Shown: positions 1 to 64,000 of the stretch, piece after piece
Position numbering within the stretch: the first letter of the stretch is position 1
How the letters are laid out: every line of letters begins with the position of its first letter
NCBI GenBank assembly: GCA_964016885.1
Contig: OZ024745.1
Span: forward strand, 113,646,001 to 113,710,000
From: Eledone cirrhosa
Lineage: Eukaryota
Direction of reading: 5' to 3'
Length of the DNA: 64,000 bases
The notes under the pieces: generated by a model
The model's input: only the letters and a program-made list of their open reading frames with translations
What the model was told of the DNA's origin: nothing
Database searches by the model: none
Position numbers and translations under genes: made by a program

Positions 1-726
1 TTCATTTTGTGATAATTGAGCTGGTTTTCTTGTTTCGTTCGATATTGTCCTGAAAACCACAGTTTTCAGGACAGCCTCTCTACATAATTCCTGTGGAGAT
101 TTGTTGCTAAAAGCACCGTTTTCGCCAAAAGTCACGAATTGTTTTGCGTCTTGTAGTAGTTGTTTAGCTTTTGTTATGTCAATTGGCGTGTATAGTTCGG
201 TTTTTTTTTACAGTCTGTGCGAACGTTGTTTTGGTGTTGTTGTCTTTTTTGTTGCTGTTGTTGTTGTCACTGTTGGTAATATTGTTCATGTTTTCCTTGC
301 TGTTGCTATTGTTGCAGTTGTTGGTTGTGGTGTTATTGTCATTGTTCTTGTTGTTGGTGCTGGGATTATTTACCGGGTTTGGTTTCGTGGTTTCAATATT
401 TTCAACGTTTTTCGATAATGCGAGGGGGGAAGGCTGCAAGCTTTGTACTCCTACCTTCCCTCCACCATTTTCTTAGTGAACGTGGCACTCACGACAGTGT
501 GCGAGGTTGAAATGGCATCCATTGCTGACTACCAAGTCTACACATTTTGAGATGAAAATTAAAATTTCGCGCCAGAAAGGGGCCAAAATTAGTTGACTCA
601 ACGTCTGAAGGCCCAGGCAAGGGGTTAAACTAAACAATGCTATTAAATTGAGAAATGAACTCACAGTTCTTTTTACAATAATCCGTAAAAATCCGGAGCG
701 AAGTAATTCACGTCTATATCAAGTGG
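1..726 (-). mobile_element. Probable 5' end (5'UTR plus ORF1-like N-terminus) of a non-LTR retrotransposon
   Basis: Asn/Thr-rich linker followed by TFAQTVKK (ORF 179-439, minus). The start 'ccacttgatatagacgtg...cgctccg' resembles LINE 5' ends. No catalytic motif is visible. Confidence 0.3.
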
Positions 727-2319
727 TAATTGATATAGAGAAAAGATTGGAAAAGAGTTCCGTATAGTAGATATAGAGAGGGGGAGAGTTTAGTATTAAT
801 TGATATAGAGAAGGGTATTAGAAGAGAGTTCCGTGTAGTAGATATAGAGAGGGGGAGAGTTTGGTAGAGGTTTATGGCGAGTGAGAGAGTGCATTAATCT
901 TAGATTTAGAGAGTGGGATAAGAGAGGTGGTGTCGTGGTAGATATAGAGAGGGGTAGAGTTTGGTTTTAGTAGATACAGAGAGGGGGATTAAAAGAGAGT
1001 TTTGTGTGATAGATATAGAAAGGAAGAGAATTCTGTGGCACTCTCGGTCCCAAATAATAGGAGGGGTGGCAATAATGTGTGGGTCTTGGGAAATCAGTAA
1101 TTGTATAGTGTACGTTTGGAAATATGGGATTTCTTGAAATGTTCTTCTTTTGTTATATAATGTTTTTTTAATGTAAAATAAAATTATTATTCGATTCTCC
1201 AGCTGCTGTGTCAATATGAATCAATTACAATAAAATTTCGCCGGAGATAGATAGGCAAGATTTAATAAGCAGGTGAGAGTGGGGTTTAATAAAAACCCGG
1301 GGGAGTTTGACAAATTAATAAGCGTGGGTTGGAGACGATTATTCAAGACCTTGAGTGCTTGAATTATTGACGGACGTAAGAATGAAAACTCAATACCGAT
1401 GTAGAGTTTAAATATTCATTTATTATGGCTAAGCCTTGTTACTCTGGTGACTCACTTACATACTCACCAGACAAGACTCATGACCCTGTGAATTTGATGC
1501 TTGATGTTGAATTGAGAATATTACTAGAAGACTCCAGATCCCTTACGAATTCTACTATCAGGCACTGTGCTTTCCAATCGAAATCATTTGCAGCTAATAT
1601 ATTCAGACAACTGATGATATATCTAATTGAAGCAACAATACTGACAGACTGCTTGTGTTTATTCCTAATCGAATTATCCTCAATAATATTCCATTTCACA
1701 TTGAAAAGTTGCGGTTCCCTGTGAATTCTAGTTTGCCGTGTCCATCAACGAAACCTAGGGGTCAACTTTAAAGGTAGCTGGATTATAAATGGAGTTTCCT
1801 GCATTTCCCATGGTTAATTCTATAAAGTTTCGTCATGGCTTGAAGCACAAAATGACTTGTTTATGTATACTACCAAATGGAAATTAGGAAGAAATGTTTG
1901 TAATAAAACCTTGCATTAATTCATTATCACATTAATGCCCTGATAAATGTATTCATACATTAGCTTACACGTTCAAAATTTAGCTTCAATAATGGTGAAA
2001 TATTCAGAAGTAATTAGACTAGTTGTGGTATCAACCTGAGCAAATCGAAATCATAAAATTACACGCTATATATGTCTGTGTTTGTGTCAGTGTGTCTAAG
2101 TATGTATGTATGTATCTCCCTCTCTGGGAGATACATACATACATACTTCTAAAAGATGCGTATTGACGTACACGTCAATACTCATCTTTTTCCATTTCTC
2201 CGAGGGTTCTTAACCCCACTATCAGACTAAATAATTTCTTTAATTTCTTTAGTCAAAATACGGCGATAGCTTACATTTATAATAATTTCAAACCTACTCG
2301 CTGTTTCAAAAATATTCTT

Positions 2320-2375
<56 letters not shown>

Positions 2376-2530
2376 GCGTGTGTGTGTGTATGTGAGTGTG
2401 TGTGAATATGTGTGCCACAAGTAGACTGCCATATGTCCTAGATGATATATATCTCTGTTTTCAGATAATATTCAATCACTGAGAGTGGTCTATTATTCAC
2501 GCCTCTGTGTGCCCGTGTCTTTCTTCGTGT

Positions 2531-2614
<84 letters not shown>

Positions 2615-4009
2615 GTGTGTGTGGTCTATGTGTGTGTGTCTATGTGTGTATGTGTGTGTGAGTGTATGTGTGCGTGCGTGTATGTGTGTGGTCTATGTGT
2701 GTGTGTGTATGTGTGTGTGAGTGTATGTGTATGTGTGTGTGTGTGTGTGTGTGCGCGTGTGTGTGTGTGTGTGTGTGTGTGTGTCTATGTGTGTGCGTGT
2801 GTGTGTGGTCTATGTGTGTGTGTGTGTGTGTGTGTGTTTGTGTGTATGTGTGTGTGAGTGTATGTGTGTGTGCGTGTGTGTGTGTACACAAGCAGGTATT
2901 ATCAAAGTGTACATAATGATTAGATTCTGTGCATCTACCACACATATTTTCGATTAGTTTTCATTTCAACATTTTGAATGAAATTGGTTATACGGAGATT
3001 GTGTGAAAGAACATCTAATGGACTGTAACTATATTACATAAACCAACCCTTATTGTGCGTAATGTCACGCTGATTTTAAGAACACTCAGACAAATACTTC
3101 AGTCTATATATAAATCATTTAATTGAAAAACATGTATAATCTCCTTGAAAACGTATGTATTATCCATTTTATTTAGACACCCACATTTCCAATATAAGGG
3201 AGATAAATAAATTATACTTTATGAATATTATCTCCCTTAGAACTACACGTTGTTTGTTGCTAGGCTGCTCTACTATTTTTTTTTTTTTTTTTATACATCC
3301 AAATGAAAATAAAAATAAGTCAAGTATTATCTCTAAGATTCTTTTCTTGATATAATATAATATCTAGAAAAATTACTATTATTTAGGTTTTAGGCTAATA
3401 AGAATACTCCGGTGTCAAAAAGCCACAATGGATGAGATTTAAATTGTATTTATGGTGCAGTGTTATAAGGGAAATAATTTGCGATATATAAATGACCTTA
3501 AACCAGAGAATACGAGAGGATAGTGAATGATTAATTCAACGTGTGATAGTAATCTTACATAAACTGGAGGTTAATTCACATAAACTGAAACTTATTGAAT
3601 ATTTTTTTTTAAATCTTATAAATATATTCATGAATAAGAATGTAGAAAGATGATGTTTTGGAATAGAACATTCGAGTCTTGCTAAAGAAGTAGTCTGTAA
3701 GAAAAAGCCATTAATTAGATTAGATAAAAATAGAGGCGAAATGTGTATGTATATATATATGTGTGTGTATGTGTGTGTATGTTTACATGTGTGTATGTCT
3801 GTGTGTATACATGTGTATGTGTATGTATGATCCAGATAAATTGACATATGGTTAAGTTAGTAGGGTAGATGGTTTATGTAATCAAAGCATAAATTCTTCA
3901 AAACATCAATTGTTTTCCTAGTTCTGAGACCACATTTATTGTCCTATTAAAAAGAATACAGCTTTCCTCGCTGTTTTCTTTCCCTAATTTTTTTTTTTTT
4001 TTACTTTCA

Positions 4010-4162
4010 GTAACTAAGCTGTTCACGTTAAGAAATAGCCGTCGAAACGGCTTGAGCTCTGCCGTCGGTGTCATACTTTTTCCTATTTCCCACTCTACTA
4101 CCCTAAGTATTGAGTACTCTGGTGCGTTATGGTCCATCTGGCTCCTTACCACAATTCCTTCG

Positions 4163-4200
<38 letters not shown>

Positions 4201-4309
4201 TAACGAAGGAATTGTGGTAAGGAACCAGATGGAGCATAACGCACCAGAGTACTCAATACTTAGGGTAGTAGAGTGGGAAATAGGAAAAAGTATGACCCCG
4301 ACGGCAGAG

Positions 4310-4310
<1 letters not shown>
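4010..4310. mobile_element. Family D hammerhead-half element, tail-to-tail inverted pair around (TA)n
   Basis: About 4056-4165 is the reverse complement of 4201-4310. It contains GAAAC-GGC-ttgagctct-GCC-GTC. Homologous to 24500, 57900 and 59900. Confidence 0.75.
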
Positions 4311-4398
<88 letters not shown>

Positions 4399-4689
4399 GG
4401 TCAGTTGATCTTGAGAGTCATCACAAATTTATAAGCAGATCTTTATTTACGGTAAATAAACAAACGAAAAAATTGGTTTTTACAATGTGAAGCAAACGTT
4501 TATAATGCTAGCGAAATAATTTAAATATATCTCGTGAGAGTTGTTTCCCTTAGACTAACTAAAATGTAGAGATATACCTGAAAACGGTTGTGTTTACGTT
4601 AAGTGATTATGTCCTGCAACCCTGCAATTCGTTAAAACAAGGTTGTGTGTGTGCGTGTGTGTGTGTGCACGTATGAGTGTTATTGCATG

Positions 4690-5062
4690 TATAGATCCGC
4701 ATGTTTTAAGTTGTATGTGTACACGTGCAAATGCTTCTGTATATATATAGGGTTGTCAAGTATGAAATTTGTAGAAATTTTTTTTTTTTTTTTTACGAAT
4801 TTCTACAAATGTTATACTTGACGATCCAATATATATATATGTATACGCAGTTATTACATGCTGAATTTCTGAAGTTCATTTCTGGAGTCTCATTAACGGA
4901 CAGTAATTGGAACTTCTTTGCTAGCTCTGCTCTTTCTAGTTCTGTGAAGCCAAGCTTCTGAAGATGTGTACTGAAGCAGATAGTAACATTTACCGGAGCC
5001 CCAAGGACCACAGGTACAAATTTAATGGTATAGTTAGGATGGAATATCTGCAGATTCCCTAT
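4690..5062 (-). mobile_element. R4/Dong-like (RLE) non-LTR 3' fragment
   Basis: Peptide LQIFHPNYTIKFVPVVLGAP...LQKLGF is homologous to 36640-36890 and 50040-50340. The 3'UTR resembles 49970-50010. 5'-truncated at a (CATA)n array. Confidence 0.65.
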
Positions 5063-5085
5063 GTCTGTATGTATGTATGTATGTA

Positions 5086-5119
5086 TGTTCTGGCTTTATT
5101 ATCTTATAAATGTTCACCA

Positions 5120-5199
<80 letters not shown>

Positions 5200-6130
5200 T
5201 CGGTTGCTAACATAGACACCAGTCTCTTTCATTGGAATTTTATTTTGTCAGTGAAAATAGAGCCCTCCTTCTCTGTATTTAAATTTAGGATACTAGCCTA
5301 AGAAGATAGGCTCTCTATGGCTCTAATGGTGACGGGATGTTTCTACCATCCAAGAGTGCGGAACAGAATCGAATGCTTTCATGTAGACCAACCAGACTGT
5401 AAGCATGTTCATCCGATATCACCGAACTTCTGACATCACCATTTTGTTAATTAGAAGTTATTCAACCCTTCCAACCTCCACTCATCCTTAACAAATTCCT
5501 TTCCTCGTAGCTGCTTCTTCATCCGTGATGATATCATTGTCACAGTGATCTTGGAGAAATAATTTCGGGCAGGCTGTATGCATTTTATACATTAGGTTCT
5601 AGCATGCAATGAGTCGGCAGATTTTGCCAAGTGGGTGTCTTTGTTCTTAGAGAACAATATTGTTTTTGTTAATGTCGGTGGATTGGCAGTATCGGTAGAG
5701 GGTCGGACGCCATGCTTTCCAGCATAGTTACGTCCCTTTACGATCTGAGTTCAAATCCCGCCGAGGTTGACTTTGCCTTTCATCCTTACGGGGTCGATAA
5801 AATAAAGTACCAGTAATGCACTGGGTAATTGCTGGCCTTGTGCCTAAAGTAGAAACAATTATTTTTGTTAATGTCAACGACCCTAGTATATTTGCAACTC
5901 ACTTGAGAGCTTGCTGGTAGAGGTTGATTAGATACATCTGATAGAAAGCCAGTGTTATGTACTAGTAGCCGACAATCAGGTCTCTTCTTGGTGCTTTCTT
6001 ATCTTGGAGTTGTCCTATCACAGTCTCAATGGTAACATCATTGATGTTGAATGATTTTGTTGTAGTTCAGAAGCAGTAGATCACTTTCAGCCACACTCCA
6101 TCTTGGATGAATTTCTTTTCTTCACCCCAC
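5086..6130 (-). mobile_element. R4/Dong-like reverse transcriptase relic plus 3' end, interrupted by a SINE
   Basis: Minus-strand translation gives TILFSKNKDT..LIAC*NLMYK..LLINKMV..YMKAFDSVPHSWMVE. 5086-5240 matches the 3' end at 49804-49892. Confidence 0.65.
5677..5861 (+). mobile_element. tRNA-derived SINE (family S1) with 14-bp TSD
   Basis: A-box-like tggcagtatcggta, B-box gagttcaaatccc and core gcctttcatccttacggggtcgataaaataaagtaccag. TSD tttttgttaatgtc at 5663-5676 and 5862-5875. Confidence 0.9.
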
Positions 6131-6192
6131 ATTTTTCTCCAGATGAAATTTAAGTTTTACTAGGATTGGGCTGCAGTGACATTTTATGGCAG

Positions 6193-6500
6193 ATGATGAT
6201 GGTGGTGGTGGTGGTGGTGGTGGTGGTGGTGGTGGTGGTGACGATGCTGGGGGTAATGATGGTGGTGATGATGATGGTGATGATGATGGTGGTGGTAGCG
6301 GTGGTGGTGGTGATGGTGGTGGTGGTGGTGGTGGTAGCGGTGGTGGTGGTGATGGTGGTGGTGGTGGTGGTCACTGTGGTGCTGGTGGTGGGTGTGGTGG
6401 TGATGATGATGATGGTGGTGGTGAGGATCATGATGACGGTGGTGGTGGTGGTGGTAGTGGCAATGAAGATGAGTATGATGATGATGATTATGATGATGAT
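6193..6500. repeat. (GGT)n/(GAT)n trinucleotide array
   Basis: Read directly from the sequence. Confidence 0.95.
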
Positions 6501-6724
6501 TGATCAGTATATCACCTATATCTCCAGATGAAATCAAGGAACCTATATTTCAATTGACTTTTCACCTTGCTCATAATTCCATTGTTAGATTCTTTTTTTC
6601 TTTATAACTTTCTCGTTCCGTTGACAGGAGTCGAGAAGACACATTAAACAGGAACATATACTGCAGGACATCTCCAATGACATTTTAATTCCGCTGATCC
6701 ACCAGCCCTCGACTAATACTTTAT

Positions 6725-6908
6725 TAATTGTTTCTACTTTTGGCACAAGGCCAGCAATTATCCAGAACAGTACATTACTGGTACTTTATTTTATCGACCC
6801 CCGTAAGGATGAAAGGCAAAGTTAACCTCGGCGGGATTTGAACTCAGAATGGCAAGGGCCGTAACTCTATGTGTCAAAGCATAGCCTCCGACCCTCTACC
6901 GATACTGA
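6725..6908 (-). mobile_element. SINE S1 copy
   Basis: Reverse complement of 5677-5861. Confidence 0.85.
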
Positions 6909-7015
6909 AATACAACATATACTCCGAAATGTGGACGCTCAGAAGAGAAAATTATATTCTTTCTAACATTCTGCCAATTCACCACAAGAACACACACACA
7001 CACATACACATACAC

Positions 7016-7071
<56 letters not shown>

Positions 7072-7768
7072 CAGGGGGGGGTAGAGGGGAAGAGAGGGAG
7101 AGAGAAAAAGAGTCTGTGGTGCTTAGATCAACGAGACCACTAATGGGAGTTTCAAGTCGAAATTCACCACAAGAACACACACACACACACACACATACAC
7201 ACACACACATATATATATATATCTGATATGTGTGTGTGATAAAACAAGCAGAACAGATAGGTAGGCAGACCACGCCACCTAGATCCACACCACGTATAAA
7301 CACAAACACACTCGTGCGCACCCCCACATATACACACTCAGCCTCAGGAAACCACTCCCCGCCCCCTTTCCCATCCACACGCACGCACGCACCGACTTAC
7401 ACCCCACCCCACGCACACACCTTTTCCTGAATATAGAACCTCGTTCTTCCCCCAACTCTCACATTCACATGCACAACGTACACACACACACACGTACACC
7501 TACACACACATACACAAACACCACCTTCAGCCTTCCCCGCTTCGTTCGTCCCCCCCCCCCCCCAAACACACACACCTCCACACCTCCATCTCCCAACTCC
7601 ACCCGCCACCACCCTTACACGCCTCACACCCTTCCACCACTTGTTTATTTTTATGTTTATTTTTATGTTTATTTTTAATTTTATTTGTACTTCTTCAATC
7701 CTCCCCCCCCTTTTCTAAATGCTTTCCACCACTCCCCCACACACCCTCGGAACTCTCTTCCTACACAC

Positions 7769-7830
7769 TTTTCTCCTGATGTAGGGCTTATGCCCGAAAC
7801 TCCCCCCCCCCCCTCGTCTCTCAAAAGCGT
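7769..7830 (+). ncRNA. Degenerate hammerhead ribozyme (family F-like)
   Basis: CUGAUG(U)A-GGGC-UUAU-GCCC-GAAAC. Stems I and III are corrupted by a C-run. Confidence 0.45.
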
Positions 7831-8061
7831 GAACCTAATAAACTCTTATTTGTACTGCCTCTCTGTTTTTGTTCCCGTCTAAGTTTTAACTATATATATA
7901 TATAGAGAGAGAGGGGGTGGGATAGAGGGAGGGGGAGGGGAGAGGGGGAGAGAGGGAGAGAGAGAAAGAGTCTGTGGTGCTTAGATCGGGAAGACCACAA
8001 ATGGGAGATTCAAGTCGAAACCGCTTGGCGCCGCAGTCGGGATTTTCTCTCTCTCGGAAAA

Positions 8062-8240
8062 CATACTTCGCAGCAAAGAGTTACGGCTCTTTACGTTCTG
8101 AGTTCAAATCCCGCGGAGGTTAGCTTTGCCTTTCATCCCCATGGGGTCGATAAAATAAAGCACCAGTAACACACTGGGCGGTCGATTTAATCGATTTTCC
8201 CTTCCCCCAAATTGCTGGCCTTGTGCCTAAAGTAGCAACT
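8062..8240 (+). mobile_element. SINE S1 copy, 5'-truncated
   Basis: Contains gagttcaaatccc, gcctttcatcccc..ggggtcgataaaat and tggccttgtgcctaaag. Confidence 0.8.
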
Positions 8241-8804
8241 ATATATATAGTGTTAGGATTGGGTGTAGGTTTATGATTAATATGTATTAGTATAATTCTT
8301 GAATTGATTTGGTGTATTTGTTTGAAAACCTAACCTAGTAAATTATTTCAATTTGTATTGATCCTGTTTGCTTTCTTGTTGGCTAGTTGCATTGATTTTT
8401 ATATAATCTACATCAATACTTTTCTTGAATCAATTCCAGGCTATTTTCGTTTGGTTGAATGAGGTCAGGTGTCCTATTACAAATTTATAGATATTTCATA
8501 TGTCACGTCTCGTCCGCCTGTGGAATATTCAAGGAAAATCAAACGCATTAAGTTTGGCCATACCTCATCAATCTCTAAAGATCACAATCAATTAATTAGT
8601 TTTCTTTTGCACAGATTCTACAATAAAGCGAGAAGTCCAACTACGATATCATTATGTATAAGATGTAGTCTGATCATAGTTTTAAAGAATCATAGAAGTT
8701 CGCTTTTGTCAATTATTGGAGAAGTTACTCAACTATCCTTGGAATAACATTAGCTATATCGCCTGTAGAGTCTGGATATTTTTAAAGCCTAAGATTGTAC
8801 TTCT

Positions 8805-9027
8805 TTCTTCTTCTTGGTCCCGTAACTCCTGAATGAGTTGTGGAGGTGCCGTAGTGGCTTACATCGTTGCTTGGGCATTTCAAGTCTGGCGGAACCCATC
8901 CGTCTTTACGTCTGAACGCAGATTTCTTCCAGAGAAGGATAGAAAGTGAGAGATGTGATGAATCGACCCCAGAATGGACTGGTACATTTTTATCGACCTC
9001 AAAAAGGATGAAAAGCACAGTTGACTA
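8805..9027 (-). mobile_element. SINE with the S1 core and an alternative 3' tail (S3)
   Basis: Tail ggtcccgtaactcctga...gatttcttccagagaagg is shared with 19255-19380 and, inverted, with 43800-43920. Confidence 0.7.
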
Positions 9028-10008
9028 GGATTTTTGTGAACAATCAAAACCAATAAATTTAGTTAATTGTATTTTGTTGTAAAGTATATATTATATATTT
9101 CTTATTATAATATCCAATTGTACATGACATGATATTGTTCTCATTATCTACTGGGATGAGGTGTGCAGACACTCTATCTGTGTATAGATGTGTCTGTGTG
9201 TGCTTTTCTTAAACCCCCTGGGTTAAATCTAATTCGAATATATGAAACTTATGAGACTTATAAAATTTTAGTATCATTGAATAGGAATTGAATACTTTTT
9301 GATATTGTTAGTTGGAGATTATTTTTCCAATTAAAATTGAATTTGTTTGTTTATCAATCTAATGGGATGACTGTTTTACGACAACCCCAGCCGCCATCCT
9401 TGAGTGCGTTAATTAAATGCAGTCTGTGGACATGATTTTATAGGGAAGAAACATTTCCTTAAATGGCAAGATATTGAAAATGTAAGAAATATATATATAT
9501 ATATATAATTCAATTCAGTTCGAAAGATTTCCAATCAGTTATTCATTTCTACGATCGTTACGATTTATTGAAATGCAATTGTAGTCGTCTATAACAGTTT
9601 GCCGATTAACTAATTATATCAACAAACTTGGTAATTAATTACATCTCAAAAATCTCGTCAAGAATAGATTTGAGAAATAATTGTCCTACCAGGGCCTCCG
9701 CTACCATATAGGAAAACTAGGTAGCCGCCTAGGGCGCTTATTTCAGTGGGCACATTCTCCAAATCAAGGACAATTTTGAAAATTAAATAAATAAATTTCA
9801 GTTTTATTAAAAGTTTTTTTTTCTTTTATCCTGGTTTATTTCATACAGGGCGTTGAGAAGGTCCGGGGGGGAAGGGCAAGGGGGGGGGGGGGGGGGGGGC
9901 GGTGGTAGAGAAAATGGAGACGGCAGCAGGAATATGCGACAGAAAGCTGTGTCCCCTTAAACAAAAAGTATTTCCTATCCTTACATACTGTGGCAAAATT
10001 CATGTCGC

Positions 10009-10057
<49 letters not shown>

Positions 10058-10075
10058 GGGTGAGAGAAGTAGTAA

Positions 10076-10395
10076 TAGTACCGGTCGCTCTCCGACAGGT
10101 TCGCGGTCGTGCCTTTGGCAGTAGAGACTTCTGGTGTCCTTGACCCTAGGGTTGCTTCCCTACTCACCACCATAGGCCCTGAGCTAGCCAGCCGCAGGTG
10201 TGAGCCTCGTGAGTTGGAATGGCTCTCCCAGCGAATCTCCCTTACCATCCTCCGGGGAAACGCCTTCTCCATTCTGTCCGCCGGGGCTGTGGGGTGGCCA
10301 GCACGTGGGACCCCATTTGCTCACCATACGGAGAGATGGGGAGGGCGAGAGAGATGGAGGCGATGACAGTGGGAGTTCGGCTGTTCTTTCAGGTT
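10076..10395 (+). mobile_element. CRE-like (RLE) non-LTR 3' end
   Basis: YRSLSDRFAVVPLAVETSGVL...WLSQRISLTILRGNAFSIL; a second copy lies at 34780-35175. Confidence 0.7.
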
Positions 10396-10523
10396 AACTG
10401 TCACATATCCTCTGAGTTTATAACGTTCTTGTCATTGTGTGTAGCATTAACTTACGATTGGTAAACAAATGCCCCGTCTATTCATTGACAATTGGCTAAG
10501 ATATAATCATCATTATCATTAAT

Positions 10524-10712
10524 TCGGTGATTGGCAGTATCGGTAGAGGGTCGGACGCCATGCTTTCCAGCATAGTTACGTCCCTTTACGATCTGAGTTC
10601 AAATCCCGCCGTGGTTAACTTTGCCTTTCATCCTTACGGGGTCGCTAACATAAAGTACCAGTAATACACTGGGATAATAGCTGGCCTTGTGCAAAAAGTA
10701 GAAACAATTATT
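10524..10712 (+). mobile_element. SINE S1 copy
   Basis: Near-identical to 5677-5861. Confidence 0.9.
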
Positions 10713-10987
10713 TTTTTGTAACTAGAAATCTTTCACTAAACCCATAAGTTCTGCACTAACACATATTCACTTGATCTGGAAAACATTATATGTAACTATA
10801 TGATATATATCCAAGAGTCTGCAAGTACATATTTCTAATACAAATACAAATTTCTCAGTATTGAAACATACATTCCTGTACAAACTATTCTACATACTTC
10901 TCTCTGAATATCTTCAAGGAATCAGGTAACCCACACACTCACAAACCCACAAGGAGTAAACAACAAATAAAATAAAGTCACACCAGA

Positions 10988-11422
10988 ATGACTACTCAAC
11001 AAAAATCCAAACTAAACTGGTCTGAGAATGAAATAGACCTAATAAATGCATGGTATTGCCTTACTCAAACGGAAAACTTAGGCGCTTCTTGTCTGAACGA
11101 AATTGCTAAGCGGACAGTTCATCTTTTAAAAACCTGATCAGAACAACAGATTCAAAACAAACTAAAACAAATTGAAGTTACATTTAAATTAATTACCAGA
11201 CATTCTGATAAACTAAGATGTGTTTTTTCTTCAAACACTTTTCAACAAGTACAGCAGCACCAACCAACACAACAACATCAAATTCAGCAACAACAAGTAT
11301 CTTTAAATATTACTCACCCTGAACAGCAACAGCTTCAATCACTCCTCAGTTCAACCACAACTGATGACCTACAAGTGATGATTGTCCCTTTACCCATCTA
11401 CCGGGACTCGACAGACAAATAA
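10988..11422 (+). pseudogene. Myb/SANT-like ORF relic with one in-frame TGA, upstream of the LINE ORF2
   Basis: MTTQQKSKLNWSENEIDLINAW...KT*SEQQIQNKLKQIE followed by a Q-rich tail; TGA at 11135-11137. Confidence 0.4.
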
Positions 11423-11639
11423 AAATAAAGATACAAATACAAAACCCACATCGACACTTACAGTTCTCTTAACAGGGAAACGCTTTTTTAGCTCTAATAA
11501 ATCTGGCAAAAGATCTACAAAGTAAAAATCATTCTAGCTATCATCCAACACCACCCTCCACTACCACCCCACTGCACAAACTCTCCTTGTTGCCATTAAC
11601 AAACAAACCCCCAAAACAATCAAAATCAGCCACCACTCT

Positions 11640-13330
11640 AGCCTTAACATTGTTGCTTAATGCACAAGTCATCAGCCCTTCCACTAATACTAAAAAATGG
11701 AAGATCCAATTTATTGAGGATTAGATTGATCACCATCGTTACCACATCCCTTTCTCCGTCCTCACCGAGACCCACTAAAATAACCTCCGCTGGGAAGCTG
11801 AGGTGAAAGTGAAGAATTTTAAAGCTATTCATGCAGATCATGCTGGCAGAAGAAAGGGTGGAACTGACATTTTTGATAGAGGCTAAGGACATATTTTCCA
11901 ATGGATACTATGAAGCAGTCTCTGTGTAGAGTAAAACCAACAACTTAGTATAAGTTGGGCTCTATAAGCCACCCTGAACGCCTCTACGATGCTTCAAGGA
12001 ATGCCTCAACAGCATAAAGTATTTCATCCAACAGTGTCACCCTCGCAATATCTTAATGATAGGATACTTCAACCTCCTCAGTGTTGACTGGTCCATAAAC
12101 AGCTGGATACCAGGTTTTTCCACCTCAACCTCTGACAATGAGGCAGTAGAATCGTTTCTTGACTTCATGGATGAGTTTTCCTGTCCCAACTTGAGCTTGA
12201 ACCAACAAAGTGCCACAAAAACATCTTGGACCTAGTGTTCAGTAACCACACTGACACTACTATCCACAATATTGCAGTGGAAAAAACTCTACTCTCAGAC
12301 CATGACATGGTTCTCTGTGATCTGAAATTCCACTTTCAAAAAAACAAACCCAATGACATCCCTCCAGTCCATCCATTTGACCCCATGGATCTTCATAATG
12401 CAAACTGGGAAGCAATCAATCATGATCTTGCACATGTTGATTGGTCTTTCGTGCACACACACATATTAACATTAAAAAAATCCTGGCAGACATTTATAGA
12501 CACTGTAACAAATATATGAGCAAAATATACTCCCATTAAGATCTGTAAACACATCTAAGTGCAGTATCCCTATAAATAGAAGAACACTTATCAGAAAAAT
12601 TAAAAGAATTAACAAAAAATCAACAAACTTAAATACTGCCAGCAGTATTTCACCCATTTGACTGCCATTACACCACTAGAATTGAAAAAACACAACCTCC
12701 AAAACAGCATGATATCCATCATCAACAATCAAAGAGCAGCTGAAGAGGCCTGGGCCATTGAGAAAATCAAACTCAATCCCAAAGTTTTCTTTTTATTTGC
12801 AAAAAACACAAAGTCACTGGCTCCACGGTTGGCCCATGAAAATGGCACTCTCCAAGATAATGCTAAAACCATGGGTGAGATACTGCAGACACAATACTGC
12901 TCTGTTTTCAGCAATCCTGATATGGCTGATCTGGGCTGTATCAGTGATGTTAACCCCCAACACACTACATCGGACATAACGTTTGGTGCCCCTGATGTCT
13001 TAGCGGCAATAAACAAAACTAAACACAATTCAGCAGTAGGCTCCAATAGGTTACCTGCTTGTGTCCTGAAGGTGTGTTGACACCAACTTGCATCTCCTCT
13101 TGCTACTCTGTGGAGGAACTCAGTGGATGCTGAATATATACCTGAAAACTTACTATCCCAGTCTGTTGCACCAGTTTTCAAAAATGGAAACAAGTCCCTT
13201 GCAGTGAATTACTGTCTGATCTCACTCAGCTCTCATATCATTAAGGTATTTGAGAGGGTGGTGAGGTAACGAATAACTCACTTTCTTGAAAGCAACAATC
13301 TGCTGAACTCCAACCAACATGGGTTCCAAA
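11640..13330 (+). mobile_element. CR1/L2-like LINE ORF2 relic (AP endonuclease plus start of RT)
   Basis: GLYKPP, (GD)FNL..VDW, LDLVFSN, SDHDMV, LASPL..LW..S, NY.LISLSSHIIKVFERVV and NQHGF, with many stops and frameshifts. Confidence 0.85.
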
Positions 13331-13619
13331 TTAAGGGGCTAGCAAAACAAGAGGGGTTCTTCCTGAAATACCTTTGTGCAGATAAAGCCCTGGGGCATTG
13401 AATGTTGTAAATCTACTACACATGATCAAAACTCTAAAACTGCAGTTGCTCAAACTGGGGATATTTCTAGAAGTCTTATAGAGGAGGAGGAAGAAGACAG
13501 CAAGAAAAGTGAGAATTCTGCAAAGTCCCCCCTAAAAAGATGTTATAGCATTAAACTTGGATTACAGTTCCTGCCACTTGGTCCTCCTGTTCTAATGATA
13601 ATTTTCGAGTGCTTCTAGT

Positions 13620-14430
13620 ACAACATGGTTCACAACAGGTTGTATTAGATGATATTTCCAAAGACCCAAGAAAGATTTTCTCCTATACACTACAAGAGTA
13701 GACTGACAAATGATGAAGAAGTGCGCTGTCAATGGTTGATATATTCAACCTCAAAAGATGTGGTATTTTGTTTTTGCTGTAAGTTGTTCAGCAAAACAAA
13801 TGGTGCATCATATCTTCAACAAACAGGTTCAAAAGACTGGTCAATTCTTTCTTCATATGAGAGGACTGCTGACCATTTAGAAAACTATCAATCATGGCCT
13901 GAACTTGAACTGTGCTTAGCTAAAGGAAAAACAATTGATGATATTGACCAACAGAAAATTAAACAAGAGAAACATTATTGGCATCAAATTTTGCAATGCT
14001 TAATTGCTTTGGTGTGAGTTCTTGGCATGCAAAACTTTGCATTCTGTGGTAGAAATCAAAAGTTGTATTACCCTGGTAAAGGAAATTTTTTGAAGTTTGT
14101 AAACTCTGCTAAATATTATTCAATAATTCTGGATTGCACACCTGATATAATTCCTATTGAGCAAATGACAATGATTGTCTGTTTTGTTGATGTAATCAGA
14201 ACATCAGAAAATGGGATATCTAAGCCTGAAGTCTTCATACAAGAACATTCCTGGGATTTGTTCCACTAAAGGAAACTACAGGCGCCTTTATAGCAAAAAC
14301 TCTTCTTGAACAGCTTGGGCAAATTGGATTATCAATTGAAAATATACATGGTCAAATTTATGATAATGGGAGTAACATGAATGACAAAGAATATGGCGTA
14401 CAAAAGAGGATCCTAAACATAAACCCACGT
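13620..14430 (+). mobile_element. hAT-superfamily transposase relic (ZMYM1-like, TTF zinc finger region)
   Basis: WLIYSTSKDVVFCFCCKLF, GNFL, YYSIILDCTPD and GQIYDNGSNM; internally deleted and frameshifted. Confidence 0.85.
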
Positions 14431-14899
14431 AACTATGCTGGAAAGCATTGCGTCCGACCCTCTACCAATACTGCCAAATGTAACATACCAACATTCATGT
14501 GGATATGAAACATTTGTATTAGTAAACATTTAGAACTTTACGAAATAACACTGTTTGACATCTTGGCAATCTGTTTTTCTAACCACATCAAAATTCATGG
14601 TTGTTTGCTTATTAGAATAAGCAACTGGAGACGATTTCATCGATTATACACTTCCTCGCAAAATGTCCTGTCTGTCAAAGAAATCGGAATTTCAATCCGA
14701 GGGAGATAACTCATGTATAATTCGTAGAACTATCAAAGAAATTTGTCTGCGCTTTAAATACGTTAATATCAGTTAATCCATTGTAACAAGTGGATGGAGG
14801 TATATAATGTTAATAATTTTGCAAATAAATGATCTTATATTTCTTTAATTGAAATCCACTTCAGAATGATGGAGCCCCTGATGTCTTAAATTGGATTTA

Positions 14900-14962
<63 letters not shown>

Positions 14963-15063
14963 GAATTGATTCTCGCCACAATGTCTATTCCGAAATACTG
15001 ATACTTAGACTCTCGCTCTCTCCTTCTCCCCCCTCTCTCTAGCTCTATTTCTCTTTCTCCTCC

Positions 15064-15120
<57 letters not shown>

Positions 15121-15589
15121 TGAATCAATCAGAGTAGAATATAAGGTTTCCTATTAATTTTCCTTTCAACTGTTAACAACTCTTACTCCACAATACCGTT
15201 TTCATTTACTTCCAGAAAGAAAGGAAAAACTGTTTTTTAACCTGCCTAGCTTAACTGATAGTCTGGGTGATATTCCTGTTTAGACGCGTGATGCGAATGT
15301 TTCACTTTGTGTTAATTAAATCTATGATGCCCAGGTTGGCTGGGCTTTTTTTTTTATCATTGTTACTGTTTTATCAGGGAGTTTTATCTTTGGAAAGTGT
15401 ATTTGTTGATCCATAAGGAGACCTCTTATTATTTGGAGTTCTTAGATAATTTCCATCATTATCATAATGTGGTCCTTAATTCCTTTTTCTAGATATTCTT
15501 CATTTTCTATTAAAATTTTTTTTTTTTTTTTTTTGATATTTACTTTATCTGTTTTGTATATTTTAGTTTTACCTTCTTCTCGGCAGAGC

Positions 15590-16037
15590 TGTTCTGCTAG
15601 AGAACGGGTCACATGTGGCGGATACCGGTACGGCCAACAGACATGATGGTTATTTACGATATAAGCGGTTCTTTTCCGGACGATTAAGCAAACCCGATCT
15701 CACAACGGTAAGGTACTAGGGGAGACGGAGCAATAGTTGATACTTAGCTCATGAGAAAACTCTCACAACCCACCGATGTAGCTACGACGAGGCAAGTAAA
15801 AGCCACCTCAAAAAAAAAAGCCTAGTCTGCGCGGGTCTAAGAAAAGTACCAAATTGGTGACTGGCGCGAATGAGACCACTAAAACACTAATATGGCGAGA
15901 AACAATAAAGATGTCCATACCGCATTGACCTTTGTGAAGGATAACAAGGAAAGCGCTCAGCCCTCAGGTATAGGGGCCACTTCGAGAAGAAGAAGAAGAA
16001 GAAGAAGAAGAAGAAGAAGAAGAAGAAGAAGAAGAAG

Positions 16038-16066
<29 letters not shown>
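15590..16066 (+). mobile_element. RTE-derived non-autonomous element with (GAA)n tail
   Basis: catgtggcggataccggtacggcc..agac resembles an RTE 5'UTR; it ends in a long (AGA)n array at 15985-16066. Confidence 0.4.
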
Positions 16067-16068
<2 letters not shown>

Positions 16069-16714
16069 CGTAATGGCCCTTTTGAATCCTTGAGTTTATG
16101 AATCCTAGCCTAACTCTTCTATAGTATTCTTTCCTAATCTTTTCTTTCTTTTTTTGTGTTGCATTTTATCTGTTTTGTCGATTGTTTGGCATTTATAAGG
16201 GGGAATGTTATATAATTCATTAATATCAGTGTCTATGTCTAGTGAAATATTTTCCCTTCTAGTTTATTTGCAGTTTGTTAGAGTGGTTTTTACACATTTA
16301 TTTATCATTATTTAACATGGTTTAACGCCACATAATTGGATCAGAAAATGGTTCATATACTTACTGCCCAACACATAACGGGTACTTACTTTATATAACC
16401 CAGAAGGTTGAAAGATCAGAAAGAAAAATACAAAGGAGTGTCACAATAACTCAATATTTAGTTTCTGCGATTCCACAGATTTGGCGATCCATGACCCTCT
16501 ATCCTAACTAACTAATATATAAAATTGAAATATCAGTCTGTAGAAAACCGAATTACAAGATTGCCTGTTGCTTAGTACTTCACCTGCCCACATGTTTCCA
16601 TTCAAATTCCATCCATGCTATATGAAAAAGCTATCAGTAATTTACTGGTGCTGTTTCTATTAGCTAATTAAACAATCTCACACAGTATTCTTGTTGTTCC
16701 TTTTTTAACAGATC

Positions 16715-16972
16715 GGCACGATCCCAAAGCTCATTTGTTTACCGAGTGGGATCTTGTTCTTCTTGGAACTCGTCAGATCGGACCAAGAAAACAATGTTTC
16801 CATTGGTCTTTCCATGACGGGTACTATCTAATTGTCGCAACTCCTGGCAGAAAGAGCAGCGTGAAATAATGGATCTTGCTCAAGGACATAACGCATCACC
16901 CGAGCCAGGAATGACACTCACAATTTCACGATTCTGAATCCGTATTTTTAACCACTAAGCCATATTGCTTCT
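16715..16972 (-). mobile_element. tRNA-derived SINE family S2
   Basis: Minus-strand head tggcttagtggtt followed by gtccttgagcaag; a second copy lies at 41540-41796. Confidence 0.75.
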
Positions 16973-17464
16973 TCTTCCTAATTAAGAAAATTATGGCTCA
17001 GCTAGATTGATCAATCTCCCAGGATAAAGTTTTGCTAAGATTTGCGGCGAGCTGAGTTAAAATTGAGTATAGAATGTCAGATGAGGCTATTTCGATTACT
17101 TATGCTTAGAAAAGTCATGAACGTCCCAACATTTCATTATCTGTCTGATAAATAGTAGGTTTCCTGTCTACAAACGCACTTCTACTTAATAGCTTAGAAT
17201 GAGTTAGCACATATAGTGTTCATGGAGAATATATCATTAAACAATACTTATTAAAATCACGGGTTCTTGAAAGTGAACTCTATCATATCTTGTTATATAA
17301 TGATATGATATAAGATATGTGTATACATATATTCTAAGAAAACGGCATATCTTAATGAATTACACCACTGTTAATTAACTGCTGAAGCTATAATTGGTAG
17401 AATGAATATGATACAGAATAAGACAAAGTTCACTGGTTTTTAGTAGATTGTGATTTCATTGCAC

Positions 17465-17756
17465 CAGAGGCGTAACTAGGGAAAACAACAGCGAAGGCAA
17501 GCAGCGAAATTGCGCCCCTGCTCAGCATTTTATTTTTGACTATGGGCCTAATAATTTATATCGATGGTTTAATGATCCAGCCGACATACTCTATGATAAT
17601 CAATGACAGATCATACATCTGAAGAATTTTATTTCTTCACTCTCCGTCGATAGCTCATCTGATTCTAATAGAAAGTGCTCCTTGACTAAGTGACGCCTCT
17701 ATTTATGTAGAGCCCATGACACGTGCCATACTTGCCATACCCTAGTTACGACATTA
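17465..17756. mobile_element. MITE with hAT-like terminal inverted repeats
   Basis: cagaggcgtaactaggg ... ccctagttacgacatta; no clear TSD. Confidence 0.6.
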
Positions 17757-18486
17757 CACTGAGTCAAACAAAAAACTTTGCCATCGGTTTTCAACGCTAT
17801 TTTGTTAAGTGATTGACGAAAATTGGTGCCACTGGGGTATGATTTTGTTTATTCTTGTATCTTCTAATTTTCACATAACTTAGAGGCTGAAAGGTAATTC
17901 AGTAATTCGCCCGAGATACGGCTTGCGATAAAAATAATTTAATGGTTGAATGGAAGTTAGAGACATTGTAAGATGAGAGGATTTATCATCCCGCGGGATT
18001 TGAAACTCGTTTTTATCACATTCGAGACGACGCTTTACCAATTACAACAAAGAGAACCTACAAATCTCTCTTAACAAAATAGTTATATAAACGTTTACTG
18101 TTATATACCAACACCACTAACTCGCCTCATGAGGATCACAGGTAATTTTGAATTAACATACATACTAGCAAATATCTTATTGCAGTACTGTTTAACATTG
18201 TCATGTATCATACTTGTTTAGTATATGTTATATGTAAATTTTAACCATATATATTTCAGTGACGAAGGGTAACCTAACCTGGAAAGCAGGGCATGCAGTC
18301 CAATCGCCATGGCGGAAAGTGGGGCTGTTGTGCAGCCTTACCCTCCCCCCCCCCCCGCCCATTTCCCTCTAAATGACCCTCCCGGTCAAAGCCGCATGTA
18401 GTGTTATCTAGTGTGTGTGTGTTATCTTTTTATCTGTTTACGATTTAGTAAGCAGTAAACATTCTGCTTGCCCCAAAGCTGTCGTG

Positions 18487-18524
<38 letters not shown>

Positions 18525-18728
18525 TGTATGTGTGTGTATGTGTATGTGTTTGTGTGTATGTGTGTGTATGTGTGTGTATGTGTATGTGTTTGTGTGTATG
18601 TGTGTGTATGTGTGTGTAGTAAACAGCCAAAATTCTGCTTGCTTCAACCGACGCAATTGATCAACTCAAGATTCTATAACGCATGCACGGACCCTTCGCC
18701 CCTGGTATCTATATATATATATATATGT

Positions 18729-18847
<119 letters not shown>

Positions 18848-19254
18848 ATACATTATAATAACTACTTTACAGTATAACAAAGACTTAATAAAATGAATAT
18901 GAAATAATATTACACTAAATCTATATTCAAATTATATAATAAAATATATTGAATTATATAGACGGAATGGTGACTGAAAACAGTGACTGAAAATAAGTCA
19001 GGAGCATATATGAAATAGGTTTTTGTCTTTACCCGAGATATAGGACTTTGTTTCTAGCTGCCATATGCATGTGCATATTATACAGCTATGTAATATTTTC
19101 ATCACTAGATAACGAAGAGAACATCTATTTAGAAATTACAATTTTATAGAAGGTGTAACCTAACTAGTATCCCTTTGGCTATAGGAATTTACTTTGAAAT
19201 GTGTTCTAACGGATGTGTAATGTCTTCCAGAGTACTCCATGCATTTTCATGCAT

Positions 19255-19530
19255 GGTCCCGTAACTCCTGAGGGAGTCGTAGGGGCGCCGTATTGATATA
19301 CGACGCTTATATGGTAATTTTAAACCTGGCGGAGACCATCCCTCACCAGCTTTGAACACAGATTTCTTCCAGAGAAGGGGATATAGAGGAAGAACCGACA
19401 TCAGAAATTGACTGGTACTTTTTTTATCGACCTCAAAAGGATGAAAGGCAAAGTATTTGAACTCAGAAAGCAGAGAGGCGGTATGGATACCGCAGAGCAG
19501 TCTATCCCACATTCAAACAATTTTGTCAAT
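19255..19530 (-). mobile_element. SINE S3 copy
   Basis: Same tail and core as 8805-9027. Confidence 0.7.
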
Positions 19531-19639
19531 TCGTATAACCGAGTTCCTACACTTGATGGTCAGATTAGTTAGTGTGGAGGCAGGCCTCATTCTTTTGACA
19601 TCAAATTCGTCTCCTAATTAATGATCGAAATAAATGAGA

Positions 19640-20090
19640 CTAACATATCTTTTACAACAGCGATGTACTTTCAAAGCTCCTGAATGGGTGTGAAACGTGA
19701 AATGTGAAACGTGAAATGTGAAGACTAGCCAAAAATTATAAGTATTTGACACCAAATGCCTACGGAAAACCTTTGGCATCAGGTGGGATGACTTTATCAC
19801 CAACAAAGAAGTCTGTCAACGAACCTACCAACGATATGTGTCTAACATCATATGCAAGCGTCGACTTGGTTGGTTGGGATACGTCACACAACTCCCAAGT
19901 GAGAGGCTTGATAATCAGGTCCTGTATAGGTACCCCCCATGTAAAGAGGCGAAGAGGACGTTCTAAGATGAATTTGCGGTGACAATCGACAGGGACGTGA
20001 AACTTGTCAACTAAAGTTGGAACGATGTATTGATAGGTGCAACTAGTCGTGGTCATTGCAGCACTTAGGCTGCTTCAAGCGTATCAAGAA
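19640..20090 (+). mobile_element. RTE-like LINE 3' fragment
   Basis: CLRKTFGIRWDDFITNKEV...RRLGWLGYV...KRRRGRSK, read across frameshifts. Confidence 0.75.
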
Positions 20091-20363
20091 GCGGAAGCTT
20101 CTAAGACTAAGTCTAAGTAACATATCTGAAATAAAGAGATAATGGTTTACTTCATAGTAAAATATACTTAATGTTCTTCTGGTGTTTTCCCCAAAATATA
20201 GCTTTTTGTTTTTACCAACAGACAATTATTATGTTGTTTTATATATTTATACATTTTCAAATAATCAAATATTGGGGGAAGTGTCACGTGAAAGTAACTT
20301 ATAAAATGGATGGAAGTTTTCCTCTCACAATTTAGTCTGAAATACTTGGGAAATTCTAATTAA

Positions 20364-20418
<55 letters not shown>

Positions 20419-20443
20419 TATATACATATATATATATACATAC

Positions 20444-20505
<62 letters not shown>

Positions 20506-21064
20506 TTGCTCAATTTTGTGTTGTGTTGATTTCAGTTATTCTTTACACGCTATCGTCATCTTTACTATTTGTCCGTTTGTGTTTTGTTTCACTATTTTTA
20601 CACTACTTCTTTTTCCATTCACTTTCATTTTGGCATTTTAGTGTCAGCTGTGTAAATGGTTTTGTCGATTATATGATGCGGCCTTTAACAGTTTGGGCGT
20701 GTGATAAGTTAGAGTTGATGCGTGATAGCATCAAATGCCAAGGAGTAAGACACACGAAGATGTCAATGTAAATACGTTCTTACATAGCTGCAATTACTGT
20801 AGTAGAGAAGCAATGACAGTGATTGGATCAAAACTTATAACCCTCACGGTTGCCTGTCTTGAAAAACATGCAATCTCAGAATAAATCACATCAAGGTACA
20901 AAACTTAATCTAATTTCCAGTAGTTTTAGATGAAGACTTCTGTTAGTTTAAACCACATTAAGAAACCATAGCGCTTTCTTACTTATTTTATAACAAAACA
21001 AAACGCGCGCGCATACATACATACACACACATGTATGAATGCATAGATAAATAGATGTATGCAA

Positions 21065-21106
<42 letters not shown>

Positions 21107-21172
21107 GTTATTCCGGGTTGAATCGGAGGTAACCACAGTAAGTAAGGTACTCAATACATAGCAGAGTATAAC

Positions 21173-21223
21173 AGATTCCTGATGATTTCAAATGAATGAA
21201 ACAGTTCTAGTCCTGTAGAATCT
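21173..21223 (+). ncRNA. Type I hammerhead ribozyme, family A
   Basis: AGAUUC-CUGAUGA-U-UUCA-AA-UGAA-U-GAAA-CAG-uucuaguc-CUG-UA-GAAUCU. 6-bp stem I, GUA cleavage triplet. Confidence 0.85.
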
Positions 21224-21227
21224 CATC

Positions 21228-21266
<39 letters not shown>

Positions 21267-21281
21267 GCATGTATATATGTA

Positions 21282-21327
<46 letters not shown>

Positions 21328-21386
21328 ATAATATAAATATATATATATATATAAGATAATATAAATATATATATATATATAAGATA

Positions 21387-21462
<76 letters not shown>

Positions 21463-21806
21463 ATAATATAAATAAAATGTTTTAAATTTCTGCATCTCGG
21501 ATTTCCATACATTATTATTCATGTGCTGTATACACCTCCATTCACACAACTCACCAGATTTGCTCACTCAAATTTCGGTCGTTATCTGCTGTATTTTACT
21601 GATTGTGGAACTGCGTTGAAGTTGACACTGGCATAACTTTCTTCACCTGAATATATATATATATTTAAATGTTAAACAAGGTTCAATGAATAAATCAAAG
21701 AATAAAGTTTTACAATAGATTAGAAGCACTCCACAGGTATGGTTTTCCGGAGTTATTAATATTAATTCAAAATATTAACAAAAATAGACATTCGTGTGAT
21801 CAAGTA

Positions 21807-21873
21807 TATTTTATTATACATATTTCAGAGGTACTGAGCTATCTTCAACAGTACGTCCTCATCAGATAAAATA
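21807..21873 (-). ncRNA. Type I hammerhead ribozyme, family B
   Basis: UAUUUUAU-CUGAUGA-GGAC-GUACUG..CAGUAC-CUCU-GAAA-UAUGUA-UA-AUAAAAUA. Confidence 0.75.
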
Positions 21874-21963
21874 AGATGATGAATGACACACCCTGACTAA
21901 TTAGATCGTTAAAATTCAGTCATGGCAGTGATATGACAAAACTCAATATTTATATACCTTAAG

Positions 21964-22149
21964 GGCGGTGGATTGGCAGTATCGGTAGAGGGTCGGACGC
22001 CATGCTTTCCAGCATAGTTACGTCCCTTTACGATCTGAGTTCAAATCCCGCCGAGGTTGACTTTGCCTTTCATCCTTACGGGGTCGATAAAATAAAGTAG
22101 CAGTAATGCACTGGGTAATTGCTGGCCTTGTGCCTAAAGAAGAAACAAA
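21964..22149 (+). mobile_element. SINE S1 copy with 19-bp TSD
   Basis: TSD aatatttatataccttaag at 21945-21963 and 22150-22168. Confidence 0.9.
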
Positions 22150-22729
22150 AATATTTATATACCTTAAGATTGAGACATGAAAAAATTACATATAATACAG
22201 AGGGTGCGTGTGAGAAAGCTTATAAATATACATAATAATAAACAACTACTAATATAACTGTTAGAGATTCAAATAATTTAAATTATTGAAGAAAGAAGAA
22301 GTGAAAGACAGAGAGAGAAACAGATGAGGAAAAAGATAGTTACTAGAAGTGTAGAAATATCTTATACACGAAAGCAAAGGAAAATTGATTAAGGATAGAG
22401 AGGCAAGGAAGAATAATTTTTATAGTATAAAGCATAGGGAGGGAGATTTGTATTGACATGGATAAATAGCGTATAATTAGATGATGCAAAAATATATATA
22501 TAAATAAATATACATTTGGGCATAGCTTTATGAATGAATAATTTCGAATCGTTAAATTATCTAGAAATAATCAATCAATCAAAATATCAAATATATCTGG
22601 GTGTAGTTATATGAGGGTTTATTTTCGAGTCCTTAAGTTAATTAGAAATAGACTCTTAATCAATTATATTAAATTTCGAATTATTTATGTTCGTTCAAAA
22701 TAGTGAATTAATCTAAAGGCTATATTTCA

Positions 22730-23640
22730 GGCTATAAAATTTATAAGTATTTATATTATAGTATAATATCATATTTAAAGTAATTGCAAACATGAGAAAG
22801 AAGAGAATTAATATTTTCTTCATCCCGAAGGTAATCCATATTAAATTATATTAAAAATGTTTATATTAAAGAGATTTTATATTAAAAATAATCATTATAT
22901 AATTTAGAAAGTAATTACAATTATAACTTTAAAAATTTTAAATTAACAATTAGAATGCCCTAAAGTATCCAAAGGCCTTATAATTATACTTAAAAAAGAT
23001 ATTATTAAACTAGATATACGCATTTGTCTAAGTTTATACAAAAAGTATATTGTTTACAGTTTAAGACGATATTAATCAGTTATATATAATAAATATAATA
23101 TAATATAATAAATAAATTACTGTTAATAGTGTTAAAAGTAAGGTTTTACGTCAATTATTATATTAGGATCATGTAATATATATATACTATAAATATACAA
23201 ATCAAATTTCATGAATCATCAAGATAAGACACAGATTCAAAATAAATAAATGAATGGTTTGCGATCCTATAAGTGTCAAATATCTAAGCTATATAATTTA
23301 AAAATACAAGAACATTTTTAAGGATCTATATTATAGTATAATATCATATTTAAAGTGTCTGCAAACATGAGAAAGGAAAGACTTAAGATTTACATCAACC
23401 CCAAGGTAATCCAAATTTAATTATATTAAAAAAAATTAAAAATTCATTATATAATTTAGAAAATATTTAACAATTATAACACTAGTGTACGACACATGTA
23501 CCATAAATATATAAATCAAACATCTTGAATCTTAAAACAACATATTCAAAATAAATAAATGAATAGTTTACGAAATAAATAAATGAATAGTTTACGATTC
23601 CTTATAACTGTTAACCATATAAGCTATATATTTAAAAAAA
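22730..23640. repeat. Diverged AT-rich tandem duplication (period about 575 bp)
   Basis: tatattatagtataatatcatatttaaagt...gcaaacatgagaaag...aaggtaatcca occurs at about 22752 and 23327. Confidence 0.7.
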
Positions 23641-24461
23641 TACAATAAACCTCGAAAAAATTAAATGTATTTACACAATCAAATGATATGAATATTCATC
23701 AAGAGATCATGTTATATGTTTATATATTTTTATAGAACCCTTAATCTAACATTAATCATATCGTAAATGAATAAAAATTATTATAAGGTTTTATAATCTG
23801 GTATAGTATCATTTTACGCACTCAGTTGATAAGAAACGTCAAAAATTAAAACTTATTTATTCAATGTTTTTTCCTGACTTTTTGTGAGGCTTGGAATGTA
23901 GAAGAAGCTTTATGTAGGCAATTTGAGAATAATTCACTTTTTTTTGTTAATTAAATTTTCATAATTAGTAATTATTAATAGGGTTTCCATAGTACACATT
24001 TTTGCAGTTAGGTGATATTGAAGAATTCAAGTAGATTCAACTATTACACAGCTTTGACCAAGAAATCGAGTATTTTAAATGTTTGTCTTTTAATGACCAT
24101 ATAAGTTGTGATAAAGAAGTCGAAGATTTCCTATTAGGATTCGAAAAAGAACATTTGTGATTCGAAAATTTTAATTTAAATGTCGATGAAGTTGCACTAA
24201 TATAGTTGTAGGTGATGTTATTATTGCTATGCTTGACAACAGTAAATAAAATATCGTCCCTATATAAACCACCGGTAATCCCCGGCAGTTTTCTATTTAC
24301 CATATTTAAGATAAAAATACCCAGAAGATCGGTAACCTGCGCAGAGTCCGATGATCCCATGATAATGTCAAAGTTTCTATTCCTATCTGAACGGGTCCAA
24401 TACTCATTGTTAAAATTAATTAGAGTTCTTCTAGCAGTTAATATTATATTGATTTCATCTG

Positions 24462-24711
24462 CAGATATTTCTCTTCAGATTAAAACTGAGTTCGGATCTA
24501 GCTGTCGAAACGGCCGGAGCTCAGCCGTCGGGGTCCTGAATCTTTTCATATTACCCACTCTACTTCCCCAAGTATCGAGTACCCACCAGAGTACTCGATA
24601 CTTGGGGAAGTATAGTGGGTAATATGAAAAGATTCAGGACCCCGACGGCTGAGCTCCGGCCGTTTCGACAGCTAGATCCGAACTCAGTTTTAATCTGAAG
24701 AGAAATATCTG
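24462..24711. repeat. Near-perfect palindrome (about 120-bp arms) of a family D element
   Basis: Arms at 24462-24582 and 24591-24711 with spacer ccaccaga. Confidence 0.9.
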
Positions 24712-27700
24712 GGGGGAGAGAGAAATGTTGCTTTCCAACCAGTTTGTTGAAAGGTAGGTGAGAGAGGCGAGCATGTTCCGGGTGAATCGGCTTTCTCTGA
24801 GTATGCACCTGTAAATTGGAGGAAGACAACTGAGAGAGATCCCTTGCCCTAGCGGTCAAGCTTACCGCGTCTTTTTGTGGGCTTTATCCACAAGTGACCC
24901 TCGGAGAGAGCACTTTTAAGGAATTTGCTATGTTTTGATTTAAAGCATCAACATATTGTCGCTCGACCTGTAAGAAATAGTAGACAAATATTTCTCATAT
25001 CCTTCCGTTTTAAAATGCAACTTGCTTATATAGGTTTCTGATTTATTCATAGTTAGTTTTCATTGTCTAATTATTTTGTACGCTGTTTACTTATTTAATT
25101 ATTTTTTACTATATGTTTTTATATGCTAGGAATCGATGATTCAAACAGTTTGAAATCTCTCGTCTAGACAGGTCAAAGTTGCACTAACAGGATACAAACT
25201 TCATACACCTCAATTGAGTTTCTAATGCATTCTCAACTCAGACATCAGTAACTCCCTTCTAATTCTATATTGACCGCATTTATCCTTTTATCTACGACAT
25301 CCATATTGTTCCGGTACAGAATGTCATTTCGTCAAATGCCGGCCATTTTAACTAAGACTGCCATCTTATGACTGGCGGTGCCATCTTGTTCATTTTCTAT
25401 AACTGTTATCTTGTTTTGTTTAGAAGGGGTTATATTGATGAATTTGTCATCTTGTCGTTTATTCTCGTTTTCCGTATTACATCTTAAAATAAACAAATGA
25501 CGGCGATACTGAATATCATTAAATAAAAACATTGATACATCCAGATCATGTGAGATGAAACAAATGCTATGGAAAGAAAGAATGAATGAAAGAAAAGAAA
25601 GGAAGAAAGACATTTGGTAGAAAACAGAATAAATGATAAATAAAAAGAAAGATAAAAAAGAGGACTTCACGAGGAAGAAAAAAAGAAGGCAGAGAGAGTG
25701 AAAGAGCAAATAAGAGGAAAATGTGGAAAGAAAAAAAGAATGGATATAAAGAAGAAATAATAGAAAAGAAAGTAGAATTAGAAACGGCGTAAATGAAAAG
25801 GAAGAAAAATGAAGATACTGAAGGAAATAGATAAACCAAAAATAAATGGGAGAAGGAAATTAAGGAAGACCTAGACTGTTTTTCACCAAGTTATTTTACA
25901 CAATCATAACAATGGCATTTATGAGAGAGAGAGAGAGAGTTCTCTTGGAATCAGAGGATTTTGTTTGTTCTGGACGGGATTCTTATAATTTGGTTTGAAT
26001 TGGCTTTGTTTAGTTAATTTGGCTTGGTTTGCTATGGTTTCATTTAATCTAGTTTGGGTAATTTCAGTTTTGATTTAGTTAACTTTGGTTTGGTTTGATT
26101 TTGATTTGTCTAGTTTAGTTGATTTAATTTTGCTTAGCACGGTTTAATTTAGATGGATACTGTTTAACTTGAATAGATTGAGATAAGAGTGTTCGATTAT
26201 AACATTTATGATTTGTTGTGCAGCCTAAAATATGATCTGATTGAGTAGATGTGGCATTTAAGTTATGATTGTGTCATTATTGTTTTTTCAGGACTGCATT
26301 ATTCCATGTGCCATTTTTTTTTAAAGACGTTAAGGTGTGGTTTGAAAGAGATTAGATTGTTAACAGGCAGAGTTGCCCTTATTGGCTCGTGTCGAGAATA
26401 TAAGTTAACTGACTAGAAAGACATTAGGAAACATGAAATTACAATTAGAGGATTTCCTTTTACACAAGCAACTATATATTCAGCTTTTTCTTAATTCTCC
26501 TTATGAAACGAATGAATGTCTAGGGAGTGACGAGTAACACCAATTGTACAACGTAAACATTAAACAAAACTAAAGAAAATGTTTGTTTGAAACTTCTCAA
26601 GATGTAAACAGTGTAAATGTCTCTTCCACAAACCTGATTTGAATATTAAAGAGCAAAAAACATTATCCTGTTTTTCTAATTCTATGTCCCTCAATTCTTT
26701 GTGAAATGTTATATATTTTTATGTTTAGCTTCGATTTTGTTTTCATCTGTTTGAAGAAAATATGCTACGACCATAGAATAGATTGTTTGTAGACTTTTAG
26801 TTGTGGGACGTTTGGGATGGAAAGTATTAATGAGAAGATTAAGATCACAGAAAACATTCTTTATTCAGGTGAATTGTGGGTGGATTCAGATTGACAGAAG
26901 GTTCGTAAGATTAATAGTGTTGTTGGGTTGAGTTAGTAAAACCTAGGAAGCTGAAGAAGTTAAATTAGCCCGAATAATTTCAGTGGGTGACATTTAACCG
27001 TTTGATGTGAGTACAGGTGATATAGCTTTTGTTCTCTTTTTTTATAACATGTAAATGAAAGGAGAATTGTATAATTCAGAGATGTGTATAATCCCTAAAC
27101 GTTGGCGATAGATAGGTTCTTCGTGTGTATTTTACCTGTAAATAAAATGGATAGTTTTGACTATGAGGTGATTGTATAACTTTAGAATATGTTCAAAAGA
27201 CAGGTTGGGTCTTGCTAAATGGTTTATTTATTTCTTTGAAACACTTGACACAATTGTGTTTTGCAGCATTAAAAAATGTCTGTGAGAGGGTTTGTGACAA
27301 TTGGTGTCCTCACAGTATTCAAAGGGCTTGGTACTAATAAATATGCTAAATTTAGATTTGAGTTTGTTGAAAACCTTCTACTATAAGCCTTCTGAAATTA
27401 TAGGGTAGGTATAAATATATAAAAGCAATGCACAGATCTATTGGTTATTAAAAGCAGAATGGAAAATACTTCATATGGAAGGTATTCTTAGGATCAAATT
27501 TTCAGAAGTTTATAATCGTATAAAATTGATGAACTTCAGAAGTACGCCAGCATCCTAGTAGCTTGGAGAAAAAAATGATAATAAAAAACATGAGCAAACA
27601 CATTTCGATGGTGGTTCGGTATATTATCTCAAGTGAAAATAGTTTTCATCTTAACTCGGAAAATTATCCAAACATTTCAACATGCTTATGTTGCAAAGTT

Positions 27701-30064
27701 TACTGTTTGAATTCTATCCCAGAAATGAATTATATCCATTCATCTGGCATGAAATGAAGGATGGGACATATATAACTGATACTGTAATATCAGTCGTTTT
27801 AACGAAACTAGAATTTTTTTCAACATGCTGACGCGTATGTGTATGTGTGTATGTGTATATGCATACATTTCTATGTATATAAATATAAACGCGCAAACAG
27901 AGACACACTTACTAAAATACACACTCACAGACATACATTCACACACATACACATGCATTCACACAAACACACACACATACACATACACTCACACACAGCG
28001 TAGCAAATAGAACGCCGATCGCTGTTTTCCTATAGTGTTTTACCAACCCCTTCCTTCCTTTTACACACTCACATTGTGTGACGGATGAAAGTCGCTCAAA
28101 TTTATATATAGATTGTCTATTTGAAGGTTTCTACTGATTCCTAAAAGTTGATAACATTGGTTTCTTCTAAAGTAATCATGTCAATATTTCTATTTTCGGA
28201 GAGGAGTGTACTGAATCCGCCACATACGTATGTTAGTTTTTACTTTACTGACCAAAGATAGATTAAAGTCGTTTTGAGAAAATTCACATAAGCACTAGGT
28301 TAAATTCATAAAGAATTTCTGACACTATAGTGATCTTAGTGATCTGAATAAATTCAATATAATACGTGCTAGAAACCTGGCCAGATACTTAGGTCACCAA
28401 CCGAAAATACCTCACAATTTTGATGATATAGCAGTGAAATAACCTCCAGCTGGTTAATGACAAAGCAGTAAAAGAATAAAAGAAAAAAGAACATCCCTCA
28501 AATCTCTCTTTGCCGTCTTAAACACTTAACACGGATAAGGAAAATCTTAAATAACGCTAACATTAAGGACTGCTCACAGTTAGAATGCTTTCAGTCATAC
28601 TTATATTCGATATATGACTAAACAACAATAACATCACAAGGCCCAGTTGTAACCGGGGTGGGACAAACAACTAAAATTTATAGCTACTATATATCGTATC
28701 CGTATTGGAGGGATGTAAAGCAAAGTCCACTGCTTTGACATTCTAATTTTGGACCAGATAGTTATTCCGGCTATTTGCTCTCACGATATTAGCATTATCA
28801 CTTTCACTTATGTTAATGATTTTTACTATCGATAGTGCTGTTAGGGTGGATAATAATACTGTTGGTATAATATATTTTAATGTCATCAATAACAGCCTTT
28901 CTGTTAATTGTTGTATTTCTATTGTATAAATTACGGTATTGTATTCAGTTAGTGTTACCCTCTCATTTATTGTTGTGACTCCTGTCACAGGGTATCATTG
29001 TATTATCTCTTGTTTTATTTCTTGTTTTACTTCTTGTTGGCTTAAGATTTACCACCTTCTCGTTCTTTTCACCACCCTCTGCTCTAATATTGCTATGACC
29101 ATTGTTATTTGGCCTTTCAATCGTACATTAGTCGTGTTATTGTTGCTGATGAAATTTGAAATACTATTGTTGTCCTAATTTAAGACCATTCCCTACCTCC
29201 TCTGACTCGTCAAATCCCTCGTCTCGTCCATGATTTAAGTAATAACTTAAAGTAATAACACTTTTATTATCTATTTGTTTAGGTTCTTCATTATTCCCAG
29301 GCTCTCCAGAGGAGCATTTGTTTCCAGGATCTGTAAAACAACGCTCTTTATAACCTCCAATAGTCGTCTCCTTATTTTCTTTGCTTCCACGGGAGGAGAC
29401 ACACTTCCCTTAGTCTTCTATGGAAGAAATAATGACATAAAATAACAACATCGAACAAAAATGACAGAAAATGGCTTACGAAGACCATGCATTGTGTTGT
29501 GCCTTTTGCTTGTTTTGTCTTTTGCTAGTTTTGTCTTTTGTTTTTGTTTTCATTGTTTGGTAACATCTAACTAAAATACAAGAGAATAATATTTGCTCAG
29601 ACGCCATTTAAAATTATAGTTGAAACCTTCTATTTCTATGCTCGTTAAAGCAATGAATATCCCGACGCTGGCAAGCAAATCTGTTTTGATATATAGTTAT
29701 TCTTCTTTTATCCATGTTTTCGATGTTGTTGTTTGTGTGTTTGTTCATGTTATATTTTTATTTATGTATTTATTTATTTGTTTAAGGTAAAGCGAAAGTT
29801 TTATTTTTCTTACTTTGACGCTATCTTTTGTCAATGAGTTATTCTCGACCGTCTGTGGGTTTCTTTATATTTAAATAATTATTCGCTTGCAATGGCTGAC
29901 TACAGTAAACACAGAACATTGATTCCTGGATACTGTTTAAGACTAGTAAAGATTGCGTCTTTGAATTCATAGGCTGTATATATTGGGAATGTGTGAGGGT
30001 ATGAGTGAGTTAGCTGGCGTGAATTTGTGAGAATATGTGTATGTATATGTGTACAATGAAATAT

Positions 30065-30235
30065 GTAAGGCGATCTCAGCCTCCAAGAGGTTAGTCCTCT
30101 CTCCCAGACGCACGTCATGTATATCAGAAGATGCTGTTGTGATCGGTTTTAGAAGATCAGCAAAGTATTCTCTCTACCTCGCGAGGATGCACTTCTCTGA
30201 AGAGAGAAACTCCAAACGCATTCCTTATAGGAGGC
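30065..30235 (-). mobile_element. RTE-like LINE internal fragment
   Basis: LSSEKCILAR*REYFADLLKP. Confidence 0.5.
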
Positions 30236-31088
30236 GTGGAGGTGTGGCGTGATGTTGTGTGATGCTAATGGAGTTGTAGAATAAGAGGTTTAATGGTGAC
30301 GGGTTGGTATGCTGTGTGTGTGAATGAGTTGACTTGATTTGACTTGTTGTGTAACATTTAGTTATGATTGGTTCAACACTCAATGCCAATGTGAGCCAGG
30401 TTGCAGATGTGTTATTCTACGTTTGGTATTTCAGAATCTTGAACGATCGATACTGATTGTACCTTGAGTTGATCAATTGCGAAACGCGCGTTACACGTGA
30501 ATAAACATACTGATACTATATTGGCACCTCGTTTATACTCCTTATTATTATTCTTATAAATATGGATGGTGGTATGTGAGTGTGGGTGTGGGTGTTTGTG
30601 TGTACGCTTGTGAATATATATCTGTACACGTATTCTAGCAGCTAGCTCACATTCTACAAATGTTTAAACAACGTAAATAAATCGGAATCAAGCGATACTA
30701 ATTCGCCATGATATTGCTTTAACGCTGTTCAAATAGTGATTGCTTTTGCTCTTGTCCTTTAAACATATTTGACTAGGGTCTTCCCTGCCCCATTCACAGT
30801 TGTTAGTAAAGTGTCTACTCTCCCTCCCTTTTACACTCACCATCATCGTTATTGTCATTGTCATCATCATCAATATTATTATTATCATATTGCCGAAACG
30901 ATCAGTTATCTATTTAGGATTTAATGACACTGCTATTGTGCTATTTAAAAGTGATTGGTCGTCAAGTAAAAACCGAACTTTTATAGAAGAGGGTTTACAC
31001 AGCTGAGTGACGTCACAGTTATTTTGTGTTTCTCCTTCTTTCACTGTTACCTCTATATTTATGTAACTATCAATATTTTACTTCCCCC

Positions 31089-31138
<50 letters not shown>

Positions 31139-31505
31139 TTCTTTTCTCCCCTTTCTCTTTCTTTGTCTCTCTCTCCATATATATATATATACATACATAC
31201 ATATATATTTGTATTTGCGTGTATGTATATGTATGTGTGTGTGTATGTGTGTATCTAGATATCTGTGTGTATATGTGTGTGTGAGGGTGGCTGGGCTGGG
31301 GTGGGTTAGGTTTGTAGAAAAATACACATACATCCAATACCCACACACTTGCAAGGTACAAGCAGAAAATCGTCTGATATGCAAATAGCATACGTGTTTT
31401 TTTCAAGTTGTCTTTCACTTTACTCATTCTCTCCCCACTTTCTCTTCCCCCTCTCCTCTTTTATTTCCTCTTTCTCACCGACACATTTATACACTCACTC
31501 ACTCA

Positions 31506-31651
<146 letters not shown>

Positions 31652-31774
31652 TAGAGATATATATACGCACAAGCACACTATCATACATGCACTTGTTTGG
31701 CGAATAAGGAAATAAACTTGACAATATGCCACTCCTTTTTGAATCTCATGTTGTCTCTCTTTCTCTCTCTCTCA

Positions 31775-31805
<31 letters not shown>

Positions 31806-32269
31806 ATCTATCTATCTATCTATTTATCTATTTATCTCTTTCTCTCTCTCTCTCTCACTCTCTCTCTATCTATCTATCTATCTATCTAATCTATCTATCT
31901 ATCTATTTATCTCTTTCTCTCTCTCTCTCTGTGACTTTCTCCTAGTTATTCCCTTATGTGTCAACCCTTTCCCAACGCAACACTTGGTAGAGTGGAGGCG
32001 ACATCAATAAAAACCCTACTACTTCACTATCAAAGCTAAAGAACAACAGCAACAACAACAATAGCGACAAAAGTGGTCACAACAGTTGTAAAATCAGCAA
32101 AGCAAAAACAGAAATAAAGACTACATCATAAAACAATTCAAACAAATCAATATACAAAAATGGCGACCTCATACCGAAGCTCTCTCCACACACACTCTCT
32201 ATTTATCTTTCATTCTATCTTTCTGGTTCTCTCTCTGCCTCTTTCTCTATCATTCCCGCTTCTCTTTCT

Positions 32270-32312
<43 letters not shown>

Positions 32313-32419
32313 CTCTCTCTCTCTCTCTTTCTCGTTATATATAAGTAATATATACATATATATATATATATATATAATTATATATATACAAACATACAAG
32401 TAAATATATATATATATAC

Positions 32420-32499
<80 letters not shown>

Positions 32500-32533
32500 T
32501 TATATACATATTATATATATATATATATACATT

Positions 32534-32580
<47 letters not shown>

Positions 32581-33181
32581 TTATATACATATTATTATAT
32601 ATATATATATATATATACATTTATATACATATTATATATATACATATACTGTGTGTGTGTGTGTGGTGTGTGTGTGTGTGTGTGTTTGTGCATGCAAACA
32701 CACACGTGTATGCATACATACTAAGGTTGATACACTTTAACGATAAAGAGGAATTGAAAACCACTTTCGTTCTTAGAGCAAAGTTAAGTGTCTTGTGAAG
32801 ATGGTGGATCATGTGATCAGCTGCTGTCTAAAATATTTAATGTATCACCAGAAGATGACATTTAATTCGATATAGTCTGTTGATAATTCTATTAGCATTG
32901 CACACAAATCATACCGCCTGTTTTGCAACACGTCACTATACCATGATACCCCCTTCTTCAACAAAAGGCTCCAGCTTTTCAATCCCTCGGACATCTCGGA
33001 CTAACTTAATTTCAAATGAGCGTGTTTTTGCGAATCGCTCTCAATCAGACATGAGGGAGAGAGTCATGGAAAACAAGTGAGTGGGAGTGGAAACGCTCGT
33101 GTCAGTGGGGGGGGCGTGTGTGTGTGTGTGTGTGTGTGCGTGCGTGTGTGTGTGTGTATGTGTGTGTGTGTGTGTGTGTGC

Positions 33182-33287
<106 letters not shown>

Positions 33288-33366
33288 AAGAGAGAGAAAG
33301 AGAGAAGGAAGAGGAGAGAGAGAGAGATCAGGAGAGCAAAATGATAAGAGGAACGAATTAGTATGT

Positions 33367-33411
<45 letters not shown>

Positions 33412-34301
33412 AGAGAGAGAGAGAGAGAGAGAGGTATATAGGGAGGGAGAAAAAGGTTGGTGGAGAATATATGGTGATGTGTTGTGTTGTGTAGTAGTGT
33501 GATATCGAATAATGTGGTGTGGTGGTAGTGTGGTGGTGGTAATGGAGTGGTAGAATAAGAGGTTTAATGGTGACGGGTTGGTATGCTGTGTGTGTGAATG
33601 AGTTGACTTGATTTGGCTCGATTGCGCCGTGAAAAGTTCGCCCCTCGTGGATTAAATTCAAATGTAATTAGAGCAAATCCCCGTTTCGCCCGTAGAGAAC
33701 AAATTGTGTTTGCCTTATAAAGAAATTGAATATGTGTATGTGTGGTGGTGATGGCGGTGATGGCGGTGAAGAAGGTGGTAAGGAAGTGTCGATGAACGTA
33801 AGGTTGGATGGATTGGTGGATAGGAAGGGGGGGGGTATGGGAAGAAGAAGAAGAAGAAGAAGAAGAAGAAGAAGAAGAAGAAGAAGAAGAAGAAGAAGAA
33901 ATGGCGATGAACAAGTTAATGAGGACGTTGTATTGTTATATTGTTGTTGTTGCTTTTGTTGATGGTGGCTGTGATGTGTTTTATTACCTGGGCCGGAGTA
34001 TGTAGTAGCAATAGTGTTGCTGTTGTGATGATATTTTGTTGTTCTGTTGTTTATTAATCCCAGGTCAATAATAATTGAGCATATGTATGATCAAACGCTT
34101 TCTAGCCGTGACCACCCAGCTCGTTTATTTTTTAGGAATAGTGTATCCATGACTACATTATTCAAAATGTATTTCATTTTATGAGACGATACAGTTTGAA
34201 TTGGGAAAATTTGGTTGTTATTTCTTGCATGGTGAACAACTACCTCTCTGGGTCGAACTCCCTCGCTGGTAGGTAAGGTACTTCTGGTATTCTTTTCTGA
34301 T

Positions 34302-34482
34302 TTGGCAGAATCAGTAGAGGGTCGGGCGCTATGCTTTGTAGCACATATTTACGGCCCTTTAAAGTCTGAGTTCAAAACCTACCGAGGTTAACTTTGCCTT
34401 TCATCCTCACGAGGTCGATAAAATAAAGTAGCAGTAATGCACTGGGATAATTGCTGGCCTTGTGCCAAAAGTAGAAACTATA
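34302..34482 (+). mobile_element. SINE S1 copy
   Basis: Homologous to 5677-5861. Confidence 0.85.
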
Positions 34483-34779
34483 TTATAGGATGTTGACATT
34501 GCTTTCAAATTGTAGGCCATTCCTGATGAAGCAACCCCAAATAGACAATGGCATGCCAGCTTTGGCCATTCTGTCTTAGGATTATCTAGGAATAGATGTT
34601 GTTATTAGTGATGGCGTAATACTTGGGATGTTCCCAGATCAGCACTAGTTGAGCAGAATTTTGTCCAAATGCATCCTATCTTATTTTCAAGTATAATTGT
34701 ATAATGTATCTAAAACAACTCATCCAACGCTTGCTTCCTCTTTTAAGACAGTGAGGTGCAAACTGAGTGTAATTTCGCT

Positions 34780-35175
34780 GTGCGGTAACCTGGTGCCGTC
34801 TGCGACTAACTCAGGTTCTGCCGAACTTCGGGCTGAGGAGGGTAAACTCTCTAAGTATCGGTCACTCTCCGACAGGTTTGCAGTCGAGTCCCTAGCATTG
34901 GAGACTTCTGGTGTCTTTGGCCCTAGGGCTACCTCCCTACTCACCACCATAGGCGCTGAGCTGGTTAGCCAAAGGTGTGAGCCTCGCAAGATGGAATGGC
35001 CCTTCCAGGGCATCTCCCTTACCATTTTCCGGGGAAACGCCTTCTCGATTCTGTCCACCAGGGCCGTGGGGCGGCCAGCACGTTGGACCCCATTTGCTCA
35101 TAATAGAGGGAGATGGTGAGGGCGACAGAGATGGAGGCGATGACAGTGGGAGTTCGGCTCTTCTGTGTTCGGACA
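34780..35175 (+). mobile_element. CRE-like (RLE) non-LTR 3' end
   Basis: AEEGKLSKYRSLSDRF..LALETSGVFGP...ISLTIFRGNAFSIL; paralog of 10076-10395. Confidence 0.75.
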
Positions 35176-36446
35176 ACTACTAGTACTAACATAATTTTGT
35201 ATCGTAATCCCCACCACTTACATCACTCTTTCGTAACCGTTGTCGAAACCAACTCCAGCACTACCTCAACTATCAAAACTACCTCAACCAACACAACGAC
35301 ATCAACCACTACTATTTCATTAGCCCGACTATCACACCTTCAACGGGGTACCGACACCAGCCACACCACATCTATAATACTACCATTGCTACCACCACCA
35401 CCACCACCACCAAGAAAAACAACAATAACAACAACGCCATTGACAATCCTCCCAACACCATTACCACTACAAACACCAGCACTACCCACATCCCCCAACA
35501 ACAAAAAACAAACATCACCACCAGCAATATCACTTACTCTGCCGTCATTACCGAGAGCTACTAACCTTACGACTACAACAAACAACACTAACAGCTACAC
35601 TACCACCATACTCACTACCATTGCCATCTTGCCCCCTCGTCCCCTCGCCACCTCGCTATCTCACCACCTCGCCTCCTCGCCTTCACCACTATCACGAACA
35701 TGTCTTACTTAATTCATTCATAATCTTTTATTACAATACAACGGCTGACTTGATTTTCAATTTGACGAGTAAATCTATAGAATTCCTCCCGCGGGACGGA
35801 GATGTATTGTCCAGAGTTTTTCATAAGACCTCACTCCTATTCATCACATTGTCAACGTTCACTTCCCATATGTGAAGAAGGGGGTTGAAAAATAATATTG
35901 AAGGGACAAAAATGTTAGGGATCGCCATTGACACTAAAAAAAAATATAAAGTAAAACAGAACTAACGTCCACCAATTCTGCATTGACACTATAATTGCCT
36001 TACTTAACCAGTTTCTCTCTACTGATGTATGTATGTATGTATGTATGTATGTATGTATATATGTATGTATGTATGTATGTATATGTGTGTGTATGTATGT
36101 ATGTATGTATGTATGTATGTATGTATGTATGTATGTATGTGTGTATGTGTATGTATGTGTGTATGTATGTGTGTATGTATGTATATATGTATGTATGTGT
36201 GTATGTATGTATGTTGTGTGTATGTATGTATGTGTGTATGTATATGTGTGTGTATGTATGTATGTATGTATGTATGTGTGTATGTATGTATGTATGTATG
36301 TGTGTATGTATGTATGTATGTATGTATGTATGTGTGTATGTATGTATTTATTATGTGTGTGTGTATGTATGTATTTATTATGTATGTGTGTATGTATGTA
36401 TGTATGTATGTATGTATGTATGTATGTATGTATGTATGTATGTATG

Positions 36447-36892
36447 TTTTCTCTTTCTCTTAATTTTGAGTATATTTTTTGACCGGCCACCTTCCTGGTG
36501 GCAAGGTTGTAAAAGAAAAGAAATTGTCATCCCTTGAATCGCAAGAATGTTTTGCAAATTTTGAAGGTGCCAGCTATCGCAGCCATTTGTAGACTATGAA
36601 TTAGGGAGCTGCGCTTTTTGTCCGCAAATCCAAGTTCAGTCATACTTTGGTCCAAGCGGGTTGGTATATAACCCGTAGCACCATAATGATGGGTATGAAG
36701 CTAAAGGTGTATCTTGGATACTGGATTTGTAAACTCCTCATCAATGGTCCGTAGATGTCCTCCTTCTCCTGTATTTTTCTGACAACCTTTACATCAAGTG
36801 GGCAGCTGATCTCCACAACAGAACACGTTTTCAATGTGTGGTCCCAAACTACAATATCAGGCCGGTTGTGCTTTAATTTGGTGGCAGTTTTT
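36447..36892 (-). mobile_element. R4/Dong-like restriction-like endonuclease 3' fragment inside (CATA)n
   Basis: HNRPDIVVWD..CSVVEISCPLDV..KIQEKEDIY (PD-(D/E)xK type); (CATA)n on both sides. Confidence 0.85.
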
Positions 36893-37072
36893 ATGTATGT
36901 ATGTATGTATGTATGTATGTATGTATGTATGTATGTATGTATGTATGTATGCATGTGTGTGTGCATGTATGTATGTGTGTATGTATCTATGTATGCATAT
37001 AGTTCAAGAAATGTCAAGACAAACAGAAAGATGTAAATGTACAAATTCTTATTAGTTTCAAACTAGGAGAGG

Positions 37073-37109
37073 ATTTGACGTTTCGGACATAAATCCCTCT
37101 TCAGGAAAT
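37073..37109 (-). ncRNA. Minimal hammerhead ribozyme, family F
   Basis: AUUU-c-CUGAAGA-GGG-AUUUAUG-UCC-GAAAC-GUC-AAAU, with a loopless palindromic stem III (ACGU). Confidence 0.7.
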
Positions 37110-37308
37110 GGAAAGTTCAGAGAGAGAAATACATGCATACATACAGACAAGCAAGCCTATAAGTATATATATATATATATATTTATATTTACTTACTGTG
37201 GTTACCCCCGATTGAACTCGGGATAAACTATATATGTATATATATTTATGTATGTATGTATATATGTATGTATGTATATATGTATGTATGTATATACATG
37301 CTTGCATG

Positions 37309-37371
<63 letters not shown>

Positions 37372-38333
37372 GCATGCATGCATATACATACATACATATA
37401 TACATACATATATACATACATATATACATACATAAATACATACATACCTACTTACATACATACATACATTCAAACATACATACATATATGTGTGTGCGTG
37501 TTCACGTGGATGTGTTGTAGTGTGCGATTCGCTTGATAAGATTATATTTGTGACTTAGAAAGTCTATACATCTTAATGTATGTCTACACGATTGGAGTTC
37601 CACTTTGCTGTTTATTTATGTGTTTATTTATATTGTGTAACAGACCAAATCTTACCCCCACTTATGGGTCAAACCTTTCCTATTGTCATAAAAACCTCCC
37701 ATACTTTAGCTTTCAACTTTTCTTCCTCCCTTCCCTCGTTGTCCATCTTTATTACTTTATTACAATTGCTGAGGATAAGAAAGGAATGAACTATAGGAAG
37801 AAACAAAATAAAGAAAAGAGGGGAAAAGAAAAGAAAAAAAAAGAAAAGGCAGAAATTAACAGGAGAAATCATTTGTTGTCGGATGTAGGGATTGTGAGGG
37901 ATAGAAATAGAAAGAGAAATAGTGCTCAATATATAAAAATAAAGCTAACCCACGTGATCTGTCGTCTGCTGTTGACCAGAAATAAGACAGAATTGAACAA
38001 GGGCTTGATGAATTCTAGTAGTAATCTAGATTTCAGCTGTCCATCCATCAGTGATAATCCAATAAAATAACCAATCAAAAGATGACCATTCAGCTATACA
38101 TTAGACGGCCATCTGTATTGTTTCCTCAACAAGTGATATCAGCAGCCATTGACTTTATTTTCTTTGCATAATCAGGAGACCAATCGACGTAATGGCCTCT
38201 CCGAATGGACAACGATCATAATGAAATCGTAAATCTGCTGAAAAAGACTTTTTCAGTCAATCTTTTTCTCCTTCATTATTCTTCCTCTTCCCACTCTTTT
38301 TCTTTTTTCTTCTGTATTCCTGTATTTGTACCA

Positions 38334-38364
<31 letters not shown>

Positions 38365-38422
38365 TTATCAAACCCAACCACACATACATACACATAGAGA
38401 CACACATATACACATACATACA

Positions 38423-38494
<72 letters not shown>

Positions 38495-38498
<4 letters not shown>

Positions 38499-39190
38499 AA
38501 AGAATAGAGGTGTAACACACGAGTCGTGATAAAAGGAAAAGAAAATGCTGACAAATTGTTCCCAGTGAAAAATAGTTTAATTAGGAATAAGTAAAAATTA
38601 GTAATAAGCATTGGTTAGTATTCAGTTTTGGTTTTAAGTTTTTACCGCTTGCGCATTTCTAATGCTTTTCAAAAATAATTTTGAGATAGAGCGCCCGTGA
38701 TGTTTGTTCTAATCTGATCAGTTTTGGAAATTCTACCTGTTTTATGTGAAAAAAAGTGGCTCCAGAGGTATTAAAATAAGTTTCGCGCCAATTCGTGTTG
38801 CAAAAATTCTTGTGGTCAAAACAATTTTGATTGGTCGGTAGAGGTCACGTGAATGTTAAAAATTGATTTTGCGCCAAATGTAGGTTTGTCGAAGAGTGTC
38901 TTTTTTCGCCTGATTGAGAAGTCACTGAAAAAATAAGTCTTTTAAGACAAATATGTGTGTGTGTGTGTGTAGTAAAGAGGTTCTTTGTTGTGATAATGGT
39001 CAGTAGGGATGTGTGTGTGAATTGCAGTCATGTTGAAAGGTCAACAGTTCAGGTGCCTATTAAGACAAATATGTGTGTGTGTATGTGTAGTAAAGAGGTT
39101 CATTGTTGTGATAATGGTCAGTAGGGATGTGTGTGTGAATTGCAGTCATGTTGACAGGTCAACAGTTTAGGTGCCTATTAAGACAAATAT

Positions 39191-39238
<48 letters not shown>

Positions 39239-40470
39239 CAGAGTAATTCGTGGTAGAGGGATCGGTCAGTAGGAATGTATCTATACGTGTGTGGGGGATA
39301 TTTTAACATATTGAAAGCTATTTTCCAGCTCTTGTCTTATACGGAGATGTGTGTGTGTGTGTGTGTATGTCTCTTTGTATCTTAGTGTATGTGTGTGTGT
39401 ATATATGTCTGTATGTTTGGGTGGGGGTGGACCAGTATTTTTGTGATACTGGTAAAAATGGTGTACATTATTCGATATTTTCAGCAAAAACGATTCTCTC
39501 AAGAGAACATCAAAAACATTAATAATAAAAGGTGTGAAATGATATATAGTATTGTCATAACACCAAGGTGTGTGTTAGTGTGTGTCTAGATTGTACGTAC
39601 TGCAAGGGGAATCGATGAGGCCCTGCCGTATTGGAATACTTGTGTACAAATATGTATGTGCCCATCAGTGTGCAATGCATGCGTGCGTATATGTATGTGT
39701 GTGTGTCGGCACGTTTATATCTATAGACATCAAAAGGTATGCAAATTTGTGTATATTTATGTTGCACCACAGAACATGTGTGTTTACGTATGTCATGGTG
39801 TTTATATGTGGATAGAGATGTATGTAGGATGTATGCTGATGTAGGTATGTATGTCAACGTGTGTATGTTGTGGGTTCGTCTTAGGGAGAAGTGTTTAGAC
39901 GGGGTCCGTATTTGTTAATAAAGTGAGATTCCTTGCTGATGCGCTGGGTGTGGGTGGCATTATCTTTAAATTTGTAGAGGGGAAAGATTCTGAAGTTGGG
40001 ATGATTTTGGGCGGCACAGGTATCAATGATCCCAACTTCAGAATCTTTCCCCTCTACAAATTTAAAGATAATGCCACCCACACCCAGCGCATCAGCAAGG
40101 AATCTCACTTTATTAACAAATACGGACCCCGTCTAAACACTTCTCCCTAAGACGAACCCACAACATACACACGTTGACATACATACCTACATCAGCATAC
40201 ATCCTACATACATTTCTATCCACATATAAACACAATGACATACGTAAACACACATGTTCTATGGTGCAACATAAATATACACAAATTTGCATACATTTTG
40301 ATGTCTATAGATATAAACGTGCCAACACACACACATACATATACGCACACATGCATTGCATACTGATGGGCACATATACTAACCAATACTTATTACTAAT
40401 TTTTACTTATTCCTAATTAATCTATTTTTCACTGGGAACAATTTGTCAGCATTTTCTTTTCCTTTTACCT
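38495..40470. mobile_element. Fold-back Penelope-like 3' end (GIY-YIG C-terminus plus 3' region), flanked by (TA)n
   Basis: Centre at about 40015. Both strands encode PNFRIFPLYK..QRISKESHFINKYGPRLN*. Inner arms 39654-40004 and 40027-40378; outer arms 38531-38620 and 40376-40467. Confidence 0.8.
38942..39192. repeat. 118-bp tandem repeat (about 2.1 copies)
   Basis: ttaagacaaatatg recurs at 38942, 39060 and 39178. Confidence 0.9.
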
Positions 40471-40510
40471 ATATATATATATATATATGTGTATTTGTAT
40501 CCTTGTGTTC

Positions 40511-40619
<109 letters not shown>

Positions 40620-41539
40620 GCACATACACTCATTTAAAGACAACAGAAGGCCGGACTGGAAACATTACTTAAAGTTTTCATTTTGCGAAAACACTAAACG
40701 CATTTCAATGGACCAGAAAGTAATACTATAGTTATGCTTCAAATATTGTTTCCAGATTCTGATTATCGACGTCATCATAAAGTTTATATCAGAGGAGCTT
40801 AACATCTAAGAAGCAGAATCTAAATTGCTGAAATGATTGCTTTAGTTGTAACTTACATCAAAGGTTCGAAGATTAAACTGCTCAAGTGTAATACAGACAA
40901 AGTACATCATTAAAACACATTTCTCAATGTTTCTGTATGTAATATATTTACTGAAAAAGGTTAGTAATTAACTGTACAGCGCATTACAAAAACGAAATAT
41001 GCTGTGAGAAATAACATTTTTCAACAATTAATATTATCTTCCATTTCTGGAAAATCAGAAATACTAAGCTTGTTACAGCTTTATTCTAACAACCTCAGCT
41101 AAATACAGCCCTTGTCGCATACACAGAAGTAATTATAAATATTTCAATAAGAAAATAAACGAGATAGTACAACTTTTTGTGTAAGTAAATATTGGAAGAA
41201 CTGTTAGGAAGTAGCAGATACGGATCAAGAAGCACATGGCTACGAGAACTTCCTTTCAAAAGGCACTTGGATAAATACCACAACTAAGATAGTGTGTACA
41301 CCATAGAGGCGATGGAGAAGAATGTGGAGAATCTACGAATTAAAGTACCTATGATTATGAATATGCTGAGAGCACACATGAATAATAGAAGGAATGAATG
41401 TGAAGTCAGACGCGGTGGTAAAATATAGTGGGGAAAAGCTAAATGTGTTTTTGCTTATACTATATATAATCCCTTAGATTACAGACATGCTCTAGCATGT
41501 CTGTAATCTAAGGGATATGATAGGAAGTCTATCGACAAG

Positions 41540-41796
41540 ATCGCAGACCTCGTTTGCTTACCAAGTGGAGTGGACCTCGTCAAATCAGATCAAGCCTCGT
41601 TAAATCGGACCAAGGAAACAATGTTTTCATCGGTATTTCCATTGCTGATAATATCTACCGGCCATAGCTCCTGGCAGAATGAGCAACGAGAAATAACGTG
41701 TCTTGCTTAAGGATATAACGCATCGCCCGGTCCGGGAATCGAACTCACACCCTCATTATTGCAAATTCATTACTTTAATAGCTAAGCCACGCACCT
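41540..41796 (-). mobile_element. SINE S2 copy
   Basis: Homologous to 16715-16972; B-box gagttcgattccc on the minus strand. Confidence 0.8.
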
Positions 41797-41815
41797 ACTA
41801 GAAAATTAATTTGAG

Positions 41816-41935
41816 ATGCTTACAGTTCCTAGATTTCCCAAGCGGTTACCCATCTCAGTACTAACTCGGCACGACTTTGCTTAACTTCTGTGATCGGATG
41901 AGGACCTGTGTTTTCAACGTGATATAGCCTATAAT
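41816..41935 (-). pseudogene. 5S rRNA pseudogene (full length, diverged)
   Basis: ggctatatcacgttgaaaacacaggtcctcatccgatcacagaagttaagcaaagtcgtgccgagttagtactgagatgggtaaccgcttgggaa..ctgtaagc is colinear with metazoan 5S rRNA but has many substitutions. Confidence 0.85.
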
Positions 41936-41983
41936 AAAAAGTATGCTATAACATGGAAAGATTGCGAATTATTACGTTCAGTA

Positions 41984-42604
41984 ATAATTGTTTCTACTAT
42001 TTGCACAAGGCCAACAATTATCTCAGTGCATTATTGGTACTTTATTTTATCGACCCCGTAAGGATGAAAGGCAAAGTTAACCTCGGCGGGATTTGAACTC
42101 AGATCGTAAAGGGGCATAACTCTGGGGCTGCAAAGAATAGAGTCCGACCCTCTACCGATACTGTCAATGACTGATTGGTAGAATTGGTAGAGCGTCGGAA
42201 AAACTACAATTACATTATTTGTTCTTTAAATCCCACAGAGGTAAATTGTGTCTCCATCCTTCTGGGGTCGATAAAATAAAGTACCAGTTAAGTAGTGGGG
42301 CTCATTTAATCAAATGTCTTCTTTCCCCAAATTTGCTAGCCTTGTGTCTATATCAGAAATAAATATTAATCATTTTTTTCTAGATATTATATAATATAAT
42401 GGTTTCTGATATAAGCACAGGGCCAACAATTGTTTTGGCGAGAGGGGAAAGATCGATTAAATCGACACCAGTACGTTACTGGTACTTCATTTTATCGACC
42501 TTGTAAGGCTGAAAGGCAAAGCTAACATCTGCTGGATTTGAATTAAGGAGCCGTAACTCAATGTCACAAAGCATGTTGTCCGACGCTCTACCCATACTGC
42601 CAAA
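41984..42604. mobile_element. Cluster of three S1-type SINEs (41984-42166 minus, 42172-42365 plus, 42398-42604 minus)
   Basis: Each has the catcctt..ggggtcgataaaat..gtaccagt core and the ggccttgtg tail. Confidence 0.8.
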
Positions 42605-43659
42605 TGATGAAAAACTAGGAGAGGAAATTTAAAATATGCTAATTAATATAGAAATTTCCTACCTGGTAATGATACCCAAATCTGTAGATATTTGTAGATT
42701 CAAATATTTTTGGAAGTGAGTTTAACTGCTTGCTGTACTTTTACTGTGCTGAAAAGCAAAGAAATATGTTTGAAAACAACTTTTATAAAAAGTATTAGAT
42801 TATCTAAAAGTATGAAATATGTTTAAATATCAAGGCTGCCTGAAGTAGCTAATTAAAGAAAAAACTATGACCATGGTAAATTTATGAAGACGGTGTGTTT
42901 TAAGTTACAAAAATAAATATATTACTATAAGCATACATATTGTATCACGTAATAATGTATTGTGTAAGACATACTTTTATGGGGAAGAATACCAATTCCT
43001 TATAGAGATAATATATTTACCGAACAGATTACCTGTTTGGACAAATATCTACATATTAGAATTTTAGAGTTAATAACATTTGGTGAGGAACCATAAACAG
43101 CGGCTCCAATTAGGGCTTCAAAATTATTCCAAAGGTTCCAAGAAGTCACGCAGAGACACCGATAAGAATATATGTTCAGCTCCTAACTACATTATAAATC
43201 ATTTCCTCGTTAAAGAATAATTGGCAAGCGCAAATATTTATATTCTGTGAGTGTAGTTAAGTTAATAACCTGCCTAACTAGAAATAACTAGAAACCTGTT
43301 TTATCTCAATGTGCACTTGCTGTAAAGGGCTGAGATACTGGTTGTTAGTTGAATTGAAGTAACATTGTATCTTATTCCTTTTAATACTCACTTAATGAAA
43401 CTGGTCAGTCAGTTCACTGTACGTTCGATTAATTTTCAAAGTTAACAGCAACGCTACGATAGCCACTGATCTTCAGAATATTCTGGCTGTATATCGATCC
43501 GAATAAAAGTTCTTCACAGTATTTTAATATCAGGGACAGCTAACGCTTCTATAGCCCAGCTGAAAATAACATTAGATAATTCTCCCATTAGAAAACTAAT
43601 TGTTTGAAAGAGCCCATATGCTAGCCAGATATTCTTCCCCATTAATAATAATTTCTAGA

Positions 43660-43930
43660 TGTTCAAACTCCGCTGAGTTCAAATCCTGCCAAGGTCAACA
43701 TTGCCTTTCATCTTTTCAAGGTCGAGAAAAAAAGTACCAGTATAGAACTTGGATCCTTTGTTCCTCTACATCGTTATCTCTCTCTCTCTCTCTCTCTCAC
43801 TGGAAGAACTCGGCTCTATTCAGACCTGAAGAGGAACTGGCTCCCCCAGGATTTAATATGCCCAAGAAACACCGTATGTCACTACGGTGCCAACACGGCT
43901 CCATTAGGAGCTACGGGCTTAAATTAGAAA
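43660..43930 (+). mobile_element. SINE S3 copy
   Basis: gagttcaaatcctgcc..gcctttcatc core plus a tail inverted relative to 8816-8940. Confidence 0.65.
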
Positions 43931-46900
43931 GATAGATATATATAATTTAATCATATAAACGTATTTTCTGACAAAAATTGAGTCAATATCAGAGTTATAT
44001 GACATAATAATAATCTTTTTTTTTTTTTAAGTTTAGAATGAAAGGCAAAGTCAGACGTAGTTAGATTTGAACTCAGAATATAAAAGTAGACAACTCCACA
44101 TTATATTTTGTTCGGCATTTTACCATAGCCTTTTACCTCCACAAACAGAGCGTTGCTCTGCTAAATTGTAATAAGTTTCAGAGACATATTTATATGTAAA
44201 GAAGGAACATTTGTTTGTATAAACTTTTTGTCTTCTTCGGCGTATTCTATAACACGAAAAATGTGAATAGGTTTCGTCGGTTAATCGATATCGGCTAGTT
44301 CACTCGGTGGTTCTCGACATTACTCATAACTTGCTTTTAATGAGGATTTCTTTTATTCGGGCATAAATCAAATTTTTAGTGAAATGGTATAAACCGCACC
44401 ATGTAAATTGCGCATATTTTATGTGTCAAGGAAATTAAGATTAAAAATTGACTGCACCTGAATCTGAAATTCTAACAGTGACGCAGTCAATTACGTATAT
44501 AACATATCGCTCTATTGATTGAACCAAATACATCACATGAACTAATCGCCACTGTAAAAGGGTTATTTGAAAGAAAATCATCTCTTGTTAAGTTGAGAGC
44601 TTCAGCTTGATATTAATCGAACTGAACACTGTATATTGACTCCTTACTTGGCAGAAGCCAATAAATTTATAAGGGATATGAAATGACATATGTGACATGC
44701 ATGGAAAGCGGAACGCTTTGCGAAGGCGGTATTCACTACTTGAAATGTTGGTTTTAGTATGATAAGAGGGAAATATTGCTGTTGATTTGTAATTTTTATT
44801 TCACTTCACGTTGAAATGTTCAACATCCTTTAATTTAAATGTAGTAATCGACTGAAATAATATAAAGTGAAAATTAATTACTAGTAACATTTAATAACGC
44901 TTGTTTTCCATGGAATGGTTAATGATATAAGGATAAATTATATATCCATTAAGGTATATGCCGAATAGGAGTAGCTGATAAACGTGGTGCTTCAATAATT
45001 CTGTTAATCAAACATGCGATAATTAATTAGTTGTAGAGGTAAATGTACATTTGTGAACCTTATATGGCTGTGCAGATTTCTTCTATTTACTTTCAGCATA
45101 CAAATTCCTGTAAATCATTTCTAACAAATAGAGTTAATTCATAAAGGCTGCCTAAACCCCAGGGGCGTATGGAGTGGCGGTGTTCGCTTACTATTGTACT
45201 GTTACGCTGGAGTGATATAGCTGCTGTTTCCCTGCTAGGTCTCAATTACATCACAGATAACTTTACCAAATAATCTGTTACCTATTCTTGGCAGCTAGGG
45301 ACACAGAGGCAGAATAATTAAAAGCTAACCAGGCTGTCGTATGGCCTGCTGTAGTTAAAGACCACATAGTACAGTCTTTACGATGAGCACATTGGATAAT
45401 TTAGTCTAATATGCACTATACATGGAAACAAAATGGAAGAGCATATCTGGAACGACTTTGCTCATAGTTCTGCTCAATAAGGGCTAATCTAGGGCTAAAC
45501 ATCAACTAATTTCCTGCAGGTTTCCTGTCGGTAGCTGCTTAGCTATTGTCGATTTTATTTATTGATTTTGAGAGAAAGTTGAATAAGAAAGAAAAAAAAT
45601 AGAGTATCGATCCAAATTCATAGCAGCATTTAATTTTCTGTAACGTCTGATGGTTAAACTTCAGTTTGAATTCCTTTCTCATTTTATAAAATAACAGCTA
45701 GTATTACGGCTCATCAACTATAAATTCTAACTTTGATAATATATATCATCTATAAATTCTAACTTTGATAACAGAACGAGATAGTGTGGGAATGATGTCC
45801 AATTTGAATTGGTTCAAGTTATATAATGGTAGATATATGCATACTTGTAGAAAGAATTAAGTAGACTGTTTAATGTTTATTTAATACGAGGTTAAAGGGA
45901 ATTAAAGAGTCAGTTTACACATGTGGAGAAAGTTTGGTTTAACACGTAAATTTGCGAGATGGCTATTGTTATAGCATTTGAGTTAACTATACGTGTCTTT
46001 GTCAAATTCTTAGAGATTTTCCGACAGATTCGAGACTATGACATTTTTACTTGAGTTCTTTTAATGTTTATAATATCAGAGGTTAGTATATATTGAAAGT
46101 GTTATACTTAGAATTTACGTTGTTGGTAATATCTAGGGGTTAAATATCTAGGCTTTAAAATACTCTTCAATGTTTGAATGAAGAAAGGGAAATGTCGTGT
46201 GTATTTATACCGACATAATTTAAGGTTGGAGATTCATTGATGTTTCAATGATGTAAAATTTACTTCCAACTCATTCTCATAAAGATGGCGTTTCTCTTTC
46301 CAATAACAATCTCATGTAATGCTTATGTGATCCTTTTGGGATGTTCCTATTGAATAGTTCCACAAACAAAGCGGTAGATAGTTCCATGTTCATTGTCGGA
46401 GCAAAAATATCCAAATCGAGTTTATCTTCCATCTCTTGAGAGTCGATATAATAGGTATGAGTTGTATACATGGGCAAGATCCAATCGAATATAGTCGTCC
46501 CATATAAACATGTGGCCTTGAGCCAATGTAAGAAATCATTAAGTTTGGAGACACCCCCCATCTCTCTCTCTCCCTCACCCCCACTTTCTCTCTCTCTCTC
46601 GCACACATACACTCACACAAGCATTTGTGCTCACATATTCAGACACTCATTATCTCACACAGACACACATCTTTTCTCTCTTTATCCATCACACTTACAC
46701 GAAGACACACTCGCACACTCACACATACACGCGTGCAAACAGACACACAAACACACGAACAAACAACTGCATATTCTTCCTCATTTTCTCTCTTTTTTTT
46801 TCTGTTATTACCAAAACAAAACCAGAAACTTCAAGCAACAACGAACCAAAGAAAAGTGTGGCAGATAAAATTGAAAAGATTTAGGGAAAAATAAGGAAAA

Positions 46901-47163
46901 AGATTGTAATGTTGATTGGCAAAATGGTTGGTACTGCTTGACAATAGGATGGCCGAGAAGAAGTAACAGAAGAAGAAGAAGCAGAATTCTTGTCCGCTCT
47001 GCTTGTTTCAACGAACCGACCATTATTTTGATGCTTTCATGAGTAAGTAGTGTCGTGTTTAATTGCCTTTGTTGCGAGATCGAGAAATGACTATATATAT
47101 ATATATATATATATAGTCATTTCTATACGTGTCTTCGTATATACATATTTATACATATATATA

Positions 47164-47277
<114 letters not shown>

Positions 47278-47315
47278 CGTACATACATAATATATATATA
47301 TATATACGTACAGAC

Positions 47316-47419
<104 letters not shown>

Positions 47420-48111
47420 TTTATACATTTATGTACACGTATGTTTGTGCGTAAGCATGTATATGTGTATGCACACATTTGGCGTTGCTGTCTGTGAGTA
47501 TATTTGTGTAAGTATATGCGTGTATATGTTTGTACGTGTCTATGTGTGTGTGTGCGTGCGTGTTTGCATTTCATGCGTCTGTGTTGTAAGTGTGATGAGG
47601 ATGTGTGACCGACTATGATGCACTAATTTTCAACATCATGGTTAGAATTCGTAGCAAGAAATTAGCTTGAAAATATCATGCTGTAGTACTAAATTAAAGA
47701 AACAAAAGCAGAGAGAAGGGAAGATATTATGACAGAGAGAAAGAAAAAAAGGAGGAAAGTATGTGTGCGTAAGAGAGAGAGAGAGAGAGAGAGTGTGTGT
47801 GTGTGTCTGTGTGGAGTGGTCTGTGTGTGTTTCCATGTAGTGGTCTCTGTGTGAGTGCGTAAGACAAGGTTAGATAGATAGATTAAGAGAGAGAGAGAGG
47901 GGGGTGTGGTAGATGCATATAGAAAGAATGAGAGTCAATGAGTGAAAAGAGAAATGACTTTACAAGATGGCTGTTTATGAGAACAAATATTTATTTCTCT
48001 CTCATCCTGTTTCAATCTGTGTATGGAAGAAATAGATGGAAAGACAAAGATTTAAAGTGAGCTAGAGGTAGAAATATAAAGGCAAATATTTCCCTCTATC
48101 TACACACACAC

Positions 48112-48255
<144 letters not shown>

Positions 48256-48337
48256 AGTTAATCCGGGTTCAATCGGAGGTAACCACAGTAAGTAAGGTAC
48301 TCAATACATAGCAGACTATAAATGTTTAATATAGAAA

Positions 48338-48388
48338 AGCTTTTACAGGACTAGAACTGTTTCATTCATGCGAAATCATCAGGAAGCT
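48338..48388 (-). ncRNA. Type I hammerhead ribozyme, family A, in an element (about 48257-48545) ending at (TA)n
   Basis: AGCUUC-CUGAUGA-U-UUCG-CA-UGAA-U-GAAA-CAG-uucuaguc-CUG-UA-AAAGCU, with one stem I mismatch. Confidence 0.8.
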
Positions 48389-48678
48389 GACTGACCAAGT
48401 AAATATGGTGGTATTTATATTTTTTGGGGTGGTAGGAGAGGGTGGGCATTGGGATGGGTGGAGGTCATTGGTTGATGGGTTTAAAGAAAAGGGAATTCTT
48501 TAAAAGCTAATTCTTTAAAACTGTATTTAGAGTGACAAAGGCTGAAAGGAATGTGTGTGTATATATGTATATGTATGTGTGTATGTGTCTATGTATATAT
48601 ATGTATATGATATGTATATGTGTATATATGTATATGTATATGTGTATATGTATATGTATATGTGTGTCTGTGTGTCTG

Positions 48679-48714
<36 letters not shown>

Positions 48715-48807
48715 GGTATATATATACATATATATATATGTATATGTATATATATATATATCTGTGTGTGTGTATGTGTGTACATTTATATATATATATA
48801 TGTATAT

Positions 48808-49124
<317 letters not shown>

Positions 49125-49261
49125 GTGTTAAACGATATTCAATGATTATGTCAAAGAATGAGTTTTAAAGTAGATTGGAAGCACTCTACGGGAAAAAAAA
49201 ATTTTCCGGAGTTATTAATATTAAAATATAAATATTAATAAAATAGATGTTCTTTTGATCA

Positions 49262-49324
49262 ATTACATTTTATTATACATATTTCGGATGTACAACAGTA
49301 CGTCCTCATCAGACAAAATATAAT
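49262..49324 (-). ncRNA. Type I hammerhead ribozyme, family B (left arm of palindrome)
   Basis: Exact reverse complement of 49435-49497. Confidence 0.85.
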
Positions 49325-49434
49325 GATACATGACATACCCTGAGATGTTAAATGGTTAAGATTAAATCTTAACCATTTAACATTTCATAAGATTAAATCT
49401 TAACCATTTAACATCTCAGGGTATGTCATGTATC

Positions 49435-49497
49435 ATTATATTTTGTCTGATGAGGACGTACTGTTGTACATCCGAAATATGTATAATAAAATGTAAT
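49435..49497 (+). ncRNA. Type I hammerhead ribozyme, family B (right arm)
   Basis: AUUAUAUUUUGU-CUGAUGA-GGA-C-GUAC-UGUU-GUAC-A-UCC-GAAA-UAUGUA-UA-AUAAAAUGUAAU; 12-bp stem I including two G-U pairs. Confidence 0.85.
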
Positions 49498-49534
49498 TGA
49501 TCAAAAGAACATCTATTTTATTAATATTTATATT

Positions 49535-49592
<58 letters not shown>

Positions 49593-49803
49593 ATACACAT
49601 ATGCATACACACACATACACTCACTCACACACACACATATATATATATGCATGTATGTATATATATATCGTTACTCTCCTCCCCTCTACTCCGTAGTTTA
49701 TTTTGTTCATCTCATGTATATTTTGTTATTGGTGAACCAAAAAAGGTATCAGATTGAATTAATGTTTGCGTGTATGTATGTATGCATAACTGTATGTATG
49801 TAT

Positions 49804-50344
49804 GTTCTTCTGGTTTTATAATTTCACAAAGTTTTACCAATAGAGAGAGAGTCGGTTTCTAACATAGACACAAGACTCTCTCATTGGAATTTACACAACA
49901 TCAACTAGGTAGATATGTATGTATGCATGCATGTGTAGATATTGATGTTATTGTATGTGTGGATGTGGATGTTTTGAGTTGTATGTGTGCATGTGTATAT
50001 GCTTTGTATCTGCACATGTGTATATGCAGTTATTAAATGCAAAATTTTTGGAATGTTTTACATATTTTTACTGCTCCATTAATGGATTGTACTTGTAATT
50101 TCCTAACTAGTTGTGTTCTTTCTGTTCCTGTGAAGCCTAGCTTCTCAAGATTTGTATTGAGGCAGTTACTAACATACCCCAGTGTCCCAATAATCACAGG
50201 TATAAATCTGAAGGTCTAATCAGGGTGGAGTATCTGCAGATTTCTCATCAGTTCTGCATAAATATTCTCCTTTTCACTAATCTTTGATATTATATTGACA
50301 TCTGCTGGGCAGCTAATTTCCACTACTGTGCATGTTTTCTTCTG
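49804..50344 (-). mobile_element. R4/Dong-like RLE 3' fragment inside (CATA)n
   Basis: KTCTVVEISCPADVNIISKISEKENIYAELMRNLQILHPD*TFRFIPVIIGTLGYV...KICKTF. Confidence 0.85.
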
Positions 50345-50694
50345 TGTGTATGTATGTATGCATGTATACATGCATACATGCATGAATGTATGCATGTATG
50401 TATGTATTTATTTATGTATACATGTATGTATAGCGTTGGCGGTGGTGCTAGAGTTGTTGTTGTTGATGTTGGTGATGATGGTGGTGTTGTTATTGGTGGT
50501 GGTGATGCAGTTGCCGATGAAAATTGCCACGAATATTGTTGCAGCTTATCATTAGTGATCACCGCCATCATAATTGATATCATCATCATCATCATCATTA
50601 GCGTTTCCGGCTCAACACCATCTACAACAGGATCCGCTAATCTTGCTAAAAATAGCAGCCAAATGAACCACAAAATCACAGCTTACAGCCATAA

Positions 50695-51072
50695 ATAATT
50701 GTTTCTACTTTTGGCACAAGGCCAGCAAATACCCAAGCGTATTACTGGTACTTTATTCTTTATCGTCCCCGTAAGGATGAACGGCAACGTTAACCTCGGC
50801 GGGATTTGAACTCAGGACGTAAAGAGCCATAACTCTATGCTGCAAAGTATGGTGTCTGATGCTCTATCGATACTGCCAATCCATCGCCATAGATAATTGT
50901 TTCTAATTTTGGCACAAGGCCATCAATAACCCAGTACATTACTGGTACTTTATTTTATCGACCCCGTAAGGATGAAAGGCAAATGTTAACCTGGGCGGGA
51001 TTTGAACTCAGAACGTAAAGGGACGTAACTATGCCAGAAAGCATGGCGTCCGACCCTCTACCGATACTGCCA
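50695..51072 (-). mobile_element. Two tandem S1 SINEs
   Basis: Copies at 50695-50889 and 50894-51072; the motif gccata(a/g)ataat recurs at all three junctions. Confidence 0.85.
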
Positions 51073-51179
51073 GCCATAGATAATGGGAGGACAGATTTTA
51101 TAATGTTAGCTCTCTGCCAGAGATGGTTCATGATCTGAATACTTCTTATCATAGATCTACTCAATTAGAACAATAATAT

Positions 51180-51236
51180 TATCATCATCACCATCATCAT
51201 CATCATCATCATCATTATCATTATCCTCATCATCAC

Positions 51237-51276
<40 letters not shown>

Positions 51277-51337
51277 GTCATCGTCGTTATCATCCAAGTT
51301 GCTCACATCCTAATCACACCACCACCAGCAGCATCAT

Positions 51338-51390
<53 letters not shown>

Positions 51391-51790
51391 CCATCATCAT
51401 CACCATCATCATCATCATTATCATTATTATGATCATCTTCATCATCATCGCCATCTTTCACCATCATCATCATCATCTTCATCATCATCACCACCACCAT
51501 CATCACCATCATCATCATCATCATCATCATCACCACCATCACGTCATCATCCCCCATCACCATCATCACAATCACCGCCACCGCCACCGCCACCACCACT
51601 ACCACCATCATTAACATCAGCAGCAGCAGCAGCAGCACCACCACCACCACGTCATCATCCCCATCACCACCACCATCATCATCATCATCACCACCACCGC
51701 CGCCACCACCATAACCACCATCACTATCACCACCACCATCACTATCACCACCACCATCACCATCATCATCATCATCACCAACAACACTAT
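51180..51790. repeat. (CAT)n/(CAC)n trinucleotide array
   Basis: Read directly from the sequence. Confidence 0.95.
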
Positions 51791-52106
51791 CATTATAACT
51801 TTAACTGCCTGTCTACTATCACGCCCTTTCCTTTCGTGAATTGTTTTATTTTTTAAAAATCAATTATTTCGACACCCCCACTGCCCCCCCCCCCCTCCGC
51901 CCACCTCCGCCCACCCCTCCCTTCTCGGTATAATAGTTCACAGTTTTATTATTATCATTATTGTTGTTGTTGTTATTGTAGTTGGTGGTGTTTATAATTT
52001 TCTCTTTCTTTTCCAGATCTCTCAATTTTGTGTGTATTTTTTAATAGGAATCTTGTTTATTTATTTATTTATTTATTTATTAAATTTGATTTCGTTTTCT
52101 GTTGGT

Positions 52107-52465
<359 letters not shown>

Positions 52466-52598
52466 CGTGTATGTGCATGTCTATGTGTATATGTATGTAC
52501 AAGTGTCTATATTTATATATTTATATGTATATGAATAAATATATTCGTGTGTATGTGTTTATATGAGTGCATATATATATATATATATTTATTATTAT

Positions 52599-52637
<39 letters not shown>

Positions 52638-52734
52638 GAATATGTATTATCCACGTACATATATGTATGTATGTATGTATGTATATATATATATATGAAT
52701 ATGTATTATGCATTTATATATATGCATGTATGTA

Positions 52735-52871
<137 letters not shown>

Positions 52872-52873
52872 GC

Positions 52874-52920
<47 letters not shown>

Positions 52921-53262
52921 ATGTATGTATATATATATACATATATATGTATCACAAACACACACGTTACTTTCAGTATTTCCTGGAAAGCTGGTCGATC
53001 CAATTAAATACGGATTGTACAAGATTTCTCTTAACTTGTTACAGATAATAATTCGTTGCCGTGTGAGCTGGCATATTGTTTCTTTGCTTTGGTCTTTTTC
53101 GTTATTTTTATTTGATTTCATTTATTTTATTCTATTTCTCATTTGGCACACGCTTCTCCGTATGTGAACGTACGGAGAAGCGTGTGCCAAAATACAATAT
53201 TAAAAAGAAACAATATCGGAAAAGAAACGTTATGCCATCTCACACGTTAACTTATACATACA

Positions 53263-53329
<67 letters not shown>

Positions 53330-53348
53330 TACATACATGTGTGTATAG

Positions 53349-53561
<213 letters not shown>

Positions 53562-53781
53562 CAGGTATATTACATATGTATATGTGAGTGTATACCGACA
53601 CATACACACAAATGAACACATGCCCACCTAAATATAATAGTGCATATAATCACATCACATCACTCACCATCCTCACACGTACTATTGGATATTCTCATGC
53701 ACAGAAACATGCACAGGTGTACTCATACATACAAACACACATACACACACACACATATATATATATATATTAATATAGAAA

Positions 53782-53833
53782 AGCTTCTACAAGAATAAGA
53801 ACTGTTTCATTCGTGAGAAATCATCAGGAAGCT
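53782..53833 (-). ncRNA. Type I hammerhead ribozyme, family A (intact core)
   Basis: AGCUUC-CUGAUGA-U-UUC-UCAC-GAA-U-GAAA-CAG-uucuuauuc-UUG-UA-GAAGCU. Confidence 0.8.
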
Positions 53834-53880
53834 TCCCGATGATTTCTCACGAATGAAACAGTTCTAGTCCTGTAGAAGCT
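53830..53880 (+). ncRNA. Type I hammerhead ribozyme, family A (U4C core mutation)
   Basis: AGCUUC-CCGAUGA-U-UUC-UCAC-GAA-U-GAAA-CAG-uucuaguc-CUG-UA-GAAGCU. Confidence 0.7.
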
Positions 53881-54094
53881 TTTCTATATTAAAACATTTA
53901 TACTCTGCTATCTATTGAGTACCTTACTTACTGTGGTTACCCACGATCAACGCGGAATAATTTATATATATGTATGTATATATATATATATAGGCAACAT
54001 GACCCTCCCAAAGTATAACAATATATATATATATATATATATATAAATTATTGTGCGTTGAATCGGGGGTAACCACATAGATACTATAAGATAC

Positions 54095-54662
54095 TAATAG
54101 AAACTGTGTCAAAATCACCTACTCCTGCGGCCCTCCTATTAAATCTTATATCCTCAATAAGAAAATACTCAGAGAACATCAAAATTGCTCCTGTGTAGTC
54201 AAAGGTGAATGCTCATTACAAGGTAAATGTAACACCAAAGCCATTGTATATGCGGCTAAAGTGACAACCACCAGCAAAAACATACCAGCCACCAGCGAAC
54301 GATATATGGGTATAACACGAGACAAATTCAAAACGCGTTATTACTCACATGTCGCATCTTTCCAACATCCTGAAAAAAGATTTACAACAGCTCTGGCTAG
54401 CAGAATATGGGATTTGAAAGACCAAGGTATCCAATATAAATTAGATTGGTCAATTTTGAACCAATCTAAAGAATATGCAAGAGGAACAAGAAGATGCGCA
54501 CTCTGCATAAGCGAAAAATATTGGATTTTACAGAACCTTAAATCACCAAAATCCTGCCTAAATTCAAAAACAGAAATTTTCACCAGTTGCCCATACATGA
54601 AATCACAGTTGCTTTCCAGCTCATATAAACTTAACTCACTTTCAGATACTTATCCTCCATAA
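54095..54662 (+). mobile_element. Penelope-like GIY-YIG endonuclease (3' part of the ORF)
   Basis: VKITYSC..CSC..ECSLQGKC..AIVYAAKV..YMGIT..FKTRYYSH..SF..TALASRIWDLK..W..CALCISEK..LNSKTEI..C. Confidence 0.9.
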
Positions 54663-55128
54663 ACTCTTGTTCTTCACTTTCCTTAACTTACCTTCTTTAT
54701 AGACTTCTCTTTCTGATTTACTTTTATTTTTATTTTTAACTTTATTTTTACTTCACATCCACAATGACCCCCCCCCCCCGCTTTTTGATTCACTTATATT
54801 ATATCTTCACAATTTTACATATTTTACTTCCCCCTTTTCTTTCACTACCTGATATCACAAGTCACTTGCGTTTTCAACTCAAGATATATTCTGTTGTCCC
54901 TCAGCCGCTTTTATGTATGTTTACTTGCGTATAATTTCTACTCATTTATTCATACGGCTGGTTTTTATATTGTATGTATGCGTGTAAGTGTGCATATGTG
55001 TGTATACGTGTTTGTATATGTATACGAATGCATTTGTATGTGCTCGTGTATGTGTATATGTGTGTGTGTATGTGTGTTTTTATATCTATGCTTTTTACAT
55101 ACTTATATATATGTGTGTGTGTGTATAC

Positions 55129-55222
<94 letters not shown>

Positions 55223-56002
55223 ATATATATATATGTATATATATATATATGGTCATGTGCGTGCTTGTGATTAGATGTACATTTATGTATATATATGTGC
55301 TTCGTGTGTATGTATGCGCGCTTCTGTATGTATGTACGCATGTATGTGCTTTTTTCTGTACGTATTTATATATATATTTTTATATATATGTGTGTGTACG
55401 AACCTCTGTATGTTTTCTATTTTCTTTAGTGTTACTTTATAATTGATAACCCCTCCTTCTTACTTTCTCTTTGATTTAATTTTTTTATTCTCATATATTT
55501 TTACATTTTTTCATTTTCATATTTTATATTTTTTTATATGCATCGACCTTCAGCCTGACACTGCTTTGACTGATAGACTCCCCTCCCTGTATATATCACA
55601 TGCATGTATGTGGTTGCGCGCGTGTGTGTGCTTATACGCGTGCTTTCATACTTGTATGTGTATATATTTCAATCCTTAGTCCCTGAGTCTGTATGTACGC
55701 TAACTCTATTATCTTACAATTTTTATTTTCAACATATATTATATACCTATTTGTGGTCACACATACACTGATATGCTTGCCCTCATGTATGTACTTACGC
55801 ACACATTTTTTCACTATACATATGCATTTGTACATACACACATATGTACATTTGTAGGTGCATATACACACATTTATACACATACCCTTACTATATTTCC
55901 TTATTTTATTTTTATATATCTCTTTTATTTATATATTTATTTGCCCGTTAATTTTTTCCTTTCTTGAGGAGTTTTTCAAATATTTCACTATGTTTTAAAT
56001 TG

Positions 56003-56078
56003 CCTTGTCTGACGAACGAATGAGGACGTTCCTTGTATTCGTCTTATTCGGGAAACCTCTGGTACTGAGGTAATTATA
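56003..56078 (+). ncRNA. Hammerhead ribozyme, family C
   Basis: CUGACGA-A-CGAAUGAGGACG-loop-CGUCUUAUUCG-G-GAAAC-CUC-ugguacu-GAG-GUA. 11-bp stem II and 5-bp stem III; stem I is weak. Confidence 0.75.
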
Positions 56079-56098
56079 TTGTATTGTCTATTATACAT

Positions 56099-56131
<33 letters not shown>

Positions 56132-56135
56132 ATGT

Positions 56136-56215
<80 letters not shown>

Positions 56216-56254
56216 TATTGTGTGTGTGTGCATGTGTGTGTGTGTGTGTGTGTG

Positions 56255-56311
<57 letters not shown>

Positions 56312-56332
56312 CGTGCGTGCGCGCGCGCGTGT

Positions 56333-56393
<61 letters not shown>

Positions 56394-56489
56394 TGTGTGT
56401 GTGTGTGTGTCAGGTCGTCCTCGAGTAGTACTGGTAACATGTGACCCAGTACTACTCGAGAGCGACCTGACACACACACACACACACAC

Positions 56490-57605
56490 ACAAACCGAAG
56501 CGCCACGTTATATAGCAGTGGGGGAAAGTGAGCAACGTCCATATAGTACTACTCCTTTTGAGATAACCGATGAAATTTTAATTTCAACAAAGAACTGAGG
56601 TTCCAAGAGAGGGAGTCAACTGTTTAATCTAGCAGCGTGGAATGTTCAGACTAATAACGATGATACAAATTCTGTCAGACTGAAATGGCTACAGCTATTA
56701 ACTGCAGTGAGATAACAAAGGTATTGATATCTGTGCCTTGAGTGAGGTATGGCGTCCAGGCTCCGGTAGTATCATAGAGAGGAGTCTTACTATCTTTTGG
56801 AGCGGAAATGATGACAAAACAGCTGTGATTTGCTTTACTGTCTCTAATAAATTTGGTCACATCAATCCAGTTCCTATTTCTGACAGATTCATGACTGCTT
56901 GCATTCAACTGAAGAACAACTCCTATCTTACATTGATCAGTATCTATGGACCCATAATGCAACAGTCAGAGGTTGAGTAGGAATGTTTCTATGAGCAACT
57001 TGGTGAATGCATTGTCAAAGCAAGGACGTTATGCCATTGCTGTTCTTGGTGACTTCAACGCTCGTGTTTGAAAAGATTGGAAGTCATGACCATCAGTAGT
57101 TGGCAAACATGGAATGGAAAATTTACAGACTTCACCAATGCTTTTGACTGTGTCAATCGAGAGCTATTCTTCGAAATCCTGAGAAGGCTTGGCTGTCCAG
57201 CTAAATTTGTTAGTATCATTAGGGCTCTATATTCAAATATGCATGCTAGGCTTCTTATAGAGGGTGAATTGTTAAACTCTATCAACTACAATAGTTGGGT
57301 GAAGCAAGGCTACAAACTTTCCCCTACAATGTTTAGGTTCTATACTGGTGTATTATTCTTTATAGCCTTCAAAGATGTTAGCTCCTCACACAGCATCAGA
57401 GTACGCTTTAAATATGATGGTGATATTTTTTATCTTTGTCGACTCATGTCCAAGACGAAGATACTTCAAGATTTCAGAAGGGAGGCCCAATATTCTGATT
57501 GCATTGCTGTTTTATGCAACGATCCCATTGCTCAACAGCAGGTGTTATCTGCATATAACACAGATTCATTGAAAATGGGCCTCCGAATCAGCATTAACAA
57601 GAGGA
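56490..57605 (+). mobile_element. RTE-like LINE relic (endonuclease joined to RT by internal deletion)
   Basis: LAAWNVQT, LISIYGP, LGDFNARV, DFTNAFDCVNRE..LRRLGCPAKF, VKQG..LSPTMF and AQYSD. Confidence 0.85.
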
Positions 57606-57630
57606 TATATATATACATACATACATACAC

Positions 57631-57671
<41 letters not shown>

Positions 57672-57810
57672 CGTGTGTGCGTGTAGATTCCAGAGTTGTG
57701 TCCGGGTGGGTGGGTGTGTGTGTGCGTGGGGGGGGGGGGCTGTAGATACAAAGATACTAACTACATTGGTAGAGTATAGGCATTTAAAAAAGATTTTGTA
57801 TAGAAATGAC

Positions 57811-57878
57811 TTCTACAGGAATAGAACAGTTTCATTCGTATGAAATTATCAGGAATATCCTGATCATTTCATACGAAT
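57811..57878 (-). ncRNA. Degenerate family A hammerhead with a short fold-back
   Basis: CUGAUAA-U-UUCA-UA-CGAA-U-GAAA-CUG..CUG-UA-GAAG; inverted repeat at 57834-57878. Confidence 0.6.
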
Positions 57879-57880
57879 AT

Positions 57881-58070
57881 ATAGGAGAATGTTTAACCCC
57901 GACGGCAGAGCTCAAGCCGTTTCGACGGCTATTTCTGGAATAGCCGTCGAAACGGCTTGAGCTCTGCCGTCGGAGTTAAACATTTTCCTATTACCCACTC
58001 TACTACCCTAAGTATTGAGTACTCTGGTGCGTTATGGTCCATCTGGTTCCTTACCACACCTCCTTCGTTA
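57881..58070 (+). mobile_element. Family D element with head-to-head fold-back
   Basis: Palindrome 57881-57991 centred on tttctggaa; the tail matches 4070-4165 and ends at (TA)n. Confidence 0.8.
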
Positions 58071-58114
58071 TATATATAAGAAAATTATAAAATTAACTTA
58101 CTTACTAAAATATC

Positions 58115-58196
58115 ACTTCCAACTAATTAGTTTCTGGAATGGAGTAGATACATCTTCCGAAGAAGGTGTAGAGAAACATCCCGTCATCAGGAAAGT
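58115..58196 (-). ncRNA. Type I hammerhead ribozyme, family H (copy 1)
   Basis: ACUUUC-CUGAUGA-C-GGGAUG..UACAC-CUUC-UUCG-GAAG-AUGUA..CAUUCC-A-GAAA-CUAAUUAG-UU-GGAAGU. Confidence 0.9.
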
Positions 58197-58637
58197 CAAT
58201 TCTCATATACGTTTCCAGGCAAAGCGAGGACACTGGAAGCTTATTAAAAAAATAAATCAGTGAATAGGAAATAGCAAAGCGTGGACTTAATTCCTAGCCA
58301 TTGAGAAAATCACTGCCTCTGTGTCCGTGGCAAATTCAAAAAGAATCGAACACGTGACACCGAGGTCAATCGATGGAAAGTGGGTTGTTAATAAGACAGC
58401 GGCCAGCGTACTACTGTAGCAGCAGTCATGGCCAGTATTGCTCGACAAAAGATTTGGAGATAATAATAAAGAATTCATATCTAGTAACATATATATACAT
58501 ACAAATGCATATCGATGCTAGCAAATATATAGGTTTTGTCTTAATAACATTGTGGTTCAATGCATGGGGTTGCAGAACAATAATATAAGAGGCGTAAAAT
58601 AAGAAAATTATAAAATTAACTTACTTACTAAAATATC

Positions 58638-58719
58638 ACTTCCAACTAATTAGTTTCTGGAATGGAGTAGATACATCTTCCGAAGAAGGTGTAGAGAAAC
58701 ATCCCGTCATCAGGAAAGT
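58638..58719 (-). ncRNA. Type I hammerhead ribozyme, family H (copy 2)
   Basis: Identical to 58115-58196, offset by 523 nt. Confidence 0.9.
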
Positions 58720-58991
58720 CAATTCTCATATAAGTTTCCAGGCAAAGCGAGGACACTGGAAGCTTATTAAAAAATAAATCAGTGAATAGGAAATAGCAAA
58801 GCGTGGACTTAATTCCTAGCCATTGAGAAAATCACTGCCTCTGTGTCCGTGGAAAATTCAAAAAGAATCGAACACGTGACACCGAGGTTAATCGGTGGAA
58901 AGTGGGTTGTTAATAAGACAGTTATAGACTCGACACCATTATGGATATGCTCTTCAGACTGACGATTCAACAAAAATTACTGAATTACATG

Positions 58992-59055
<64 letters not shown>

Positions 59056-59080
59056 CATGTAATTCAATAATTTTTGTTGA

Positions 59081-59179
59081 ATCGCCAGTCTGAAGAGCAT
59101 ATCCATAATGGCATCGAGTCTATAACTTCTATGGGTGACCCTGAGTCAATACTCTGCGAAACGCGCGAAACAGGTCGAT
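59081..59179 (+). ncRNA. Type I hammerhead ribozyme, family G (U16.1 mutated)
   Basis: AUCGCCAGU-CUGAAGA-GCA-[55 nt]-UGC-GAAA-CGCGCG-AA-ACAGGUCGAU. Sister copies have UA (48996) or UU (30491) at the cleavage site. Confidence 0.7.
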
Positions 59180-59293
59180 ACACAATAAAGAACTAAAATA
59201 AATGTAAACGAAACTTCGTTTTTCATAATATATATATATATATATATACATACACTCACACCACATACACACACACACACACACGCACGCACG

Positions 59294-59326
<33 letters not shown>

Positions 59327-59370
59327 GTGTGTATATACGTATATATATGTATATATATATATATATAGAT

Positions 59371-59433
<63 letters not shown>

Positions 59434-59654
59434 TACACGGGTGTATATGATTGTGTATAGAAGATTATATTAACAAAAGGAATTCCAACTTTGTCTGATT
59501 TACTCGTTTTATTTACAATCCTTTAAAATTTATAATGGCATTAGAATGAAATAGTATGGTAGAATATTAAATGTTAAGTGTTAATGTGTGGTGACAGTCA
59601 AGTTTGCAATTTTCAACAGTTGAAAATTGCAAACTTGACTGTCACCACACATTA

Positions 59655-59693
59655 TGAACCTGAAGATTGCGAAAGCATGAAAGTACTTGTTCA
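59655..59693 (+). ncRNA. Minimal type I hammerhead ribozyme, family E
   Basis: UGAAC-CUGAAGA-U-UGC-GAAA-GCA-U-GAAA-GUAC-UU-GUUCA. Perfect 5-bp stem I, GNRA-capped stem II and palindromic stem III (AGUACU). Confidence 0.9.
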
Positions 59694-59817
59694 ATTAACA
59701 CTTAACATTTAATATTCTACCATACTATTTCATTCTAATACCATTATAAATGTTAAAGGATTGTAAATAAAACGAGTAAATCAGACAAAGTTGGGATTCC
59801 TTTTATTAATATATATA

Positions 59818-59883
<66 letters not shown>

Positions 59884-59887
<4 letters not shown>

Positions 59888-60022
59888 AACAAGTATGACC
59901 CCGACGGCAGAGCTCATGACGTATCGACGGCTATTTCTGGAGTCCAGAAACAGCCGTCGAAACGGCTTGAGCTCTGCCGTCGGGGTCATACTTCTTCCTA
60001 TTACCCACTCTACTACCCTAAG
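59884..60022 (+). mobile_element. Family D element with head-to-head fold-back, between (TA)n arrays
   Basis: Palindrome 59893-59991 centred on ctggagtccag. Confidence 0.8.
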
Positions 60023-60028
60023 TATATA

Positions 60029-60141
<113 letters not shown>

Positions 60142-60402
60142 GTGTGTGTGTGTGTTTGTATACATAAATGTATGTTTCCCTGTTTGTGATTTGTGGTAAA
60201 CTCTGGGACAAATTACAATAAAACGTAAGAATAAGGTAAATAAAATATCAATGATCGGCACAAGAGGGAGTTCAATAAAATAAAATTCTAAATAAACGAG
60301 AAAGAAAAATGATATCCATTAAAATTTTTATGTAGCAAAATGATTGAACGATGTTGCTGCTACTGCTGCCTGTCGTTGCTGCTGTTGCTGGTTCTGCTGC
60401 TG

Positions 60403-60478
<76 letters not shown>

Positions 60479-61492
60479 AAGAAGAAGAAGAAGGATTATA
60501 TTATGGAATTGGAAGGAAAGCTAAAGAACTATCTACTTTATAATTTTTTTTAATGAACGGCGTATATAAGAGGACTGAATAATATATGAGAAATGAAAAG
60601 AAAATGACTGAAAATTGTGAAGATTATAAACAAAGTAAAATATTGAGAGGAAAAATGTATACACACACATACAGCACACATATACACACGTTTATATATA
60701 GACATACTATTATAATGTGTATATGTGTATGTGTAGAACGAAAGAAGAGATTGAGAGCAATGAATATTATATATTTAAAGAAATTTTAATAAAAAACAAA
60801 TGAATTTACTATAATATAGTTTTAAATAAATAAAAAAGAGAGTGGAAGAGGATCTAGTGAGTTGCAGAGAGAAGGAGATGATGTGAGAGAGAGGGGTGTG
60901 AGAGATAGAGAAATGGAGAGCGGGAGAGGTGGGGGGGGGGGGCAGTAAAAATAAGAAGAAAACGGAAAAGTTAGTTACAGTTTAGCTACATTTGAATGCT
61001 ATTCTCTGACAAGTAGTAATACATCTTGCTTGCTCTTCTAAATCATCCAGCGGTATTTTCTTTTATTGCGCGTATTTTTCTTTCACGCTTAGCCGCTTTT
61101 TTGACATTTCCTTTCTCCTTCCCTCTCCTTCTCTCTCCCCTTCCCTCCCTCTATCTCTCTACCTCTCTCTCATTCTTCCGAATTTGTCTTTTTATTTGTG
61201 GTTGATTTTGTTTATTAATTTGCTAGTTTATCCTTTTTGGGGGGAATTTCTTCATTTTGTGTTGTTATATTTTGTTCATGTTATTCATACAACTACAGCT
61301 GTTGTAGTTGTAGCCGTTTTTGTTGTTGTTGTTGTTGTTGTTTTGCTGTAGTTGTTTTTATTGTGGCTGCTGCTGTGTTTGTTGTAGTGTGATTTTTCCC
61401 TAAAATACTTGACTCTCCCTTCAATTCTTATTCTTTCTCTTTATTCACCTTTCCATTCTTTTAGCACAAAATGGAATTCCTACATATGAACA

Positions 61493-62130
61493 CATGTATA
61501 TGCAAACAAGTATATTTATAATGATTTACATACATGTATACATTTATACATACATGTATACATTCATACATGCATGTATACATTCATACATACATGTATG
61601 CATTCATACATGCATGTATACATTCATACATGCATGTATACATTCATACATACATGTATACATGTATACATTCATACATGCATGTATACATTCATACATT
61701 ACATGTATACATTCATATATACATGTATACATACATACATGTATACATTCATACATACATGTATACATTCATATATACATGTATACATTCATATATACAT
61801 GTATACATAAATAATTCATTTTCGTATACATTCATATATACATGTATTGTTTTATACATACATGTATATATTCATACATGCATGTATACATTCATATATA
61901 CATGTGTACATTCATATACACATGTATACATTCATATATACATGTATACAATCATACATGTATACATTGATACATACATGTATACATACATTGATACATA
62001 CATGTATACATACATAATACATACATGTATACATTCCTATATACATGTATACATTCATATATACATGCATACATTCATATATACATGTATGCATTCTTAC
62101 ATACATGTATACATCAATATATACATGTAT
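61493..62130. repeat. About 20-bp minisatellite (catgtatacattcatatata variants)
   Basis: Many tandem, partly diverged units read directly from the sequence. Confidence 0.9.
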
Positions 62131-62342
62131 ACAAGCATAATACATACATATATGAGTGTGTGCGCATGTATGTGTATGTACGACTGTATATATACAAAAT
62201 GCTCATATGCACATACACACATACACATATACACATGCATATACATATTTGTATATATTTATGAATTGGTGTATGTCTGCTAGTATGAATACATGCAAAC
62301 ATGCATGTATAAATGCATACATGCATGTATACACGTATACAC

Positions 62343-62461
<119 letters not shown>

Positions 62462-63658
62462 CATGTATGTGCAGAAGGATGAATATGTATGTATGTATGT
62501 ATGTACTTGTGTATGTATGCATGTATGTATGCAAGTATGTATGTGTGTATGTGTGTATGTATGTTTGTGTGTATATATATCTATGTATGTTTGTTTGTAT
62601 GTATGTGTTTGTTTATGCATGTATGTGTGTGTGTGTGTGTATGTATGTAAGCATGTATGTGTGTATATATGTATGTAAGCATGTATGTGTGTATATATGT
62701 ATGTAAGCATGTATGTATATGTGTGTGAATGTATGTACAGAAGGATGAGCAACATAGCTTCGGGAGCCACACCCATATTCTATGGAGCGGTGAGTAGTGG
62801 ACTACCGGCAGATACGATTTTATTCAAAGACTGATTTCACGTCGCTGCTGCTTAGTTCATAGAACATCTGGAGTCAGGCTGGCTGATGCCAAACTGGCGT
62901 ATTTCGCTTCTCTAACATTCATTATCCGTTGATGCAGAAAACTGCACTGTCTTTTATTTTTAATTCACTGCCTAAAAGTGCCCAAAGGCTTTCCTTACAA
63001 TTCTATTACGTATCCATAGCAATTACTTTCCCAGTGAGAGTGAAACAAACACTGATGTGCATTAGAGCGGCAAATTTCTATCAAAATCGGAAATTTTCGT
63101 TGCAAAAGTCATTAAGCCGAACGCTACTGCAGCAATCGTTGGTGCTGTGTAGATGCTGTGTGCTCTTCTCTTATAGCATTCTCAACTGTCGGATATTCTT
63201 TCTTTTCCTAGCATACACACATATACTCACGGCTATCACATGTAACCATACACACAACACATGCCATACCATACACAACACAAGATACATACAACATATA
63301 ACGCAAACACACAGACACTGTACTTTATATGTGTGTATGTATGCATGTATATATGCATGTATATATGCATGTATATATGCATGTATATATGCATGTATAT
63401 GTGTATATATATATATATATGTATATATATACATACATGTGTGTGTGTGTGTGTCTGTGTGTGTGTGTGAGTGCGTGTGTGCTCGTGCATATTTTGTCTG
63501 TGTGTATAGGTACATACATATTTATGTTTCGTTCATAATTACTCTTACCTACCCATACATACACACTACAATTGACACATATCACATCTCAGTATGCATC
63601 CTCATCTGTATGCACGCATTTATATATGCTGAAGAAACACACACTCACACACACACAT

Positions 63659-63714
<56 letters not shown>

Positions 63715-63734
63715 ACACACACACACACATGCGT

Positions 63735-63806
<72 letters not shown>

Positions 63807-64000
63807 CAGTGAACATCACATATCCGCCAGCGGGTGAGGAATATTGGCAAACGGGATACTATATGCCGCTGCTTCTTTGATCTTATGATTAGCGTTTAAA
63901 AACGTTAACCGAATCAAGCGATTTTGGAATACGTATACAGATAGCATGGCCCGACATCAACACATCTTATATATTCTTCCTCTTTGAAGACATCACAAGC

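What the first reader, a model, noticed from the sequence alone, without database searches (positions are those of the whole stretch)
57780..60025. Ribozyme island: five hammerhead families stacked in 2.2 kb
Families A (57811), D (57881 and 59884), H twice, G (59081) and E (59655) are packed end to end, separated mainly by TA tracts. Inference: each insertion preserves or regenerates a TA target, creating a self-reinforcing landing pad. Read-through transcripts on either strand would meet cleavage sites.
Basis: partly seen in the sequence, partly recalled or inferred. Interest (0 to 1): 0.7.

Follow-up and report, generated by a model that had tools for sequence, protein, structure and literature searches.

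The report
Penelope end-fragment pile in TA repeats
This 2.2-kb stretch holds six jumping-gene insertions side by side in TA repeats, only three of its seven claimed ribozymes have an intact catalytic core, and similar piles recur across this genome, so it is likely ordinary debris of TA-targeting Penelope-like elements.

Summary
The repeats are real, but the ribozyme count is not. The island is six insertions from five families, not seven hammerheads. Only three motifs are intact (H twice, E once). A has a broken core, G a lost cleavage triplet, and both D copies carry only the 3' half of a hammerhead. D is the 5' leader of a Hydra-clade Penelope-like element (PLE), E the leader of a Neptune/Nematis-type PLE, and H one 1.6-unit insertion of a 523-nt retrozyme-like repeat. 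Parents of A and G were not found. In 91 sampled 10-kb stretches there were 166 such insertions and 112 intact hammerheads (2 in controls); 3 of 91 stretches held five families within 2.25 kb. Stacking exceeds uniform use of TA sites but fits both TA-length-proportional targeting and target preservation, so no extra attraction is shown. A chain of six is in the tail: the sample's longest was four, and 75-354 are extrapolated genome-wide. D and E copies end sharply about 31 nt below TATA-like boxes, likely at transcription starts; in D this lies inside the ribozyme. The scan already noted this, and such piles, on other DNA of this genome. No RNA evidence.

The parts
57785..57878 (-). Family A end fragment, short fold-back; hammerhead with broken core (CTGATAA, 57852-57846) and a stem III mismatch; old copy; parent not found
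   Evidence: best other copy 91% identical
57884..58069 (+). D1: inverted arm + 3' half of the hammerhead (GAAA, stem III, GUC, stem I 3' strand) + full tail; 5' leader of a Hydra-clade PLE; no 5' core
   Evidence: best other copy 95%
58069..58078 (.). (TA)5 shared by the 3' ends of D1 and H
   Evidence: sequence
58079..58921 (-). H: one insertion of 1.6 units of a 523-nt non-coding tandem repeat (retrozyme-like)
   Evidence: longest open frame 76 aa, best other copy 98.5%
58121..58190 (-). Intact type I hammerhead in H (long stem II, palindromic stem III, GUU site)
58644..58713 (-). Second intact hammerhead in H, one unit (523 nt) away
58920..58995 (-). Inverted duplicate of the 5' part of G (95% to the right arm), joined to the 5' end of H without TA; 5' core only
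58995..59052 (.). (TA)29 at the centre of the G palindrome
59052..59228 (+). G: inverted tail end + hammerhead with intact CTGAAGA (59090) but GUA changed to GAA; oldest element; parent not found
   Evidence: best other copy 90%
59229..59434 (.). TA, CA and TAGA microsatellites
59435..59810 (+). E: head-to-head palindrome centred near 59618; 5' leader of a Neptune/Nematis-type PLE; left arm has the tail but lacks the hammerhead
   Evidence: best other copies 99.5%
59660..59688 (+). Intact minimal hammerhead in E (6-nt palindromic stem III, CUU site)
59809..59885 (.). (TA)38 between E and D2
59884..60022 (+). D2: inverted arm + 3' half of the hammerhead + shortened tail; no 5' core
60023..60138 (.). 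(TA)58 right flank

Best explanation
The island is six insertions of different ages that likely accumulated one after another in a single TA field, because Penelope-like enzymes likely cut (TA)n and any insertion leaves TA on both sides. Shown: family identity, fold-back shape, fixed 3' ends at TA, autonomous parents for D and E, tandem unit for H, and cluster statistics. Inferred: reverse transcription starts at two internal sites just below the ribozyme (giving the one-sided tail), one primed from each end of the cut TA, and runs off at the RNA 5' end; the two short cDNAs join head to head, giving promoterless hairpins. In D that 5' end lies inside loop II of the ribozyme, so the copies get half a hammerhead; in E it lies above the ribozyme, so they get a whole one. 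H is likely a circular or multimeric RNA copied in trans by such an enzyme. The pile has no shown function.
For: D parent: 717-aa ORF in 3,531-bp tandems with RWR, DKT, CxCX5C, CxxC and CxH motifs, matching the Hydra clade, almost all of whose families insert in (TA)n. E parent: RVT_1 and GIY-YIG domains in 4.2-kb tandems. D ends: 26 of 29 copies have TA at the left end and 20 of 29 end exactly 56 nt after a fixed motif; centres differ copy by copy. 21,003 D arms break within 13 nt of one site against 4,632 copies of the 5' half; 58 of the first 100 E matches break within about 5 nt of one site (counted by eye). TATA-like boxes lie about 31 nt above both sites. Internal two-site initiation explains the tail in vitro (PMC11167929). 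Ages spread from 90% to 99.5% best identity. Events per (TA)10+ site 247/66/17/5/1 fit a geometric law (248/65/17/4.4/1.2) better than Poisson; events track TA bp per 10 kb (rho 0.67).
Against: The island itself is rarer than TA length alone predicts (6 against 1.15, P 0.001) and longer than any sampled chain (maximum 4). At the (TA)4+ threshold second insertions are more frequent than first ones (0.24 against 0.12, P 0.001) and exceed the global regeneration model (P 0.004). The H-G junction has no TA. Parents of A and G, and the enzyme that moves H, were not found. The transcription-start reading rests on DNA only; the extra-G signal is weak (7 G, 2 A, 0 C among unexplained bases, 10 ambiguous, by eye). 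The full D fold shows no covariation above shuffles.
Confidence: 0.85

Rival explanations
1. True self-reinforcing landing pad: an insertion makes the site more attractive than an equal length of free TA, by adding TA during integration or by recruiting PLE protein.
For: Occupied sites hold more TA (median 57-99 bp against 20 bp). Young E copies abut another family in 13 of 24 loci. Excess at the (TA)4+ threshold. The length-weighted null uses post-insertion TA, so it could hide TA added by insertion.
Against: At (TA)10+ the second-insertion rate equals the first (0.258 against 0.265, P 1.0). Flank TA of young families equals the length-biased expectation, and old G copies have lost theirs. 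Within-10-kb nulls remove the excess at thresholds 5, 7 and 10.
Confidence: 0.2
2. Regional tolerance or hot spot: this region simply accumulates more insertions (open chromatin, weak selection), and stacking is a by-product of heterogeneity among regions and tract lengths.
For: Events per 10 kb are overdispersed (mean 1.9, variance 6.5). A uniform null within each 10-kb stretch already predicts 21.5 of 26 multi-event sites. A geometric law also arises from mixed rates.
Against: The 144 kb around the island holds mostly single events, so the pile is local to one TA field. This rival is largely compatible with the best explanation and cannot be separated from it in one genome.
Confidence: 0.3
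3. A selected ribozyme island that terminates or degrades read-through RNA on both strands.
For: One intact motif on + and two on -; the E motif is predicted to loop out of its hairpin.
Against: Four of seven motifs are broken or halved; elements differ widely in age; intact hammerheads occur about once per 8 kb anyway (112 in 910 kb); metazoan PLE minimal hammerheads were inactive as monomers in vitro (PMC4209133).
Confidence: 0.04

Closest known systems
Hydra clade of C-terminal EN+ Penelope-like elements (Craig et al. 2021, PMC8557442; passages, section 11 and parts of supplement file 1 read)
   Same: D parent has the clade's protein motifs, a hammerhead in the pLTR, (TA)n targets, inverted 5'-truncated arm and one-sided tail.
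   Different: Unit is 3.5 kb (published: generally under 3 kb); core is U3:A8, whereas the Hydra hammerheads listed in file S2 all read CTGA-N-GA; tail is about 80 nt, not 30-40; most copies stop inside the ribozyme.
Neptune/Nematis-type EN+ PLEs (as defined in PMC8557442)
   Same: E parent has GxKF, DKG, a CX4CxxC linker and CCHH, an upstream ORF, a minimal hammerhead and a tail of about 37 nt.
   Different: Clade not resolved (no tree built); the three parent copies read have frame breaks.
Metazoan non-LTR retrozymes (PMC7229834, passages; bioRxiv 10.64898/2026.07.22.740005, part 1 of 5)
   Same: H is a non-coding, AT-rich tandem unit with a type I hammerhead in each unit, dispersed in many young copies.
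   Different: 523 nt is above the 150-450 bp given; arrays seen are short (1-3 motifs per strand in 3.3-kb loci); copies show PLE-type ends in TA; circular RNA not tested.
Poseidon (PAc) internal initiation of reverse transcription (Frangieh et al. 2024, PMC11167929; parts 1-2 of 4)
   Same: Two internal start sites below the ribozyme whose spacing equals the tail; both DNA strands cut and extended; uncleaved RNA used as template.
   Different: PAc starts are reported as not homologous to the target, while D ends fall at TAT that matches the TA flank; run-off at a transcription start was not described in the parts read.
Adineta vaga Penelope head-to-head pLTR palindromes and solo pLTRs (PMC3846280, passages)
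   Same: Inverted pLTRs, one-sided tail, TATA and Inr-like motifs in the pLTR.
   Different: That paper explains palindromes by self-priming on an antisense template; no microsatellite stacking is mentioned (term absent from its main text).

Membership tests
Type I hammerhead ribozyme | Full core, stems I-III and NUH site: H (two) and E | tested here: met
Type I hammerhead ribozyme | Full core, stems I-III and NUH site: A, G, D1, D2 copies in the island | tested here: not met
   A core CTGATAA; G triplet GAA; D no core heptamer
Type I hammerhead ribozyme | Full fold in the D parent (U3:A8 core variant) | tested here: met
   descriptor hit; all four bases occur at position 7; 93.6% of cells paired over 23 rows that include the two window halves; variant core published for Schistosoma PLEs
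Type I hammerhead ribozyme | Covariation of the D parent stems | tested here: inconclusive
   no excess over shuffles; sequences too similar
Type I hammerhead ribozyme | Self-cleavage | not testable with these tools
   needs in vitro transcription
Hydra-clade PLE (D parent) | Single ORF with RT and C-terminal GIY-YIG | tested here: met
   717-aa ORF with YRDD and GIY-YIG-like motifs read from sequence; no Pfam hit itself; homologs carry PF26215 and the top hit PF01541
Hydra-clade PLE (D parent) | RWK-like motif, DKT, CxCX5C linker, CxxC and CxH, no CCHH | tested here: met
   motifs read against the definition (RWR rather than RWK)
Hydra-clade PLE (D parent) | (TA)n insertion, pLTR, tail, inverted arm | tested here: met
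Hydra-clade PLE (D parent) | Placement in the Hydra clade of an RT tree | not tested
   reference sequences were only in a paper's supplement; compared by eye only
Neptune/Nematis-type PLE (E parent) | RT + GIY-YIG with CX2-5CxxC linker and CCHH | tested here: met
   definition
Neptune/Nematis-type PLE (E parent) | Which of the two clades | not tested
   no tree built
Non-LTR retrozyme (H) | Non-coding tandem unit with a type I hammerhead in each unit | tested here: met
Non-LTR retrozyme (H) | Monomer of 150-450 bp | tested here: not met
   523 nt against the range
Non-LTR retrozyme (H) | Expression as linear and circular RNA | not testable with these tools
   no RNA holder listed
PLE end fragment (A, G) | Autonomous PLE parent | tested here: inconclusive
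   no run-on into an ORF among the matches listed; tail, inverted arm and TA ends fit

The most novel reading that the evidence does not exclude
The short D and E hairpins are complete cDNAs of PLE mRNA leaders, from the capped start to the two internal reverse-transcription starts, primed from both ends of a cut TA tract. The D element has placed its promoter inside loop II of its own U3:A8 hammerhead, so only the downstream pLTR can form a ribozyme. Stacks such as this one are then a dated, multi-family record of PLE target choice.
Probability: 0.55. Interest if true: 0.55.

Novelty: new member of a known kind. Interest (0 to 1): 0.27.

Why it matters
As an island it matters little: it is a dense example of a genome-wide layer (about 180 PLE-end insertions and about 120 intact hammerheads per Mb in the sample). 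Two points are useful. It gives a quantitative test of the landing-pad idea, which comes out as target preservation without shown attraction. And the sharp 5' ends of D and E predict exact transcription starts, making the little-understood PLE copying mechanism testable; the scan noted this before on other DNA.

Tried and rejected
Rfam: no hammerhead model hit; not informative for these variants. A spliced or canonical CTGA-N-GA parent for D: only 5 matches genome-wide, all at junctions; the real parent has a U3:A8 core 31-48 nt further up, so rejected. D as a fixed MITE: rejected because centres differ copy by copy and an ORF-bearing parent exists. H as two insertions or as pLTRs around an ORF: rejected, the middle 200 nt is part of the unit. 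Pfam on the D ORF and its N-terminus: no hit. Covariation of the D fold: inconclusive. Sequencing runs: no RNA holder listed. DNA runs laid on two stretches showed only family-level matches; no listed piece spans either stretch and the G arm had no coverage, but a hole proves nothing, so presence/absence is undecided. The first stem II rule missed A, E and H and was replaced. Library families F6 and F11 overlapped and were merged, taking 174 events to 166. Paper searches listed no study of multi-family PLE stacking in TA tracts or of a start site inside a PLE hammerhead; the library lacks most subscription papers, and the preprint's supplements were not seen.

Full report
Observation. The stretch 57785-60025 is a run of repeat-family segments separated only by microsatellite: A, D, H, G, E, D. 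A structural descriptor for type I hammerheads passes three motifs in it: H at 58190-58121 and 58713-58644 on the minus strand and E at 59660-59688 on the plus strand. The same descriptor gives 112 hits in 910 kb of sampled genome against 2 in each of two controls. A has CTGATAA where 20 of 36 family matches have CTGATGA; G has GAA at the cleavage triplet where 16 of 23 have GTA; neither D copy contains a core heptamer of either type. The two H motifs belong to one insertion: the 200 nt between the 323-nt repeats is part of a 523-nt unit that recurs in other H loci. So there are six insertions and three intact motifs.

Family D. The 30 best genomic matches have one plan: TA, an inverted arm, a variable centre, the 3' half of the ribozyme, a tail, TA. 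In 29 copies other than the window's, 26 have TA at the left end and 20 end exactly 56 nt after a fixed motif. One locus joined D to an ORF start; searching with that peptide gave 150 scored matches among 10,585 candidates, and D lies directly above the ORF in many of the 20 loci read. An intact relative has a 717-aa ORF in 3,531-bp tandems. It gets no Pfam hit, but it has RWR, DKT, CxCX5C, CxxC and CxH and lacks CCHH, the definition of the Hydra clade, almost all of whose families insert in (TA)n (PMC8557442 section 11; supplement). In the parent the ribozyme is complete, with a U3:A8 core and a long stem II; that core variant is published for Schistosoma PLEs (PMC4209133). Its stems pair in 93.6% of cells but show no covariation above shuffles.

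Why D copies are half ribozymes. A pattern for the 3' half gave 21,003 matches and 0 controls. Its first letter excludes parent-like run-on, so these are arms that break within 13 nt of one site in loop II; palindromic copies can count twice. The 5' half occurs 4,632 times. A TATA-like box lies about 31 nt above the break. E behaves alike: 58 of the first 100 of 4,255 matches break within about 5 nt of one site (by eye), 31 nt below TATATAA in the parent. Among D junction bases not explained by parent or other arm I counted 7 G, 2 A and 0 C, with 10 ambiguous G (by eye), a weak hint of a copied cap. My inference is that these are RNA 5' ends, that reverse transcription starts at two internal sites as shown in vitro for Poseidon (PMC11167929), and that two short cDNAs join head to head. 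The start-site reading was in my note before I saw earlier findings; notes e1-10317274 and e1-9525717 say the same for other DNA of this genome, and I reuse the first one's two-ended priming wording. No RNA data test it.

Families E, H, A, G. E's parent has RVT_1 and GIY-YIG domains, a CX4CxxC linker and CCHH, in 4.2-kb tandems: Neptune/Nematis type, clade unresolved. H has no frame over 76 aa, is 97-98% identical to its best copies, and shows fixed 3' ends in TA and inverted arms: it works like a non-LTR retrozyme (PMC7229834) though its unit is longer than the published range. A and G have tails, inverted arms and TA ends, but I found no parent. Best identities are G 90%, A 91%, D1 95%, H 98.5%, D2 98.7%, E 99.5%, which points to arrival over a long time.

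Is the stack unusual? There are 166 events; 32 neighbouring pairs abut against 9.9 under uniform placement (maximum 18 in 300 runs). Three of 91 stretches hold five families within 2,250 bp and one holds six events (sequences). Events per (TA)10+ site are 247/66/17/5/1, close to a geometric law and better than Poisson (log-likelihood -261.5 against -266.4), and second insertions are as frequent as first ones (23 of 89; 89 of 336). At (TA)5+, 26 sites have two or more events: uniform use predicts 13.9, TA-length weighting 22.5, a regeneration model 21.4. Against this reading, the (TA)4+ threshold shows an excess over the global regeneration model (P 0.004), and the length model uses post-insertion TA. 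Flank TA of younger families (medians 66-103 bp) matches the length-biased expectation of 89 bp; old G copies have 24.5 bp. The island itself is in the tail: no sampled chain exceeds four, its TA predicts 1.15 events (P 0.001), and the geometric fit extrapolates to 75-354 chains of six or more genome-wide.

Read-through RNA. A plus-strand transcript would meet one minimal motif, a minus-strand transcript two motifs 523 nt apart. Such minimal motifs were inactive as monomers in vitro. The stronger predicted feature is long hairpins at D1, G, E and D2. No RNA run was listed, and DNA runs did not decide polymorphism.

Verdict. A real but ordinary pile of PLE leader fragments and one retrozyme-like repeat in a TA field. 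The scan reached a similar verdict for other piles in this genome. Papers seen: PMC8557442 passages, section 11 and parts of supplement file 1; PMC11167929 and PMC4209133 parts 1-2 of 4; the 2026 preprint part 1 of 5; passages of PMC7229834, PMC3846280 and PMC2377424. The -31 spacing of TATA boxes and the cap-derived extra G are recalled knowledge, from no call. The host species was not determined by any search.

Noticed in passing
window 59582-59585 (E left arm) against 59655-59694: The left arm of E lacks exactly the hammerhead hairpin, between short ATTA repeats, so in plus-strand RNA the intact motif is predicted to loop out of a long duplex; 12 of 25 E loci were flagged with the core in the left arm too, which would mask it.
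   Followed up: partly
window 58920-59127: G is duplicated in inverted form around (TA)29 with shared private changes, and H joins that arm without TA; a local fold-back, cause unknown.
   Followed up: partly
L136-L226 (910 kb sample): 112 descriptor-passing hammerheads, which extrapolates to roughly 3.6e5 genome-wide, far above the thousands per genome quoted in PMC4209133; at least four families use the U3:A8 core.
   Followed up: partly
L131; G000:C1:437199000-437208900: Young Hydra-type PLE with intact 717-aa ORFs in near-identical 3,531-bp tandems; many 784-codon open frames genome-wide, suggesting recent activity.
   Followed up: partly
window 58013-58024; A and F2 family tails: A motif around TTGAGTACT recurs in the tails of D, A and F2, and one around TTGAACCAC in H and two other tandem families; possible enzyme-binding signals.
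   Followed up: no
window 56700-57590: Decayed LINE-like fragment (endonuclease- and RT-like peptides read by eye) directly left of the island.
   Followed up: no
window 41817-41936 (-): Isolated full-length 5S rRNA match, 75.6 bits.
   Followed up: no
window 4031-4311, 21104-21239, 21695-21923, 24499-24674, 48254-49543, 53766-53960: Further D, A, G and F2 family copies, several with intact hammerheads.
   Followed up: partly

What the first reader, a model, noticed from the sequence alone, without database searches (positions are those of the whole stretch)
59466..59813. Palindrome in which one arm has lost exactly the ribozyme
The arms mirror each other about 59618, except that the left arm lacks precisely the 39-nt hammerhead plus one of its two flanking ATTA repeats (59651-59654 and 59694-59697). 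This is a natural deletion marking the folded domain: a polymerase appears to have jumped across the base of stem I on a single-stranded template. In a hairpin transcript the ribozyme would be looped out, free of antisense, and so could remain active.
Basis: partly seen in the sequence, partly recalled or inferred. Interest (0 to 1): 0.75.

Follow-up and report, generated by a model that had tools for sequence, protein, structure and literature searches.

The report
Penelope mirror insertion with joining scar
This 380-base mirror repeat is two head-to-head copies of the front end of a common Penelope-like jumping gene, and the 43 bases missing from one arm are likely an ordinary scar from joining the two copies, one of dozens with scattered ends, that happens to fit the self-cutting RNA motif.

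Summary
It is a deletion, private to this locus: 1 exact junction in the genome against 954 exact intact motifs. The palindrome is the terminal repeat (pLTR) of a Penelope-like element with RT and GIY-YIG upstream. Its arms meet at a likely transcription start, and one arm carries the 36-nt PLE tail. Large deletions are about 7-fold commoner over the hammerhead interval than downstream (13/2413 vs 2/2740). A wider search shows why this is probably not ribozyme-guided. In 43 independent events the ends are scattered, and only 8 frame stem I (5.6 expected, P 0.18). They use microhomology and inserted letters, and 44 of 45 such arms lie in head-to-head insertions (background 42 of 70). They look like scars of joining near the palindrome centre. 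The looped-out motif is predicted to fold stems I and II, but it is a dimer-type, weak variant and no RNA was seen. Earlier scan notes report similar two-ended insertions on other DNA of this genome.

The parts
59431..59617 (-). Left (long) arm: PLE pLTR from the likely transcription start through the tail, lacking 43 nt
   Evidence: same layout in family copies
59431..59466 (-). 36-nt AC-rich tail, on one arm only; in near-full element L248 it follows the upstream pLTR, ahead of the ORF region
   Evidence: tail as second RT start in PMC11167929
59582..59585 (-). Deletion junction: single ATTA microhomology joining element positions 32-36 to 76-80
   Evidence: run X2 contig 59556-59610
59618..59618 (.). 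Palindrome centre (CAAC-A-GTTG); corresponds to the likely RNA 5' end, about 31 nt below a TATATAA box in full pLTR copies
   Evidence: start site inferred, not measured
59619..59813 (+). Right (short) arm: intact pLTR 3' part without tail
59655..59693 (+). Minimal type I hammerhead motif: stem I 59655-59659/59689-59693, CUGAAGA 59660-59666, U.U plus 3-bp stem II with GAAA loop 59667-59678, GAAA 59679-59682, palindromic GUAC 59683-59686
   Evidence: no Rfam hit
59686..59688 (+). Predicted cleavage triplet CUU
   Evidence: sequence; cleavage untested
59651..59654 (+). ATTA, 5' copy of the microhomology
59694..59697 (+). ATTA, 3' copy of the microhomology
59228..59430 (.). Left flank: (TA)n/(CA)n/(GATA)n microsatellite; the (TATC)n part beside the tail recurs in family copies
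59814..59885 (.). Right flank: (TA)n, the likely target; no target duplication can be read

Best explanation
The palindrome is a head-to-head pair of short copies of a Penelope-like element's terminal repeat in a TA microsatellite, and the 43-nt gap is likely a microhomology-joined scar made while the two copies were joined at insertion, not a ribozyme-guided skip. Shown: family identity, start of most copies at one site below a TATA box, tail on one arm, scattered breakpoints with microhomology, restriction to inverted insertions. Inferred: the element's enzyme primes cDNA from both ends of a cut, at the two internal starts that flank the tail. The finished cDNA ends in ...CAACTGT. Repair synthesis from that end copies the first 32-36 nt in sense, lets go and re-anneals through ATTA to the other cDNA at position 76-80, which was either cut short or looped. 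ATTA is one of only two products with 4-nt homology in that interval, so landing on the hammerhead's edges needs no RNA fold. The copy has no promoter of its own and is likely inert.
For: Family: GIY-YIG (E 3e-5 to 5e-4 in 3 of 3 C-terminal ORF pieces, one above the Pfam cut-off) and a weak RVT_1 (E 0.001, below cut-off, YLDD seen) upstream of the pLTR; partial tandem with tail in L248. 5' ends: of 60 C1 loci, 7 run upstream through the TATA box and 46 of the other 53 start within 5 nt of the centre position (hand count). Context: 44 of 45 large-deletion arms lie in inverted insertions vs 42 of 70 intact arms (p 1e-6) and 30 of 60 arms with 5-24-nt deletions (p 2e-8); 0 of 45 lie in full pLTRs vs 6 of 70 and 12 of 60. 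Breakpoints: kept ends 15-50, resume points 48-92; 8 of 43 frame stem I vs 5.6 by chance. Microhomology of 3 nt or more in 15 of 32 simple junctions vs 7 of 364 possible products; inserted letters in 11 of 43. Long and short arms are hit equally. Short inverted stubs of the first 16-31 nt with no second arm in 5 of 60 loci (2 run straight into (TA)n), and repeated templated insertions at the centre in 6 of 60 (by eye). Deletion loci are not older than intact ones (arm difference 3.0% in 36 vs 4.4% in 24, differently ascertained).
Against: Large deletions are enriched over the hammerhead interval (13/2413 vs 2/2740, p 0.003; 11 events p 0.009), and only large ones (mid-size 46 vs 75). I put this down to nearness to the centre, but no hammerhead-free interval at the same distance exists to prove it. 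Weak trends toward the hammerhead remain (P 0.06-0.08). A 43-nt loss recurs in both arms of L034/L035, and the join 41-to-82 recurs in L037, L038, L043 and L244. The test that the stub copies the intact arm had no power (10/434 vs 81/2819 differences, p 0.64). The centre base does not point to one arm as donor (8 T, 8 A). Timing at insertion rests on weak evidence.
Confidence: 0.6

Rival explanations
1. Ribozyme-guided: the element's RT stalls at the folded or cleaved hammerhead on the RNA and jumps, or is re-joined, across the base of stem I through ATTA.
For: Size-specific enrichment over the hammerhead interval. Resume points lean to ref 65-80 (24 of 43 vs 18.9, P 0.08) and the core is removed in 26 of 43 (P 0.06). 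L032 resumes exactly at the cleavage site. Short direct repeats at a hairpin base are the recalled signature of RT skipping (PMC8240250 and PMC2923612 seen as listings only).
Against: 0 of 45 events in full pLTRs and 1 of 45 in solo arms, although RT must pass the same motif there. Kept ends spread from 15 to 50 and their mean lies nearer the centre than the null (28.5 vs 31.8, P 0.018). Stem I is not predicted in the sense RNA, and the motif folds no better than shuffles (z 0.07).
Confidence: 0.18
2. Later DNA instability: the finished palindrome extrudes a hairpin or cruciform from its centre, and replication slippage or break repair deletes part of one arm by microhomology, which makes the repeat less perfect.
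For: Also predicts restriction to palindromes, nearness to the centre, both arms hit and microhomology. PMC3846280 (passages) ascribes microhomology deletions in Penelope copies to DNA repair.
Against: The centre itself is kept in these events, whereas hairpin slippage is expected to remove it (general knowledge). Deletion loci are no older than intact ones. Centre scars and stubs point to messy joining at insertion.
Confidence: 0.17
3. Assembly or long-read error inside a strong inverted repeat.
For: Palindromes are hard to sequence. No listed contig spans the whole stretch, and the junction contig was seen in 1 of 4 runs laid, in a cut table.
Against: Run X2 holds a 55-nt contig across the junction with no difference, and that 23-mer is unique in the assembly. 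Junctions across the family show microhomology and templated letters.
Confidence: 0.05

Closest known systems
EN+ Penelope-like elements with inverted pLTRs and tail (Craig et al. 2021, PMC8557442, passages; Arkhipova et al. 2013, PMC3846280, passages)
   Same: pLTR, inverted 5' copy head to head, 30-40-bp tail at one end, microsatellite target, palindromes at the inverted junction, microhomology deletions, TATA and initiator-like motifs in the pLTR.
   Different: Here the insertion is only two short pLTR pieces with no ORF. In the passages I read there is no family-wide map of one-arm deletions near the centre and no link of the centre to a start site.
PAc (Poseidon, Anolis) mechanism in vitro (Frangieh et al. 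2024, PMC11167929, parts 1-2 of 4)
   Same: Both target strands cut and extended, two internal RT starts flanking an AC-rich tail, AT-rich target, hammerhead in the pLTR that is not needed for insertion.
   Different: This family has a Neptune/Nematis-type linker motif; the paper leaves second-strand synthesis and joining open, which is the step the scar bears on.
[quoted passage not shown]
   Same: Type I core, 5-bp helix I, small palindromic helix III suited to dimers; opposite-strand pairs 100-700 bp apart already reported.
   Different: Helix II is only 3 bp with U.U at its base instead of G10.1-C11.1 (a U.U base is described for an axolotl motif in PMC7229834, passages).
[quoted passage not shown] 2017, PMC5728401, abstract only)
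   Same: Short synthesis at hairpins near a break, microhomology, deletions, repeated rounds of annealing and synthesis.
   Different: Shown for nuclease cuts in Drosophila; here applied by inference to cDNA ends, with no enzyme identified.

Membership tests
EN+ Penelope-like element | RT upstream of the terminal repeat | tested here: met
   L051 ORF: Pfam RVT_1 E 0.001, below cut-off; YLDD in the translation. Weak by score; not in the window copy.
EN+ Penelope-like element | C-terminal GIY-YIG endonuclease | tested here: met
   3 of 3 C-terminal pieces hit PF01541, one above cut-off
EN+ Penelope-like element | pLTR in partial tandem or inverted arrangement | tested here: met
   L248: inverted piece, truncated pLTR, tail, ORF region, pLTR; inverted pairs
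EN+ Penelope-like element | 30-40-bp tail at one end only | tested here: met
   36 nt; on exactly one arm in 42 of 45 palindromes, on neither in 3
EN+ Penelope-like element | Target-site duplication | tested here: inconclusive
   Flanks are microsatellite
Neptune/Nematis clades of PLE | CX2-5CxxC linker before GIY-YIG | tested here: met
   C-x4-C-xx-C seen in L051 and L055 translations; definition from PMC8557442
Neptune/Nematis clades of PLE | RT phylogeny | not tested
   No reference sequences fetched
Minimal type I hammerhead | Core CUGANGA, GAAA, NUH with helix I | tested here: met
Minimal type I hammerhead | G10.1-C11.1 pair and a stable helix II | tested here: not met
   U.U and 3 bp; no Rfam hit
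Minimal type I hammerhead | Palindromic helix III for dimer formation | tested here: met
   AGUACU at 59682-59687; monomer helix III probability 0
Minimal type I hammerhead | Self-cleavage | not testable with these tools
   Needs an assay
Non-LTR retrozyme | Tandem units, each with a hammerhead | tested here: not met
   No tandem units at this locus; the repeat is the end of an ORF-bearing element
RT skip across an RNA hairpin | Short direct repeats at the base of the skipped part | tested here: met
   ATTA/ATTA; feature recalled, papers seen as listings only
RT skip across an RNA hairpin | Stable fold and ends that recur at its base in any insertion context | tested here: not met
   z 0.07, stem I probability 0 in the sense arm, 8 of 43 vs 5.6, 0 of 45 in full pLTRs

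The most novel reading that the evidence does not exclude
The scars record how Penelope-like elements build their head-to-head repeats: both cut ends prime cDNA, the finished cDNA folds back at the transcription start and is spliced by microhomology to a second cDNA that the folded or cleaved hammerhead has stopped. The pile of resume points around the cleavage site would then be a genomic footprint of a PLE hammerhead acting in vivo.
Probability: 0.2. Interest if true: 0.62.

Novelty: new member of a known kind. Interest (0 to 1): 0.3.

Why it matters
The locus itself is ordinary: a likely inert transposon fragment whose deletion happens to fit a ribozyme motif. The family data are more useful. 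How PLEs form inverted repeats is called undefined in PMC8557442, and PMC11167929 leaves the joining steps open. More than 2,400 young arms, a fixed 5' end, stubs and dozens of junction scars give a ready data set for that step, and for whether the hammerhead folds or cuts during insertion.

Tried and rejected
Insertion of the ribozyme into the right arm: rejected. A subfamily lacking the ribozyme: rejected, the junction is unique. Precise ribozyme excision as a family rule: looked supported by the narrow search (whose anchors forced ends near stem I) and failed in the wider one. Three of the 48 hits (L210-L212) were intact hammerheads with point changes that mimic the anchor and were dropped; L207 (second arm of L206) and L216 (probable duplicate of L215) were dropped for independence. 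L199 and L224 are two-step events that my script scored as one. More microhomology in the hammerhead interval: rejected (7 vs 8 vs 10 products with 3 nt or more). Second control interval: 1 large deletion, no denominator. Simple fold-back copying of a whole arm from the long arm: disfavoured, since the centre base is unlinked to arm type and long arms alone are deleted as often as short ones. Stub-versus-partner test: no power. Extra conservation of the motif: none (27/1115 vs 59/3297 in 29 arms). No RNA holder listed. One search was swamped by other copies. One search had three mis-set strands and was redone. Paper searches showed no report of one-arm deletions in inverted pLTRs; the library is partial and no supplements were read. 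The host was not identified; 'octopus' was a guess. Look-ups of earlier findings by sequence, nearby place and words gave nothing.

Full report
Observation. The arms mirror each other about 59618. Alignment gives 33 + 120 matched columns, four substitutions and one 43-nt gap. The gap is the 39 nt at 59655-59693 plus one ATTA. That stretch has a type I hammerhead core: 5-bp stem I, CUGAAGA, a U.U pair and 3-bp stem II, GAAA, palindromic GUAC, and CUU at 59686-59688. Rfam does not score it, and alone it folds no better than shuffles. The deleted junction occurs once in the 3.0-Gb assembly; the intact 57-mer occurs 954 times. So it is a private deletion. One short-read contig crosses the junction without a difference (run X2; low depth, perhaps the assembly's own sample).

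What the repeat is. Upstream of longer copies lie a TATATAA box and ORF pieces with a weak RT match and GIY-YIG. L248 shows an inverted piece, a truncated repeat, a tail, the ORF region and a full repeat. This is the partial-tandem and inverted layout of Penelope-like elements, with a 30-40-bp tail at one end and microsatellite targets (PMC8557442, 12 of 13 passages read). A C-x4-C-xx-C linker suggests Neptune or Nematis; no tree was made. At least 2,413 arms carry both anchors around the hammerhead. In 60 loci taken in order along C1, 7 run upstream through the TATA box and 46 of the other 53 begin within 5 nt of the centre position, about 31 nt below the box (hand count; the loci were picked for an intact motif, so starts beyond position 27 could not appear). 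I infer that the centre is the RNA's 5' end. The tail lies on exactly one arm in 42 of 45 palindromes. In the anole element both target strands are extended and the tail lies between two RT starts (PMC11167929, parts 1-2 of 4). The arms of one locus mostly share subfamily variants (0.096 vs 0.32 differences at 9 sites). The window copy has the tail on the left arm (59431-59466) and no promoter.

Is the ribozyme fit more than chance? A first test said yes. Deletions of 25 nt or more number 13 of 2,426 arms over the hammerhead interval and 2 of 2,742 over a matched downstream interval (p 0.003; as 11 events p 0.009). Deletions of 5-24 nt are not enriched (46 vs 75; size by interval p 0.0005). 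Microhomology supply is equal. But those anchors forced the ends close to stem I. With anchors at element positions 4-15 and 93-107 there were 48 hits; 3 were false and 2 not independent, leaving 43 events. Kept ends run from 15 to 50 and resume points from 48 to 92. Both ends frame stem I in 8 events against 5.6 expected (P 0.18). The core is removed in 26 against 21.7 (P 0.06), and resume points fall in 65-80 in 24 against 18.9 (P 0.08). The commonest join is 24-to-73 (4 times), not the one in the window.

What predicts these deletions is context. 44 of 45 arms lie in head-to-head insertions, against 42 of 70 intact arms and 30 of 60 arms with mid-size deletions (30 of 46 and 30 of 75 examined). 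None lies in a full pLTR, against 6 of 70 and 12 of 60. An RT that skips a folded RNA should do so in solo and full copies too. Stem I is also not predicted in the sense RNA or in either DNA strand. Junctions show 3 nt or more of microhomology in 15 of 32 simple cases and inserted letters in 11 of 43. Centres of unselected loci show related damage: templated repeats of the first bases in 6 of 60, and inverted stubs of 16-31 nt with no second arm in 5 of 60, two running straight into (TA)n (by eye). This resembles synthesis-dependent microhomology end joining (PMC5728401, abstract only); no enzyme is identified.

Mechanism. Shown: identity, layout, private deletion, spectrum, context. Inferred: priming from both cut ends; a finished cDNA ending at the start site; brief synthesis of positions 1-36 in sense; re-annealing through ATTA at 76-80 on the other cDNA. 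ATTA is one of two products with 4-nt homology among 364 in the interval, so the fit to the hammerhead needs no fold. Timing at insertion is weakly supported: deletion loci are not older than intact ones (3.0% vs 4.4% arm difference, different ascertainment). The test of whether the stub copies the intact arm had no power. Later palindrome instability and a partial role for the hammerhead stay open, because no motif-free interval lies at the same distance from the centre.

The looped-out ribozyme. In a plus-strand read-through RNA the motif is predicted to form stems I and II (0.75-0.96), unlike in an intact palindrome (0). Stem III does not form as a monomer. A single minimal PLE hammerhead gave no detectable cleavage and dimers little (PMC4209133, parts 1-2 of 4); the anole motif needed the element's protein (PMC11167929). 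A minus-strand RNA would hold no ribozyme. Solo and full copies, 28 of 70 in the sample, already carry the motif free of antisense, so the locus adds nothing special. Expression could not be examined.

Comparison. It works like known PLE inverted insertions and is filed as a member on RT, GIY-YIG, pLTR, tail and target. It is not a tandem retrozyme (definition from bioRxiv 10.64898/2026.07.22.740005, part 1 of 5, and PMC7229834, 12 of 23 passages). Junction palindromes and microhomology deletions in Penelope copies are in print (PMC3846280, 10 passages). Searches showed no family-wide map of such one-arm scars. Earlier notes of this scan, read after I had formed this view, report two-ended head-to-head insertions of other hammerhead repeats in this genome, and one similar one-off coincidence with a hammerhead stem; they are not independent support.

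Verdict. Real, exact and mostly ordinary: observation confirmed, interpretation partly supported, interest 0.3.

Noticed in passing
L037 (G000:C2:370368221) and L038 (G000:C2:370761251): Two separate insertions with different flanks carry the same complex junction in the short arm (duplication of positions 36-49 with a 41-to-82 join); L043 and L244 use the same join. Recurrent event or shared template.
   Followed up: partly
L034/L035 (G000:C2:152002889-152002999): Both arms lack the same 43 nt covering the hammerhead, in a different subfamily background.
   Followed up: partly
L081, L084, L087: The two arms differ at 11 of 185-189 sites and at subfamily markers, as if copied from two different RNAs.
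   Followed up: no
window 58920-59127: Second palindrome, 104-nt arms 96% complementary, with a (TA)n run at its centre.
   Followed up: no
window 59883-59999; relatives at 57881-58015, 4031-4311, 24499-24674: Third palindromic family with several copies in the window; also beside family copies L003, L004 and L007 elsewhere.
   Followed up: no
window 58076-58399 and 58599-58921: Direct repeat of about 320 nt at 523-nt spacing, 98-99% identical.
   Followed up: no
window 21179 (+), 53827 (-), about 57800-57880: Hammerhead-like motifs of another family (CTGATGA...GAAACAG); the same family forms palindromes next to L020 and L034.
   Followed up: no
window 41817-41936 (-): 5S rRNA match, 75.6 bits, with several non-standard pairs; possibly a pseudogene.
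   Followed up: no
window 59122-59223 and 48950-49056: 75% similar stretches of about 105 nt, another small repeat.
   Followed up: no
tail of family copies, e.g. L002, L003: The tail ends in a perfect small hairpin (ATACAC-ACCC-GTGTAT), like the AC-rich stem-loop at the RT start described in PMC11167929.
   Followed up: partly
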